A stretch of DNA of 64,000 nt from Octopus vulgaris (Eukaryota), in assembly GCA_951406725.2 (NCBI GenBank), contig OX597821.1, forward strand, positions 54,374,001 through 54,438,000. The letters are read 5' to 3'. The stretch's first letter is position 1. Each line of letters begins with the position of its first letter. Shown one piece after another: positions 1 through 64,000 of this stretch. The notes under the pieces were generated by a model. The model did not search any database. It was given only the letters and a program-made list of their open reading frames with translations, and had not been told where the DNA came from. Position numbers and translations under genes: made by a program.

Positions 1-196
1 AGCTAACTTAATTCTCATTCCCTCTAGATTTCACCCATCAGGTATAATTAAGGAAGCCAGACCAAGCTTTGAACAAAAGAGATTTATCCTTAAGCACAAG
101 TAGAAATTTGAAAGTACAGTTGATGTGTAAAGATAGTTTAGCAGTCAGCCTGAAATGGATTTACCTACACCTTCTCCAATTCCCCCTCTCTTCTTA

Positions 197-493
197 AAGG
201 ATCTTTGTCTTGTAAGTTACTTGGTGACCCTGCCAGTGTTGGTGCCACATAAAAAGCATCCACTGTAAAGCAGTTAGATCCATGTCAAAACTGCTCTCGC
301 TTGTGTGAGTGCCACATAAAAAGCATTCTGTCCACTCTGCTTAGTGGTTGGTGCAAGGAAGGGCATCCAACTATAACAACCATGCTGAAGCAGACACAAA
401 TGTTTGGTGCAGTCTGCCTAGCCAGCTCCTGCCAAACTATCCAACACATGCTAGAATAGAAGGTGGACGTTAAATGATGATAATGATGATGAT
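197..493 (+). mobile_element. Decayed RTE-type 3' UTR/tail fragment
   Basis: Contains GTGCCACATAAAAAGCA repeats, AGGAAGGGCATCCA, CATGCTAG...GGACGTTAAA and a (GAT)n tail, the same motifs as the 3' end of the RTE at 38288-40727. Confidence 0.7.
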
Positions 494-495
494 GA

Positions 496-1625
496 ACTTG
501 CCATCATTTGAATTAGAGATAAGTTTGAAGCAGATGGGACTGTTCAGAACGTCCACAAGAAACATTCTGGAAGACTATGGGCACTGATAAGCCCTACAAA
601 GCAAGGAAAGATGCTGATAATATAATGCCAGAATTTTTTTTTTTTTACATTTCAGCTCAGAGCTGCGGCCATACAGATGCACCGCCAGAATTGAAGAAAA
701 TCTGTGCAGCAAGTGAGTCATGGGAAAGGAAATTAAAAAATGCGCATCCATTGCACTTTGTAGTGCTGTAATTGGAAAAAGTTGCATTGCAAGAATAGTC
801 CATGATCTCAGTGAAGATAAACTGGTCAGAATTGTGGAGTTTTGTGAATGATACTTAACAAGATATGTAGAAGATGCACATTTTATAACATAGACTGTTT
901 GAAGTCATGAGGATACATTTAAATATAATGGCTCAAAGAACCACTACAACTGCACATACAAGGGATCTGTGAATCTGTATATTATGGAGGAACATCATAT
1001 TGATTTATGAGGGTGAAGCTTATCATCAAAAAGATAAAGTATACTTTTCCTTTGTTTTTTTTTTTGTTTTTTTTTTTTTTTTTGGCATTACTGTGAGTGG
1101 ACCCATTTACTTGAACTTGCAGCACCAACTTGTTGTTCCAAGCATTAAAGAGAACTTTTATGATGTGAAATTTTAGTTTCAGTAAGATGGGGCATCCCCC
1201 ACTCTACTACAGTAATGTAAGTGCTGAACTTGTGAGATTTTGACAAACAGGTGGATTAGACAAAGAGTTTCAATTGAATACCCTCCACATTTACAAGACC
1301 TCACACCGCTAGAGGCTTTTTAATGGGGATATTTAAACAATAAAGTTTATGGTACAAAACTGGCAACAATCAAATGGATTGAGGCCAACTATTGAATGCA
1401 TGAGTGTGAAAATACTAAATTAAATGTTTCTTGATGTTTGAGATTCTTTGATTTCACAATATCAGCAATGCCTGGACAAGAATGGTAGTCAGTTGATAAA
1501 CAGACATTCATAACAAACATTAAATTTTTTCTGTAGATTCTGTTAAATTTTGAAAATAAAATATAGTTTAATAACCATTGACTTTATTCAAAGTGTGTAT
1601 ACATTTTGGTGGGGACATCCTGTGT
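496..1625 (+). mobile_element. Decayed Tc1/mariner (maT/DD37D-like) transposon, interrupted
   Basis: Translates in pieces to KFEADGTVQNVHKKHSGR (~521-575), FQ*DGASP (~1177) and EYPPHLQDLTPLEAF*WGYLNNKVYGTK (~1275-1360). It ends in a TIR-like ...GGGGACATCCTGTG (~1610-1625). Confidence 0.75.
633..790 (-). mobile_element. 3' end of a CR1/L2-group LINE inserted in the mariner
   Basis: Minus strand ends GGCGGTGCATCTGTATGGCCGCAGCTCTGAGCTGAAATGT(A)n, matching the 3' terminal motif of the LINE at 33390-36696. Confidence 0.55.
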
Positions 1626-2319
1626 GTAGTGTATGTGTGCGTGTGTGTGTGCATGTGCATGTATCTGTATGCATATATGCATATATGTATCATCATCCTC
1701 ATTTTCATTTACCACCCATATTCCATGGTGGCATAGATTATATGGTTTGACAATATCTGACAGGTGAGAGGACTGCATGTATATTAACATGTGCGTATGC
1801 ATGTTTGTGTGTGTTTGTACACATGTGTGTGTGTGTGCATATGTATGATGTTTATACCTGAACATCTCAAAGTTGATCTAGCTCCATGTTATAAATAATT
1901 CATTCCTCAATAGGTGTTCTTCAGCAACCTTACTTCCAACAGAATCAATAAAAGTAATCTTTTATTTTCAGAGATAGAAGCATGGGTTTGTAAAAGGAGA
2001 TGATATAATCATCTGACATCAACTTGGTGTTGGTGATGTGTTATGCATGTAGTTTATCCATTTTAGAGGAACAAAAGAAATCTTCAAATATCTTTTCCCA
2101 GCAAGATTTGAAATAATTGATTCCAAATGTGAATCAGTGTAACCAGTTGACATAAAGTTGGAATCTACAGCTCTGTTCAGCCAGCAAGAAATAGCAACTA
2201 AATATCTGTAAAATCTGTGATGTTTTCAATATAAAGATATATCTTATGCATCATTGAATGTTATTGTTTGATGCTTGGGAAGGGAACAAACAGGGTGGAT
2301 GTGACTGATATGGTTTTGA

Positions 2320-2552
2320 AGGCGGCGAGCTAGCAGAAACGTTAGCATGCCTGGCGAAATGCTTAGATGTATTTCGTCTGCCGATACGTTCTGAGTTCAA
2401 ATTCCGCCGAGGTTGACTTTGCCTTTCATCCTTTCGGGGTCAATTAAATAAGTACCAGTTACGCACTGGGGTCGATATAATCAACTTAATCCGTTTGTCT
2501 TTCCTTGTTTGTCCTCTCTGTGTTTAGCCCCTTGTGGGTAGTAAAGAAATAG
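2320..2552 (+). mobile_element. SINE family A (tRNA-like head, Meta-domain-like core)
   Basis: Head GGCGGCGAGCTAGCAGAAACGTTAGCA...GAGTTCAAATTCC and core GCCTTTCATCCTTTCGGGGTC...AAGTACCAG; many copies in this window. Confidence 0.85.
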
Positions 2553-4509
2553 ATATGGTTTTGATCTTAGGTCTGCATCATCCTAACCTACCAGGAGCAA
2601 AATAACAAAATGAACATTTATTTATAGTGACATGAAGCAGAAACTACAACAACAATAACAACACCAACATACACCAGTCATATACATCCAAACTATCAGT
2701 GTCAACCTTGCTGCATTGACTGCAAACCAAGGTGTCACCCCGCATGATGTAGAGGAAAGAAAATCAATAAATACAGGGGGCCTAGTTGGCCACTGTCTGT
2801 TTGCTTCAGTTGCTGTTGAGACGTTAGGTGTTCTCTAACCTCAAAATACCAATTTTCTATGCAAAATCGGGATAATGGCAGCTTATCTGAGATATGAGCC
2901 CCACAAGGTGGGGTGGATGCTACAAGTATCGATAGCCATTCTCTGCAGCAATAACATTGTGGCTATTATCACAGTGTGTGGCTGAACACACCGTTTGTTC
3001 CAGGAGATGCTGAAAACAGATGGATCATCTGATCAGTGAAATGTGTTCCTTCCAAAAGCAGAAGCTTCAAATCTGGCCTTCCAGGGACATACGCAAGACA
3101 CAACAGTTAGTTGGTAAGTTATGATGAACATCACAACTGCTACTTAACCTCACATAGATACTTCCTCTAGCCTCATCTGTGGCCCCCTTGCTCATAACAT
3201 CATCAAAGTTCATATGCATTGGAGGACTTTGAACAAACCAGACCCAAATATTTTAACTGATCTATCTTTGTTGCAACCTACTATGTTTTTTCAATGTATT
3301 AGACTTGCCTCTCAAGATTTTGAGTCACAAGCTCACCAACATATCTGGATTTATCTTTGCTCCTACCATCACCTTGTATTACTTCAAAATCAAGCCAACT
3401 AAATTCACCTCCACGATGTCTGACACTACTATGGTGGTGTTGATATGGCTCTCCCACAACCCAGCTCAAAAGAAATGCTCCTCAATAATTCTAACTACCA
3501 CAGCAATGGCTCAAAAACTGGTGCATACGTAAGTGGTGAGAAAGGACATCCTTGAAGGACTAGGTAAGCAAATATGAGAGGTTTCCAAGAAGTGATTGTT
3601 TATTTTGACCACTGAACAAGAACTGCTATGCATTGCTGCAATCCAGCCTCTGAAAACAGGTCCAAAACTAGCTGCTTTTTGGACTGCTGTCAAGTAATGA
3701 TGGTTGATCCAAATTGATCAGGACCCCACCAATACTAGATTGGTTACCCACTCCATTCTATCATGTATTGCATAAATGAGAAGTTGTTGTTGATTGATCT
3801 ATTGGGAGATTGAACATGTACTTCCCTAGTCAAACCATCAGTGACAAGTGCTGATATCTTTGCAAACACCTTGGCTTTGCATTTGGTAGAGTTATCAGTA
3901 AGGAATTATCTATAATACCTCTTTTGCTAGCATCTTTCCACAGCAACATTAACATACTCTATAGAACTGAGAATTATGTTCTGCAGCCAGTTGCAGCAGA
4001 CATTTGCCAAGATGTTGCCAAACAAAGTCTAGCATATAACCATAAACCTTACAGGGTACACCATTCAAATCCAGTCAAAGACTGGAATGTGGTTCTGTTT
4101 TAACATCATGCCTATGCCACACATGCTCCTGGTCCCAATTGTTTTGGTGCATGTGCACTAGTTCTAACAATGCAGTATTTATATCAACTGTTGAGGAAAT
4201 GGTTGAAGGCCATTTTTGCCATGGACACATTGGTCATGGACTTTTTCTGGCTTGTTAATTAGTTCCCCATCTAATCTTTTTCTCTCTGTCACTAGCTCTT
4301 TCTAAACACTGGTATTTAAATGATTCATATTCAATTGGCCATTTCAAGGTGTCTCACAACTTTTTGTTTATAATTGCAACTTTCAGATGCTGCTTGATTA
4401 GCTTGCTAATCTAATGAATAACAGGAATCTTAAGAAAATCTGAGATTTGTTGTCACCAAACCTCAAATTAACGTCCTTGCTAATTAAATTATCATTTAAT
4501 AAAACTTAT

Positions 4510-4513
4510 ATGA

Positions 4514-4555
<42 letters not shown>

Positions 4556-4592
4556 TGATGATGATGATGATGATGATGATGACGATGATGAT
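4510..4592. repeat. (GAC)n-(GAT)n compound microsatellite
   Basis: Read directly from the sequence. Confidence 0.95.
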
Positions 4593-4596
4593 GTAT

Positions 4597-4760
4597 TCCA
4601 CTTTAGGCGCAAGGCCTGCAATTTTGAAGGAGGAACTAGTTGGTTACATCAACCCCAGTTCTTGACTAGTACTCATTTCATCAACCCCCCAAAAGGATGG
4701 AAAGCAAAGTTGACCTTTGTAGCATTCAAACTCAGAACATAAAGCCAGAACAAATGTCAC
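4597..4760 (-). mobile_element. SINE family A, partial
   Basis: Reverse-complement core AAAAGGATGGAAAGCAAAGTTGACC...TTCAAACTCAGAAC. Confidence 0.7.
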
Positions 4761-4786
4761 TGTGTTCTGTAATGATTCTCACCTTC

Positions 4787-4835
<49 letters not shown>

Positions 4836-5076
4836 GTAATAATAATAATAATGATAATGATGATTTCTTTCATTTACGGCTATGGCAAATGATGGTGGAG
4901 ACATTACAAGAACACTTTATAATTTGTGAGAGGGTTTACATAAAAGGCAAAGGGAAGAAAGGGAGATGTGAGAAAAAAACATATACAAAGGTGGGTGGGG
5001 GGAACGTCTTCATGTGTTGCATTACTTCTGTTGCTTCTATTACTACTCCATTACCACCATTATTATTATTATTATT

Positions 5077-5519
5077 GAGTGAGAGAGCAGTTCATGCCAT
5101 CAAAGTGACACTGGGGTAAAATATACGAAGCCCAATATACCCATCATGACTACCCGTCTGATAAGGGTACACCAGGCACATGCATCACAACCAAATGTGC
5201 GCGACATAGTGATCTCATATCAAGATAAACAGCACATGACCTTGCAGGTGGGGCCCAGTTAGAATTTTCTTCAGGTTGAGTAGCCCTTCCCGCTCAAACG
5301 GTCTCTGAATAAGGGTTGTTTAAGGATGTTGAAAAAACCACCCATGTTTCCAGAGGTGAATTATTCAAACCACAACGAATCCCTCTCAACACATGGCTAT
5401 GATGCTCCCCCACTACTTCTGCTCGTGATTAGAGATGCACATATCGTCAGCTACTAAGGGACATGCTCAACTGGTTAAGGTCAAACAACTGACAAGCAAA
5501 TCTGTGGTATTGAGCAGAA
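5077..5519 (-). mobile_element. Non-coding interspersed element embedded in (TTA)n, possibly the 3' end of an R4/Dong-type LINE
   Basis: GC-richer block of about 440 bp with (TTA)n on both sides. The minus strand begins ILLNTTDLLVSCLTLTS*, which is only weakly like an R4/Dong C-terminus. Confidence 0.5.
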
Positions 5520-5521
5520 TA

Positions 5522-5552
<31 letters not shown>

Positions 5553-5587
5553 TATTATTATTATTATTATTATTGTTATTATTATTA

Positions 5588-5625
<38 letters not shown>

Positions 5626-5677
5626 GTTATTATCATTATTATTATTTTTATTTTTATTATTATTATTATTATTATTT

Positions 5678-5880
5678 AAGGCAGTAAGCTGACAGAATCA
5701 TTAGTATGTCAAATGGCATTTCTTCCAGTTCTTTGTCATTCTGAGTTCCAATGCAGCTGAGGCTGACATTGTCTTTCATCTTTTTGGGGGTTGATAAAAT
5801 AAGTATCAGTTGGCCACTGTGGTTGTAGCCCCTTATCCCTGGCATTTTAGGCCTTGTGACTATAATAAAACGATTTATTT
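5678..5880 (+). mobile_element. SINE family A, decayed
   Basis: AAGGCAGTAAGCTGACAGAATCATTAG...TCTTTCATCTTTTTGGGGGTTGATAAAATAAGTATCAG. Confidence 0.75.
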
Positions 5881-6643
5881 TTGTCATTGTTGTTGTCAGG
5901 TGTTTCTACATCTATAATCTATAAACATGCTGAAATAAGAGCCACATCACTCTCAGATTACTCAGTGCCATCTTAAATAAAAAGAAAATATACATAGGGT
6001 AATGTAATTCTGGAGAAGAACTAGAATAGCATTGAACAAACTACCTTGTTGTATTTAGCCATATCCTTTTATGTTCTGAATTCAAATCCTCCCAACAATC
6101 ACAAATGACATTCTGGGGTTTATATAATTGAGTACATTGCTGAAGGTATCTCAGCTATTTTTAATCAAACAGTGGCTTTGATAAAGGTTGACCTGGTGCA
6201 AAGTAACTGAGATGTTAGGAAACCAACAGTTGAGACGTTTTATAAAACAACCAAATTTTCTGCTATACATAGGCCATTAAGAAATCTAAAGGGGACATGG
6301 AGATACTGGCAATGTACCAAACTCTAAAATATACAATGCTGAATAATGAGATACAACTAGAAACAGACAATTATAACCATACAAAAACTAATTTTGTTGC
6401 AAACCTAAAAGGACACAATATTTAATTTGAGGAAAACCATGTCTTGAATAACAATAACAGTTATTTGCTACCATGCAGCAAAGAGAAGACAAAGGGAAGA
6501 ACATCAAAGAAAGAATACCAATTCCCCGCAATAACACTGGAGAATAACAAAATAATGAAAAGAAGTATGAAGAAATACAGTTAATTGCAGAAATCTCAGA
6601 TACAAAGGGCTTCACACACACACACATACACATGTATGTATAT

Positions 6644-6679
<36 letters not shown>

Positions 6680-6706
6680 ATACGTATATATATTTGTGTG
6701 TGTGTA

Positions 6707-6746
<40 letters not shown>

Positions 6747-6748
<2 letters not shown>

Positions 6749-6923
6749 ATATCTGACTCACTAGAAAGAGCAGTTAAAACTCCAAGCCACCAAATGTTGT
6801 AATTCCGAAAGTGATTGGAAAATAAAAACTTTTACTTTAATCCTTTTATTTTCCAATCACTTTCAGAATTACAACAATTGGTGGCTTGGAGTTTTAACTG
6901 CTCTTTCTAGCAAGTCAGATACC
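6747..6923. repeat. Inverted-repeat cassette (~80 bp arms) abutting (TA)n
   Basis: 6747-6827 is the near reverse complement of 6844-6923, with a ~16 nt spacer. Confidence 0.9.
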
Positions 6924-6924
6924 C

Positions 6925-7320
6925 TGCTCATTACTGCTTGTGGGTTATCTGCCTGAGCATGCCGCATCTCCACTGAGGCACAGCCATGTCTGAGGCAGTT
7001 GTACCACTCCTTGATCTGAGTTTCACACTTAACGAATCTTCTGGATGGGTTTTGCTTGAGTATTGCCAAGCTTTTGGCAAAACTTGATCCAGTATCTCTG
7101 CTAAATGTTCTGTCATCTTGCATGCAAGTGGAAATCTGACAAGCAAGCACTACACATCTGTACATTTGGCATAAAAGCCAGGAACTGTCGAGGACTACTG
7201 GTGCAAAAATTATCACATATGAGCAGGAAGGGTGGCATCTCTTCCCACCCAGAGGATTTTGCCCACACAACATTACTTTTGGCAGGAATAAATAAAATTG
7301 GATATCTTTTGAATGCACCT

Positions 7321-7325
<5 letters not shown>
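6925..7325 (-). mobile_element. Mariner transposon 5' end (TIR and HTH N-terminus), decayed
   Basis: Minus strand starts TATGAGGTGCATTCAAAAGATATCC (mariner-type TIR) and encodes ETQIKEWYNCLRHGCASVE, resembling the mariner HTH ETQIKEWYNRFKxGRxSVE. Confidence 0.8.
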
Positions 7326-7379
<54 letters not shown>

Positions 7380-8039
7380 TTCTTCTATTAAAGCTGCAAA
7401 AACATGATGCTTTTATATTACTCTACTTTTGGTATTTGGGTACTAATTTTTTCTATCTAGTTTTGCATTTATGTGCTTACTTATGTATATATTTATTTAT
7501 ATATAGCTCTTGTTTACGGTTCCTGTAAACAATACATTCTGAACTTGAGGGAATGTTTTTATGAAAAAGCCAATGAAATAAAAATTAAAGTCGGTAACAG
7601 GCAGGGCATCGAGCTATAGAAGACTACTTCAATAAATCTTGTCACTCCATGCTAGCATGGGAAAATTTGTCATAAAATCAATCGGTATAGATGTGTGTAT
7701 ATATGTACACCCCACTGTCACACACATATGTATGTATATATATATATATATATGGTAATATAAATGAAACAAATAAATAAATTGATATTAGCTATGCATG
7801 CATGATATATTACAGCAGAGTAAGTGCATATATGTTGAAGTTTTGGATATAAAAAAAATTGTTTGATTTTGCTTGGATAAATGAAAAGTAGTTGGAAGCA
7901 AACAATTCAGACTTAGCAGAAATTTGAAAAATATCTCTTAATAATAATAAAAATGCATTAGAAGGTGTCCCCAATGAAATTAAATATAGATAGATAGAGA
8001 GGATTTAAACATATATAAAAATTAAATATGTACATACGA

Positions 8040-8086
8040 AGTATGTATATATATATATATATATATATACATATATAAATACATAC

Positions 8087-8134
<48 letters not shown>

Positions 8135-8206
8135 ATGTATGTACACACACTATACATAAATATTCATATATGCATATTTGTATGCATATATATGTGTGTG
8201 TGCGTT

Positions 8207-8240
<34 letters not shown>

Positions 8241-8440
8241 CAATGCATATGTATTTATAAATATATATTTGTTTGGATGTATATGTATATATATATATAT
8301 ATAAATATGTATATATACATACATATATATATATATGTACATACATATATATATATATATATTTATATATACATACACACATACCTACATATACACATAC
8401 ATGCATACTCACAAATATATTTGCATTATTATCCGTGTGT

Positions 8441-8498
<58 letters not shown>
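8040..8498. repeat. (TA)n/(TG)n/(TACA)n compound microsatellite
   Basis: Read directly from the sequence. Confidence 0.95.
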
Positions 8499-8499
<1 letters not shown>

Positions 8500-9071
8500 T
8501 AGGAAGTAAAAATAGAAAGAAACTTACTGTAAAACAAACATGCTAGAAATGATTGAACAGGTGAAACAAGTAATTGTCTGTGAAGGACAATAACAGAGAT
8601 ATTTGAAAATGTCTCACAGCAGTAATAAATGGAAATAAATTGTTCGTGGGGAATGAATTAAATCCTTTAGGGAAATAAGGAAAATAAATTGTATACTAAT
8701 AGATGAGAACCTTAAAAAGAATGAATGGCGTAAATCTGTAGAGTAATGAAGCGAGAAAGAAGGCAGGATGTATGATGAATAAACACTGTCCCTGTGGATT
8801 AAGACTACAGAGAAGAAATGAGATAAAATTTTATAAAACAAACCAACAAAATCAAAAAATATTGATGCAAGTCATGAGAATACAAATAAAAGTAAGTCAA
8901 TGACGTCAGGTATTGATGAGATTGAACTGATTCGATTTAATCAATTGATATCCTAAATTGAAAGTAAAGATAGTGAAGATGAGTGGCCCTTCTAAAACTG
9001 CTTGACAGTTCATACAAAGACGCTTATTGTTTCTAAAAGCAGACAGGATCTGCTGTCCTCAGTGATACCAG

Positions 9072-9110
<39 letters not shown>

Positions 9111-10335
9111 CAAATAATGAGCTAAATTGAGATTGGAGGATAATTAGTACTGGTGATAAATTTCTAGTGAATACAATTCCCCCACATCTGAGACTGCAGT
9201 TTTGCTACTGCACATACAACATTTCTTACCACTTCCAAAATTAGACTATCTGAAGGAATGGTAGGGAGATTCTCATGAACACACTGCAAACTTCTGGCCC
9301 TTACTTACTGCATCCTTATATTGCATCTTCTATCCCTGCTACTGTGACCTAAGCTTTTCAAATCTAACTGATCTCTTGCATCCTCAACTCGGATCCATCC
9401 TTACTAAGCCTGTCCTTTTCTTTGCATGACCTACATTGTTGACATTTTTTGAGTCTTCCTTCCCAGAAGATCAGTCCTTTGGAAAATCTCCCTGCACTTT
9501 ATTTATTTATTTATTTATTTTTTTTTTTTTTTGTAGCCACCAACTTACTTACCACTGGTGAAGAGGAACAGTAACCATATCACTCATTAATCAAAAATGC
9601 ACATGTTATAGAATCAACCCTCTTTCTCAGACAAAAACCAATAAATTGAAGATTAAATTATACAATAGAAACTGACATGTGCAAAGATCAAATTCTGGCA
9701 GAATAATTCAACAATGGACCGTGGGGAAAGAAATAACAAATATAAAAAGAAAATAGTTTGACTTAATAGACTAATGACTATTGGTTTTCTATTTAGGTAA
9801 TTAGATTATTGTAGCATTTAATACTGAATTAGGAAGAAACTATAACATTAATAGCATGATAAGTAAGACTGAAATCCCATTTAATATATATTTAAATACT
9901 ATTATGCTAATGTGTTGTGGCAAGATAAAATATCTGATAAACATGACATATGTCTGACATTAATCAATGCTTGCGTCTGTTTTCTTGAAACAAAATAACA
10001 AAAGTATTCATACTGGGTCTATATTAGCTCTGTCCTTCTGTTCATTAGTGGTAAGGAGTGGTTTGAGATATGATATTTCTCTCACAAATGAATTCTATTA
10101 TTTAGAAACATTACAGTCTAAGATATGCCATTCAATGTTAGTTAACTCATGCTTATCTCTTTTTGCCAAATCAGATTTGAGTGTTGTCAAAGCCATTACA
10201 AAAAAAAACAAAACATTATATCACTTACAAAGAACACAGGGAAAAAGAAAAAAAAGCATAGGGTGAGTATTCCTAAACTGTACAGTTAATTTTGGCCGTA
10301 CTATAACAGCTCACACATATTAATACAAATATACA

Positions 10336-10376
<41 letters not shown>

Positions 10377-10390
<14 letters not shown>

Positions 10391-10513
10391 ATATTAGGGA
10401 ATAAATCCAAATTTACAGGCAAAAAAAATCAGATTTAGGATTAAATCCAATTTTATAGTAAAATATTATATAATATTAATTAGAGACAAAATAGTGGTTT
10501 TGTCTCTAATTAA

Positions 10514-10517
<4 letters not shown>
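10377..10517. mobile_element. Truncated hairpin cassette of the same family as 54701-55020 and 55291-55550, without the ribozyme loop
   Basis: AAATATTAGGGAATAAATCCAAATTTACAGG...GATTTAGGATTAAATCCAATTTTATAGTAAA is shared with those copies. It has a terminal hairpin AATATTAATTAGAGACAAAA/TTTTGTCTCTAATTAATATT and (TA)n on both sides. Confidence 0.85.
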
Positions 10518-10565
<48 letters not shown>

Positions 10566-10624
10566 AATATATATTATATATATATTATATATCATATTTT
10601 ATGTACCTAAGCATTCATTCATGT

Positions 10625-10792
10625 ATCATCATCATCATCGTCATTGTTTAATGTCCTCTTTCCCTGCTGGCATGGGTTGAACGGTTTGACTAAGGGCTGA
10701 CAAACCAGAAGGCTGTACCAGGCTCTAATCCGATCTGGTAAAGTTTCTACAGCTGGATGCCTTTCCTAACACCAACCACTCCAAAAGTGTAG
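10625..10792 (-). mobile_element. RTE-type 3' tail fragment
   Basis: (ATC)n-TTTAATGTCC...CATGGGTTG...TTTCTACAGCTGGATGCC, as at 38288-38450. Confidence 0.75.
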
Positions 10793-11296
10793 TATGTAGA
10801 TGTATATGCAAATATGTGCATATGTACAAGTAGATGTACTGATGTATATATATATATATATATATATATGCATGCTTATATATAGGTAGGACACGTTCAA
10901 ATGAAAGATGAATATTCTGAAATTTCTTCTCTATCCCCAACAGGTGATCTCAGGAAAGTTATTACCTAATATGATCTGCATGGTGAAAATGTGTCTTGGA
11001 GCATCAAGACAATTTCAGTTGGAAAAAATAGAAAAATAAAAGAACTATAGCCTGCAATCAACGGACACATTTGCCCAATCTCAGGTAAAATCAAAATCAT
11101 CAGTGTCCCCATTGTGACTTTATAGGAAAAGCCATACCTAAACTTAAATTACATCCACGCATTCATCGTGAATGTAATTTGAGTTTATTCGTTTATTTTT
11201 AAAGTTGTTTTCTCTTTGTTTTCACTTCTTTTTTAGATCCTCTCCTTCAAATACTTATACATCAACACCAACGGGAGTTGCCATCATCATATATGC

Positions 11297-11550
11297 ATCA
11301 TCATCATCATCATCATTATTATTACCATTTTAACATCCACTTTCCATGCTGGCATGGGTTTGACGGTTTGACAGGAGCTGGCCAGCTGAAGTGCTACCAA
11401 GGCTCTGTGTCTGTTTCAGTATGGTTTCTATGGCTGGATGCCCTTCCTAATATGAACCCCTTTACAGAGTATACTGGGTGCTTGTACACAGTACAAGCAC
11501 AGGTTGGTTTACATGACACATGATATGGGTGCTTTTTACAGGGCACCAGC
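11297..11550 (-). mobile_element. RTE-type 3' tail fragment
   Basis: (CAT)n, TTTAACATCCACTTTCCATGCTGGCATGGG and GGCTGGATGCCCTTCCTAA. Confidence 0.7.
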
Positions 11551-11719
11551 ACATACACATGTAAACCTACATATGTAGGATTATAGGTGTATGTGTGCAT
11601 GAATGCATGTGAGTGTGAATAATATATATGTATGAAGTATATGTTATCATAAATGTTATTATAAATAGTCTGTAGTTCAGTAATAATTTATCTATTTTTT
11701 GGTGCCAAGAACTTTGTCT

Positions 11720-11856
11720 TGGTCAGGTCGTCGGCGACTAAACTGGCAACCGCCCCAGGCTTGCTTGGTGAGGTGGGTGCTTGTTGAACACCCTGCAGGA
11801 CAAAAAATAAGACTGTCAAAGGACAGAGGAACTACAATGTAGTCAACGGCCATTCA
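11720..11856 (+). mobile_element. Fragment of an RTE-5'UTR-like non-coding family (same as 17496-18006)
   Basis: GTCGTCGGCGACTAAACTGGCAAC...GCTTGGTGAGG...GTCAAAGG...GAGGAACT...AGTCAACGGCCAT aligns with the reverse complement of 17860-17975. Confidence 0.7.
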
Positions 11857-12695
11857 AGTATCTGTGTTTGTGAAGTGTTATGTGTGTGTATTGTGTATAT
11901 ACACATTTTGGACTCTGTGTGTGTGTATTGTATGTATATAGTGTTCTTTTTTTATTTTTAATTTTAAGATTGTATATATCGTATAGGCAGTAGGCAGGTC
12001 CTTCTGGTCCTGTACAGGTAGTGAGACGTCCCCGCCCTCCAAGAATCTCCACTACAATATGCTTATATAAGGCAACCTAGCCTCTCATCTCTCCCCCCCT
12101 CATTCAATTATCTTTGTTTTCTTCTTAAGCTTTATCTCTTGCCATCTATTTAAAGACATAATTTAGAGTGGCATTGTCTGTTGGTTGTTTTATGACACAG
12201 ACACAGGAAATCTGGCTATACAATGGTATGCTTTCATTCTCCTACTTGCTGCCAAATGAGCAAGTCAACACACATTCCACATCTTGGTATTTTTCCTGAG
12301 CCAGATTTAAAATTTCAAATTCTCCTGAGGAAAAAGGTTTTCTCATGATGCAATCCCATTATTCATCAATGAAAAATGCATCTGAAACAGCTGTAATAAA
12401 CCCCAACCCACTTGTTTTATTTATTTATATAAATGCCTCAGTTAGTACCATCTCTATATTGAATCTGGAGTCAGAGTGCATCATGGGGCTGCATGCTGAT
12501 GTGCATTGGTATATGAGTTTGTGTACATATATATTTATATGTATGTGCATAATGATGTGTTCATGTACATCATATGTAAGTATTTGGACATGTCCATCTA
12601 TGCATGGATATACGTTTGAGTGCCTGTATGTGATGCCTTTAATATTAAAATACCTTAATTGAAATGAATCCTACAAATGATTATATTTATGTATG

Positions 12696-12727
<32 letters not shown>

Positions 12728-13034
12728 CACCATACGAATATGGAAGGCAGTATAAGATTTCACCCCTGCCGTAAGGTTTTACTTCCACATACACCAGCTT
12801 AATTTAGTTCGTCCTTAGTCGAAAGATACCTGTTGTTGTGTCCTGTTATTTGTATTTGTGTAACATTCTCCATATTTTTAGTCCTTGTTTTCACATACAT
12901 TCACTTCTTTCTTCCAAGTAATCTAATGCTCTTAGCTTAGTTTTTCATTGGGGCTGGACAGATTGGAGCAATCTTGAGTATAACCACTCGAAATTGCAAA
13001 GATATTCTGGAACTTGACTGTATATGTATGTATA

Positions 13035-13066
<32 letters not shown>

Positions 13067-13106
13067 CATATGTATTTATATACATATATATATATACATA
13101 TGTATG

Positions 13107-13144
<38 letters not shown>

Positions 13145-14268
13145 CATATGTTTATTAATATTCTTTTAACATTAGGTGAGACCTTTAAGTTATGTCTAAT
13201 AATCAATCACTCATATTTATGTGACTCAGTGAAGATATATAGAAATTTACATTTATATTGTATATATAATGTGTATATAAATATATATGTATATATCAAT
13301 AATTTATACATATAGATGTATATATCTGTATAATATATATATACAGACACACACACACATATAGGCATGGATAGCCAACTTGGGCAAGTGTCTTCCACTA
13401 TTTCCTGGGATTGACCAAAGCTTTGTAAGCATGTATGCATATATGCATTTATATATGTGTGTATTTGCATGTGTGTGCGTGTGTGCGAGTTTTACTGTCT
13501 CTTTGCATGACATGAGAGAATGGTAGTAAGCAAGTGTTGCTGCGATGCAAGAGGAGTTCTTCATTTCCAGTCTTCCATATAACACATGTATGGGGATGAT
13601 GAAATATTACTAAGCAATAGGTGAGAGTCGGCAACAGGCAGGGTACCAAGCCATACTAAATGTCTCTGATCCATGCAAATGTGAAAAAGTAGATACACAT
13701 TATGTGGATGATAATATTTTCAAATGAGCCCTTACAACTGTATCTGATTCTTCAAGTGATTCGCTTCTGTGTACATGTATATATTTAACCAATTGCTGAC
13801 ATTTAGCAATGATTTCACTCATTGTTTCAATATGCCATTTTCTATCATAAATAATAGTCAGCATTTTTGACATCATGGGTATACTAATATACATGTATGT
13901 ATTGATTTTTATTTGGAGGCTTAACCACACTTTTTCTCCAATACATTATTGATTTTGCATAATAGTAATTTGTATTCAAATTCATTTTTACCTTAAAACT
14001 TTGAAGAACAATTTCATAAAAACATTATTTCTTTAAAGTAATGTAATTTTTAACTTACAACTTTACTGCGTTTCTGTCCAAATTTCTTTTTCCCACGATG
14101 TTCAGTTAATATTGAAATTTCCCAATTCTGTTTTTTAATGCCACCAGGAAGAACTATTTGTTCAAACTTAATTTTGAGTTACAGAATATGATTAAAAATT
14201 AAAAGTAATGAATACATAACATACATATACATATTCAAAAACGTCAGTCTTTACCCACTCTCTCTTAC

Positions 14269-14339
<71 letters not shown>

Positions 14340-14523
14340 ATAGATCGCTAGCCACTACCCACTCTTTATTTCCTCTACTTGTTTCCTTTCTGTGTTGCTT
14401 TCAGTGGAAGAGTGTAGGCTCGAAACGTTAAAAACTTTTTCACTTCCTGAGCATTATACTAATGCATCTGTTTGTTGTCTACACCACCTGTCTTCGTCTT
14501 TTGTTTTTTTGTGAATTTTCCCT
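14340..14523 (+). mobile_element. Short element between (TA)/(TG) tracts with a degenerate hammerhead-like motif (Penelope pLTR-like)
   Basis: CAGTGGA-A-GAGT-GTAG-GCTC-GAAAC-GTT at 14402-14429. Confidence 0.5.
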
Positions 14524-14528
14524 ATATA

Positions 14529-14559
<31 letters not shown>

Positions 14560-14599
14560 GTGGATTCTCCCATCATGAATGACAAATGAAGGTTCAGTA

Positions 14600-15540
14600 A
14601 AATAAAGCTTTATGTTCTATAGACACGAATGTGTCTCTTGAGGCCTGCTTGTACCTTGCAAGCCTTCTGGCAAATGGAACCAGTCAAGGACTCAGTTTGC
14701 TTGAATACTTGTAGATCATTTACTATGTGTTTTCTTGAGGGGGTGGCAAGGCCTGCTTTGCTTCGTGTCTCAAAAACCACAATGACAGGTAAGGTTTCCA
14801 TTTAGCAGAGCAGTATTTTGTCAGCATGCCTGCATTCTTGCACAAAGTTGGTCCTGATGTTGGAGTAAACTTTGCTCAAATGTTTGAACTGAGGAGAAGC
14901 AGAAGTGGTCCCAGATCATTAGATACTGGTGTGTGCTTCTGGTCACAATGTGCTTCTAATTCTGATTCGGTCTTGATTGTACTATTTTTTCCATTTTGAT
15001 CTAAACTGCATAACCAGATCATCTTCCCATCTTCATGGAGGCCTTCTAAGTGGCCTTTTCCAGTCTCATGTATACAATTCAGCAACTGCACAGTTCCACC
15101 TGCTGTCTGTGAACCTTGTGATCTGTCCATCCAGTGGAATTTGTGCTTTCAGTATTTTGCAATCACATCATTCACTCCACTCTATTCTCAAATTATTTCA
15201 TTTCAAGTACTTCTTGTAAGGATATTCCTAGTATGGGCCTCTCTATGGCCCTTTGATTATAGCCAATCGATGTTCAATCCTCTACATTGTAGCTCACTTC
15301 TCACTTGCATATGAGAGGGCAGGTAGGACAGTGCCATAGAAGAATCTGGCATGAATGATATTGTCTAGCTTTGATTTGAGCAGATCCTTTATTCAGTTAA
15401 ATGCATTTCATCTTGCCCTTATTCTTTTTGAGATTTCAGCATCCATAACTGGACACATATTCACTGTGTGCAATAGATAGATATACTCCTTTACCACCTT
15501 GATTTCATCACATCCCACCTCATAGCCCAACTAATTAGGG
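14600..15540 (-). mobile_element. Decayed RTE-clade LINE, 3' part
   Basis: Minus-strand remnants NAFN*IKDLLKSKLDNIIHARFFYGTVLPALSYASEK and a C-terminal SICQKACKVQAGLKRHIR (C2H2-like). Confidence 0.6.
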
Positions 15541-15579
15541 AGAGAGTTAGTTTAGATGACATGCAATGCTCTTCCATCT

Positions 15580-16508
15580 ATCTGGTAGACTCGCAAGGCT
15601 CCTCTTCCAAAATTCACTTGTTCATGACAAAAAATATTCCTCCAGTTGTGTTCTGACCTCATATAAGGAATTTTTTCTATCCAAATGATTTTGAAGACTG
15701 TGAAATAAATGATAATCAGATGAGGCAATGTCCAGTGAATATGGTGGGTGGGCCATCATTTCCCATTCAGACTGCTCTAGCTTTTAGAATGTCATCATCA
15801 CTTTTCGTCCTCAAACCAAAGATGGTTGTTTAACTACTAGCGCTGACTTAAGCCACTCAAGGTACTTGCAGTAGATCACCTTTGTTATTGTTGGGTTTGG
15901 ATTTAAATGTTCAAAGTAGAATAAGTCTTTCATATCCTACCAAACAGATAACAACACCTTATATGGGTTAAAACCTTCTTTAGCCTGGGATGCTAGTGTT
16001 TCTCCTTTCTCTATCCAGTCTTCGGTGCTTGATATTTTTATAGAGAACCCATTTCTCACCTCCAGTCATTATTCGGTCCAAAAAAGAGAGGTGACAGCAA
16101 AGAAGAGCACACATTCATTCTGTATGCATGATTAGACTCGAAAAGATTGTGACAAATGCATTGACCCAATTTTCTGACTTTTCCAATGGCACACAGGTGT
16201 CGATGAATGGTTGAATGACCAAATCCAAGCTTTTCTGCTAGTTCCTCAACATTTACAATGGGATTTTGTTCCACCAAGGTTTGAAGGACATCCTCATTAA
16301 ACTCTTCAGATATTCCAGGATGAGGCTTGTTTTCTAGGCTGTAGTTTTTAGCTCGGAATTTCTGGAACCACCGTTGACACTGGCTTATGCCTATTATCCG
16401 ATCACCATATACTGCATTAACATTTCTCATACTTCTCACTGCATTGTTGCCCTTATTGAACTCATAAAGCAAAATATGCTGAATATACTCCTTTGCCACT
16501 TCCACTTT
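15580..16508 (-). pseudogene. Mariner transposase pseudogene (Hsmar1/cecropia-like)
   Basis: ORF 16056-16505 has LLYEFNKG...CQRWFQKFR...ELAEKLG..HSTIHRHL..IGKVRKLG. Downstream HPPYSLDIASSDYHLFHSLQNHL matches the mariner YSPDLAPSDYHLF motif. Confidence 0.9.
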
Positions 16509-17180
16509 GAAGGGTATGCATTTGCAATCCAGGAGCAGGAGATATCAACCAAGTATCTGATGCATGAAAGGGATAGAGTTACAGGAAAAGCCATAAAATG
16601 TAACAGCCAATGCAGAATTTGTGGAGTTCACACTGAATATATCACCCACATTATAAGCAGTTGTCCGAAAATGTCATCACGGTATTATCTACTGATGAGA
16701 CATGACGTTTTAGCTCGGACACTATAATGAAATCCATCAGAAAGATAATCCTGAGGACAAAGAAATAAGAACCAACAATATGGTAGAAGCCATAGTCACT
16801 CATAATAAAAAGGGATACTGGTGGAATGTACCAGTGAAGACCTCAATAAAGTTTAAGCACAACAGACCTGATATAATGATTTGGGATAGAGAAGAGAAAC
16901 TGTGTACAGTTGGGGAAATCAGCTGTCCAGTGGATGTTTGCATAGAGTTGAAGATCAGTGAAAAAGAGAAAAGCTAAGCTGAACTGTCCAGATTACAAGT
17001 TCAGGTTTATACCTGTAACTATGGGGGCCTTGTGATATGTAGCACACTGCCTAAATACCAATCTTGAGAAATTAGGCTTCTCAAAACCAGAAAGAAGAAA
17101 GCTAATTTGAAGACAACAGATCCAATCCATCACTGGAACTGTAAAAATTTGTAAAACTTTCCAGAAGTTTTCTTTTAAAT
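16509..17180 (+). mobile_element. R4/Dong-type LINE 3' fragment (CCHC finger and restriction-like endonuclease), decayed
   Basis: EGYAFAIQEQEI...CRICG...HIISSC...RHD and HNRPDIMIWD...GEISCP. Confidence 0.8.
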
Positions 17181-17495
17181 ATATATGAGCATGTCTAGAT
17201 ATGCAACTATATGCATGAGAATACATACTTAAAACATGCAAATTTGCATGCATACATACATCCATATATACATACATACATATACAGTTACTTTGGTGAA
17301 GTCAGTCACAAGCTAATCCAAGTTTTTACAAGTTGGTGCACAGGATTTTCAGGCAAGTTATGACAGTCAATGCAAAATGAATACATATATATCATCATCA
17401 TTTTAATGTCCATGTTTCATGCTGACATTCATGTGTGCATTTAGGTAGGTATAATAGATAGATAGATAGATACATACATACATACATACATACAT

Positions 17496-18003
17496 GGTGG
17501 CTGCCCCCTCGTTATCGAGTATGGTCATTGCACAAAGCTTAATCAATGTTGTTATCGTGCAATGCCTGTGCAAGAAGATGTTTTTTTAAGTGAGGAAAGG
17601 CTGTGCACTGAGTCAATCCTACTCACTAAGCAACAGCAGTCATAATCCGAAAAGAAGAACAAGTCAACATCATCGGTAACCATTGAGCCACAGGTTTTAT
17701 GTCAGAGTTATCCCAGTTACCTGAGTTGCCTTCTCCTAGAAGGATGCCCTGACAAAGGCTAGGAGTCCTTCACTCCCAATGGTTTAACTGTGCGATCGGG
17801 TATTCAATCCGATTATTTCTATGTCCCCGTGCATGATACAGCTTTAAGACATTTATTGGATGGCCGTTGACTCTCAAGAGTTCCTCCGCCCTTTGACGGG
17901 TTTTGGTGACCAATAAACACCCTCCTCACCAAGCGAGCTTGGTGGAGTTGCTGGTTTAGTCGCCGAAGACCCGACCATGCAACAGGTAGTACTGGGTTAC
18001 ATG

Positions 18004-18006
<3 letters not shown>
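17496..18006 (-). mobile_element. Non-autonomous RTE-related element in (CATA)n
   Basis: Flanked by (CATA)n on both sides, with no ORF. Contains the RTE 5'UTR-like motif GGCATCCTTCTAGGAGAAGGCAACTC on the minus strand. Confidence 0.6.
17951..18006 (-). ncRNA. Decayed HDV-like ribozyme fold at the element 5' end
   Basis: TAACAT-GTAAC-CCAGT-ACT-ACCTGT-TGC-ATGGTC-GG-GTCTTCGGCGA-CTAA-ACCAG follows the P1-P2-P3-L3-P3'-P1'-GG-P4-CNAA-P2' order, with several broken pairs. Confidence 0.45.
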
Positions 18007-18034
<28 letters not shown>

Positions 18035-18480
18035 CATACATACATACATACATGTGTGTGTGTGTGTTTATAGAGGTACAAAGACAAACATACACACACA
18101 CATGCACGTGCATAAGTATTGTGTGCATTTGTGTGTGTACATGTGTGAAGCTACTCTCAAAGGAAATACTTGCATGTAAAAATCCTATTAGTATTAACAA
18201 TGACGAAGTGCTGACATTTTATCTTTCTTCCATGTTTTAATGAGAGTTATTGTTGTTGTTGTTGTTGTCATTCATTTTGCCTTAAGAAAGATTTTTTTAG
18301 TTCTTTGTTTTGTTGTATCATTATTCTGTTGCTCTTATAATTCAATCACCTTTGGTTAAACCAATATTTGGCTTTATGACTTGCAACTATACACAGAATT
18401 ATTTGAAAAAATAAATGACATTGAGCAAGTAACACATAATGGCATACTATTTTAATAGTTTTAATAATGTTAGTAATGCT

Positions 18481-18644
18481 AGACGTAGGAGTGGCTATGT
18501 GGTAAGTAGCTTGCTTACCAACTACATGGTTCCGGGTTCAGTTCCACTGTGTGGCACCTTGGGCATGTGTCTTCTACTATAGCCTCGGGCTGACCAAAGC
18601 CTTGTGAGTGGATTTGGTAGATGGAAACTGAAAGAAACCCATCG

Positions 18645-18687
<43 letters not shown>

Positions 18688-18897
18688 TTGTGTGTCTGTG
18701 TCCCCCCAACATCGCTTGACATCTGATGTTAGTGTACTTACATCACCGTAACTTAGCGGTTCGGCAAAAGAGACAGATAGAATAAGTACTAGGCTTACAA
18801 AGAATAAGTCCTGAGGTCGATTTGCTCGACTAAAGGTGGTGCTCCAGCATGGCCACAGTCACATGACTGAAACAAGTAAAAGAGAATAAAAGAGAAT
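18481..18897 (+). mobile_element. SINE family B (tRNA-derived head, internal (TA)/(TG) microsatellite, LINE-like 3' tail)
   Basis: A box TGGCTATGTGG, B box GGTTCAGTTCC, and 3' end GGTGCTCCAGCATGGCCACAGTCACATGACTGAAAC-AAGTAAAAGAG. Confidence 0.9.
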
Positions 18898-19129
18898 GGA
18901 TCAGCTGCTTTAAGATGAATTTAATTATGTAAGTTTCGTTACAGATTACTTAGAAATTTATTCTTTGCTTATGAGATCAAATGAAGCTGAAATATGACCA
19001 GAGTTATCTCTTGCACTTGCTTGGAAAATTAGAATGATATTAATCAATAATTATTATTGATTTCTTTTTGTTCTTCAACACATACTAATTATTATGTAAT
19101 TTCTGTAGCAGCATCTATTAAATTTATTT

Positions 19130-19420
19130 AATACACTTATTTACCTATGTAGCAATATTTAAAGCTAACTTACTGATGCAGTTATGTATAACATGCATGT
19201 ATGTAGCTATATATGATATTAAGTTGCAGATGTAGTTATATGTTACAATAATTTCACAAGAGAGCTATATGTAACACTAACTTACCTATGTAGTTGTATG
19301 CACCACTAACCTTACTCATATGTAACCCAAACTGAATTATTATGTAACTAAATGTAACTCTATCTTACCTATAAAACTCTGTGTGTCACTAACTTACATA
19401 ACTATGTATAATTTAGTTAT
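19130..19420. repeat. Degenerate ~30 bp minisatellite (CACTAACTTACCTATGTAG...)
   Basis: The CTAACTTAC/TTACCTATGTAG motif recurs several times. Confidence 0.5.
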
Positions 19421-19424
19421 ATAT

Positions 19425-19754
19425 CCGTTAAAAGACTCCGCCGGTTACGACGACGAGGGTCCCAGCTGATACGATCAACGGAACAGCTTGCTCGTGAAAT
19501 TAACGTGCAAATGGCTGAGCATTCCACAGACATGTGTACCCTTAACGTAGTTCTCGGGGATAATCAGCGTGACACAGAGAGTGACAAGGCTGACCCTTTG
19601 AAATACAAGTACAACTCATTTTTGCCAGCTGAGTGGACTGGAGCAACGTGAAACAAAGTGTCTTGCTCAAGGACACAACGCGTCGCCGGGAATCGAACTC
19701 ACAACCTTACGATCATGAGCCGAATGCCCTGACCACTAAGCCACGCGCCCTCAC
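19425..19754 (-). mobile_element. tRNA-derived SINE (family C), full length with 12-bp TSD
   Basis: A box TGGCTTAGTGG and B box GTTCGATTCC on the minus strand. TSD TTAGTTATATAT at 19413-19424 and 19755-19766. Confidence 0.9.
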
Positions 19755-19943
19755 TTAGTTATATATAAGGTAATGTTCTATACTTCATTTAAATTATATC
19801 ATCAAACACAGTTACAAAAGATTCATGAATATTAGTGGGCACATTCTTTGATAAATATTAATTTATTTAAAAAAATGTTACATAAATTAACTGCAAGGGG
19901 AAAAAGTAAGAAACAGCATTGGTTAGTTGAGAATTTCCTTATT

Positions 19944-20280
19944 CAGGTGCAACTATGGCTGCGTGGCAAGAATTTTGCTTCTCAACTGTGTTTCTGGGTT
20001 TAATCCCACTGTATAGGACCTGGGGCAAGTGTCTGCTGCTGTAGCCTCAGACTGACAAAAGCCATGTGACTGGATTCGGTAGATAAAAACTGAAAGAAAC
20101 CCATCATATACATATGTGTGTGTGTTTGTGTTTGTCTCCCACCACACCTGGACAATTAGTGATGGTTTACTTATGTCACCCATAACTTAGTGCCTCAGCA
20201 AAAAGTGAGCAATAGAATAAGTATCCTAAGCTTAGAAAAAAAAGTCTTGGGGGTTGATTTGTTCGAATAAAACTCTCAAG
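19944..20280 (+). mobile_element. SINE family B, decayed
   Basis: Collinear with 18481-18897. Confidence 0.8.
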
Positions 20281-20414
20281 GAGATAATTTGGTTATATTA
20301 CTTTATGCATTAACCAAAGAGTATAGTCTAAGCTTTGAACTAGCAATGAGCTAATAACTTTGCACAAAACATTATTTGTATGACACAGTATTGTTTAAAA
20401 TTGTAAAATCATAT

Positions 20415-20640
20415 GTAAGGCCATTGAGTCATAACTGTATTTGGGTCCAAATTAAGACCAATGCATTTAGAGCCAAAATATCTGGACTCAAAGCATTTAA
20501 ATGCAATGTACTCAGACCTAAAGTATTTAGGCTTAAGACATTAAGGCCTATTGTATTCAATGCAAAATTTTTGTTCAGATCCATTGCTTTCAGGTCCAAT
20601 GTAATCAGACATAATTTATTCATATGCAATGTAATCTAGT
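20415..20640. repeat. Degenerate 15-bp tandem array (consensus ~AGGCCCAATGTATTC)
   Basis: Units such as AGACCAATGCATTTA, AGACCTAAAGTATTT, AGGCCTATTGTATTC and AGGTCCAATGTAATC. Confidence 0.75.
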
Positions 20641-20945
20641 TCAGTCTTACACTTCCTTGTGAAAACTTGTGTAAGACAGCCCTGCCTGGCAAAGCTGCAT
20701 CAATAGAAGTGCCACCTCCTATGAGCAGGACAGAATAACAGAGTGACAACAAAAAAAATGGGAATTGTGAACATCCAGACCCAACTTCTTGTCTTCAGTC
20801 ACTCCAGTCCACCAGTGCCCAACCTATGGCAGATCCTTCTGAGCACACATTGAACTGATTGGCCATAGCCAGACACACTGTGCCCTATCTTCTTTTTCCA
20901 TGTCATGTCCTTGGTCATCACTGTCACTGACAGACAAAGGAATTC

Positions 20946-21058
20946 TAGTCCAGTATATTCAGGATCAATTCATTCAGGCCCAATTTACTCAGGCCCAGTA
21001 TATCCAATACACAAGCCCAAACTATTCATACTCAATGTATTCCAGTTCAATGAGAACT
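20946..21058. repeat. Second degenerate 15-bp tandem array, same consensus
   Basis: AGGATCAATTCATTC, AGGCCCAATTTACTC, AGGCCCAGTATATCC. Confidence 0.7.
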
Positions 21059-21686
21059 TTTTTAATATTTTGGCATGGTTTCATCACTACTTAAATGTTC
21101 ATCATGATTCACTTATTCATCCTTCCTAAGGTGCCACACTGTCTCTTTCAATTTACACTACAAACTTTCAGAAGAAGAAATGAATTAAACATGATAGGTT
21201 GTTTAGTAACAATGAAACTGGTTTTATCTGACTCCCAAACTGTGAAAACAATTACTGACGGGGATCTAGTTTCATAGCCTAGCTAAGTACATACATATAT
21301 GTGACTCCATATAGTTTTTCCTCATAAATCATACTACGTATATGTATATATCGTTATTCTAGAAATTCTATCAGCACACTCAGCTGACTGATTTATTCAT
21401 CAGTTATAGAGTTTAGTAAGGGCTTTGAACTATTGAGTAGTTAACACCATTTTGTCAAAGATACACATTCACACTCAAGCACATGCACATATACATACAC
21501 ATATATACGTATACATATATATAGGTTTGTTGTAATATGCTTGAAATTATTAAGCAGCATCTATCATATTGTGTTTGATATGCCACATTAATTTTAGAAT
21601 TGCTTTGTTCTAAGCTATTGTCTTTGACAATGCTATTCCATCAAAAGGCTTTCAGTAATAACCTATGCTATATTCATTGATAACTC

Positions 21687-21754
21687 TCTTCTTCTTCTTC
21701 TGATGCTGCTGCTGCTGCTGCTACTGCTACTGCTACTACTACTACTACTACTAC

Positions 21755-21796
<42 letters not shown>

Positions 21797-22446
21797 GAAG
21801 AAATAGAAGAAGTAAAAGAAGAAATAGAAGAACCAGAAGAAGTAAAAGAAGAAGGGGAAGAAGAAGAGGAAGAAGAAGAGAGAGGAAAGAAGAAAGAAGA
21901 AGAAGAAGAAAGAAGAAAGAAGAAGAAGAAAAAGAAGAAGAAAAAGAAGAGGTAAAAGAAAAGAAGAAGGAGTAAAAGAAGAAAAAATAGTAGAAGAAGA
22001 GGGAGAAGAAGAGGGAAGAAGTAAAAGAAGAAGAAGAAGGAGTAAAAGAAGTAAAAGAAGAAGAAGAAGAAGAAGGGGAATAGAAGAAGAAGAAAAAGGG
22101 AGAAGAAGAAGGAAGTAAAGAAGAAAAGAGAAGAAGAAGAAGAAGAAGAAGAAGAAGAAGAAGAAGAAGAAGAAGAAGAAGAAAGAAAAAAAAGAAGAAA
22201 GAAGAAGAAGAAGAAGAAGAAAAGAAGAAGAAGAAAAGAAGAAAAAAAGAAGAAAGTAAAGAAGAGAAGAAGTAAAAAAGAGGAAGAAGTAAAAAGAAGA
22301 AATAAAAGAAAAAGGAGAAGAAAAAAAGAAGAAGAAAGAAGAAGTAAAAGAAAAGAAAAAGAAGTAAAAAGAAGAAGAAGAAGAAGAAGAAGAAGAAGAA
22401 AAAAGAAGAAGAAGAAGAAGAAGAAGAAGAAAAAGAAGAAGAAGAA
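21687..22446. repeat. Compound triplet array (CTT)-(GCT)-(ACT)-(AAT) followed by a ~650 bp GAA-rich polypurine tract
   Basis: Read directly from the sequence. Confidence 0.95.
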
Positions 22447-22821
22447 TTACAACAACAACATTGTCATTGTTTTACTAGCTTCTAAGAACATGCTGTTAAT
22501 AGATTAAAATAATGAAAGTTGTAGAAGAACAAGAAACGAAATAGCTGTTGGGAATCAATGAGACATGGTGCGAAACATTTTCCAGGAATTTGCGTTTGAG
22601 TATTTATAATGGACAAGAAAATTTGGATGGATAAATATTGTTTCTGGCTTTCCTTTTAGCAAGATAGCAACAATAGGAATTATAATAGCAGCAGGTAATG
22701 GTCACCTAATACCATATGCACAATGACATTTAAAGATTACAGGAAAGAAGTAGAGAACAAATGAAAAAAGTTTCTGAAAGAAAGCCAGAAGGGATATTTC
22801 ACACATACACACAGACATGTG

Positions 22822-23345
<524 letters not shown>

Positions 23346-25849
23346 GTGTGAGTGTGTTTGCTTTTATATATTATTGTATATGTGTGTATATATATTCATA
23401 TATATATGCATCACACACACACACGCATACATACAGACATACATAGTTACATACATGTGTATGAATATATATATATATATATATATTTATATGCACAAAG
23501 AAAGAAAGAGAGAGAGGGGGAGTAAGATAGAGCTGTAGAGACAGAGAGTGTGAGTAAAATGACTGGAGGAGTTTTAGAGATAACTCAAAATAGTTTGTAT
23601 AGCATTAGGTATGGCTGAAGACAGCGCATTTCTTGGAGTCAACTAGAAAAACAATGGCCTTAACTTTATTCTATAAACAAACAAATATAGATTTAAATTA
23701 TTGAACAATGAACGAAAGAGAGATTATAGAGATTGATGTAAGAGAATATTTTGTTTGTTTTATTTTTGATTTGATTGGCTGTAACAGACCTAGCTTCTTA
23801 ATTAAGAAGTTCATTTGCAGTTTTGTCATTTTGGGGTTGACCTCATTTCATGGAACCTTCAGCAAGTGTTCTCTACCATAATCTTAGGTGATCACCATTG
23901 TTCTTGTTTTTGAGTGGTAGACTTAATCCATTGCCTATTCCAAATTTTTCAATAAAACTCTGTCAAAACCAACTAACATTAAATTTACAAATCTTTCACT
24001 CCTAACAAAAATCCCTAAATATCACATATGAATGTAATTTCAGAGGTACAACAATGTGTACTGCCATCGAAAATGAATCTAAAATGCTTGACAAAAGAAA
24101 TAGTGCCATAATTTTCAAAATATTTTTGTGTTAACCTTCAAGGCTTCTTCCATCATTTTAAGTATATAGTGCAAAAATACTTTGGCGAAAATCAGCACTG
24201 AACAAGTGTAAATACAGCATACTGTAGAGTAATAAAGAACATGAGTTAACTGAAAATACTTTTAAAGCCAAAAACATACAACATATCCTTTCATTTAGGT
24301 CTTGAAATAAATGTCCCATTACAATCCTTTTGAAGTATATTTAGTTCCTGAAAAACTGAGAACAGAACAAGCCTATGATGATATGGAGTATTGAAACAAA
24401 GGCAAAAACAAATGACAGCTACAGTAGTCATTGTCAGCTGTATGTTACTGAAAACTCAAAATTTCAAAATTGCTTATATTTCAAACAGAGGAAAAGAGGC
24501 TTTATTATCCTGTAAAGGCTTCACAACTTCAAACACATTCTTGTACCTGTGAATTTTTAATTAAACACTGAGCTTATAGCCTAATAATGGTTATCTAGAG
24601 ATTCAACATGTACAACCAAAGGGAAATTTAAATTAGATTTTAAAACCTACTTCAGAGAAAGACATGTTCATATGTGCATCATAGAGTACAGTGAGACCCA
24701 CACAGGAAATTATACTAAATTTTGATCCAAACATAAAATATTGCCATCATGTAAAATACAAATATTGTCCTTGGTTTAAAATGACTACTTTTTATATATG
24801 AGTCCTTCGCTCAGTGATAATCAGTGGTACTAAGTTGCATAAAAGCAATTTTTTAAATTATTGAACAACATGGCTGTATGATCAAATATTCATGACATTA
24901 AAAGTAACAGAGCAATAATCATAATTATAGTCTACACCACGCACTGAGTATTTTTCTGTCATTCATTCTACACAAAATACATATGTGTGTTGATACACCC
25001 AAACTGTGTACACTTCACTAAGATTCAACAACTCTAAAGATGTGAAGATATCTGCTACAAAATTATTGCCAGACTCACATAGATTCACATAACATACACA
25101 TATATTTGTGCATGTGAGTATGTGTTTGGATATCCATGAGGGTACATATAAATATATATGTATATATATATATATACATAAGTGTGTGAGTAAGTGTATA
25201 TATGTGTGCATGCAAGCATGCATATATGCATGTATGTATATATCTATGTAAGCATATTTGCAGGTATATGAGTATTTTTCTGCTAGTGTCCAACTTTTAA
25301 CAGAACCAGCCCATTTACAGTGAGAAATAACAAACAACCAAGAATAAAGGTAAAATAAAACACAGACACACATACAGATGCATAAAAAAAAATATATAGC
25401 AACTGAAAAGAATCTATAACACTGTACATATTGAAGATACAAGTTATTTTGTATTCTATAGTTTTCTTTGTTCTTTTTTCAGCTGATGTTATCGTAAAAA
25501 ATATCTATTTTCAAGATGTGTTTCCATAGTAATTTTATACCATCTTACTCCAAGCATCTGTTTATTTTAGTTTAAACTAATTTAATTGTACTTTCTTTGA
25601 CAAGAACTTTGTGTGCAAAAAGTAAAAATTGGATTTGCATTACACATAAGAAAACATCCATTCACACAGACACACACAGACACACACACGCACATTTATA
25701 TATCAGAAAGGAAAGAATCTGTAAATTGATGATGATGAGGATGACACACTTTTGTAAAATTATAGATATAAGTGTGATGTGTGTGTGTGTATAACATGTA
25801 TGTATAATATGCATACATAATCTTTTTTTGATACATAAGTATATTTGTG

Positions 25850-25898
<49 letters not shown>

Positions 25899-25900
<2 letters not shown>

Positions 25901-26336
25901 AATGAAGGATAACATTTTTTCGAAAAAAAATATATTCTTTTTCAAAAAAATTTTATCAATGGCCAGCATATCAAAAAATACCTTTAAAGGTTAAATCTAT
26001 AAACAATTCATAATTAAGGGCAAACGAAAAAATTTCTAATGCCAGATATGCACATATTGTCCATTAACCATAATTTTTTCACAATATGCACGCTACTCGA
26101 AAAAAGGTCGACAGAAATTTCTAAAACATTCCAATGTATCACTGACGAAGGGAGGGCTGTTATAAGCTAACCCTGAAATCGGTCCGATATGGTAATAATG
26201 AAATGTTTTAGAAATTTCTGTCAACCTTTTTTCGAGTAGTGTGCATATTATGAAAAAATTATATGGTTAATGGACAATATGTCCAATTTTTCGGCATATC
26301 TGGCATTAGAAATTTTTCGTTTGCCCTTAATTATGA

Positions 26337-26341
<5 letters not shown>
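25899..26341 (+). mobile_element. Hairpin cassette in (TA)n: tail + ~130 bp inverted arms around a hammerhead ribozyme (Penelope pLTR/retrozyme-like)
   Basis: 26003-26130 is the reverse complement of 26202-26341 apart from one ~13 nt indel. The loop holds a hammerhead core and (TA)n lies on both sides. Confidence 0.8.
26131..26192 (+). ncRNA. Minimal type I hammerhead ribozyme
   Basis: TATCA-CTGACGA-AGGG...CCCT-GAAA-TCG-GTC-CGATA: intact core, stem II AGGG/CCCT, GUC cleavage triplet, stem I TATC/GATA with a mismatched closing pair. Confidence 0.75.
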
Positions 26342-26371
<30 letters not shown>

Positions 26372-26375
<4 letters not shown>

Positions 26376-26760
26376 TCTTTTACTTGTTTCAGTCATTTGA
26401 CTGTGGCCATGCTGGAGCACTGCTTTTAGTCGAGCAAATCGACCCCAGGACTTATTCTTTGTAAGCCTAGTACTTATTTTATCATCGGTTGTCAAGCCAT
26501 GTTCGGGGACAAACATACACACACACACACACACATATATACATATATACGACAGGCTTCTTACACATATATACATATATACGACAGGCTTCTTACACAT
26601 ATATACACATTTACGACAGGCTTCTTACAGTTTCCGTCTACCAAATCCACTCACAAGGTTTTGGTCAGCCCAAGGCTATAGTAGAAGATGCAGTGGGACT
26701 GAACCAGGAACCATGTGGTTCGTTATTAAGCTACTTACCACACAGCCACTCCTGCACCTA
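26372..26760 (-). mobile_element. SINE family B with internal deletions and a triplicated ~33 bp segment
   Basis: Reverse complement of family B; ACGACAGGCTTCTTACA occurs three times in 26548-26630. Confidence 0.85.
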
Positions 26761-28017
26761 TATAAATATAAATATATAAATATATGTATATAAATTTATA
26801 TTTATATTTATATTTATATATCCACATAACAGACAAGAATACATATATATGTATATGTATGTATGTATTATGTGTGTATGTATATATGTATATATATTCA
26901 AACATGAGATGACTTTCCACAGCAGAAATAGTTCTGAGAGATAATCCTCCTTTCAGACATGTGTGATAATATACTGGTCCATAAATTATGTCATTTGATT
27001 TGAAGGACATATATATTTTTACACTCTTTCAATTCATCAGCAACACTCACCAAAATCTTTTCTTCACAGCTCGATAAGAATGAATCTGCTCTTTTTAAAA
27101 CAACATTCAATAAGTATACTAATGTGTGTAAAGCTTGATCAAGCTAGGGTTATAAAATTCTTTAATGCTGCTTCGTGTGACTATTTAATTCTAACTAGAG
27201 CAAGTTACATAGTTTGGTGACATGTTGAGAATGTAAAGGTGAGCAGTTATATTCTGCAACCTACTACTAGAATATTCAATTTACCATTGTGAGGTGGTTA
27301 AAGTTCCCTCTTTGCCTTCTTGCTCTCCGTTTCTCTCGCCCCCTCCCCCCTCTCTCTCACACTACATCGCACTTCTGTCTACAGAGATATCAATAAAACT
27401 TTTCTCTAAATTATGCTGATTTTCATATTCTTTCATATTTGTTGGTCTTTTAAAAGTAGTTTTGAAATACTTATTCCAATTTGATTAAATATAAACTTGT
27501 CTTCTATTTTTTTAAGCTAATTTTGTTTCTTCGAAACTTTCTGGGAAAAGAATATTTTTTAATGAAATTATCTACATATACGTTTCAGATAATGTTGATT
27601 CTGACTAAATTAAAAATTGTTGAGAAAATTTTTTTTTTCAGAGATAGGAAAGGAAAGAAGTTTCAGATAATTCAGATTTCTTGGAATTGTTTTTTCATAA
27701 CTCTCATAAAATGGGAATTTTTTAATGAAATTTTCTATAAATTACCTTTTAATGAGATTTTCTATAAATACCTTTCGGTTAGGATACATTATAATCATAT
27801 TGGAATTTGTAGTGAAAATTTGGGGGCAGAGTGAGTGGAGGAGGGGAGTTTTAGATAATTCACATGCAACAATGTTGTTACCTCCTAACTTTCCTGCTAT
27901 TCCACACTTTCTCTTCTGGAATTTATCAAATGAACATCTTTTTAATAAAATGAAACTTTCCAGACATACCAGCATAATTTGAAAAAACAAAATTATCAAA
28001 GATAAATTTGTTGTTAC

Positions 28018-29107
28018 GGCTGTGGACACATAAGATATGCAGCAATATCAAAGGAAGGATAACTGGGAAGATAGTTTTTGTGTGTAGCAAATGCTCAGGG
28101 GTAATAAACAATGAAAATGTGCAGAAAACAGCTTCCATCACATGCCGGGGGAAAAAACTAGAAGTTGATAGCTTCCGTTACCTAGGTGACCAAGTCAGTA
28201 GTTGAGGTGGATGCCCTGAGAGCGAAGCTGCTAGAATAAGAATAATCTGGGGTGCAAAAACCCATGCTACATGGCAGTGAAACATGGGCTGTGACTGCTG
28301 AGGATATGCGTAAGCTTGCAAGAAATGAAGTTAGTATGCTCTGCTGGATGTGTAATGTCAGTGTGCATACACGTCCTGAGAGAAAAGTTGGCCATAAGAA
28401 GCATCAGATGAGATGTGCAAGAGCGATAACTGTGCTGGTGTGGTCATGTGTTGCATATGTATGAGGACAACTGTTTGAAAAAGTATCACAGCCTAGCAGT
28501 AGAGGGAACCTGTGGAAGAGGTAGAGCCAAGAAGACCTGGGATGAGGTGATGAAGCACAACCTTCAAACATTGGGCCTCATGGAAACAATGACAAGTGAC
28601 CAAGACCTTTGGAGATATGCTATGCTTGAGAAGACCCAGCAAGCCAAGTGAGAGCATAACCATGGCCTATGCCAGTGCAGCATAACTGGTTTATTTAATC
28701 AATGGGCAATAAACTGTGCTTGCAAAGACCTGTTGAGTCAAGTGAAATCATTGTTGAGGCCGATGCCTTGTCCTGAGCTGGTCCCGTGCCTGGTCCCATG
28801 CTGGTGGGTTGTAAAAAGCACCATTTGAGCGTGGTTGCTGCCAGTGTCACCTGACTGGTTCCCATGCTGGTGGCATGTAAAAGGCACCATTCAAGTGGGA
28901 TCGATACCAGTACCGCCTGACAGGCTCCCATGCTGGTGGCACATAAATAGTACCACTGAAGCGTGGTTGATGCCAGTGCTGCCTGATTGGCTCTCATGCC
29001 GGTGGCATGTAAAAACCACCCACTACACTCTCGGAGTGGTACAGCCTTCTGGTTTGTTAGTCCTCAGCATGGAAAGTGGGCATTAAACAACGATGATGAT
29101 GATGATG
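28018..29107 (+). mobile_element. RTE LINE 3' part, decayed
   Basis: VDSFRYLGDQVSS, MLHGSETWAVTAEDMRKL and GRGRAKKTWDEV, followed by 3'UTR tandem repeats and a (GAT)n tail. Same family as 38288-40727. Confidence 0.9.
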
Positions 29108-29449
29108 ACATGATCCCTGCTATTTCTAGCATACTAAATGATTATGTAGGTGATGGACTACCAGTGTTTAAGAGAATGAGATTAACTAATGTGGCTAAGT
29201 TGAGTAAACATAATACTTAATTTCTACCAAAATTCTATCCTTGCCTTGGAATACTTGGCATTATTCTAAATTTATCTACTGAGCTAGTGAGTACAATTAG
29301 GTTGAATTAGGGATACAAAGAAAAATGTACATAACATATCAGAAAAATGACACAAATTAGGAATCAAATATGTAAATATCATGTTGTGACTAATGGAAAA
29401 CTACCTAGAGAACAGGCTCTCTGTCAGTTTTAAATATTCTTTTCTTTTC

Positions 29450-29632
29450 TAGGGGAGGGAAGCCAGTTGATTAGATTGACCCCAGTATGCAACTGGTACT
29501 TAATTTATCGACCCCCAAAAGGATGAAAGGCACAGTCAACCTCAGCGGAATTTGAACTCGGAATGTAAAGACAGATGAAATTCCACTAGGTATTTCACCC
29601 AGTGTGCTAACATTTCTGCCAAGCTCGCCACC
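29450..29632 (-). mobile_element. SINE family A
   Basis: CTGGTACTTAATTTATCGACCCCAAAAGGATGAAAGGC is the reverse-complement core. Confidence 0.85.
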
Positions 29633-30209
29633 TTTTAGTTTTAAATATTGTACCAACAATGTAAATGCTCAAAATGCTAAACTAATTATCTGTAAATATA
29701 GACTATTCATTGATAAGCATCAATAATGTTACTGATAATTATTTTAAATATGAAACTGAAATATAAATTTCATTTAATACTTATAACAACAACAGTAATA
29801 ACTGTAATTATGTTAGCTCACGAAATTTTTTCAGAATACAAGGAACACTAACATTAATAATGAAACAAGAAATAATGAAAGTAATGATAATAGCTCTCAG
29901 ATCATTAATGAAAATAGAGCATCAACAAATAAGTCATCTGGAGTAAATATGATGCTTACTGTATTTATGTATCAATTATTCATATTTGGGAAGGAAAAGA
30001 AAAAGAAAATATTTTTTGCTATAATATTCTTTTTTCTTTACAAGTAAAGCAGAATATATTTGTAAATTCTCAAGTGTAAGTATTACCAAATTTTTTATAA
30101 GGTAACTGCTAAATTATTTTATTCTACTTCATCCAATATAGTAGCATCTATTATAGCAGTGTCTATACTATAACTAAAATAATCAGGCTAATGCCATTGA
30201 TAATAACAA

Positions 30210-30397
30210 TGCTTTCTGCTATAGGCACAAAGCCTTAAATTTTCAGGGAAGGGCTAGTCAACTGCATCAGCCCCAGTATTCAACTGGTACTTATTTCATT
30301 GAGCCTTTGATGGAATTTGAACTCAAAATGTAAAGACAGATGAAATACTTCTATGTATTTTGTCTGGCAGATTAACTATTCTGCCAACTCACCACCT
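30210..30397 (-). mobile_element. SINE family A, decayed
   Basis: AGGCACAAAGCC...CTGGTACTTATTTCATTGA...GAATTTGAACTCA. Confidence 0.7.
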
Positions 30398-30416
30398 CAA
30401 TAATAATAAAAATGAA

Positions 30417-31777
<1,361 letters not shown>

Positions 31778-31780
31778 TTG

Positions 31781-31816
<36 letters not shown>

Positions 31817-31866
31817 TTGATAATAGTAATAATAATAATGATGATGATGATGATGATAATAATAAT

Positions 31867-32078
31867 CCTTTCTACTGCAGGCACAAGGCCTGAAATTTGG
31901 TGGGATTGGGGCCAGTCGATTAGATCGACTCCAATACGCAACTGGTACTTAATTTATTGAACTCAAAAGGATGAAAGGCAAAGTCAAATCAGTGGAATTT
32001 AAACTCAAAACGTAAGCACGAATAAAATGTCACTAAGCATTATGTCCAGCGTGCTAAAAATTTTGCCAGCTCACTTCT
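31867..32078 (-). mobile_element. SINE family A
   Basis: CTGGTACTTAATTTATTGA...AAAAGGATGAAAGGCAAAGTC. Confidence 0.85.
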
Positions 32079-32079
32079 T

Positions 32080-32130
<51 letters not shown>

Positions 32131-32645
32131 CAGCAGCAGCAGCAGCAGCAAAAACTCTGGTAGTTATATGTCTAACTATAATTGAGATAATTCAAATCCC
32201 ACACTCTTAAATGATGTAAATAACTTTTAATGTAAATGTTGAATAGTTGAAAATTGCTCATTATAAGGATAATATCAATGCAAAAATATAATGTGTGGTT
32301 AGCACTCATAGAACTTCTAAATTTTATATTTGATTGACAGCAGGTTATTTTTATTGTCATCCATTTTTCAATCAAAGTCTTAAAATATTCAACTTCCTCA
32401 CAGAAATTCGAAAGATGTAATATATAACTTTTGGAGGTTTTTAGTGAAAGGGATTAATGGCTACTTCATATTTAACATGGCTGAATGGAAGTGGTACTGC
32501 AAAGAGAGGCAAGTATTATGGTAATGAGATACTAGAACATACTCTCAAGAAAACATATCTAAGAAAGTGAAAAGCATAAAAGCAAGAGCACCCGTAAGGT
32601 CAGATAAGGTCACAAAAGTATGAGAGATGTATATATATATATATA

Positions 32646-33279
<634 letters not shown>

Positions 33280-33343
33280 TCATAATCATCATCATCATCA
33301 TCTTTTAACGTCTGCCTTCTATGCTAGCATGAGTTGGACGATG

Positions 33344-33389
<46 letters not shown>

Positions 33390-33419
<30 letters not shown>

Positions 33420-36400
33420 CTAGTTTCAGCTTATGAGCTGTGGCCATGCTGGGGCACCGCCATTTGGTGTCGCTACTTGGTTTCACTTCATGGAGGCTTT
33501 CTAGCAACTGCTATTTGGTGCATGAGAGAGTTCGATGCAGCTGCCCTCATCTGCCCCTCCTGCCGTGAAGTTGGTTCATCTGGGACACCTGACAGGAAGA
33601 GATCCAGCTTCATTTTAAAGACATCTGTATCCACCCCATGCAGGTCTCTCAGGTTCTTCGGGAGGATATTGAAGAGCTGTGGGCCTCGGAAGCCCAGGCT
33701 ATCACAGAATCTTGTCCTACATCTTGATGGCAGGTTTGGAGTCCTAGGCACCACGCAGTGGCGCCCAGTTCTGGCATTTGCGTAACTCTCGATGCCAAAG
33801 TTCAGGACACTTCCTCCAGGATCTTCCAGATGTATATTATGGCATATCTTTCCCGCCTACGCTCCAGGGAATATAATTTTAATCTCTTGAGTCTTTCCCA
33901 GTAGCTTACATTCTGCATAGAGGCTATCTTCTTTGTGTAGCTTCGTTGAATCGCCTCAAGTTCTGTGATCAACTTGACACTGGATGGTGACCATAGCTGA
34001 GAGCAATAGTCAAAGTGGCTTAGGACAAGTGTCTTCCAGAGGACCATCATGGTTTCTTGTTCTCTTGTTCTAAAGGTTCTAAGAATCCATCCAGCCAGCC
34101 GTCTACATTTCATTGTCAGTTTAGCAACATGTACATGAAAGGTCGCGTCATCACTCATGTGAATACCCAGGTCACGCACTGATTGTGCCTCTGGGATTGC
34201 AATCCCTCCGGGTCCAGTGTATTCATTGGGTATTGCATTCAGTTTTGCATGCTGATAGTATAAAGCTTGAAACTTTCCAGCATTGAACTGCATGCTATTC
34301 TTTTCAGCCCACTTGTATATTTCGTCCAGCTCACATTGCAGGTGTTTAGTGTCCTCAGGGTTCTGTATTGCCTGTGAAACTTTTGTATCATCTGCATAAC
34401 TTGTGATCGTGGCTCTCTGCGTGGCTGAGGGCATGTCTGAGAGGGCCATTATGAACAGTAGTGGTCCCAGAACAGTGCCCTGCGGAACACCGCTCACTAT
34501 TTGTGTGTTAATGGAGGTGGCCCCATTGGCTACTACCACCTGACTTCTATCCTTCAGAAAGTCATGAAGCCATTCTCCCAGTTTTCCAACTATGTTGAGA
34601 TCACGCAGTTTGTGACATATCATTCCATGATCGACTTTATCAAAGGCCTTTGCAAAGTCGAGATATATCACTTCCACATTTGAGTGGTTGAGCAGCCGTT
34701 TCAGCACCCAGTCATAGTGTTGTAGGAGCTGAGTTAAACAGCTTCTCCCTGGTCGGAAACCATGTTGGGTGTCGGGCAGCAAGTCATTCTCTTCAAGGAA
34801 GGTGATCAGCTTCCTTCTGACTATTCGTTCCATGACCTTGCTGATGTGTGAGGTCAGAGAGATAGGTCTATAGTTCTTGGCTTCCGCTCTGCTACCTCCT
34901 TTATGAATGGGGCATATTTTACCTTCCTTCAGTTTTCCTGGAAGTTTGCCAGCTGCAAGGAAGCTCTGAAAGAGGAACTGCAGTGGTCTTGCTAGGACTC
35001 TCTTACATGCTTTTAGGAGGATTGCCGGGAATCCATCGGGGCCAGTAGCTGAGTCTGTTTTCATTTCATCTATAGCCTTGGTTACATCGTCTTCCTTTAT
35101 ATCGATGTAATCTATCGTCGCCGCCTCTGATTTTATATCTGCAGTGGTAAAAAAAGTCAGTTGGATTGGTGATTTGGAGATGCCCAAGGGGTGGAGTGAA
35201 AACACTCTTGAATTGCTCATTCAGTATTTCACTTACCCTCATTGGTTTTCCTGTAAGTGTGCCATCCTTTTCGAGGAGTGGCCCTATTCTACAGTGCACT
35301 GTAGCTGTTTCTTTGGCATACCTGTAGAAAGCCCTGGGGTTAGATTTTATGTTTTCTATAGCCCAGGCTTCTTTGTCTGCTCTTTCTTTTCATGGGAGAG
35401 TTGCAGACATTTTTCGATTTCCAACAGTTTTATTTTTAGGCGGGACTTTTCACTGCTTTCAATCTGTTTGTTTAGGCGATTTGAAAATTTCGTACGCCGT
35501 CTCATTAAAATTTTCCTCTCTCTGGGGATTTTGTTCTTGTGTACAGTGGCCTTTCTCTCTGGGACACATTTGTAGCATATGGCTTGCATTACAGACATGA
35601 ATTGTTGGAGTTTCACGTCGATGTCTGGCGAGGAGAGACATTTAGGCCAGTTTTGTTTGAGGATCTCTTTCTCAATTTGTTTCCAGTTTGCCTTATGGTA
35701 GTTCAAGCTGGAAAGATTTTGAGGGTTTCTTGTAGGCTGCATGTCCGTGCTCTCTTTTGGCCCGTACATGGTCAGCTCTATCATGTTGTGATCCGAGAGT
35801 AGTGTCGGTGTCACTTTCACATTATGGATGAGATCCATGTCATTTGTGAAGCAGAGATCCAGTGTGTTACCTGCCCTGGTTGGTTGGAGTATTACCTGCT
35901 CCATGTACAGGGTGTTGATGAGGTTCAGGAGGGACCTCGCCTGTCCTCGTTCACATCTTGTCATTCCTGGGAGAGAAAGGCCCTCGGGCCATCTGACATT
36001 GGGCAGATTGAAGTCTCCCATAAGAAGCACACCTATGTGTTGTTCTAATGTGGTTAGAATTTCTTCTATTTTTATAAGGCAGTCTTCAAACTTGCCCACA
36101 TGGCTTGGGGCATCTGGAGGGCTGATATGTAGCACACACAACTACATCAAGTTGCCTAATATGTACAATTAGTGTGTCACACACCGAGTTTGAGTATGAC
36201 AAGAGGACCTGGGATGTGAGGTCCTCACGGATGTACATAGCAACACCTCCATGACTCCTTTCTTTCCTGTCGGTCCGTAGTACAGCATACTGTGGTATGT
36301 GTAACTCCGCATCTGCTATGTCCGGTTTCAGGTGCGTTTCTGTAAGTGCTATGCATATGGCTTGATTGCATGCAACAAAGTCTCTCAGGAACGGGATCTT

Positions 36401-36696
36401 TGTCCTGTTACTGAGTGTTTGCAGTCCTCTGATGTTCAGTAGGAGTATCGAGGTGAGGTGTACGTTGTTGCCGGCGGTGTCCATCCTGTGTCTGTTTGCT
36501 GTGGTGGTCTGGTATATAGTGGGTAGTCCCACCTGCGGGCTTGGGTTTGATGAAGCCAGGTCAGCTGCTGTACAATCTTTTGTGCCATGCACAAAAAAGA
36601 TTGTTGCTCAGCAGCTGCTCTTTCGACAACATCATGTTGGCTGTTTGTGGCGCGCACAACATCTGCGTACCTCCGCTTTGGGGCAGGTGGTGCCCC
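33390..36696 (-). mobile_element. CR1/L2-group LINE (APE endonuclease and RT), near-complete ORF2 with frameshifts, (TCAA)n tail, in (TA)n
   Basis: APE motifs LLNIRGL, ALTETHL, GGVAMY, MGDFNLP, LDLCFTN and SDHNMI. RT motifs YLDFAKAFDKVDH, SGVPQGTVLGPLLF and YADD. The frame is split over five ORF-track segments. Confidence 0.95.
33802..35220 (-). pseudogene. Reverse transcriptase domain of the CR1/L2-group LINE
   Basis: 472-aa ORF with NYRPISLTS, QHGFRPGRSC and YADD. Confidence 0.92.
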
Positions 36697-36767
<71 letters not shown>

Positions 36768-36929
36768 CATATATATGCACACACACATATATATATATAG
36801 AGAGAGAGAGTGGAGTTGGTCAGAATGTAGTGAATAATGAACAGAACTGGAGTGATCAATGCTAAATATAAGCAACAGGGACAAGAAGAATGATGGATGA
36901 ATGTCAGTTTGGAGTAGACCAGAGGGGAG

Positions 36930-37078
36930 GAGACTGGCTGAGTCCTTTTCTCCACTGGGCATAATTTGCACCTCCTCCTGCTATTGAAGTAAGGTTTGCA
37001 CTTCTCCTGTACTCTTAACTTAATACTGAAATCAAAGGCACATTGTTTCAATGAATATATATGCTCTTTCAATGAATT
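36930..37078 (-). pseudogene. Penelope-like element C-terminal fragment (after the GIY-YIG domain)
   Basis: SLKEHIYSLKQCAFDFSIKLRVQEKCKPYFNSRRRCKLCPVEK resembles the Penelope-clade LSKHIWxLK...SIKW...PY...RCxLCxxEK motif. Confidence 0.65.
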
Positions 37079-37081
37079 TAT

Positions 37082-37486
37082 AGGAGGCACAAAAGTGGCT
37101 GTGTGGCAAGTAGTTTGCTTACCAACCACATGGTTCCAAGTTCATTCCCACTGCGTGGCATCTTGGGCAAGTGTCTTCTATAGCCTCGGGCCGACCAAAG
37201 CCTTGTGAGTGGATTTGGTAGATGGAAACTGAAAGAAGCCCATCGTATATATGTATATATATATGTGTATGTGTGTGTATATGTTTGTGTGTCTGTGTTT
37301 GTCCCTCCAACATCGTTTGACAACCAACGGTGGTGTGTTTACATCCCTGTAACTTAGCAGTTCAGCAAAAGAGATCGATAGAATAAGTACTAGGCTTACA
37401 AAGAATAAGGCCTGGGGTCGATTTGCTTGGCTAAAGGTGATGCTTTAGTATGACCACAGTCAAATGACTGAAACGAGTAAAAGAGT
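37082..37486 (+). mobile_element. SINE family B
   Basis: Collinear with 18481-18897. Confidence 0.9.
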
Positions 37487-37872
37487 ATATACATTGCTAT
37501 GGTTGTGATATTTCATCTCTCCTAGCTAGTAGTAACATATGGCTGTTAAATCTAATTCTGAAAGGACCTTTTGTCGTGCCCACATATTTTTGCATGTTCA
37601 TCCACCCACTGGAGTCCTTTGACATCACCTCTATATTATACTAATGAACTATAGTAAAGAACTTAAATTGTAAATGCAAATTCTTTTGATCTGGCCTACA
37701 AGAAAAAGAAAATATATGCTTGAATGCCAAGAGACTGCACCATGACTATAAACGTCAAAGTTTCCATCAACATTAATACAGCCTCTCTTTTTTAAAAATA
37801 TATGTGTTTGCTTTTTCTGACCTATGGATTCTTTGATGGCTACACACATATACACACACACACATATATATA

Positions 37873-38165
37873 TTCATGATAGAATATAAGGAGAAAAATC
37901 ACGTTAATGATCTTTATCAGGTAGTCAGCATGCTATAAAAATTTATAGGTAATTTATGCATTAAATTAATGTACATATGTTTATAACTATATTAAGGGAG
38001 CAAAGGCAAAAAACGACCTATCTTCAGCATGCTTTAAGTGCCGAGACCTTCAAAAACCTACAAAAAACAGGTAGTTTTTTAAAGGTCTCAGTACTTCAAC
38101 CATGCTGGAGATAGGTCGTTTTTGCCCTTGTCTTAATATAATTATATACACATGTATATTATTAA
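37873..38165. mobile_element. Hairpin cassette (tail + ~95 bp imperfect inverted arms) between TA-rich tracts
   Basis: ~37966-38060 pairs with ~38070-38165 (GGCAAAAAACGACCTATCTTCAGCATG / CATGCTGGAGATAGGTCGTTTTTGCC). Confidence 0.75.
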
Positions 38166-38287
38166 TATATATATATATATATACATGTATGACTGTATGT
38201 ATGTAAATATATTTAAACACACACACATATGTAAACAAATACATACACATACACACACACAAACATATATATGTATAAAAGATATAT

Positions 38288-40727
38288 ATCATCATCATCA
38301 TCGTTTAACGCCCGTTTTCCATGCTAGCACGGGTTGGACAGTTCGACCAGGGTCTGAGAAGCCAGGGGCTGCACTAGGCTCCAGTCTGATCTGGCAGTGT
38401 TTCTACAGCTGGATGCCCTTCCTAACGGCAACCACTCCGCGAGTGTAGTGGGTGCTTTTTACGTGCCACCGGCACAGGGGCCAGGGGAGTCTGGCATCGG
38501 CCACGATTGGTTGGTGCTTTTAACGTGCCACTGGCACGGAAGCCAGTCGAGGCAGCGCTGGCATCGGCCACGTTCGGATGGTGCTTTTTATGTGCCACCG
38601 GCACGGAAGCCAGTCGAAGCGGCGCTGGCATCGGCCACGTTCGGATGGTGCTTTTTATGTGCCACCAGCACAGAAGCCAGTTGAGGTGGTGCTGGCATCG
38701 GCCACGTTCGGATGGTGCTTTTTACGTGCCACCGGCACAGGTATCACAACTACTATTTCCATTGATATTTATTTCGATGTTCATGTACTTGACTCAATAG
38801 GTCTCCTCAAGCACAGTGGGATGTTCTGGAATCCAAGGTACTTTGAATGGGCAGGGACTATGCGGGACTGGTGCAGGAAGCAGCCCGGGTCTTTGCAGTC
38901 ACAGCATATCTCCAGAGATCTTGGTCCTTCGCCATTGCCTCTGTGAGGCCCAACGCTTTTAGGTCATGCTTGACTACCTCATCCCATGTCTTCCTGGGTC
39001 TACCTCTCCCCCTGATACCTTCAACTGTTTGGGAGCGGCACTTCTTCACACATCTCTCCTCATCCATCCGCAGTACATGACCATACCATCACAAGCATCG
39101 CTCTTGCACACCACATCTGATGCTTCTTATGTCCAGCATTTCTCTCAGGTGCTTACCTCTGTCGTGCACGCACACTGACATTACACATCCAGCGGATCAT
39201 GCCTAGCTTCATTTCTTTCAAGTCTACGCATGTCCTCTGCAGTCACAGCCCATGTTTCACTACCGTGAAGCATGGCAGTTTGCACACATGCATCATACAA
39301 TCTACCTTTCACTCTGAGCGAGAGACCCTTTGTCGCCAGTAGGGGTAGGAGCTTTCTAAACTTTGCCCAGGTTATTCGTATTCTAGTGGTGACACTCTCT
39401 GAGCATCCACCTCCACTACTAACTTGGTCACCCAGGTAGCGGAAACTACCAACTACTAGTTTCTTCCCTGGCGTGTGATGGATTCTGTTTTCTGAGTATC
39501 TGTGGTGTCTATTGTCCCTGTGCATCTGCCGCACATGAAAGCTATCTTATCAGTTAATTTCCCTTTGATGTTGCTGCACCTCTTATGCATCCATAGCTTA
39601 CACTTGGTACATCTTATGGAGTTTCTACCTACATCTTTCCTACAGATCGAGGAGGGCCACCTGCCCAAGGGTGTGTGTGCTGAGTTCGCCTTTCTGCTTA
39701 CTATAACTTTGGTCTTTGCTACATTTACTCTAAGGCTCTTTGATTCTAACCCTTGCTTTCACACCTGAAATTTCTTTTCTAGTTCCGGTAGTGATTCTGC
39801 TATGAGAGCCAAGTCATCAGCATAGAGAAGCTCCCAGGGGCAACCTGTTTTGAATTCCTCTATTATCGCCTGGAGGACTATGATGAATAAAAGGGGACTG
39901 AGGGCTGATCCTTGGTGTACACCTACTTCTACCCGGAATTCTTCACTATATTCGTTGCCAATTCTAACCTTGCTGACAGCCTTTCAGTATAGGGCCTGTA
40001 CAGCCCTTACTAGCCATTCGTCAATCTCCAGTTTCCACATCGACCACCAGATAAGGGATCAGGGGACCCTGTCAAAGGCTTTCTCCAAGTCTACAAAAGC
40101 TATGCAGAGGGGTTTATCTTTAGCTAGGTACTTCTCCTGCAGTTGTCTGACCAGGTATATAGCATCAGTGGTGCTTCTACCCGGCACAAAACCGAACTGC
40201 ATCTCATCTAAGCAAATTCTCTCCCTAATGAGATGGGTTATGACCCTCTCTGAGACCTTCATCACCTGATCCAACAGTTTAATACTCCTGTAGTTATTTC
40301 TATCTAGAGCATCACCCTTACTCTTGTAGCAGTTGACTATAGTGCTGCTACGCCAGTCATTGGGTATGACTCCATTATGAACTACCTGATTTAAAATGCG
40401 GGTGACTAGGCCATAGCCCACATAACAAGCTGTTTTAAGCATTTCAGCAGTGATTCCTGATGGGCCTGAGGCTTTACCTGGTTTCATACCCTTAATTGCC
40501 TTAACTACAAGGGAGCTGTCTATTCGGATAGCTGGTCCCTCTACTGGGTCAACATTTGGCAGGCTCTCCTCCTCCCATTCATTCTCCACATTCAGCAGTC
40601 TTTCATAATGGCTTCTCCAAGCCTCTTTCTTTCACCATCATTAAAAGCAAGTGCCCCATCATCCATGCGGACACATTTCTCTCCTGTAACATCACTATTT
40701 TCTCTCACACACTGTCTAGCAATCCGA
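38288..40727 (-). mobile_element. 5'-truncated RTE LINE (RT domain, 3'UTR repeats, (GAT)n tail)
   Basis: QFGFVPGRSTTDAI, AFVDLEKAFDRVP, GVHQGSALSPLLF, LLYADDL and MLHGSETW. Possible TSD ATATATCATCATCA at ~38284 and ~40733. Confidence 0.95.
38452..38742. repeat. 67-nt tandem repeat in the RTE 3'UTR
   Basis: GTGCTTTTTA(C/T)GTGCCACCGGCAC units start at ~38452, ~38514, 38581, 38648 and 38715. Confidence 0.9.
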
Positions 40728-40768
40728 TACACATATATCATCATCAGCATCGGTCCCATTATTACATA

Positions 40769-41317
40769 TCTACTTTATAAATGCGAGTTTATGTGGTTAT
40801 GTATCCATAAATTAGAAAAATGGCTCTGAAATGTGTACTCTTTACAAAAACAAATTTTTCAAAAAGAAAAATCCAACAAAGTTTTGAACAGAAGTTGAAA
40901 TTTTAGGGTTTATATGGAGGGTCAATGAAAATATTTAAAAAAAATTCAATATTGTTTTTCAATTACATTTCATTTTCTGTTTGAAAATAAAGAAAGTGGA
41001 GATAGTAATTTCCAAAACTTTATTTTGTTAACCTTCAAAGCTTCTTCCATCATTTTAAGTATATAGTACAAAATTACTTTGGCCAAAATCAGTACTGAGG
41101 AGGGGAAAGGAGTTTGAGAATATTCATAAATTTTCTAAATTTTCTTTTCATAAAATAATCCCCATGATGCCATTTGGAAGGGTGTAGGAATAAAAATTTG
41201 AAAAATCTCCATCAAAATGCAGAAAATCCAACTTATGTGGGTGTGCTATTCCAAAAGTCTGCCAGGACATTCATTCTATTGTTTAAATTACCCGGAAACA
41301 ACAGGCTACTCAGCTAG
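40769..41317 (+). mobile_element. Non-autonomous Helitron
   Basis: 5' end A|TCTACTTTATAAATGCG; 3' end has a degenerate hairpin CCCGGAAACAACAGG then CTAG|T. No TSD. Confidence 0.7.
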
Positions 41318-42315
41318 TGTTATATAATATTTATTTATGCACAAAACTGCAAATCAGAACTAAAATCTATTTAAATATTATAAAACCTCACTGTGAGTAA
41401 AATATAAATGTAAACACATTTTCCCCATTTTATAAATGCATTGAGGAAAGAGGTAGATAGTGTCAAAATGAACCATTTAACTGTTTGTTGATCAATGCTC
41501 AGAGATGTACCCAACTTCCTTTTTGATTCAATAGAATAGACCAACTACTATTATAATTCAGTCATGAATTACTGTGGTACTACAGTTTATGATTGAGTAA
41601 ACAATATAACAGTATAAATCCAGTTTGAGGCTTTGTCATATTTGAATTCAGATCTGATGATTCAGTCAACAATGGACTATGAATATAAAATGATCATGAT
41701 GAAGATAAATATATAACTGTCTCGGACCCTGATGAACCATCCAACCCATGCAAACATATAGACAGACTGACCCAGTCCCTGAATGGATCTACCAATGCAA
41801 TCTACTCCTTCATCATTACCATTTTGTACCCCTTTCCCTTCTTGTTAATCCCTAAGATTATTTTTCCCTTCCACCCCTCTCTAGTTTCTATTACTTCCAC
41901 TCCAACACTGTTCCCTCTGCATTTCTATCCTTCATCATCTTCTTATAAAAATAAATCTGTTTAATCTATCATAGATGGGAGCTCCCTTCCACTTCCATAC
42001 CCTGCAAAACATCATGAAAATTGCTGGTACAATAAAAAGTACCTCGTGCATTCTAAATGTATTCCATTCAAGCACTGAAAAACCAGGACTGACAGCAGGG
42101 CAACTACATCAGTGCTAGTGGAATGAAAAAAATGCATCCACACACTCTGGAAGGTGGTTGGTGTTCAGAATCCCATCCAAGCTTAGAAGTCACAGCTAAA
42201 TGAAACATTGGAAAAAAATATGAGCCTTGAACCTGTTGAATTCAATTAAACCATCCTACCTGCACCAGCATGGAAAAGTGCAAAAACAGACAATGGAATT
42301 ATCATAATGTTTTAC

Positions 42316-42370
<55 letters not shown>

Positions 42371-43509
42371 TATAAATACATATATATACATACATATACA
42401 TGTACATATATATATACACACACACACACACATATATATTAGCACACACACACACACATATATATATATAAACATACACACATACGCACCACATGCCTGC
42501 ATGCACACACGGACACAAACTCACACAAATATTCAGAGTAAATTAAATGCAGATTATAAGTGATAGTGGTGGCAAGAAATAAATTTATTTTTTTTAGAAT
42601 AATGCTTTTTTTTTCCTTTCACCTCTTAAATTATGTTCCGGTAAAGTGTGTTTGTGTGGTGTAGAAAGCGCTGTTTTATGATAACAGACTCTTTCAACAC
42701 AATGTAATTAAAATAAACTGTTTGTAGTAATTACTTAGTAAGGTTGTTTAGTAAAAATACTTTGGAATAAATTGGCAGTGAAGTTCTTAAGTGTGTTATT
42801 CATACACTTCAATAATGTTTCTGTATATATAATATTTTCTGTGTTACTCATAAGTATAGTGAGGTAGGATGTTATAGATCTATAACAATCATTGGATTAT
42901 AAGATTCTTTAGCAATTAATACTGAAAGAAAAATAGATGAGCACATCTCTAGAATTTTGAGATTTCTCACGATTTTATTTTAATGATTCTTCTAACAAGC
43001 TCACAATGTTTTGGAGAAAGTAAAGTAGAGGGATTATATTAGCCCTTGTATTTAACCAGTGCTATTTTAGTGATCCTGGAAGAGAGAAAACCAAGTGTGG
43101 CCATTATTAAAATGTAAAGGATCATAACTAAATGCCACAAGACATTCTATTTAGGATTCTGCCAAATGGTTGCATCTATCCAAGTGTATAGTTTTTTGGC
43201 CATAGATGCAATATACTACCTGTCCTTCAGCCATTCAGATTTGACCATATATCTACATCAAGATATTTAGAGCTAGGCGTAGAAAGGTCCTTTCCTGAGT
43301 ACAAATCTGGTCATGGTTTTTTACCCTTTGGAAGAGCAGTACTTGCCTATGCAGTTGGTCTTCCTTCTGTTTGAAAGTGATGTCATCCAAATAAAGGCAA
43401 GATTGATACAGCTTGGCCCCTGTCACAGATCAACTCAGAACACTTTGCTTGATGGCTACTTTATTTTATCAACCTTGGAAAGATTGGCCTTAGCAGTATT
43501 TAAACTGAC

Positions 43510-44012
43510 ATGCATAAGATGTAATGACATGCATAAGATCTGGTCATCAAATCTAAGTAGAGACTTCAAACTTGAAATATTCAAAGCCACAGTCGAACCA
43601 ATTCTACTATATGGCTCAGAAACCTGGACGTTATCAAAGAAGCTTGAGAGGCGGTTCGATGGAACCTACACTCGCCTCCTTATGAGAGCTCAAAATCTCT
43701 CGTGGAAGCGCCATCCAACCAAAATGCAAATATATGGGAAATTACCACCTGTGTCATCTCTTGTGAAAGGTAGGAGAGTCCAGTTTGTTGGACATTGTTG
43801 TAGAGCTGAAAAAGAAGTAATTTCTACTCTTCTCCTCAGGAAGCCATCTACTCGCAATACCAGAGGGCGCACACTCTCCTACCCTGACGTAATCTCCAGG
43901 GATACAGGCATCCAGCAACAGGACCTCCGTAACGCTATGATGAACTGTGAAGTCTGGCGTAACATAGTAAATTCCATTGTCTCGACCACGGTTGAACAAT
44001 GATGATGATGAT
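43510..44012 (+). mobile_element. RTE-group LINE 3' end (distinct family) with (TGA)n tail
   Basis: KIWSSNLSRDFKLEIFKATVEPILLYGSETWTL...RRVQFVGHCCR; the stop codon runs into (TGA)n. Confidence 0.85.
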
Positions 44013-44324
44013 TTAAACTGAAAAGATGAAGAGCCAAAAGAAACTCTACAAGATATTGTAACCTGCACTTAAAAAATTCCACTTAATCACCAACTTAGGC
44101 TGGTACTTTATTTCATTGACCCTGGAAACAAATTGACCTCTGTGAGATTTGAACTCAGAATATGAAGTATCAGAACAATTGTTATAAGGCATTTTGCCCA
44201 TTGCTCCAATCACTCTGTCAGTGCCCAATAACTACAGTCAGCTGGTTCTTCTCTGTAGCTCCTATTTATATCTAGGTAGCAGAGTTATCTAAGATTTTAA
44301 AATATTCACAGTCATAGACACCGA

Positions 44325-44538
44325 TCTTTTACTTGTTTCAGTCATTAGACTGTGGCCATGCTGGAGTACCACCTAGAATAATTTTTTGTCGAATGTATTG
44401 ACTCCACTACTTATTATTTAGTGCCTGGTACTTATTCAATCAGGGACGTAAACACACCACCAGTTTTCAAGCAGTAGTGAGGGGACAAACACAGACACAA
44501 AGACACACACATGCACTTGCACACACATACACACACAC

Positions 44539-44603
<65 letters not shown>

Positions 44604-44730
44604 ACAGGCATCTTTCAGTTTCCACCTACTAAATCCACTTACAAGGCTTTGGTCAACCTGGGGTTATTGTAGAAGACACTTGCACAAGGTATCTTGCAGT
44701 AGCACTTACCACACAGCCATGCCTGCACCA
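44325..44730 (-). mobile_element. SINE family B, decayed
   Basis: TTTTACTTGTTTCAGTCATTAGACTGTGGCCATGCTGGAG...TTACCACACAGCCA. Confidence 0.8.
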
Positions 44731-45114
44731 ATAGTCACAATATATAACAAACTAAAAAGCATTTAGATTATTCTATAAAACTCTATCAACCAGAATATCT
44801 GTATACTGTAAATACAGTATTTAAGTATTGGATATTTTGTTTCAAATGACGTTGTATAGATCTGTACTGACTTGCATATCCACACATTGTAAATATAGTA
44901 TTAATATAGGTACTTAAATATTTTTCATGACATGGACATAGTTGCATGGTTGAGAAGATTTGCTTCACAAGCACATTATTTTGGGTTCAATTCCACTGCA
45001 TGGCACTTTGAGTAAGTGTCTTTCTTTCACTATGATCACAGGTGACTAATTCCATGTGGATGAAATTTGATTAATGAAAACTACAGAAATATATATATAT
45101 ATGTACATACGTAT

Positions 45115-45682
45115 GCACTGTCCAAAAATTCATATGCTTTATTTGCTATTATAGATGTTAATAATTTATATAAGGTGATGAGGCATGTTATGGGTCGGTA
45201 TTTTGTGGGGTTAGTAGTTTCTTCTGTTTTTGGTAAGAAATATGTAATAATTTCTGTAAGCCACTTTGGAGCTTTCACTGAGTTTGACATGACTTCATTG
45301 AGTGCTACAGCTAAGTTGTGGTGAGTGCTCATTAAAGAGTTTAAACAAAAATGTTAAGTCTTATCTATACGTGCGGATTTCCATTTCCTTGACTTGGCGA
45401 GTGCCGCTTTCACTTCTTCAGTTATTATATCCTGCCATTCTTGATATTTGAGGTGGACATTGGCCTCTCCTATGTCACTGATCCAATGGGCATTCTAATT
45501 AAGCTCCTTCAAATTACTCCAAATGTTTTGTCAAAAATCTTCATTTTTAAGTTGAGGAGGAGGTGTTTTCACAATAATGGTATTTTCCCCAGTCTGCTGT
45601 AGAATTTGTTTGTGTTCTCCTTGAATAGTATGTTTTGTCTATGGAATGCTGAGCGTTTTTTGTATCTTGCCAGTTGTTTGGC

Positions 45683-45686
<4 letters not shown>
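45115..45686 (-). mobile_element. R4/Dong-type LINE internal fragment (RT N-terminal region) abutting (TAA)n
   Basis: APKWLTEIITYFLPK..ETTNPTKYRPITCLITLYKLLTSII; (TTA)n from 45687. Confidence 0.75.
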
Positions 45687-45761
<75 letters not shown>

Positions 45762-45804
45762 CATCATCATTATTACTATTATTATTATCATTATTTAAAA
45801 AATA

Positions 45805-46020
45805 AGGCAGTGAGCTAGGAGAAGTGTTAGCATGCCTGTCAAAATGCTTAGCAACATTTTGTCCATCTTTGTATTTTTAGTTCAAGTTTTGCCATTGTCA
45901 ACTTTCCCTTACATCCTTTCAGGGTCGAGAAAATAAGCTTCAGATGAACACCGAGTCAATTTAATCAACTTAGTCCCTCCCTTGAAATGGCTGGCTTTGT
46001 GCCAAAATTTGAAATCGTCA
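45805..46020 (+). mobile_element. SINE family A, decayed
   Basis: AAGGCAGTGAGCTAG...CATCCTTTCAGGGTCGAGAAAATAAG. Confidence 0.75.
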
Positions 46021-46099
46021 TTATTATTATTATTTAGTGTTTGATTCAGTTTCCAGCAATTTAAAATTTCATTGTTTGATATACACACACTCACATATA

Positions 46100-46322
46100 T
46101 ATCATCATCATCGTTTAACGTCTGTTTTCCATGCTAGCATGGGTTGGACGGTTCGACCAGGGTCTAGGAAGCCAGGAGGCTGTGCCAGGCTCCAGGCTGA
46201 TCTGGCAGTGTTTCTACAGCTGGATGCCCTTCCTAACACCAACCACTCCATGAGTGTAGTGGGTGCTTTTTATGTGCCTCTTGCACAGGGGCCAGAGGAG
46301 GCTGGCAATGGCCATGATCAGT
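46100..46322 (-). mobile_element. RTE 3' tail, very similar to 38288-38510
   Basis: ATCATCATCATCGTTTAACG...CATGCTAGCA...GTTCGACCAGGGTCT. Confidence 0.85.
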
Positions 46323-47433
46323 TTGCATAATAAATCATTCAGTTAAAAGAAGAAGAGTTTGTTACTGAATAAACTGATTTCTCAATCACTGGGAGTTAAT
46401 ATAGACACTAAAATAACATCTATGTGCTGCATCAAAAGCCCTCAAGTTTTCTAAAAACAATAGGCATTATCCAACTTGTCTTAGAAAACTCATGGTATAT
46501 CTACACACCATGTTCTATAGATCTTGAACCCATCAATGTAAGCTAACACTAGACATGAACAGATTACACAGCTGTCTCATGAATTAAGATTAATAAACTG
46601 TTCCAACTGAATGTTAAACTTTCCAGCTATGAATAAAATACACATAGAGTTGTATATTTATTTGTTGTTGGTTAGCCCAAGGTCAGCCTAAATCAAACAA
46701 ACCTATGATCAAAATTTTCTAGTCATGCCTATCTCACCTTTCATTTATGTGTAATATATCTAAACTACAGTAGGTATTTACTTGTCTTTCTCTCTCTCTT
46801 TACAGATAATAGCGAGTAACTTAAACAAGATTTTGTGGTTTCCAGCAACTGAAGCAAATATATGTATAGAACAAATTATACAAATATATATATATTTTCA
46901 TCAGGAATCTAGCAACAGACTAACTTAACATTTCTGACCCCAATACATAATTCCAATTATAATACTACTCTTTAAAATATTAACCTGTCTTTCACATAAC
47001 TGGTTCCAATAAACACACTGGAATAAAGACTGGCAAACTTTATTTCTGTTGATTTCTTGTAAAAAAAAAACAAAAAAAAAAAAAACAAAAGTAATTCTAA
47101 CACCTTGCAATCTGCCACCTGCTCTATAACTATACTCCCTTACTACACAACGACAAATCTCTATGACACACCTCAAGCTACGATCAATAAATGTATGGCT
47201 TTTGATGTAATTCCATTCCTTGCAGACATGAGATACTGAATTGAGCATCCATCTGCCACAATATCACATGAAAGGCAAATGAAAAAAAAATAAAAGCATG
47301 CTAAAAAAACCGAAACATCTGAAGAGAAAATTCATGTGGGGTAATCAAAGCCAATACAAAAGGCACACACAGAGGGGGAGAGTAGGACATCAGAAGATTT
47401 TCCTCTGAAGCAGTGACTATCAATTATTATTGG

Positions 47434-47486
<53 letters not shown>

Positions 47487-48108
47487 GAGAATAATATAAC
47501 CAACTAGAATTACATAGATTCAAAACTTGAATATAAAAGACGGAGTGTACGAATCTGTTAGGATATTATATATACAACTGCGTACATGCACACACACACA
47601 CATATATACACACACATATATTCACACACACACATACACACACACAGTATTACATAATATTTACATGCATGTGTGTGCATACGTAATTACATACATATGT
47701 ACATAAACATATACATAAATACACATTTATGTACATGTAGGTTTGTGTGTGTGTGTGTATGTGTGTGTGTGTATGCACCATGAATCTCTTTATCTATGTA
47801 TATATGCAGAGATGATATACAGAAAATAAAAACAAAATAACCATTGCCTCATTATATACAGACACTAAAGGAATATATTCAGTTTGCTCTGCTATTTCCC
47901 TGTTTCCTTTTCTGTGAAAATATGTTTTATGCTATGCTTTTGTTGCAGAATATAAATACAAATGTACACGGTTTTTTTTATTCCTCACGTCTCTCTTTTC
48001 TCTCTCGCTGCATACACACACACACACACACATTTATTATACATTTATATTTACACATACTATATATATACATTGAAATACACAAATACACCTACATAGA
48101 TATATATA

Positions 48109-48174
<66 letters not shown>

Positions 48175-48197
48175 CACACAAACGCACATATACATAT

Positions 48198-48452
48198 ACT
48201 TTTTACTCTTTTACTTGTTTCAGTCATTTGACTGTGGCCATGCCGGAGCACCGCCTTTAGTCAAGCAAATTGACCCCAGGACTTATTCTTTGTAAGCCTA
48301 GTACTTATTCTATCGGTCTCTTTTGCTGAACTGTTAAGCTACAGGGATGCAAACACACAAGCATCACTTGTCAAGCAATGTTGGGGGGAGGGACAAACAC
48401 AGACGCACAAACATATACACACACATACATATATATACATACATATATATAC

Positions 48453-48485
<33 letters not shown>

Positions 48486-48516
48486 CATACATATATACAT
48501 ACATATACATACATAT

Positions 48517-48593
<77 letters not shown>

Positions 48594-48868
48594 TTGTTAT
48601 CGCCATATTAATATGGCAGTCTTATAGATATAAGACTAAAAGCTGTCGCTGATTAGCTCCATGAGGCCATCACCTTAAGATAGCTATTTGACACACAAAC
48701 TGTGTCCATTATAACCTTCGAACAAGGAGCTAATCAGCGACAGCTTTTAGTCTTATATCTATAAGACTGCCATATTAATATGGCGATAACAATTAATTTC
48801 CAGTAATGCTGCCGTAATCTCTTTTAGAGAGACTTAGTAATTTTAATATTTCTATTATATATATATTG

Positions 48869-48929
<61 letters not shown>

Positions 48930-49091
48930 TACGACGGGCTTCTTTCAGTTTCTGCCTACCAAATCCACTCACAAGGCTGTGGTCAGCCCAAGGCTATAGT
49001 AGAAGACACTTTCCCAAGGTGCCATGCAATGGGACTGTACCCGGAACCATGTGGTTCGTAAGCAAGCTACTTACCACACAGTCACTCCTAC

Positions 49092-49093
<2 letters not shown>
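48198..49093 (-). mobile_element. SINE family B split by an insertion in its internal microsatellite
   Basis: The 3' half lies at 48198-48420 and the 5' half at 48930-49093. Confidence 0.85.
48590..48860. mobile_element. Hairpin cassette (~70 bp perfect inverted arms + tail) in (TA)n
   Basis: 48590-48660 is the reverse complement of 48726-48797, followed by an unpaired tail to ~48860. Confidence 0.85.
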
Positions 49094-49129
<36 letters not shown>

Positions 49130-50752
49130 AGAATATACACTGTACTACTGTAATACCAGGGTGTGGGAGATGTTTTGTTTAGCTGATTGTCTATGTTATA
49201 TTCTGTATACATACAGTTATCATCATTACCATCATTCTGCTCTTGGTTTGACTGTCTGACTATATCCAACAAGCTGGTGGGAACTGAGTGGAGATGCAAC
49301 TTCATTTGTTGCAGTGTTTCTAGAGCTGAATGCCCTTCCTAACTCCAGTCACTTTACCCAGATGAAAGTGATAAAATTATTGAAAATACAAAACTATTGC
49401 CAAAGTGGGAACAAACCTGTTATTAACTGGCATGGGTCATTCAAACTGGTAGTCTTCTGCCATATAAAGGTAATGCCCAGAATGGATTTTACATGCAATA
49501 CATTTGAGCCATCATTGCCATCATTGAATCCGACTCTCAAATCCGCTTTGAAAAATTTGGCTGTGGCTATGAAGAAATGGGTGAATTTATTAAAATGGTA
49601 GGTAACTGTGGCAAAAATGATTAGGATGAACAGACCTACTCTAAATATGTGTCTGCAAATTAGAGAACAGCAGCTGGGTGAAAGAAAAAGGTTTTAGCAA
49701 TCAGGGTAATTCTGGATCTGTGAGGTTCCTTGATTGGCTCCAATTGAAGGTTCTCCTGTATCAGGACGTCTGCATTATTCATGTGTCCACATACTTTATA
49801 TACTATATATACTTTTATCTCATTTCACTGTCTTTTCTCTTTCTTTCCCCTTGTCTTTTATTTAAACTCCCACACAAATTGCAAACTGTCCATGTAATAT
49901 ACCCTTCATCTATATCTTTGTGGCAAATAAAAGAAATCATTTTTTTTTTTTGTTATTCATGCTTTCAGAAACATATCACAAGTTTTTGTTTTTTGTTCTT
50001 CCTTATATTAGTCTGTTACAAACAAACATATACAAAATTATTCAGAGTCATTATATGCTGTATGAGATTATCATAACAATGCTTACATATCCTTGCATCT
50101 TTGCATATCATTGTTATCTTCTGCAACTATCTTTAGAGGTAATCTGTCAATGTCTTTAAAGAAGTAGGTGTCAATAAATATGGTTGTTGTATTCAGTGAA
50201 TGAAAGTGGCCTTTCAGAACTTAGGTCCTTTGACAGATATTAATATTGCTGCCATTGGAGACGTTTTTTACTTTCTTTGGAGTTTACTGTAACTGAGGCA
50301 GTTATGTATCATTGCAGTTGTACCAATTACAAATTAATGAAAGTGTTGTACTCTAGGGATATTATCTATCAGTGGAGATTTGTTTTCTCTGGGGCTACAA
50401 CAGAAGTGGACAAGAGGGAAACGACTGCTGTTTTGTACTTGTCCCACTTTGCAGCTTATTTACAAAAAGAAAAGAGATCTTAAAAATTTTCTTTTTAGAA
50501 TATTATGCCTCTCTTACCTATATCCACAGTCAAGCTGTTCTAGCCATTAAGAATTAGAACATACTGTTCTTATCAATTTTATTTGTTAGGGAATATTTGA
50601 CACTTATATGTAGTAGGTGAAGTAAATATATAATAATCTGTAATTATCACTCTGCTATCCTTCCGTACTAATTTAGTTTTTGCTTGTCTTTCTCTTCACA
50701 TAAACATAAAAGCAGATATATAATTACATTTACTTACATGTTTTCCTTCATT

Positions 50753-51272
50753 GGACACTAAACTCTGCTTGTGAAGACCTGTTGAGGCAAGTGAAATCGA
50801 AATTGAAATCAAATTCGATGACTGGCATCCCTGCTAGTAGAGCACTAAGAGTACCATACGAGTGTGATCGATGCCAGAGCAACAAATTGGCCTCCGTGCG
50901 GTGGCATGTAAAAAGCACCACTCATGCGTGATCATTACCTTTGTTGCCTTACTGGCAATTGTGCTGGTGGAACGTGAAAAAAGATTAGAGTGAGGTCGTT
51001 GCCAGTGCCGCTGGACTGGCTCCTGTGCAGGTGGCACATAAAAAGCACCATTTGAGTGTGGCTGTTGCCAGTACTGCCTGACTGGCCCTCGTGCTGGTGG
51101 CATGTAAATGCACCCACTACACTTTTAGAGTGGTTGGCGTTAGGAAGGGCATCCAGCTGTAGAAACTCTGCCAGATCAGATTGGAGTCTGGTGCAGCCAT
51201 CTGATTCGCCAGACCTCAGTCAAATCGTCCAACCCATGCTAGCATGGAAAGCGGACATTAAATGATGATGAT
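50753..51272 (+). mobile_element. RTE 3'UTR with tandem repeats and (GAT)n tail
   Basis: GGTGGCA(C/T)(A/G)TAAAAAGCACC units, AGGAAGGGCATCCAGCTGTAGAAAC and GGACATTAAATGATGATG. Confidence 0.85.
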
Positions 51273-51695
51273 GTACCAGACTCACTGTCACGGTCCATTG
51301 CTATAATCACAAGTCTTAGTTTTTGTGCGCATTTTAAGTGTCACAAGATCCTGTCATATTATCATAACCCTTAAGTTTGGTAACAACAGGAATGTGTTTG
51401 TCATGGGAACTTGGCACACAGACAGAGTAGAAGCAAATTTTCAGAAGCTCAACACATGACTGTCTGCATTGGCTGTTTGCAACTCAACCAATTAAACTGC
51501 TTACTTTTTGTCATGTGCCTCGTTTGAGTAACAACTTGCTGGTACCTAATTTTTGCGTTTAGCTGAACATTGATCAGAGCTGGAAATGAAATCAGCAGGG
51601 TTCCACAACATTTTGTATTCTCACACTCAACACATTCTCTCACCCATGTACTAAAATACATATAATATTCCCACAAACAAATTTTACCTGGACAT

Positions 51696-51726
<31 letters not shown>

Positions 51727-52030
51727 CTTACAAACATGCACATCAACATGAAGTTATGCCAAGCAACCACATTTGCACACTATGATTCTTGAATAAACAA
51801 AATTTTTTTTTTCTGTTTCATCTACATTTTATGAACAGTTGCAAAATTATTTACAAAACAGTTTCAGTTTCACATATCTCATATTAATCCTTGAGCTGCT
51901 TTTAAAAAACATTGAATCTAAACAGCAAGCATTTTGATTTTTGTGAAGAATATCATGAACATTCCTACTAGAAATTTGCACATTTCAGAAGTTTCTACAC
52001 TGCAAAACAGTGAAAATATGACAGAATTTA

Positions 52031-52470
52031 CAGACATAGGAGTGGCTGTGTGGTAAGTAGCTTGCTTACCAGCCACATGGTTCTGGGTTCAGTCCCATTG
52101 CATGGCACCTTGGGCAAGTGTCTTCTACTATAGCCTCGGGCCGACCAAAGCCTTGTGAGTGAATTTGGTAGACGGAAACTGAAAGAAGCCCGTCGTATAT
52201 AAGTATGTGTGAGTGTGAGTGTGTGTGTGTGTGTGTATGTATGTGTGTGTATATGTTTCTGTGTCTGTCCCCCCCAACATCGCTTGACAACCGATGGTGG
52301 TGTGTTTACATCCCTGTAACTTAGCAGTTCAGCAAAAGAGACCAATAGAATAAGCACTAAGCTTACAAAGAATAAGTCCTGGGGTCGATTTGCTCAATTT
52401 AAGGCAGAGCTCCAGCATGGCTACAGTCAAATGACTGAAACAAGTAAAAGAGTAAGAGTAAAAGAGAGAG
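52031..52470 (+). mobile_element. SINE family B, full length
   Basis: Collinear with 18481-18897. Confidence 0.9.
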
Positions 52471-52504
52471 TTCCATTACTTTACCACTACGATTTTATCT
52501 TCTG

Positions 52505-52679
52505 TCTTTAATTTGTTTCAGTCAATAGATTATGGTCAAGCTGGAGCAACAACTTGAAGGAATTTTTTTTTTATGAATTGACCTCAGTATTTAATTTCAT
52601 TAAGCCAGGTACTTAAACGCACTAACATTTGCTTGTGGAAGTGTGTTGAAGGAACACACACACACACATACATACATAC

Positions 52680-52757
<78 letters not shown>

Positions 52758-52918
52758 ATAGGCTTCTTTCAGTTTCCATCTACCAAATCCACTCACAAGG
52801 CTTTGGCTGGCCTGAGACTATAGGTAAAGACACTTGCACAAAGTGCCACAGAATTGGACTGAACCTGGAACAATCTGGTTTGGAAGCAGTCTTCTTATCA
52901 TACACCCACACTTGCACT
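52505..52918 (-). mobile_element. SINE family B, decayed, tail-to-tail with the previous copy
   Basis: TTGTTTCAGTCAATAG...TTTCAGTTTCCATCTACCAAATCCACTCACAAGGC. Confidence 0.75.
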
Positions 52919-54217
52919 TATTTCTCATGTTATTTTTTTCTTTTCTTTTCTTTTTTTATTTGTAAACAGGAGAGTGAAAGGAAATTATATACAACCAATT
53001 TCTGTAGTTATATTTATAAGCACAATCTTTTCCAATTTTTCCCAAATTTAATTTCTATATTCCTCAGCTTGACAATAAAAACCGATAGCACAGAAGCTGA
53101 CTAAATCTGATGTAACAATTGTCAGATCTACATTATTTACAATACATTAAAATCTATTTGCCAGGAAATTCAACAGTAATGAAATCAGACAGCAAAATAT
53201 TTTTCACTCCACTGTCTATAGATAGTTCTGCTTATTATTGTTGATAGTTTATTAACAAAACCAAATCTAATTTTATTGACATTTTCGTTTTGTAAAAATA
53301 GCTGAGATTTTACTAATAAACAATAATTAACTGTATGTAGTGTATACACTCATTGTTATTTAATATTTTCTTTATTAAATTGTGTATTTATTATTCTTAG
53401 TTTTGTTCACTGTTACCTTCTGAAAGTCAAAATGAGAGAAAATTAATGAAAACAATCTCAAATTTGCTAACTTATTAATGAAATTAGTCAGTTTTATAGT
53501 TCTCACAATTTTACTTCTCAAAAGACTTATCAATGAGGTGATTAAAATTTCAATATAAAATTAATGGGATGGGGGAGGAGGTTTTGATAAATGAACCTCT
53601 GGTCAGCTTTGATTGAGTACACTAATATGCATACATACGTAAACAAACACACACACATGCATGTGTCTGTGTATGTATATATACACATGCATACATATGA
53701 ATATATATTTATCAACACACACACACACATATATTTATCTACACATACACATATTTATCTACACACACATACACATATATATATGCACATACATATATAT
53801 ATGTATGTATATACACACAAATATATAGATTTTTCAGGGGCCAGACTCACATCCTGTCACAGGACAGTTTTTCCATACTTGCACGGACAAGACAGAGTTT
53901 GTTGAGGTAGATTTTTCAGGAGCCAGACTCACATCCTGTCACAGGACAGTTGTTTCCAAAGCAAGGCAATATCTTTCTAGGGCTGTTGGAAATGAATGGC
54001 ATCACTTGTAAGATGGTGACATTTCTTTGCAACTATTATGCAATGTCAAAACAGGGCAACACAGACACACACGTATGTATATATGATTATGTATGTATGT
54101 ATGTATGTATGTATGTATGTATGTATGTATGTATGTATGTATGTATGTATGTATGTATGAGTGAGTGTGTGTGTCATTTAAATAACTTAGATATGTTTCA
54201 ACCAAAGATGCCTATGT

Positions 54218-54514
54218 CTAACTTAATAACACCACTTGATAGGATTTCTTAAATCCTTTCTGAAACAAGTTTTGTGGTATCATGGCCCATTCATGTAGGG
54301 AGTTCTTGTTGGGTGAGTCATGTCCAGGTACAGGTGGCTTATCTGGTACCCCTTGACGAAATTTGTTCACATTCTGTTCAAAGGTGATGGGATCTTTTTC
54401 CTCTTTGATATGTTTTCGGACAATATTAATTAAGGCAGGGCCTGTTGAATGAAAAAAATTGTATTGCAGTATATTTATGTTGTGATCATGAATTGAGTAG
54501 GGGATGCATGGCAC
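54218..54514 (-). mobile_element. CR1/L2-group LINE C-terminal remnant
   Basis: GPALINIV...FEQNVNKFRQGVPDKP...NSL parallels GPQLFNIL...FKMKLDLFLSGVPDEP...NSL at 33488-33754. Confidence 0.7.
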
Positions 54515-54649
54515 ATTGTTCTAGCCTTCAATGAATACTTGGATGAATGTATGTATATGTATGTATGTATGTATATGTGTGTGTGTATATATATATTTAT
54601 ATATATACCTATACATACATACATTTATATATATATACACAAATACACA

Positions 54650-54700
<51 letters not shown>

Positions 54701-54710
<10 letters not shown>

Positions 54711-55020
54711 TTAGAGACAAAACCACTATTTTGCAAAACAAACAAGGAAAGACTTAATCAATACATAAAATTTTAATAAAAAGTAAAAAAACCGCCACTA
54801 CAATTGTTTCATGTCCTCAATGACAATCTTCAGGTGGATTTCCGATTTTCAAATCAGTTTATTAAAATTTTATGTATTGATTAAGTCTTTCCTTGTTTGT
54901 TTTACAAAATAGTGGTTTTGTCTCTAATTAATATTATATAATATTTTACTATAAAATTGGATTTAATCCTAAATCTGATTTTTTCCCTGTAAATTTGGAT
55001 TTATTCCCTAATATTTATTA
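54701..55020 (-). mobile_element. Hairpin cassette in (TA)n with a hammerhead ribozyme in the loop
   Basis: Arms 54701-54780 and 54858-54937 are near-perfect inverted repeats; the tail is 54938-55020. Confidence 0.85.
54795..54837 (-). ncRNA. Minimal type I hammerhead ribozyme
   Basis: CCAC-CTGAAGA-TTGTC-ATTGAG-GACAT-GAAAC-AATT-GTA-GTGG: stem I CCAC/GTGG, palindromic stem III ACAATTGT, GUA triplet. Confidence 0.8.
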
Positions 55021-55042
55021 TATATATATATATATATATATA

Positions 55043-55256
55043 CAGTATTCCCTTGCTATAGCGTGGTTCACCTATTGCAGTTCATTATTTAAGCTTATGT
55101 CGATTCCTCTGTGATGTTGTTTTGCATTTAAATAAAATAAATATATACAAATCATAAAAATAATTAAAAAATTATACATTACAGTACTGTTTCTACTTCA
55201 CTGATTTTCATCCAGCGGCAGATGTTTTGGCACATAACACCTACGATAGTCAAGGG

Positions 55257-55262
<6 letters not shown>
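55043..55262. mobile_element. pogo/Tigger-like MITE in (TA)n
   Basis: Ends TA|CAGTATTCCCTTGCTATAGCGTGG and CCTACGATAGTCAAGGG resemble decayed Tigger-type TIRs. Confidence 0.55.
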
Positions 55263-55290
<28 letters not shown>

Positions 55291-55306
<16 letters not shown>

Positions 55307-55548
55307 ATATTAGGGAATAAATCCAAATTTACAGGGAAAAACTCAGATTTAGGATTAAATCCAATTTTATAGTAAATTAAATTAAAACAGATTAGGAGAT
55401 CGAAAATCCATCTGACGAATGTCATTGAAGACATGAAACGATTGTAGTGGCGGTTTATTTCTTTATATTAAAAATTTTTATGTATTGATTAAGTCTTTCC
55501 TTGTTTGTTTTGCAAAATAGTGGTTTTGTCTCGAATTAATATTATATA

Positions 55549-55550
<2 letters not shown>
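55291..55550 (+). mobile_element. Second copy of the 54701-55020 family, opposite orientation, one arm missing
   Basis: Inverted tail 55291-55377, hammerhead 55408-55450, arm ~55465-55547, with (TA)n on both sides. Confidence 0.85.
55408..55450 (+). ncRNA. Minimal type I hammerhead ribozyme
   Basis: CCAT-CTGACGA-ATGTC-ATTGAA-GACAT-GAAAC-GATT-GTA-GTGG: perfect 5-bp stem II and intact core. Confidence 0.82.
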
Positions 55551-55594
<44 letters not shown>

Positions 55595-55642
55595 TACACA
55601 CACACACATACAATTCAATAAGTGAAAGTTAAGACACAAAAG

Positions 55643-55683
<41 letters not shown>

Positions 55684-55687
<4 letters not shown>

Positions 55688-56103
55688 TTTTATTCTTTTA
55701 CTTGTTTCAGTCATTTGACTGCAGCCATGCTGGAGCACCACCTTTAGTCAAGCAAATTGACCCCAGGACTTATTCTTTGTAAGCTTAGTACTTATTCTAT
55801 CGGTCTCTTTTGTCGAACTGCTAAGTTAAGGGGACATAAACATACCTCCATCGGTTGTCAAGCAATGTCGGCAGGGGGGACAAACATTGACACACAAACA
55901 CACACACATACACATATATATATATATAAACATATATACAATGGGCTTCTTTCAGTTTCCATCTACTAAATCTAAATCCACTAACCAGGCCTTGGTCAGC
56001 CCAAGGCTATAGTAGAAGACACCTGCCCAAGGTGCCACACAGTGGAACTGAACCTGGCACCATGTGGTTGGTAAGCAAGCTACTTACCACACAGCCACTC
56101 CTG
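55684..56103 (-). mobile_element. SINE family B, full length
   Basis: Reverse complement collinear with 18481-18897. Confidence 0.9.
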
Positions 56104-56129
56104 ATATATATATAAATATAATCTCTTAG

Positions 56130-56430
56130 CTTTTGTTTGTTTCAGCCATTTGACTAGCAGCCATGCTGGACTACCACCTTGAAGAATTTTAGTTTATCAA
56201 ATTGAGTACTGTATTTTCTTTTATTGCTTTTACTTGTTTCTATCATTTGATTGTGGCCATGCTGGAGCACCAGTTTTAGTTGAACAAATCAACCACAGGA
56301 CTTCTTCCTTTTAAGTCTACTACTTATTCTATCAGTCACCTTTGCTGAACTACGAAGTTACTGGGATGCAAACACACTAACATCGTTTGTCAAGCAATGA
56401 TGGTGAGGACAAACACAGACACACAAATAT
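56130..56430 (-). mobile_element. SINE family B 3' fragments (two tandem tails)
   Basis: Two successive TTGTTTC..CATTTGA...GCCATGCTGGA blocks. Confidence 0.7.
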
Positions 56431-56438
56431 ATACATAC

Positions 56439-56516
<78 letters not shown>

Positions 56517-57061
56517 GTAAATATAATATGTGACAACATTTCCATCAAGATAAGAATATACTAAGAATATATAAGTGTATACTAAAAATAAAAATACATA
56601 TATACTAAAAATAAATAAATATATATAGGGGATAAAAAAGCGCATATCAAACAGAGGTGAGCAATGCCTGTGCAGAGGTTTATGTCCAATAAGGCTTGCT
56701 CGACACCTCATAGACAATACCTTATTGACATTATCCAGAGACAAGCTGGAGCAAGATATATGGTGTCAATATGAGTTGCAGGATCAGGGATGTGGGAGCC
56801 CCATGATCTCTAGCACAAACCAAAGATCCCCAAAATGTCCGATGCCATTTCTTGCATATCCTCCTAGAGACCTGCTTTAGCAGAAGCTGAGGGGTGCCTC
56901 ACTTCCAGCAGTCTTTCAGCACGCCTGACACCATCCTGGAATTTCTGCATACCCATGATATTGCTACATAGCTGTTAAGCCTGCACTAAGTTCATCGGAT
57001 CTTTCAACAGGTTAGGTCACTTATGTCAGGTCATTTACGAGGCACTCATAAGTGCTACTGG

Positions 57062-57177
57062 TATCATGGAATCCAATACAACCTGTTGCATGGTTGGGTT
57101 GCCGGCAACTAAACTGGCACACACACCAGGCTATACTGGTGTGGAGGGTTGCTAGAAACCCAGCAGGATTAAGAACA

Positions 57178-57180
<3 letters not shown>
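57062..57180 (+). mobile_element. 5' fragment of the RTE-related non-coding family, with an HDV-like fold
   Basis: TATCAT-GGAAT-CCAAT-ACA-ACCTGT-TGC-ATGGTT-GGG-TTGCCGGCAA-CTAA-ACTGG, related to 17951-18006. Confidence 0.55.
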
Positions 57181-57213
<33 letters not shown>

Positions 57214-58905
57214 GCACACACACACACACACAGATATGCATCTATGTACATATGTAAACTCATAACAATACATAATGGAAAAATGATAAACAGACAGACA
57301 GGGAGAGATTTACAGGAAGAATTAAATGAGCACAAATGAACATGCACAAATCTATCATTTGATTTAGATAGTAAATAGGTAATGCATGAAAGAAAATAAA
57401 GCACCTTATGGCCTTAAATAACAAACTGAGAGAGACAAAAGAAAGCTAGATCTTGTTGCTAGGAGAGCTGAGAAAAAAATGTGAACTAATTCAGAGGAGA
57501 GAAAGTGGTAGTGAGTGACAATAGGAACACTGACTGTTTAGGAATGAGATAAAGCTGGTGGTAGGTGAGACAGCAAGAGATAGATAGGAAGAGTGGGGGT
57601 ATGGAGAAGGCTGTAATTTAGTTGTTGAGAGAATCGAATACAAGTGAGAGAGAATGGAAGGGACAATTAGCAAGAAAGAAGTATGTAAATAGAAGGAAAG
57701 ATGAACAAAGAGAAGAAAAGCATATTCATGGTCACTGATTAAAAATCCCCACTGTTGAGAATGGTAAAGTTGAGAATGATAACTGTATTTTGCTACAAAT
57801 GATATTCCATGAAAAGAAAAAAATTGTGGAGATGGACAAGAAAAGTTATGAGAAAAACAGAACGTAGCTCAGCTGGACTTGCATAAGTCTGATCATTTCA
57901 TTAGTTGTCCTTTTCTCTCCAAATACTATCCAATTAACTATCAAAGTCGAAAAACAAATTCTTCTTATCATTATTCATTTCCTTTTGTATTTTTCCATCT
58001 TAAAACTTATTGTGTAATGCTGCACCATTTATTTCTCTGTTCATTTCATATTATATCTACCTTTTCTGTTGTTCCCTCATTTTGTCTTTTATTATTTTTA
58101 ATTGCCTTTACTATTTTTCCCAATATTATTTGTGACACAATGCAGTTAGCTTTTCCAACCCTATGGTTCTCAACATATTATATACACATGAATATACTCA
58201 CAGCTGTGTATATGTAGAACTATAACCTGGCAAAGAGTAGTAACCACCTCTTATCATGAGTATCCCGGTTTTAGAATTGGAACATTGTATCACAGTATGT
58301 CACAGGGTGTAGTTGAAAGTGTTAGCAATAAAAAGGGCACCTAGCCATAAATAACACCCTGATGACGATGATGATTATGACAATGATGATGGTAGTGGTG
58401 GTGATGAGGAGGAGAAGGAGGGTTCCAGTGATGATGATGATGATGGTGATGATGAGCTTCCTCAAATAACACCTCTACCTGTTTTAGAATAAAACTAGTA
58501 GATATATCAGATGGATGAAAACAAAAACAAATCAAATGTGAATAAGAGTGAATGGTCACGACTGGATTGTTTTGATCTTAAATTTTCTCAATCAATTAAT
58601 TGTTTAACCTCAGGCTTATCCGAGGTTAAATAACAATAATATAAATATATATAAAGAAATATAAAAACAATATAATTTTATAATCTCCTTTAAAGCATTA
58701 ATGGATAGTACGCTACAATTATTTTTTATTGTCATCACCTATTGAAGTCACTTGGTAACCAAAGCAAATAATTCTTAGTTAAACACCAGTTTGATTAATA
58801 ACAAAATTGATTTTTAATTGAATTTACAAATTGTTTATGGTCACACTGTATAATAGCACTCAACTGAAAGGACTGTTTGTTCTCAATATATTAGCATTTA
58901 TATAT

Positions 58906-59167
58906 AGGCGCATGTGTGGCTATGTGGTAGAAAGTTTGCTTTACAAGTACATGGTTCTAGGTTCAGTGCCCCAACTATAGACCTGGGTCAACCAATGCCT
59001 TATGAATAGATTTGAGAGAGAGAAACTGAAGCTTGCTTCCCAACCACATGGTTCCGGGTTCAGTCCCACTGTGTGGTATCTTGGGCAAGTGTCTTCTTTT
59101 ATAAACCCAAGCTGACCAAGGCCTTGTGGGTGGATTTGGTTAATGGAAACTGAAAGAAGCCTATCAA

Positions 59168-59198
<31 letters not shown>

Positions 59199-60065
59199 CT
59201 ACATATGTGGAAAATTCTGTGTGTGTGTGTGTGTGTTTGTGGGGTTGTTAGCTAACTCCTACATTGTTTTATCAATTCTGATGAAACTTGACACATGAGT
59301 AGAATTCGTGTCTGGAAACCTCATGGCAGACTCAGATTGTTGAAAAAATTCAGCAGTAGGGCCCCTCGAAAGGATCCTTATATATCTAATATATTTCATT
59401 TTAACAGTCAAGGGAAATAACCTATTCGCCCAGATTTTAATAGACAAGGGAAATAACCCATTCATTTTCCTAAATCATTTGGTATAAATCAAATTGAGTA
59501 TGCTTATTTCTTAGTTTTTGAGCTGTTAGAGTTATTTTCACAATTTATGCAGTACAACCCTTAAACAAGTAAATAATTATTTCTTTTACTTGTTAAAATA
59601 ATTATTTCTTTTAGTTGTTAATATAAAATATATTAGTTATATATAAGGATCCCTTCCAGGAGCCCTATTATCGATTTTGTTTCAACAATCTGAGTATGCC
59701 ATGAGGTTTCCAGACATGAATTCTACTCAAGTTTCATCAATAAAATCAATAAAATGATGTAGGAGGAGTTAGCTAAGAACTCCGCAAACAAATACACCCC
59801 CAGACAGAATTTCCCATATATGTAGTATATATATATATATATATGTCTATATTTGTGTGTCTGTGTTTGTCCCACCACCATTGCTTGACAACCAATGTTG
59901 GTGAGTTTACGTCCCTGTGACTTCATGGTTTGGCGATAAAAGAGACTGATAGAATAAATACTAGACTTACAAAGAATAAGTCCTGGGATCGAAATGTCTG
60001 ACTAAATGCGGTGCTCCAGCATGACTGCAGGCAAAATGACTGAAACAAGTAAAAGAACAAAAGAA
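58906..60065 (+). mobile_element. SINE family B with a duplicated head, split by a foldback element
   Basis: Heads at 58906-59030 and 59031-59165; the 3' half is at 59845-60065. Confidence 0.8.
59198..59827. mobile_element. Foldback/MITE with long (~200 bp) imperfect terminal inverted repeats
   Basis: TACTACATATGTGGAAAATTCTGT...GAGTAGAATTCGTGTCTGGAAACCTCATGGCA...GGATCCTTATATA is mirrored at 59640-59827. Confidence 0.85.
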
Positions 60066-60089
60066 TATCTATATAAGTGTGTGTGTGTG

Positions 60090-60345
60090 TGTGTGTATGT
60101 GTGTGTGTGTGTTTGTCCCCCATCACCACTTGACTACTGAAGTTGGCTAGTTTATGTCTCTGTAACTTAAACTTTCAGAAATGTGACCAACAGAAATGGT
60201 ACCAGGTTTTGAAAATAAGTAATGAGGTTGATTCAACAAAATCCCTAAAAATCCTGGGGTCAATTTGATTGGCTAAAATCCTCCAAGGTAGTGTTTCAGC
60301 ATGGCCACAGTCAAATGACTAAAACAAGTAAAAGAATAAAAAAGA
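60090..60345 (+). mobile_element. SINE family B 3' half, decayed
   Basis: CAGCATGGCCACAGTCAAATGACTAAAACAAGTAAAAGA. Confidence 0.75.
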
Positions 60346-61510
60346 ATATTATAACAGGCAGCTCATGATGAGTTTTATGTTGAAAAATCTTCCAAGCATA
60401 GAATCATCAGACATGACTGAATGGAAGAGTATAGCTTAGTTTCTTTATTAGGGAAGGCCTATAATCACCACATCTTAGTTTTGCATCTCTGACATGTTGT
60501 AAAAGGAAAAACATAGAATGAAACTCAGGGATGAAAAAATTATAGTAAAAAGAATAGGATGGCTCTTAAGCCCATCTAAGTTATGATTCCTTAAATTGTT
60601 TTCTTTTACCAATGGTGTTACACATTAGCATTCAAGAGGTAAATATCCATCTCATTTTATTGTGAATGAAAATTTACACTGAAGGGAGAGTAAAGAGTGA
60701 AAAGAGAGAGAGAGAGAGAGAGAAATAGAGATAGGTAAGGGAGGGAGTTTTGAAGGGCATAAAAACACAGCATTGGCAAGATAAATATGGCTGTTGGAGA
60801 AACGCTGCATAGTATAACATCAATGGGAGATGACTGAAAAGTGCACGATCACAGATAGTGGAGGGGGTCACTGGTGAATAGTGTGTTTTTAGTGAGGTTG
60901 GAGGAAATGGAGAAAGTAAGAAAGATTGTTCAGTGAGGTAATATATGGCAGTACAGATGAAGTGGAAGGTTCAAGAGAGATACAGTGCTAGCGGGTATGT
61001 TGGAGGTACATAGGAGTGGAAGCAGTGTTTGAGGGACAAAGGTAGTGAGGGATGAGGAGCTATAATTGGAATAATATGAGGGTGTACAGGGAAAAAAGTA
61101 GAGGTGAAAGGGATGTTCAGTGAAAAATTAAGTGGTAAGGAATGATATTAAGAATGCAGGTGAGAAAGGCAGTTCCAGGGAAAGTGATAACTGGTCACAT
61201 GAACAGGGCTGAAATATGTGCAGTTCTGCTCTCATAAAGTGAATAGTGGTGTAGTCAGAAGAGTGTTGGAGGGGTGGGTATTAGGAAGATGAGTTGTAGA
61301 GGTAAGGCTTGGCAGGGTCAGATATGGTACAGGGCGTAGACATTAAGGATATGCTTTTAGGGCCCAATTTTGCTGGGATGAACATCTGCATAAATACACT
61401 GGAATAACTTAGGAGAAACTCCCAACAAAAGATTAAAATATAACCTTACAGATTGAATAAAACTCTCTTGTTGTTTTATTATGCTTGGAGATGGTCATAT
61501 TTTACCAACT

Positions 61511-61818
61511 AGGCACATGGCCTAGTGGTTAGAGCAGCGGACTCACAGTCGAGGGATCATGGGTTCAAATCTCAAACCAGGTGATGTGTGTGTTTATGAG
61601 TGAAACACCTAAGCTCCACGTGGCTCCAGCAGAATGTAATGGCGAAACTTCTGCTGACTTTTTCGCCACAACTTTCTCTCACTCTTTCCTCCTGCATCTT
61701 GCAGCTCACCTGCGACGGACTGGCGTCCCGTCCAGGTGAGGAATCTATACACCAAGAAACCGGGAAACCAGCCCTTATGAGCCAAGCATGGCTCGGAGAA
61801 GGAACAAACAACAACAAC
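61511..61818 (+). mobile_element. tRNA-derived SINE (family D) with a V-domain-like segment and (AAC)n tail
   Basis: A box TGGCCTAGTGG, B box GGTTCAAATC, and CCTGCGACGGACTGGCGTCCCGTCCAGG. Confidence 0.8.
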
Positions 61819-62012
61819 TAGACACACACACTATATATTTGGTCTTTGCTTCAGCATTATTATTATTATTATTATTATCTTAGTTTATTTGTCAAAGCTT
61901 TGATGTCAGTGAACTAAGCAGAACAAGAGGAGACAAGTGAGATAGGGAGTTGCTGAAAGGGTCACGGGATGTATGACAAAAGAACTTTGACAAAGAAACT
62001 AAAATAATAATA

Positions 62013-62228
62013 ATCTTTTCTACTCTAGGCAAAAGGCCCGAAATGTTTGGGGAGGGGGCCAGTCAATTAGATCGACTGCAGTACCTAACTGATACCTAAT
62101 TTATCAACCCTGAAAGGATGAAAGGCAAAGTTAACCTCGGCGAAATTTAAACTCAGAACATCAAGACAGACGAAATACTGCTAAGCATTTTGCCCAGCAC
62201 GCTAACAATCCTGCCAGCACACTGCCTT
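62013..62228 (-). mobile_element. SINE family A
   Basis: TTTATCAACCCTGAAAGGATGAAAGGCAAAGTTAACCTCGGCG...ACTGCCTT. Confidence 0.85.
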
Positions 62229-64000
62229 ACTAAAATAATAATAATACAACTGAAGTGAAGACCAGATAAGTAGAGCATGTGTTTAATTGGCAAAATATGA
62301 AACATCCCCTAGTATAGCAATATCTGTTTCAACACACATCAACCATCTTGCAAAACAAATACATTTTACTATTCTTATATTTTGGAACGGTAATGTTTTT
62401 TCTTGCCATATAAACACACACACACACTATATATTCATTTTTTGCTTGTTATTATTGTTCTTATTTTGTGTCCTTTGTCTGGAAATCTTTCATCACACGT
62501 CCTGTGACCTCTTCAGCAACTCTTCCAGCCTACATGTCTCCTCCTTTTCTATTTAGTCCATTGTCTTGCTATGATGTTGATACCTTGTCTGTGCATGTGT
62601 TTGCATCTGTATCTGTGTGTGTGTGTGTGCGTGCGTGTGTGTATGCATGTTTATGTGTTTTTATGTGTTTTGTGTGTGTATTTATGGGTTTGCTTACTAT
62701 ACTGCTTGTAGCTGTACCCTCTATACAGTTTTGTTTTTCCTTCATTTCCTTATTTATCTCTGTATGTATACATATATATATATATAGAAAGAGAGAGAGG
62801 GGGAGATAGATAGAGAGAGAGAGAGAGAGTGTGTGTGTATGAGTATGAAAGAGGAAGAAACATGATAGTTTATTGAACAAACATGATTTACATAAACACT
62901 TTCCTTCTCAAAAACAAAATATACTCACAAAGAGAAAGAGGAAGTGGGGGAACGGATTACTGGAACATTAAAACCAGAGAAACATAAAAATGTCTCACAT
63001 CAAATAAGTAAACATTGAATCAGCAATATCAAATAGGCAGTACTAAAATAAGCTTTGCTAAAATGTCTTACACCTTCATGTCTCACACCCTCAATGGTTG
63101 CTTTTGGCTTTTGGTCTGTGAAGAAATTTTGGTTTGTTTCTTTTTTTAGTTGACATACATATATAGCTTTTGCAGCATTCACTACTGGGATCTTTTGACA
63201 AATTTTCCTATTGGAACTATTTCAATATGTGAACCTTTGCTAACCTCTTTGTCTCTTTTTTTTGACATCTCTGACATGAGGCTCCCATTCACAGCTCAGA
63301 ACATAAGACTACCTTAGAATGTCTGACACATTACACACATTTCTTTTCTCTATTCAATGACCTAGTGTTTAGGATGTTCGACTCCTGATCGTAAGATCAT
63401 GGGTTCAAGTAGATCTGGCCATGCCCGTTAACAAGGGCAAAACCCAGATTTAAAACACTGGATGATGATGATGATGATGATGATGATTACTCCCAGTATA
63501 CTCAGTTGTAATGAGCAGCCAGCTGATTGCTAGTGTAGCTCTCTTTTCCTCCAGCTGTGACATTCTGGATGTTTCATTTGTTCAAAAGCAGGGGAACCAA
63601 AGGAGTATCTCTGTCTACTTGTACATATTATCAAGCTATGTTCACTCACAAGTTATGGCTGACTGTACTCTATGTACTTCAGTTTCCCATAGATTTACAT
63701 TTGTTGAAATATGAAGTATTAGTCTAATAAACAGTGAATATTTTAATCAAAGCAATATTTTTATAATAAATGTATTTTAAATTTTATTAAAGAATTATAA
63801 AATTAGTTCAGAATTAGTAGATGTTTTCAATTTCAAAAGAATAAATGAACGCACAAAAATTGAATACAAAATATTCTTTAATATTTCTTTGATAACTTAA
63901 ATAATTTCAATAACCTTGAATATGTTATAACATTCCTTCATTGAACAATAAATACATTATTTACAAAATCTCTAACCATTGGATTAGGCAGGTTTTATTA

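Follow-up and report, generated by a model that had tools for sequence, protein, structure and literature searches.

Endonuclease-positive Penelope-like elements (PLEs) and the hammerhead ribozymes of metazoan PLEs are the described systems closest to the octopus locus treated here. In the published accounts, PLE insertions are described as containing an inverted pLTR, which stands head to head with the direct one and is shorter at its 5′ end; one of the inverted pLTRs may in addition bear a tail of 30-40 bp on its 3′ side (PMC3846280, PMC8557442); pLTR and tail together often include the start of the ORF (PMC11167929, PMC3846280). From in vitro work on a PLE of Anolis it is reported that both DNA strands are cut and extended, that uncleaved RNA is the main template, hammerhead cleavage not being needed, and that the tail corresponds to the stretch between two internal start sites of reverse transcription (PMC11167929). 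Targeting of (TA)n is described for Naiad and Hydra and a microsatellite bias for Neptune, and Naiads are characterized there as being without canonical hammerheads (PMC8557442). Low in vitro activity has been reported for metazoan PLE hammerheads, the role of which is still regarded as open (PMC8557442, PMC11167929). Their majority consensus has an extra nucleotide after A9 and a G10.1-C11.1 pair (PMC4209133). According to the supplement of that paper, the hammerhead of the D. willistoni PLE has an A10.1-U11.1 pair, a long palindrome as helix III, and AUA as the triplet, while that of Marsupenaeus japonicus has no extra nucleotide, A10.1-U11.1, and an A at position 17; the closing pair of stem I is paired in all 44 alignment rows examined by eye, and the published descriptor demands this pairing (PMC4209133 supplement). 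Natural hammerheads with AUA are known from viroids (PMC1636495).

The window analyzed in this study is a stretch of 64,000 nucleotides of the Octopus vulgaris genome (assembly GCA_951406725.2, contig OX597821.1, positions 54,374,001 to 54,438,000). Microsatellites are dense in this AT-rich animal DNA, remnants of LINE and mariner elements are present, and its common short repeat resembles what is presumably an octopus repeat. At 25899-26341, a 443-nt element is found, in which the order is (TA)n, a 104-nt tail, an inverted arm, a loop with a hammerhead motif, an arm, and again (TA)n. The two microsatellites, which are the presumed target, are located at 25850-25898 (TRF period 2, 24.5 copies) and at 26341-26371 (TRF period 2, 15.5 copies, 100%); a target-site duplication is not discernible at the (TA)n flank of the insertion. 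On the minus strand, the one-sided 3′ tail of the inverted copy (25899-26002) is followed by the inverted, 5′-truncated arm copy (26003-26133), which does not include the hammerhead and is recognized by its identity with 26199-26341. The tail has no partner in the right arm and is unpaired with the arms; folded alone, it reaches -18.9 kcal/mol, and its own A/U-rich hairpin (25908-25957) is located at the end adjoining (TA)n. On the plus strand, the inversion junction, and with it the approximate start of the direct copy, is placed at 26134-26136 by the joints in other family copies. It is followed by the type I hammerhead motif (26137-26194) and by the arm of the direct copy (26199-26341), the 3′ part of a putative pLTR, which ends at (TA)n. 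The arms (left 26003-26133, right 26199-26341) pair over about 130 bp, with four substitutions (126 of 130 aligned columns identical) and with gaps of 11 and 2 nt and one extra nucleotide, all in the left arm; the hairpin loop spans 65 nt (26134-26198). The 443 nt fold at -209.8 kcal/mol, versus -76.6 +/- 4.7 kcal/mol for shuffles (z -28.6; 0 of 100 as good). The arm alignment, the fold, and the TRF analysis bear out the architecture proposed in a first-pass annotation of this DNA, namely, unpaired tail, arm′, ribozyme, arm, and (TA)n. The loop letters given there are present, too, at 26137-26189. No frame is open through the arm from the hammerhead, and all frames of arm plus tail contain stops. 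A second copy of the element was not found elsewhere in the window.

The locus most likely represents a single, dead-on-arrival insertion of the pLTR of an endonuclease-bearing PLE, or of a non-autonomous derivative mobilized by the enzyme of such an element. Such an RT/GIY-YIG protein would nick the (TA)n tract on both strands, and reverse transcription would start at two internal sites of one uncleaved RNA, the proximal one at the arm end and the distal one about 100 nt further, at the tail end. Head-to-head joining of the two 5′-truncated cDNAs would yield the arrangement (TA)n - tail′ - arm′ - hammerhead - arm - (TA)n. In this view, the hairpin would be a by-product of insertion and not a ribozyme scaffold, and the hammerhead would be the usual passenger of the pLTR, weak or locked as a monomer; cutting, most likely after A26189 (AUA), would require either protein help or a double hammerhead formed within tandem pLTR transcripts. 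Three features of published PLE insertions are found at the locus: an inverted 5′-truncated copy head to head with a direct copy, with variable junctions in other copies; a one-sided 3′ tail, though its length is outside the published range; and a microsatellite target, with (TA)n on both sides. That the hairpin is independent of the ribozyme follows from four other (TA)n fold-backs in the window, which have no hammerhead core. A GIY-YIG domain was not matched in 74 of the 118 window ORFs of at least 90 aa, which were scanned against Pfam (the other 44 are mostly simple-repeat frames); two RVT_1 matches are located 7-14 kb from the element. Since no PLE coding sequence is linked to the element, its membership in the PLE class rests on structure.

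The long, near-perfect inverted repeat within TA, together with the several other fold-backs near (TA)n that do not contain a hammerhead core, would also be expected of a MITE-like fold-back DNA transposon with long terminal inverted repeats, a TA target, and a spacer that resembles a hammerhead by chance. This origin is very improbable, because the inverted repeat is not terminal but is preceded by the one-sided tail of 104 nt, the arm length differs among copies instead of the ends being fixed, the core is invariant while loop II varies, and matches to the hammerhead descriptor are rare in shuffles.

The preferred PLE reading extends to a second hammerhead family in the window. The first-pass annotation had regarded the element as unrelated in sequence to the 54-55 kb family, though of the same design, and had ascribed this to a shared integration mechanism. 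Both observations hold: there is no blastn match at E<1e-3 (best pieces E>=0.36), and the architecture recurs at 54704-55010, with a shared insertion mechanism as the likely reason. As the design is that of published PLEs (PMC3846280, PMC8557442), this mechanism is most likely ordinary PLE insertion rather than a new one. The window contains two copies of the second family, separated by about 600 bp and oppositely oriented, at 54704-55010 (minus) and 55294-55542 (plus); the family has an 8-nt palindromic stem III, a GUA triplet, an A-U pair closing stem II, and A17. The former copy comprises tail, inverted arm, hammerhead, and arm, while in the latter only an inverted tail precedes the direct copy. 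Its double hammerhead is predicted at -19.4 kcal/mol, versus -13.6 kcal/mol for two monomers. The four fold-backs mentioned above abut or lie near (TA)n at 6747-6924, 32646-32896 (with an inverted piece at 33277-33342), 37967-38161, and 48590-48796; they are mutually unrelated by blastn and may be PLE ends with a deeper truncation or ends of the Naiad type. An inverted pair of about 190 bp, 80% alike, with (TA)n near both sides, is present at 59236-59788; it contains CTGATGA but is not matched by the hammerhead descriptor. The Pfam scan further revealed, all on the minus strand, a LINE remnant with APE endonuclease and RT (33802-36141), a second RT fragment (40059-40631) followed by a same-strand PHD finger frame (39456-39758), and a Mos1-type transposase HTH (16056-16544).

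Part of the element is present in 20 of the 24 sequencing runs listed (four organism labels, 10 studies). Contigs aligned to 25899-26200 were obtained from all of four runs, numbering 3238, 2555, 1797, and 100, and are mostly less than 99% alike. The family is dispersed and of high copy number in at least three organism labels. In other copies, inverted arms ending at 25976, 26051, or 26072 are joined to 26134/26135; there are four joints to this site with differing inverted-arm lengths. In 25 contigs of run X3 and four of run X9, the copy terminates where the arm meets (TA)n. Varying arm lengths and stops at the arm end would be expected if truncation occurred anew at each insertion. The family has two 3′ ends, the arm end and the tail end, and in other copies TA runs occur at loose ends. 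The depth drops at 25938-25945, with many loose ends starting before these positions, and the present copy appears to have additional nucleotides near 25923-25943 which are absent from most members of the family. Both arms share three alleles which are in the minority in three DNA-like runs, the share of the other letter there being 93-97% at 26014, 97-99% at 26045, and 87-98% at 26087; in run X9, which is possibly of RNA and for this reason was disregarded with respect to transcription, the allele of the window predominates at 26087. The shared minority alleles are consistent with both arms having been copied from one template; conversion between the arms could be an alternative source. At the proximal 3′ end of the family, the element reads TATA (25998-26003), and therefore junctions with (TA)n share up to four letters in other copies; in the present copy, only one letter is shared. 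Microhomology priming is a possible interpretation of this sharing. The loose ends upstream of stem I (26134-26141) in other copies are pyrimidine-rich. No splice acceptor is readable in these upstream loose ends, which are of low agreement; for Penelope of D. virilis, an intron is described as ending at helix I.

The positions of the junctions have a bearing on the nature of the transposed RNA. The distance from the start of the direct copy to the core is 8 nt in the present element, about 9, 11, 13, and 35 nt in the four other junctions listed, and 27-32 nt in the two copies at 54-55 kb; the element contains no open frame. This would fit a retrozyme- or SINE-like PLE derivative, self-transcribed and mobilized in trans, the RNA of which would be non-autonomous, short, and of fixed size (about 300 nt, beginning 10-35 nt upstream of the hammerhead and ending with the tail), and not a random truncation of a full-length PLE; retrozymes have indeed been described as non-autonomous PLE derivatives, solo monomers included (bioRxiv 10.64898/2026.07.22.740005). 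We consider such an origin unlikely. The clustering of the junctions is biased, since the element was selected for an intact hammerhead and only joints with short inserts were counted, 351 loose ends being outside this count. Further, the unit is not repeated in tandem in the window, none of the 12 joints listed leads from tail to hammerhead, and the sequence upstream of stem I in the loose ends of other copies is unlike the tail end. Published retrozymes, by contrast, are described as carrying canonical hammerheads in tandem (PMC7229834), and head-to-tail units, each with a hammerhead, are not found at the 25899-26341 locus. Truncated insertion of a PLE pLTR, or of a derivative moved by the same enzyme, remains the preferred reading.

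The hammerhead core is formed by CTGACGA (26142-26148) and GAAA (26175-26178) and spans 26142-26178. With a descriptor combining the core, stems I and II, and a self-complementary stem III, composed after the motif had been seen, three cores were matched in the window (26142 on the plus strand, 55412 on the plus strand, and 54833 on the minus strand); in 100 block-wise dinucleotide shuffles, the mean was 0.05 matches and the maximum 1. By sequence and folding, the motif at 26137-26194 has the elements of a type I hammerhead, that is, CUGANGA, GAAA, NUH, and three helices. It is not recognized by the Rfam hammerhead covariance model: the window gave no Rfam match at the gathering score, and the 24 matches obtained at E<=10 do not include a hammerhead family. 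The miRNA-like Rfam matches were set aside, as they reflect the hairpin and the TA runs.

Family conservation was assessed from the substitutions at positions varying at >=4% of depth in four runs (24 rows; two indel rows are not included, and rare variants are dropped by the contigs). None of the 24 rows falls in 26134-26161 or 26167-26200, and at this level variation in the hammerhead region is confined to 26158-26166; the motif annotation of 26137-26194 rests on the descriptor, folding, and family invariance outside 26158-26166, and its cleavage is a prediction. Stems I, IIa, and III are all invariant. G26166>A, the sole stem change listed (43%, 30%, 33%, and 7% of depth, by run), breaks a distal stem II pair, and a compensating change at 26157 is not among the substitutions listed. 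Only the proximal 4 bp, AGGG/CCCT, therefore constitute a constant stem II, and the long stem II assumed at first is not supported as a family trait, its distal pair being broken in 30-43% of depth in three runs. The core, GTC, and proximal stem II are kept at the 4% level, and a hammerhead-type motif in an independent multi-copy family is thereby supported rather than refuted. Stem III had been read as ATCGGT, which is indeed one substitution from the palindrome ACCGGT; the family consensus had been expected to restore ACCGGT and the closing pair of stem I. No variant row exists at 26141, 26179, or 26185; with A26141, T26179, and C26185 kept, the consensus restores neither. Decay of ATCGGT from ACCGGT was rejected, since family variants at >=4% never restore the latter. 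The summed contig depth is high in the tail and low in the 5′ half of the hammerhead, with no drop at either predicted cut site; as it is not a copy number, it was not used as evidence.

On this core, the descriptor gave two registers. The early one, which was that of the first-pass annotation, has the 6-nt palindrome ATCGGT with two G.U pairs as stem III, an A.C pair closing stem I, and a GUC triplet with the cut after 26184. In the late register, stem I is TATCA/TGGTA (26137-26141/26190-26194) with an intact closing pair, stem II is 26149-26152/26171-26174 with a variable distal part (26155-26158/26165-26168), stem III is the 11-nt palindrome ATCGG-T-CCGAT (26178-26188), and the triplet AUA (26187-26189) places the predicted cut after 26189, five bases past the previous site. 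Every junction position is paired in the late register without sequence changes, and the monomer can form the full three-way junction at -11.7 kcal/mol. The palindromic helix III of metazoan PLE hammerheads is matched by a stem III self-duplex of -13.9 kcal/mol, versus -3.1 kcal/mol in the early register, and the double hammerhead is, with -37.3 versus -28.5 kcal/mol, more stable by 8.8 kcal/mol. The initial fold is probably mis-registered, and the cut is more likely to occur after 26189 than after 26184. That the early register is functional, with the A.C pair being tolerated, is rather unlikely. GUC is the commonest natural triplet, ATCGGT is self-complementary when wobbles are counted, and the helix 26136-26140/26186-26190 has a pairing probability of 0.90-0.96 in the monomer; this helix, however, is part of an inactive fold that buries the core, and the A.C mismatch is invariant across the family and hence does not represent decay. 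Covariation does not distinguish between the registers in the four runs at the 4% level, both being invariant. Within the late register, an A10.1-U11.1 pair without an extra nucleotide is favored (-11.7 versus -6.4 kcal/mol), and the variant of stem II with an extra A and a G.U closing pair was rejected as less stable. In its departures from the majority consensus, the late register resembles the D. willistoni and Marsupenaeus japonicus PLE hammerheads, the triplet AUA being that of the former.

The minimum free energy fold of the monomer (-18.2 kcal/mol) has the core buried, with 26141-26145 paired with 26179-26183, and the pairs of the late register have a probability of about 0 in the monomer ensemble. 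Two inactive monomers amount to -36.4 kcal/mol, versus -37.3 kcal/mol for the late-register double hammerhead; the best two-strand fold, at -40.2 kcal/mol, is inactive, too. A more specific scenario would be a mini-PLE, in which a short non-coding RNA has its 5′ end fixed just upstream of a self-locking hammerhead. The monomer would be held in an off state by the pairing of 26141-26145 with 26179-26183 and released only as a dimer cutting at AUA, and this design, along with hairpin tails of 70-100 nt and TATA-microhomology priming on (TA)n, would be common to two families of one genome that are unrelated to each other. We regard this scenario as quite unlikely.

Relatives were also sought beyond the octopus. 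Viral contigs gave no match to a degenerate hammerhead pattern and metagenome contigs none to an exact 22-mer. With a degenerate pattern of core plus palindrome, 106 matches at 103 loci were obtained in metagenome contigs, six of them with a stem II of at least 4 bp and none with a late-register stem I. Two metagenome loci which passed a loose early-register filter are dissimilar to the element by blastn and were taken as chance matches. As judged from the papers listed, a literature search yielded no report on such hammerheads in octopus; the word "hammerhead" does not occur in the available portion of the 2026 repeat annotation of O. vulgaris (PMC13282606). Because no paper on octopus hammerheads was found, the family may be undescribed, though its class is well known; the repeat libraries of PMC8557442 and PMC13282606 might already include it. 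The result adds one hammerhead-bearing PLE terminal-repeat family and a corrected predicted cut site. With its thousands of variant contigs, its two registers in competition, and the off state predicted for it, the family is a convenient test case. Should 5′ ends truly cluster at the ribozyme, template definition would be linked to the hammerhead itself or to a start or splice site close by.

Summarizing, the octopus element resembles endonuclease-positive PLE units (PMC3846280, PMC8557442, PMC11167929) in its head-to-head repeat with a 5′-shorter inverted copy, its one-sided tail, the hammerhead within the repeat, a microsatellite target without discernible duplication, and a high copy number. 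Unlike in these units, no ORF is seen in or linked to the element, and arm and tail are not spanned by an open frame; the tails, 104 nt at 25899-26002 and about 70 nt at 54942-55010, are longer than the published 30-40 bp. The (TA)n-targeting, hammerhead-bearing clades Neptune or Hydra would fit best. With metazoan PLE hammerheads (Cervera and de la Pena 2014, PMC4209133; also the Aedes aegypti and Saccoglossus rows), the motif shares type I topology, an intact CUGANGA/GAAA/NUH core, a short stem I without loop contact, and a stem III whose palindrome would allow a double hammerhead; its A10.1-U11.1 pair and its A at position 17 recur in the D. willistoni and shrimp rows of the same work. It differs from them in its odd 11-nt palindrome, which would leave a central U.U in the dimer and a GUC triloop in the monomer, and in a stem II composed of 4 bp, a 2x2 internal loop, and a variable extension, and from the majority consensus in having neither the extra nucleotide after A9 nor G10.1-C11.1. 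Non-LTR retrozymes (PMC7229834; bioRxiv 10.64898/2026.07.22.740005) are likewise non-coding and AT-rich, with a type I hammerhead, a unit of a few hundred bases, and a probable PLE origin; unlike these, the octopus element has an inverted arrangement with a tail in place of a head-to-tail tandem at 25899-26341, and its hammerhead does not possess the canonical 6-bp helix I with loop contact.

Follow-up and report, generated by a model that had tools for sequence, protein, structure and literature searches.

A hammerhead motif in a (TA)n-flanked stub of Octopus vulgaris, most likely the 3' end of a Penelope-like element

Hammerhead and inverted arms of copy A

The window, by which we mean the whole 64-kb stretch that was analyzed, consists of microsatellite-rich, animal-type DNA. 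A 43-nt hammerhead string given in an earlier note was present exactly as written on the minus strand at 54837-54795, and the hammerhead was confirmed to be real and correctly read. It lies in one copy (copy A) of a short repeat, whose modules were delimited by comparing the region with the window by BLAST: H comprises the hammerhead and about 20-30 nt of preceding sequence, T is about 85 nt, and M is about 80 nt. In minus-strand order, copy A reads M, inverted T, H, and T. The features of copy A are as follows.

54795..54837, minus: type I hammerhead (core pattern and folding)
54837-54834 with 54798-54795, minus: stem I
54833-54827 and 54810-54807, minus: hammerhead core
54825-54822 with 54815-54812, minus: stem II, with U-U at 54826/54811
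54807-54800, minus: palindromic stem III, predicted cut after 54799
54788..54849, minus: predicted stem I extension (folding, two copies compared)
54698..54857, minus: direct 5'-truncated element end, made of about 20 nt of upstream sequence, the hammerhead, and T, running into (TA)n
54780-54698, minus: end module T of the direct copy, 83 nt (arm)
54858..54940, plus: inverted 5'-truncated T (second arm), 82 of 83 positions pairing with 54698-54780, facing the direct copy head to head
54930..54945, no strand: AT-only perfect 16-bp palindrome, (TA)n-like, marking the T/tail boundary, which is the end of direct copies
54941..55021, plus: tail module M', about 80 nt, on the inverted copy only, 76/77 identical to copies B and C
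54644..54703, no strand: (TA)n microsatellite at the direct-copy end (likely target site)
55019..55042, no strand: (TA)n microsatellite at the tail end

As had been claimed, all catalytic core nucleotides (CUGAAGA and GAAAC) were present, stem I was perfect (CCAC/GUGG, four Watson-Crick pairs), and stem III was an 8-nt palindrome. A scan with the core pattern likewise placed the predicted cut 3' of GUA, after the A at 54799 of the minus strand; GUA before the cut occurs among natural hammerheads (PMC1636495). The type I assignment is based on CUGANGA, GAAA, a UH triplet, a three-helix junction, and an open stem I, which were found in both copy A and copy B (see below). Stem II of copy A had 4 bp and a 6-nt loop, and its position 10.1-11.1 was occupied by U opposite U instead of a purine-pyrimidine pair such as the A-U of copy B. 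Folding further predicted an extension of stem I, consisting of a 5-nt bulge followed by 7 bp (54849-54843 with 54794-54788), of which copy B was predicted to keep 6 bp, with A-U pairs changed to G-U, as far as a comparison of two copies goes.

The inverted arms, described earlier as 80 bp, were 83 bp long and were paired at 82 of the 83 positions around a 77-nt loop. The 331-nt region of copy A folded with -132.9 kcal/mol (z -15.6), which was matched by none of 100 shuffles. When the arms were present in the fold, the probability of stem I with its extension increased from 0.08-0.13 to 0.58-0.85, stem II had a probability of 0.02-0.03, and stem III of 0.00.

A generic hammerhead core pattern gave two matches in the 64 kb against 0.10 expected, and two matches were reached by one of 100 shuffles; the two are not independent because both lie in one repeat family. 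The 53-nt hammerhead on its own folded no better than shuffles (z 0.48). An Rfam scan gave no match to a hammerhead model, neither at the gathering threshold nor at E values up to 10; its 33 weak matches were all under the gathering scores and were mostly to microRNA models on microsatellites. Hammerheads of the type seen here slip past the Rfam models.

Further copies in the window and in public sequencing runs

Two further copies of the repeat were found in the window. They had been overlooked by the earlier note, together with the second hammerhead, the common 80-nt module, and the bulged stem I extension.

55300..55548, plus: copy B, which reads M, H, and T, bordered by (TA)n and (TAA)n
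55300-55376, plus: inverted tail only of copy B, the direct copy beginning at about 55378
55408-55450, plus: hammerhead of copy B, with CUGACGA, A-U at 10.1-11.1, and a predicted cut after 55446
10384..10519, plus: copy C, made of the inverted tail, 28 nt of inverted T, and the last 31 nt of T

All three copies had (TA)n at their ends, and they shared two identical outer ends and differed in three inner joints. In each of them, a direct truncated copy stood head to head with an inverted truncated copy, and M' was found on the inverted one only. The inverted arm was 83 nt in copy A, 0 nt in copy B, and 28 nt in copy C. The idea that the arms specially enclose the ribozyme was abandoned, since the arms differ from copy to copy and correspond to the inverted 5'-truncated partner known from insertions of Penelope-like elements (PLEs). 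In copy C, which has no hammerhead, the two T parts are joined via five shared bases and (TA)n lies on both sides; this copy may be copy A minus the centre of the hairpin, that is, a deletion, but an inversion at a 5-bp hairpin explains it just as simply.

Copies A and B are separated by a 222-bp spacer (55041-55262) that is unique in the window and has (TA)n on either side. They were taken as separate insertions because of this unique spacer, although they may be of joint origin. The A-U hammerhead (55408-55450, plus) and the U-U hammerhead (54837-54795, minus) stand head to head, about 570 bp apart. T and the tail are near-identical between the two copies and the hammerhead region agrees at 53 of 63 positions, as though the ends had been homogenized or exchanged. 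An open frame of 21 codons on the reverse strand of the tail was dismissed, as it has no start.

Parts of the stretch were carried by 20 of the 24 public sequencing runs listed, from nine studies; none of these runs is registered as RNA, which says nothing for or against transcription. For a survey of the family, contigs of four runs were aligned to copy B; X1 and X2 were presumed to be DNA and X14 and X19 to be RNA, these types being guesses. The contigs on copy B numbered 1610 in X1, 7961 in X2, 141 in X14, and 21 in X19. Contigs running from tail M into inverted T were found in all four runs (23, 71, 5, and 2 contigs, respectively), and T running into the reverse of M was seen in X2, X14, and X19 among the ends listed. 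These loose-end junctions indicate that the family sequence is H-T-M' and that the M of each window copy belongs to the inverted copy. The M-to-T inversion joints among those listed were six, all different, four of them at 55513-55517; a seventh listed joint, inside M, was excluded from this count. These four may have arisen by later deletion in hairpins of the copy C type and not by independent insertion.

Over T, the summed depth of X1 increased in the direction of the 3' end, from 0.39 million to 1.39 million, with 0.06-0.24 million in the hammerhead bins and 0.013-0.046 million upstream; contig depth is not a copy number, and edge effects blur this gradient. The ratio of hammerhead to tail depth was 0.14 in both presumed DNA runs. 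The gradient is the pattern of 5' truncation, and the hammerhead is missing from most copies. The family is abundant, and copy A is one of a great many such stubs. Relatives were sought by pattern scans of metagenome contigs, viral contigs, and prokaryotic genomes, and no loci were found. In X19, the hammerhead bins had 7.4 times the depth of the tail bins, an excess that rests mainly on one 73-nt contig, and the U-U type was dominant; in X14, the other presumed RNA run, the ratio was 0.054. The X19 contig is not from the locus of copy A, because its loose ends differ from those of copy A. The X19 hammerhead contigs (55407-55460), whose flanks are unlike both window copies, may come from the parent element.

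The window also holds other repeats. At 32650-32885, a different short repeat, also present at 46108-46295 and 51082-51268, is represented by two truncated copies that stand head to head with their outer ends running into (CAT)n; the fold-back pattern thus recurs in a family unrelated to that of copy A. More fold-back repeats, of 150-330 bp or with arms of 110-165 bp, were found at 6761-6910 (directly after (TA)n), 26016-26328, 37988-38140, 48604-48782, 59256-59765, and 61907-62563. A two-part SINE-like family was abundant (18481-18897, 37082-37489, 48205-49081, 52032-52467, 55702-56403, and 59003-60056), with microsatellites between its parts and in both orientations.

Dimer behaviour and the U-U variant

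The claim that this is a dimer-type hammerhead was borne out in silico. Stem III had a probability of 0.00 in monomers, its 8-nt strand was self-complementary in both copy A and copy B, and a stable double fold was obtained. In the cofold of copy B with itself, the active double hammerhead was the minimum (-24.4 kcal/mol), and it lay 2.2 kcal/mol above the minimum for A with A and 0.9 above for A with B. A short palindromic helix III was reported for PLE hammerheads by Cervera and de la Pena (2014; PMC4209133), and in the same paper the one minimal PLE motif tested showed no cleavage as a monomer and low cleavage as a dimer. These models make the dimer reading plausible. The hammerhead alone would be unable to form stem III; cleavage would need either a double hammerhead formed from tandem or paired parent transcripts, or the aid of a protein. 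In the copy A stub, the long arms would keep stem I intramolecular and would hinder the double hammerhead, because the latter presumably requires the stem I strands to exchange partners. Judged from the folds, the ribozyme of copy A is probably inert.

The earlier note had also pointed to a U-U mismatch at the first stem II pair as a sign that this copy may be impaired. The mismatch is there; its reading as decay of copy A did not hold, since it is part of a linked variant found in all four runs. The depths of A at N7 and U at 10.1 were matched in X1 (3022 and 3039 of about 55,000), X2 (2377 and 2206 of 15,097), X14 (78 and 78 of 127), and X19 (551 and 538 of 551). Furthermore, U-U is the commonest state at 10.1-11.1 in PLEs of the Hydra clade, with 14 of 25 families in File S2 of PMC8557442, a count made from 26 rows with one family twice and with 11 of the 14 U-U families from one species. 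Our literature search found no test of cleavage by hammerheads with U-U at 10.1-11.1.

Copies A and B were identical at 76 of 77 positions in M, 81 of 83 in T, 38 of 43 in the hammerhead, and 15 of the 20 nt upstream. A check of whether the core is kept better than its flanks therefore gave no support, the hammerhead (38/43) being set against flanks of 81/83 and 76/77. The five hammerhead differences lie in stem I, at N7, at 10.1, at one base of loop II, and at one base of stem III. The stem I pair is C-G in A and U-G in B, a change private to B, as nearly all the contig depth has C; the stem III change replaces an A-U pair of the dimer with G-U. The variant listing had no row for the positions of loop II and stem III that differ between A and B, and a missing row is uninformative. 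None of the five changes falls on an invariant core base and all of them fit the fold. However, five changes would spare 11 invariant bases of 43 by chance with a probability of about 0.2; the changes are thus compatible with selection on the core and are no proof of it.

Origin of the family

PLE insertions are strongly 5'-truncated and often have an adjoining inverted 5'-truncated copy and a 30-40-bp tail at one end (PMC8557442); head-to-head inverted junctions were described, and self-priming argued, by Arkhipova et al. (2013; PMC3846280). Each of the three window copies pairs a 5'-truncated direct copy with a 5'-truncated inverted one that abuts it head to head, and all fit a published PLE insertion in that the direct copy ends at T and the inverted copy ends at M'. 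The hammerhead lies on the sense strand of a terminal repeat with a (TA)n target, the sense being deduced from the truncation gradient. Like EN+ PLEs (PMC4209133, PMC3846280, and PMC8557442), the family has, close to its 3' end, a type I hammerhead whose helix III is short and palindromic, as well as AT-rich targets, strong 5' truncation, the head-to-head inverted partner, and an extension at one end only, and its motifs occur mostly in dispersed single truncated copies with some opposite-strand pairs 100-700 bp apart. Unlike in those elements, the one-sided extension present in all three copies is about 80 nt instead of 30-40, and no ORF was seen in the window. Compared with the minimal-hammerhead consensus, the extra base after A9 and G10.1-C11.1 are absent here. 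An arrangement with a hammerhead near the end and an inverted partner is already known for PLEs; only the 80-nt tail is unusual.

In hammerhead style and target, the closest group is the Hydra clade of PLEs with a C-terminal endonuclease (Craig et al. 2021, Files S1 and S2), which shares (TA)n targets, stems I and II of 4 bp, an AC..GU stem III, and U-U at 10.1-11.1 as in the 14 of 25 families. The distance from hammerhead to 3' end is about 30-150 nt in that clade, as computed from two tables, and 97 nt here; its member Penelope-13_HM also has a 5'-truncated inverted copy. On the other hand, our hammerheads match none of those listed, including that of the octopus element Hydra-1_Obim, and the clade is defined by its protein (RWK and DKT motifs, a CxCX5C linker, and no CCHH in the endonuclease; PMC8557442). 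No PLE reading frame was seen in the window, and the reverse transcriptases among the 12 ORFs scanned were Pfam RVT_1, LINE-like, with an AP-type endonuclease next to one of them. LINE-like remnants with frames for an AP-type endonuclease and RVT_1 lie at 33805-36141 and 40062-40631, both on the minus strand. The family itself was not found in print, in the literature and two supplements; this is a weak negative, as the Octopus vulgaris annotation (PMC13282606) has as many as 190 Penelope-like families. Five short family motifs were absent from the supplement of Craig et al., and family motifs were absent from the searched supplement of the annotation paper, where in both cases line breaks may hide single motifs.

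Copy A is very probably a (TA)n-flanked stub of this kind, most likely a PLE 3' end (pseudo-LTR), possibly of the Hydra clade, with an arm that was likely made by the insertion. That the inverted arms are an insertion by-product is the most likely account, given an abundant H-T-M' family, coverage falling towards 5', and inversion joints at varying places. In AT-rich DNA, both strands are cut and then extended by the PLE protein that Frangieh et al. studied (2024; PMC11167929); its reverse transcription starts at two sites bounding the tail, and hammerhead cleavage is dispensable for insertion in vitro. By analogy, a PLE reverse transcriptase/GIY-YIG endonuclease encoded elsewhere would nick (TA)n, and the RNA would then be copied from its 3' end. 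The nascent cDNA would fold back on itself or meet a second cDNA primed at the other nick, which would give the inverted partner. M' would correspond to the PLE 'tail', bounded by two end points of which one lies at the target-like AT-only palindrome, and this palindrome at the T/M' boundary (54930-54945) is a plausible self-target of the endonuclease. The PAc Poseidon element of Anolis (PMC11167929) similarly has a tail that lies downstream of the hammerhead and is bounded by two end points, an AT-rich target, and extension of both strands; its hammerhead overlaps the start of an ORF, whereas both ATGs of the hammerhead region here meet stops within five codons.

Fold-back of the cDNA 3' end was examined by prediction. 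In the nascent cDNA of copy B, the strongest site was 55513 (p 0.89), which is also the inversion point of copy C and coincides with the cluster of four of the six listed joints (55513-55517). In the cDNA of copy A, the equivalent of 55513 ranked second (0.89), behind the edge of hammerhead stem I (0.91). At the joint of copy A itself, fold-back was predicted with p 0.17 at 8 nt and is weak unless about nine native bases are paired.

A variant of the PLE-end reading, not its opposite, would be a non-autonomous element of about 250 nt (hammerhead-T-M') whose own 5' end would lie about 25-35 nt upstream of the core and which would be mobilized in trans by a PLE and dispersed as a relative of the non-LTR retrozymes; we regard it as possible but doubtful. 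Copies A and B both start 24-34 nt upstream of the core, the X2 depth is flat across 55384-55410 (39, 39, and 32 thousand), no reading frame spans T and M' on inspection, and near-identical T and M' ends are common to two hammerhead subtypes. However, the X1 depth still drops upstream (46, 25, and 13 thousand), one X19 contig runs 49 letters past 55378, and no joint from tail end to hammerhead start, as expected of a tandem or a circle, was found among the 6+1 joints listed. The animal non-LTR retrozymes (Cervera and de la Pena 2020, PMC7229834; Li et al. 2026, 10.64898/2026.07.22.740005) are likewise short, non-coding, AT-rich, presumed to be PLE-driven, and equipped with a type I dimer hammerhead, and a unit of about 250 nt is possible. 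They have head-to-tail tandem hammerhead units and circular RNAs, whereas the copies here are dispersed, head to head, and mostly without a hammerhead. A non-LTR retrozyme proper was rejected, as there were no tandem units in the window and no such joint among those listed. A fuller version, in which the family is an abundant SINE-like parasite of about 250 nt of a Hydra-type PLE, with an 80-nt tail, fold-back hairpins, and an expressed, dimer-cleaving U-U subtype, is unlikely.

A MITE-like DNA transposon that had picked up a hammerhead and inserted at TA, with the arms as its terminal inverted repeats, is highly improbable. Arms of 83 bp with one mismatch, flanking TA runs, and a T depth 2.4 times that of the tail in X2 would suit such an element. 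Nevertheless, the 80-nt tail always lies between one arm and (TA)n, so that the repeats do not form the termini; T occurs just once in copy B, and no fixed terminal inverted repeats exist, the arms being 83, 0, and 28 nt. The joints vary, the coverage has a 5' gradient, and the T/tail depth ratio in X1 is 0.89.

A functional RNA hairpin, whose arms would clamp the hammerhead as a regulated, dimer-activated or dsRNA-processed switch, is very unlikely too. The stabilization of stem I by the arms would speak for it, as would the hammerhead/tail ratio of 7.4 in the presumed RNA of X19 compared with 0.14 in the DNA runs and the dominance of the U-U type there. The same fold, however, has stem II of copy A at 0.02-0.03 and stem III at 0.00, the X19 signal comes mainly from the 73-nt contig and not from the copy A locus, X14 has 0.054, and the arm architecture is not constant among copies. 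A chance match in AT-rich repeat DNA is scarcely credible, for although Rfam gave no match, the lone motif folds like shuffles, and selection on the core is not established with two copies, two matches were seen against 0.10 expected (one event, the copies being related), all three helices are present, the five A/B differences are compatible with the fold, and the motif sits about 100 nt away from an end bordered by (TA)n, in a layout like that of published PLE hammerheads.

On its own, the locus of copy A is of little consequence. The family bears on the cleavage competence of hammerheads with a U-U closing pair at 10.1-11.1, and it may help to show the origin of the inverted partner and the tail of PLEs.
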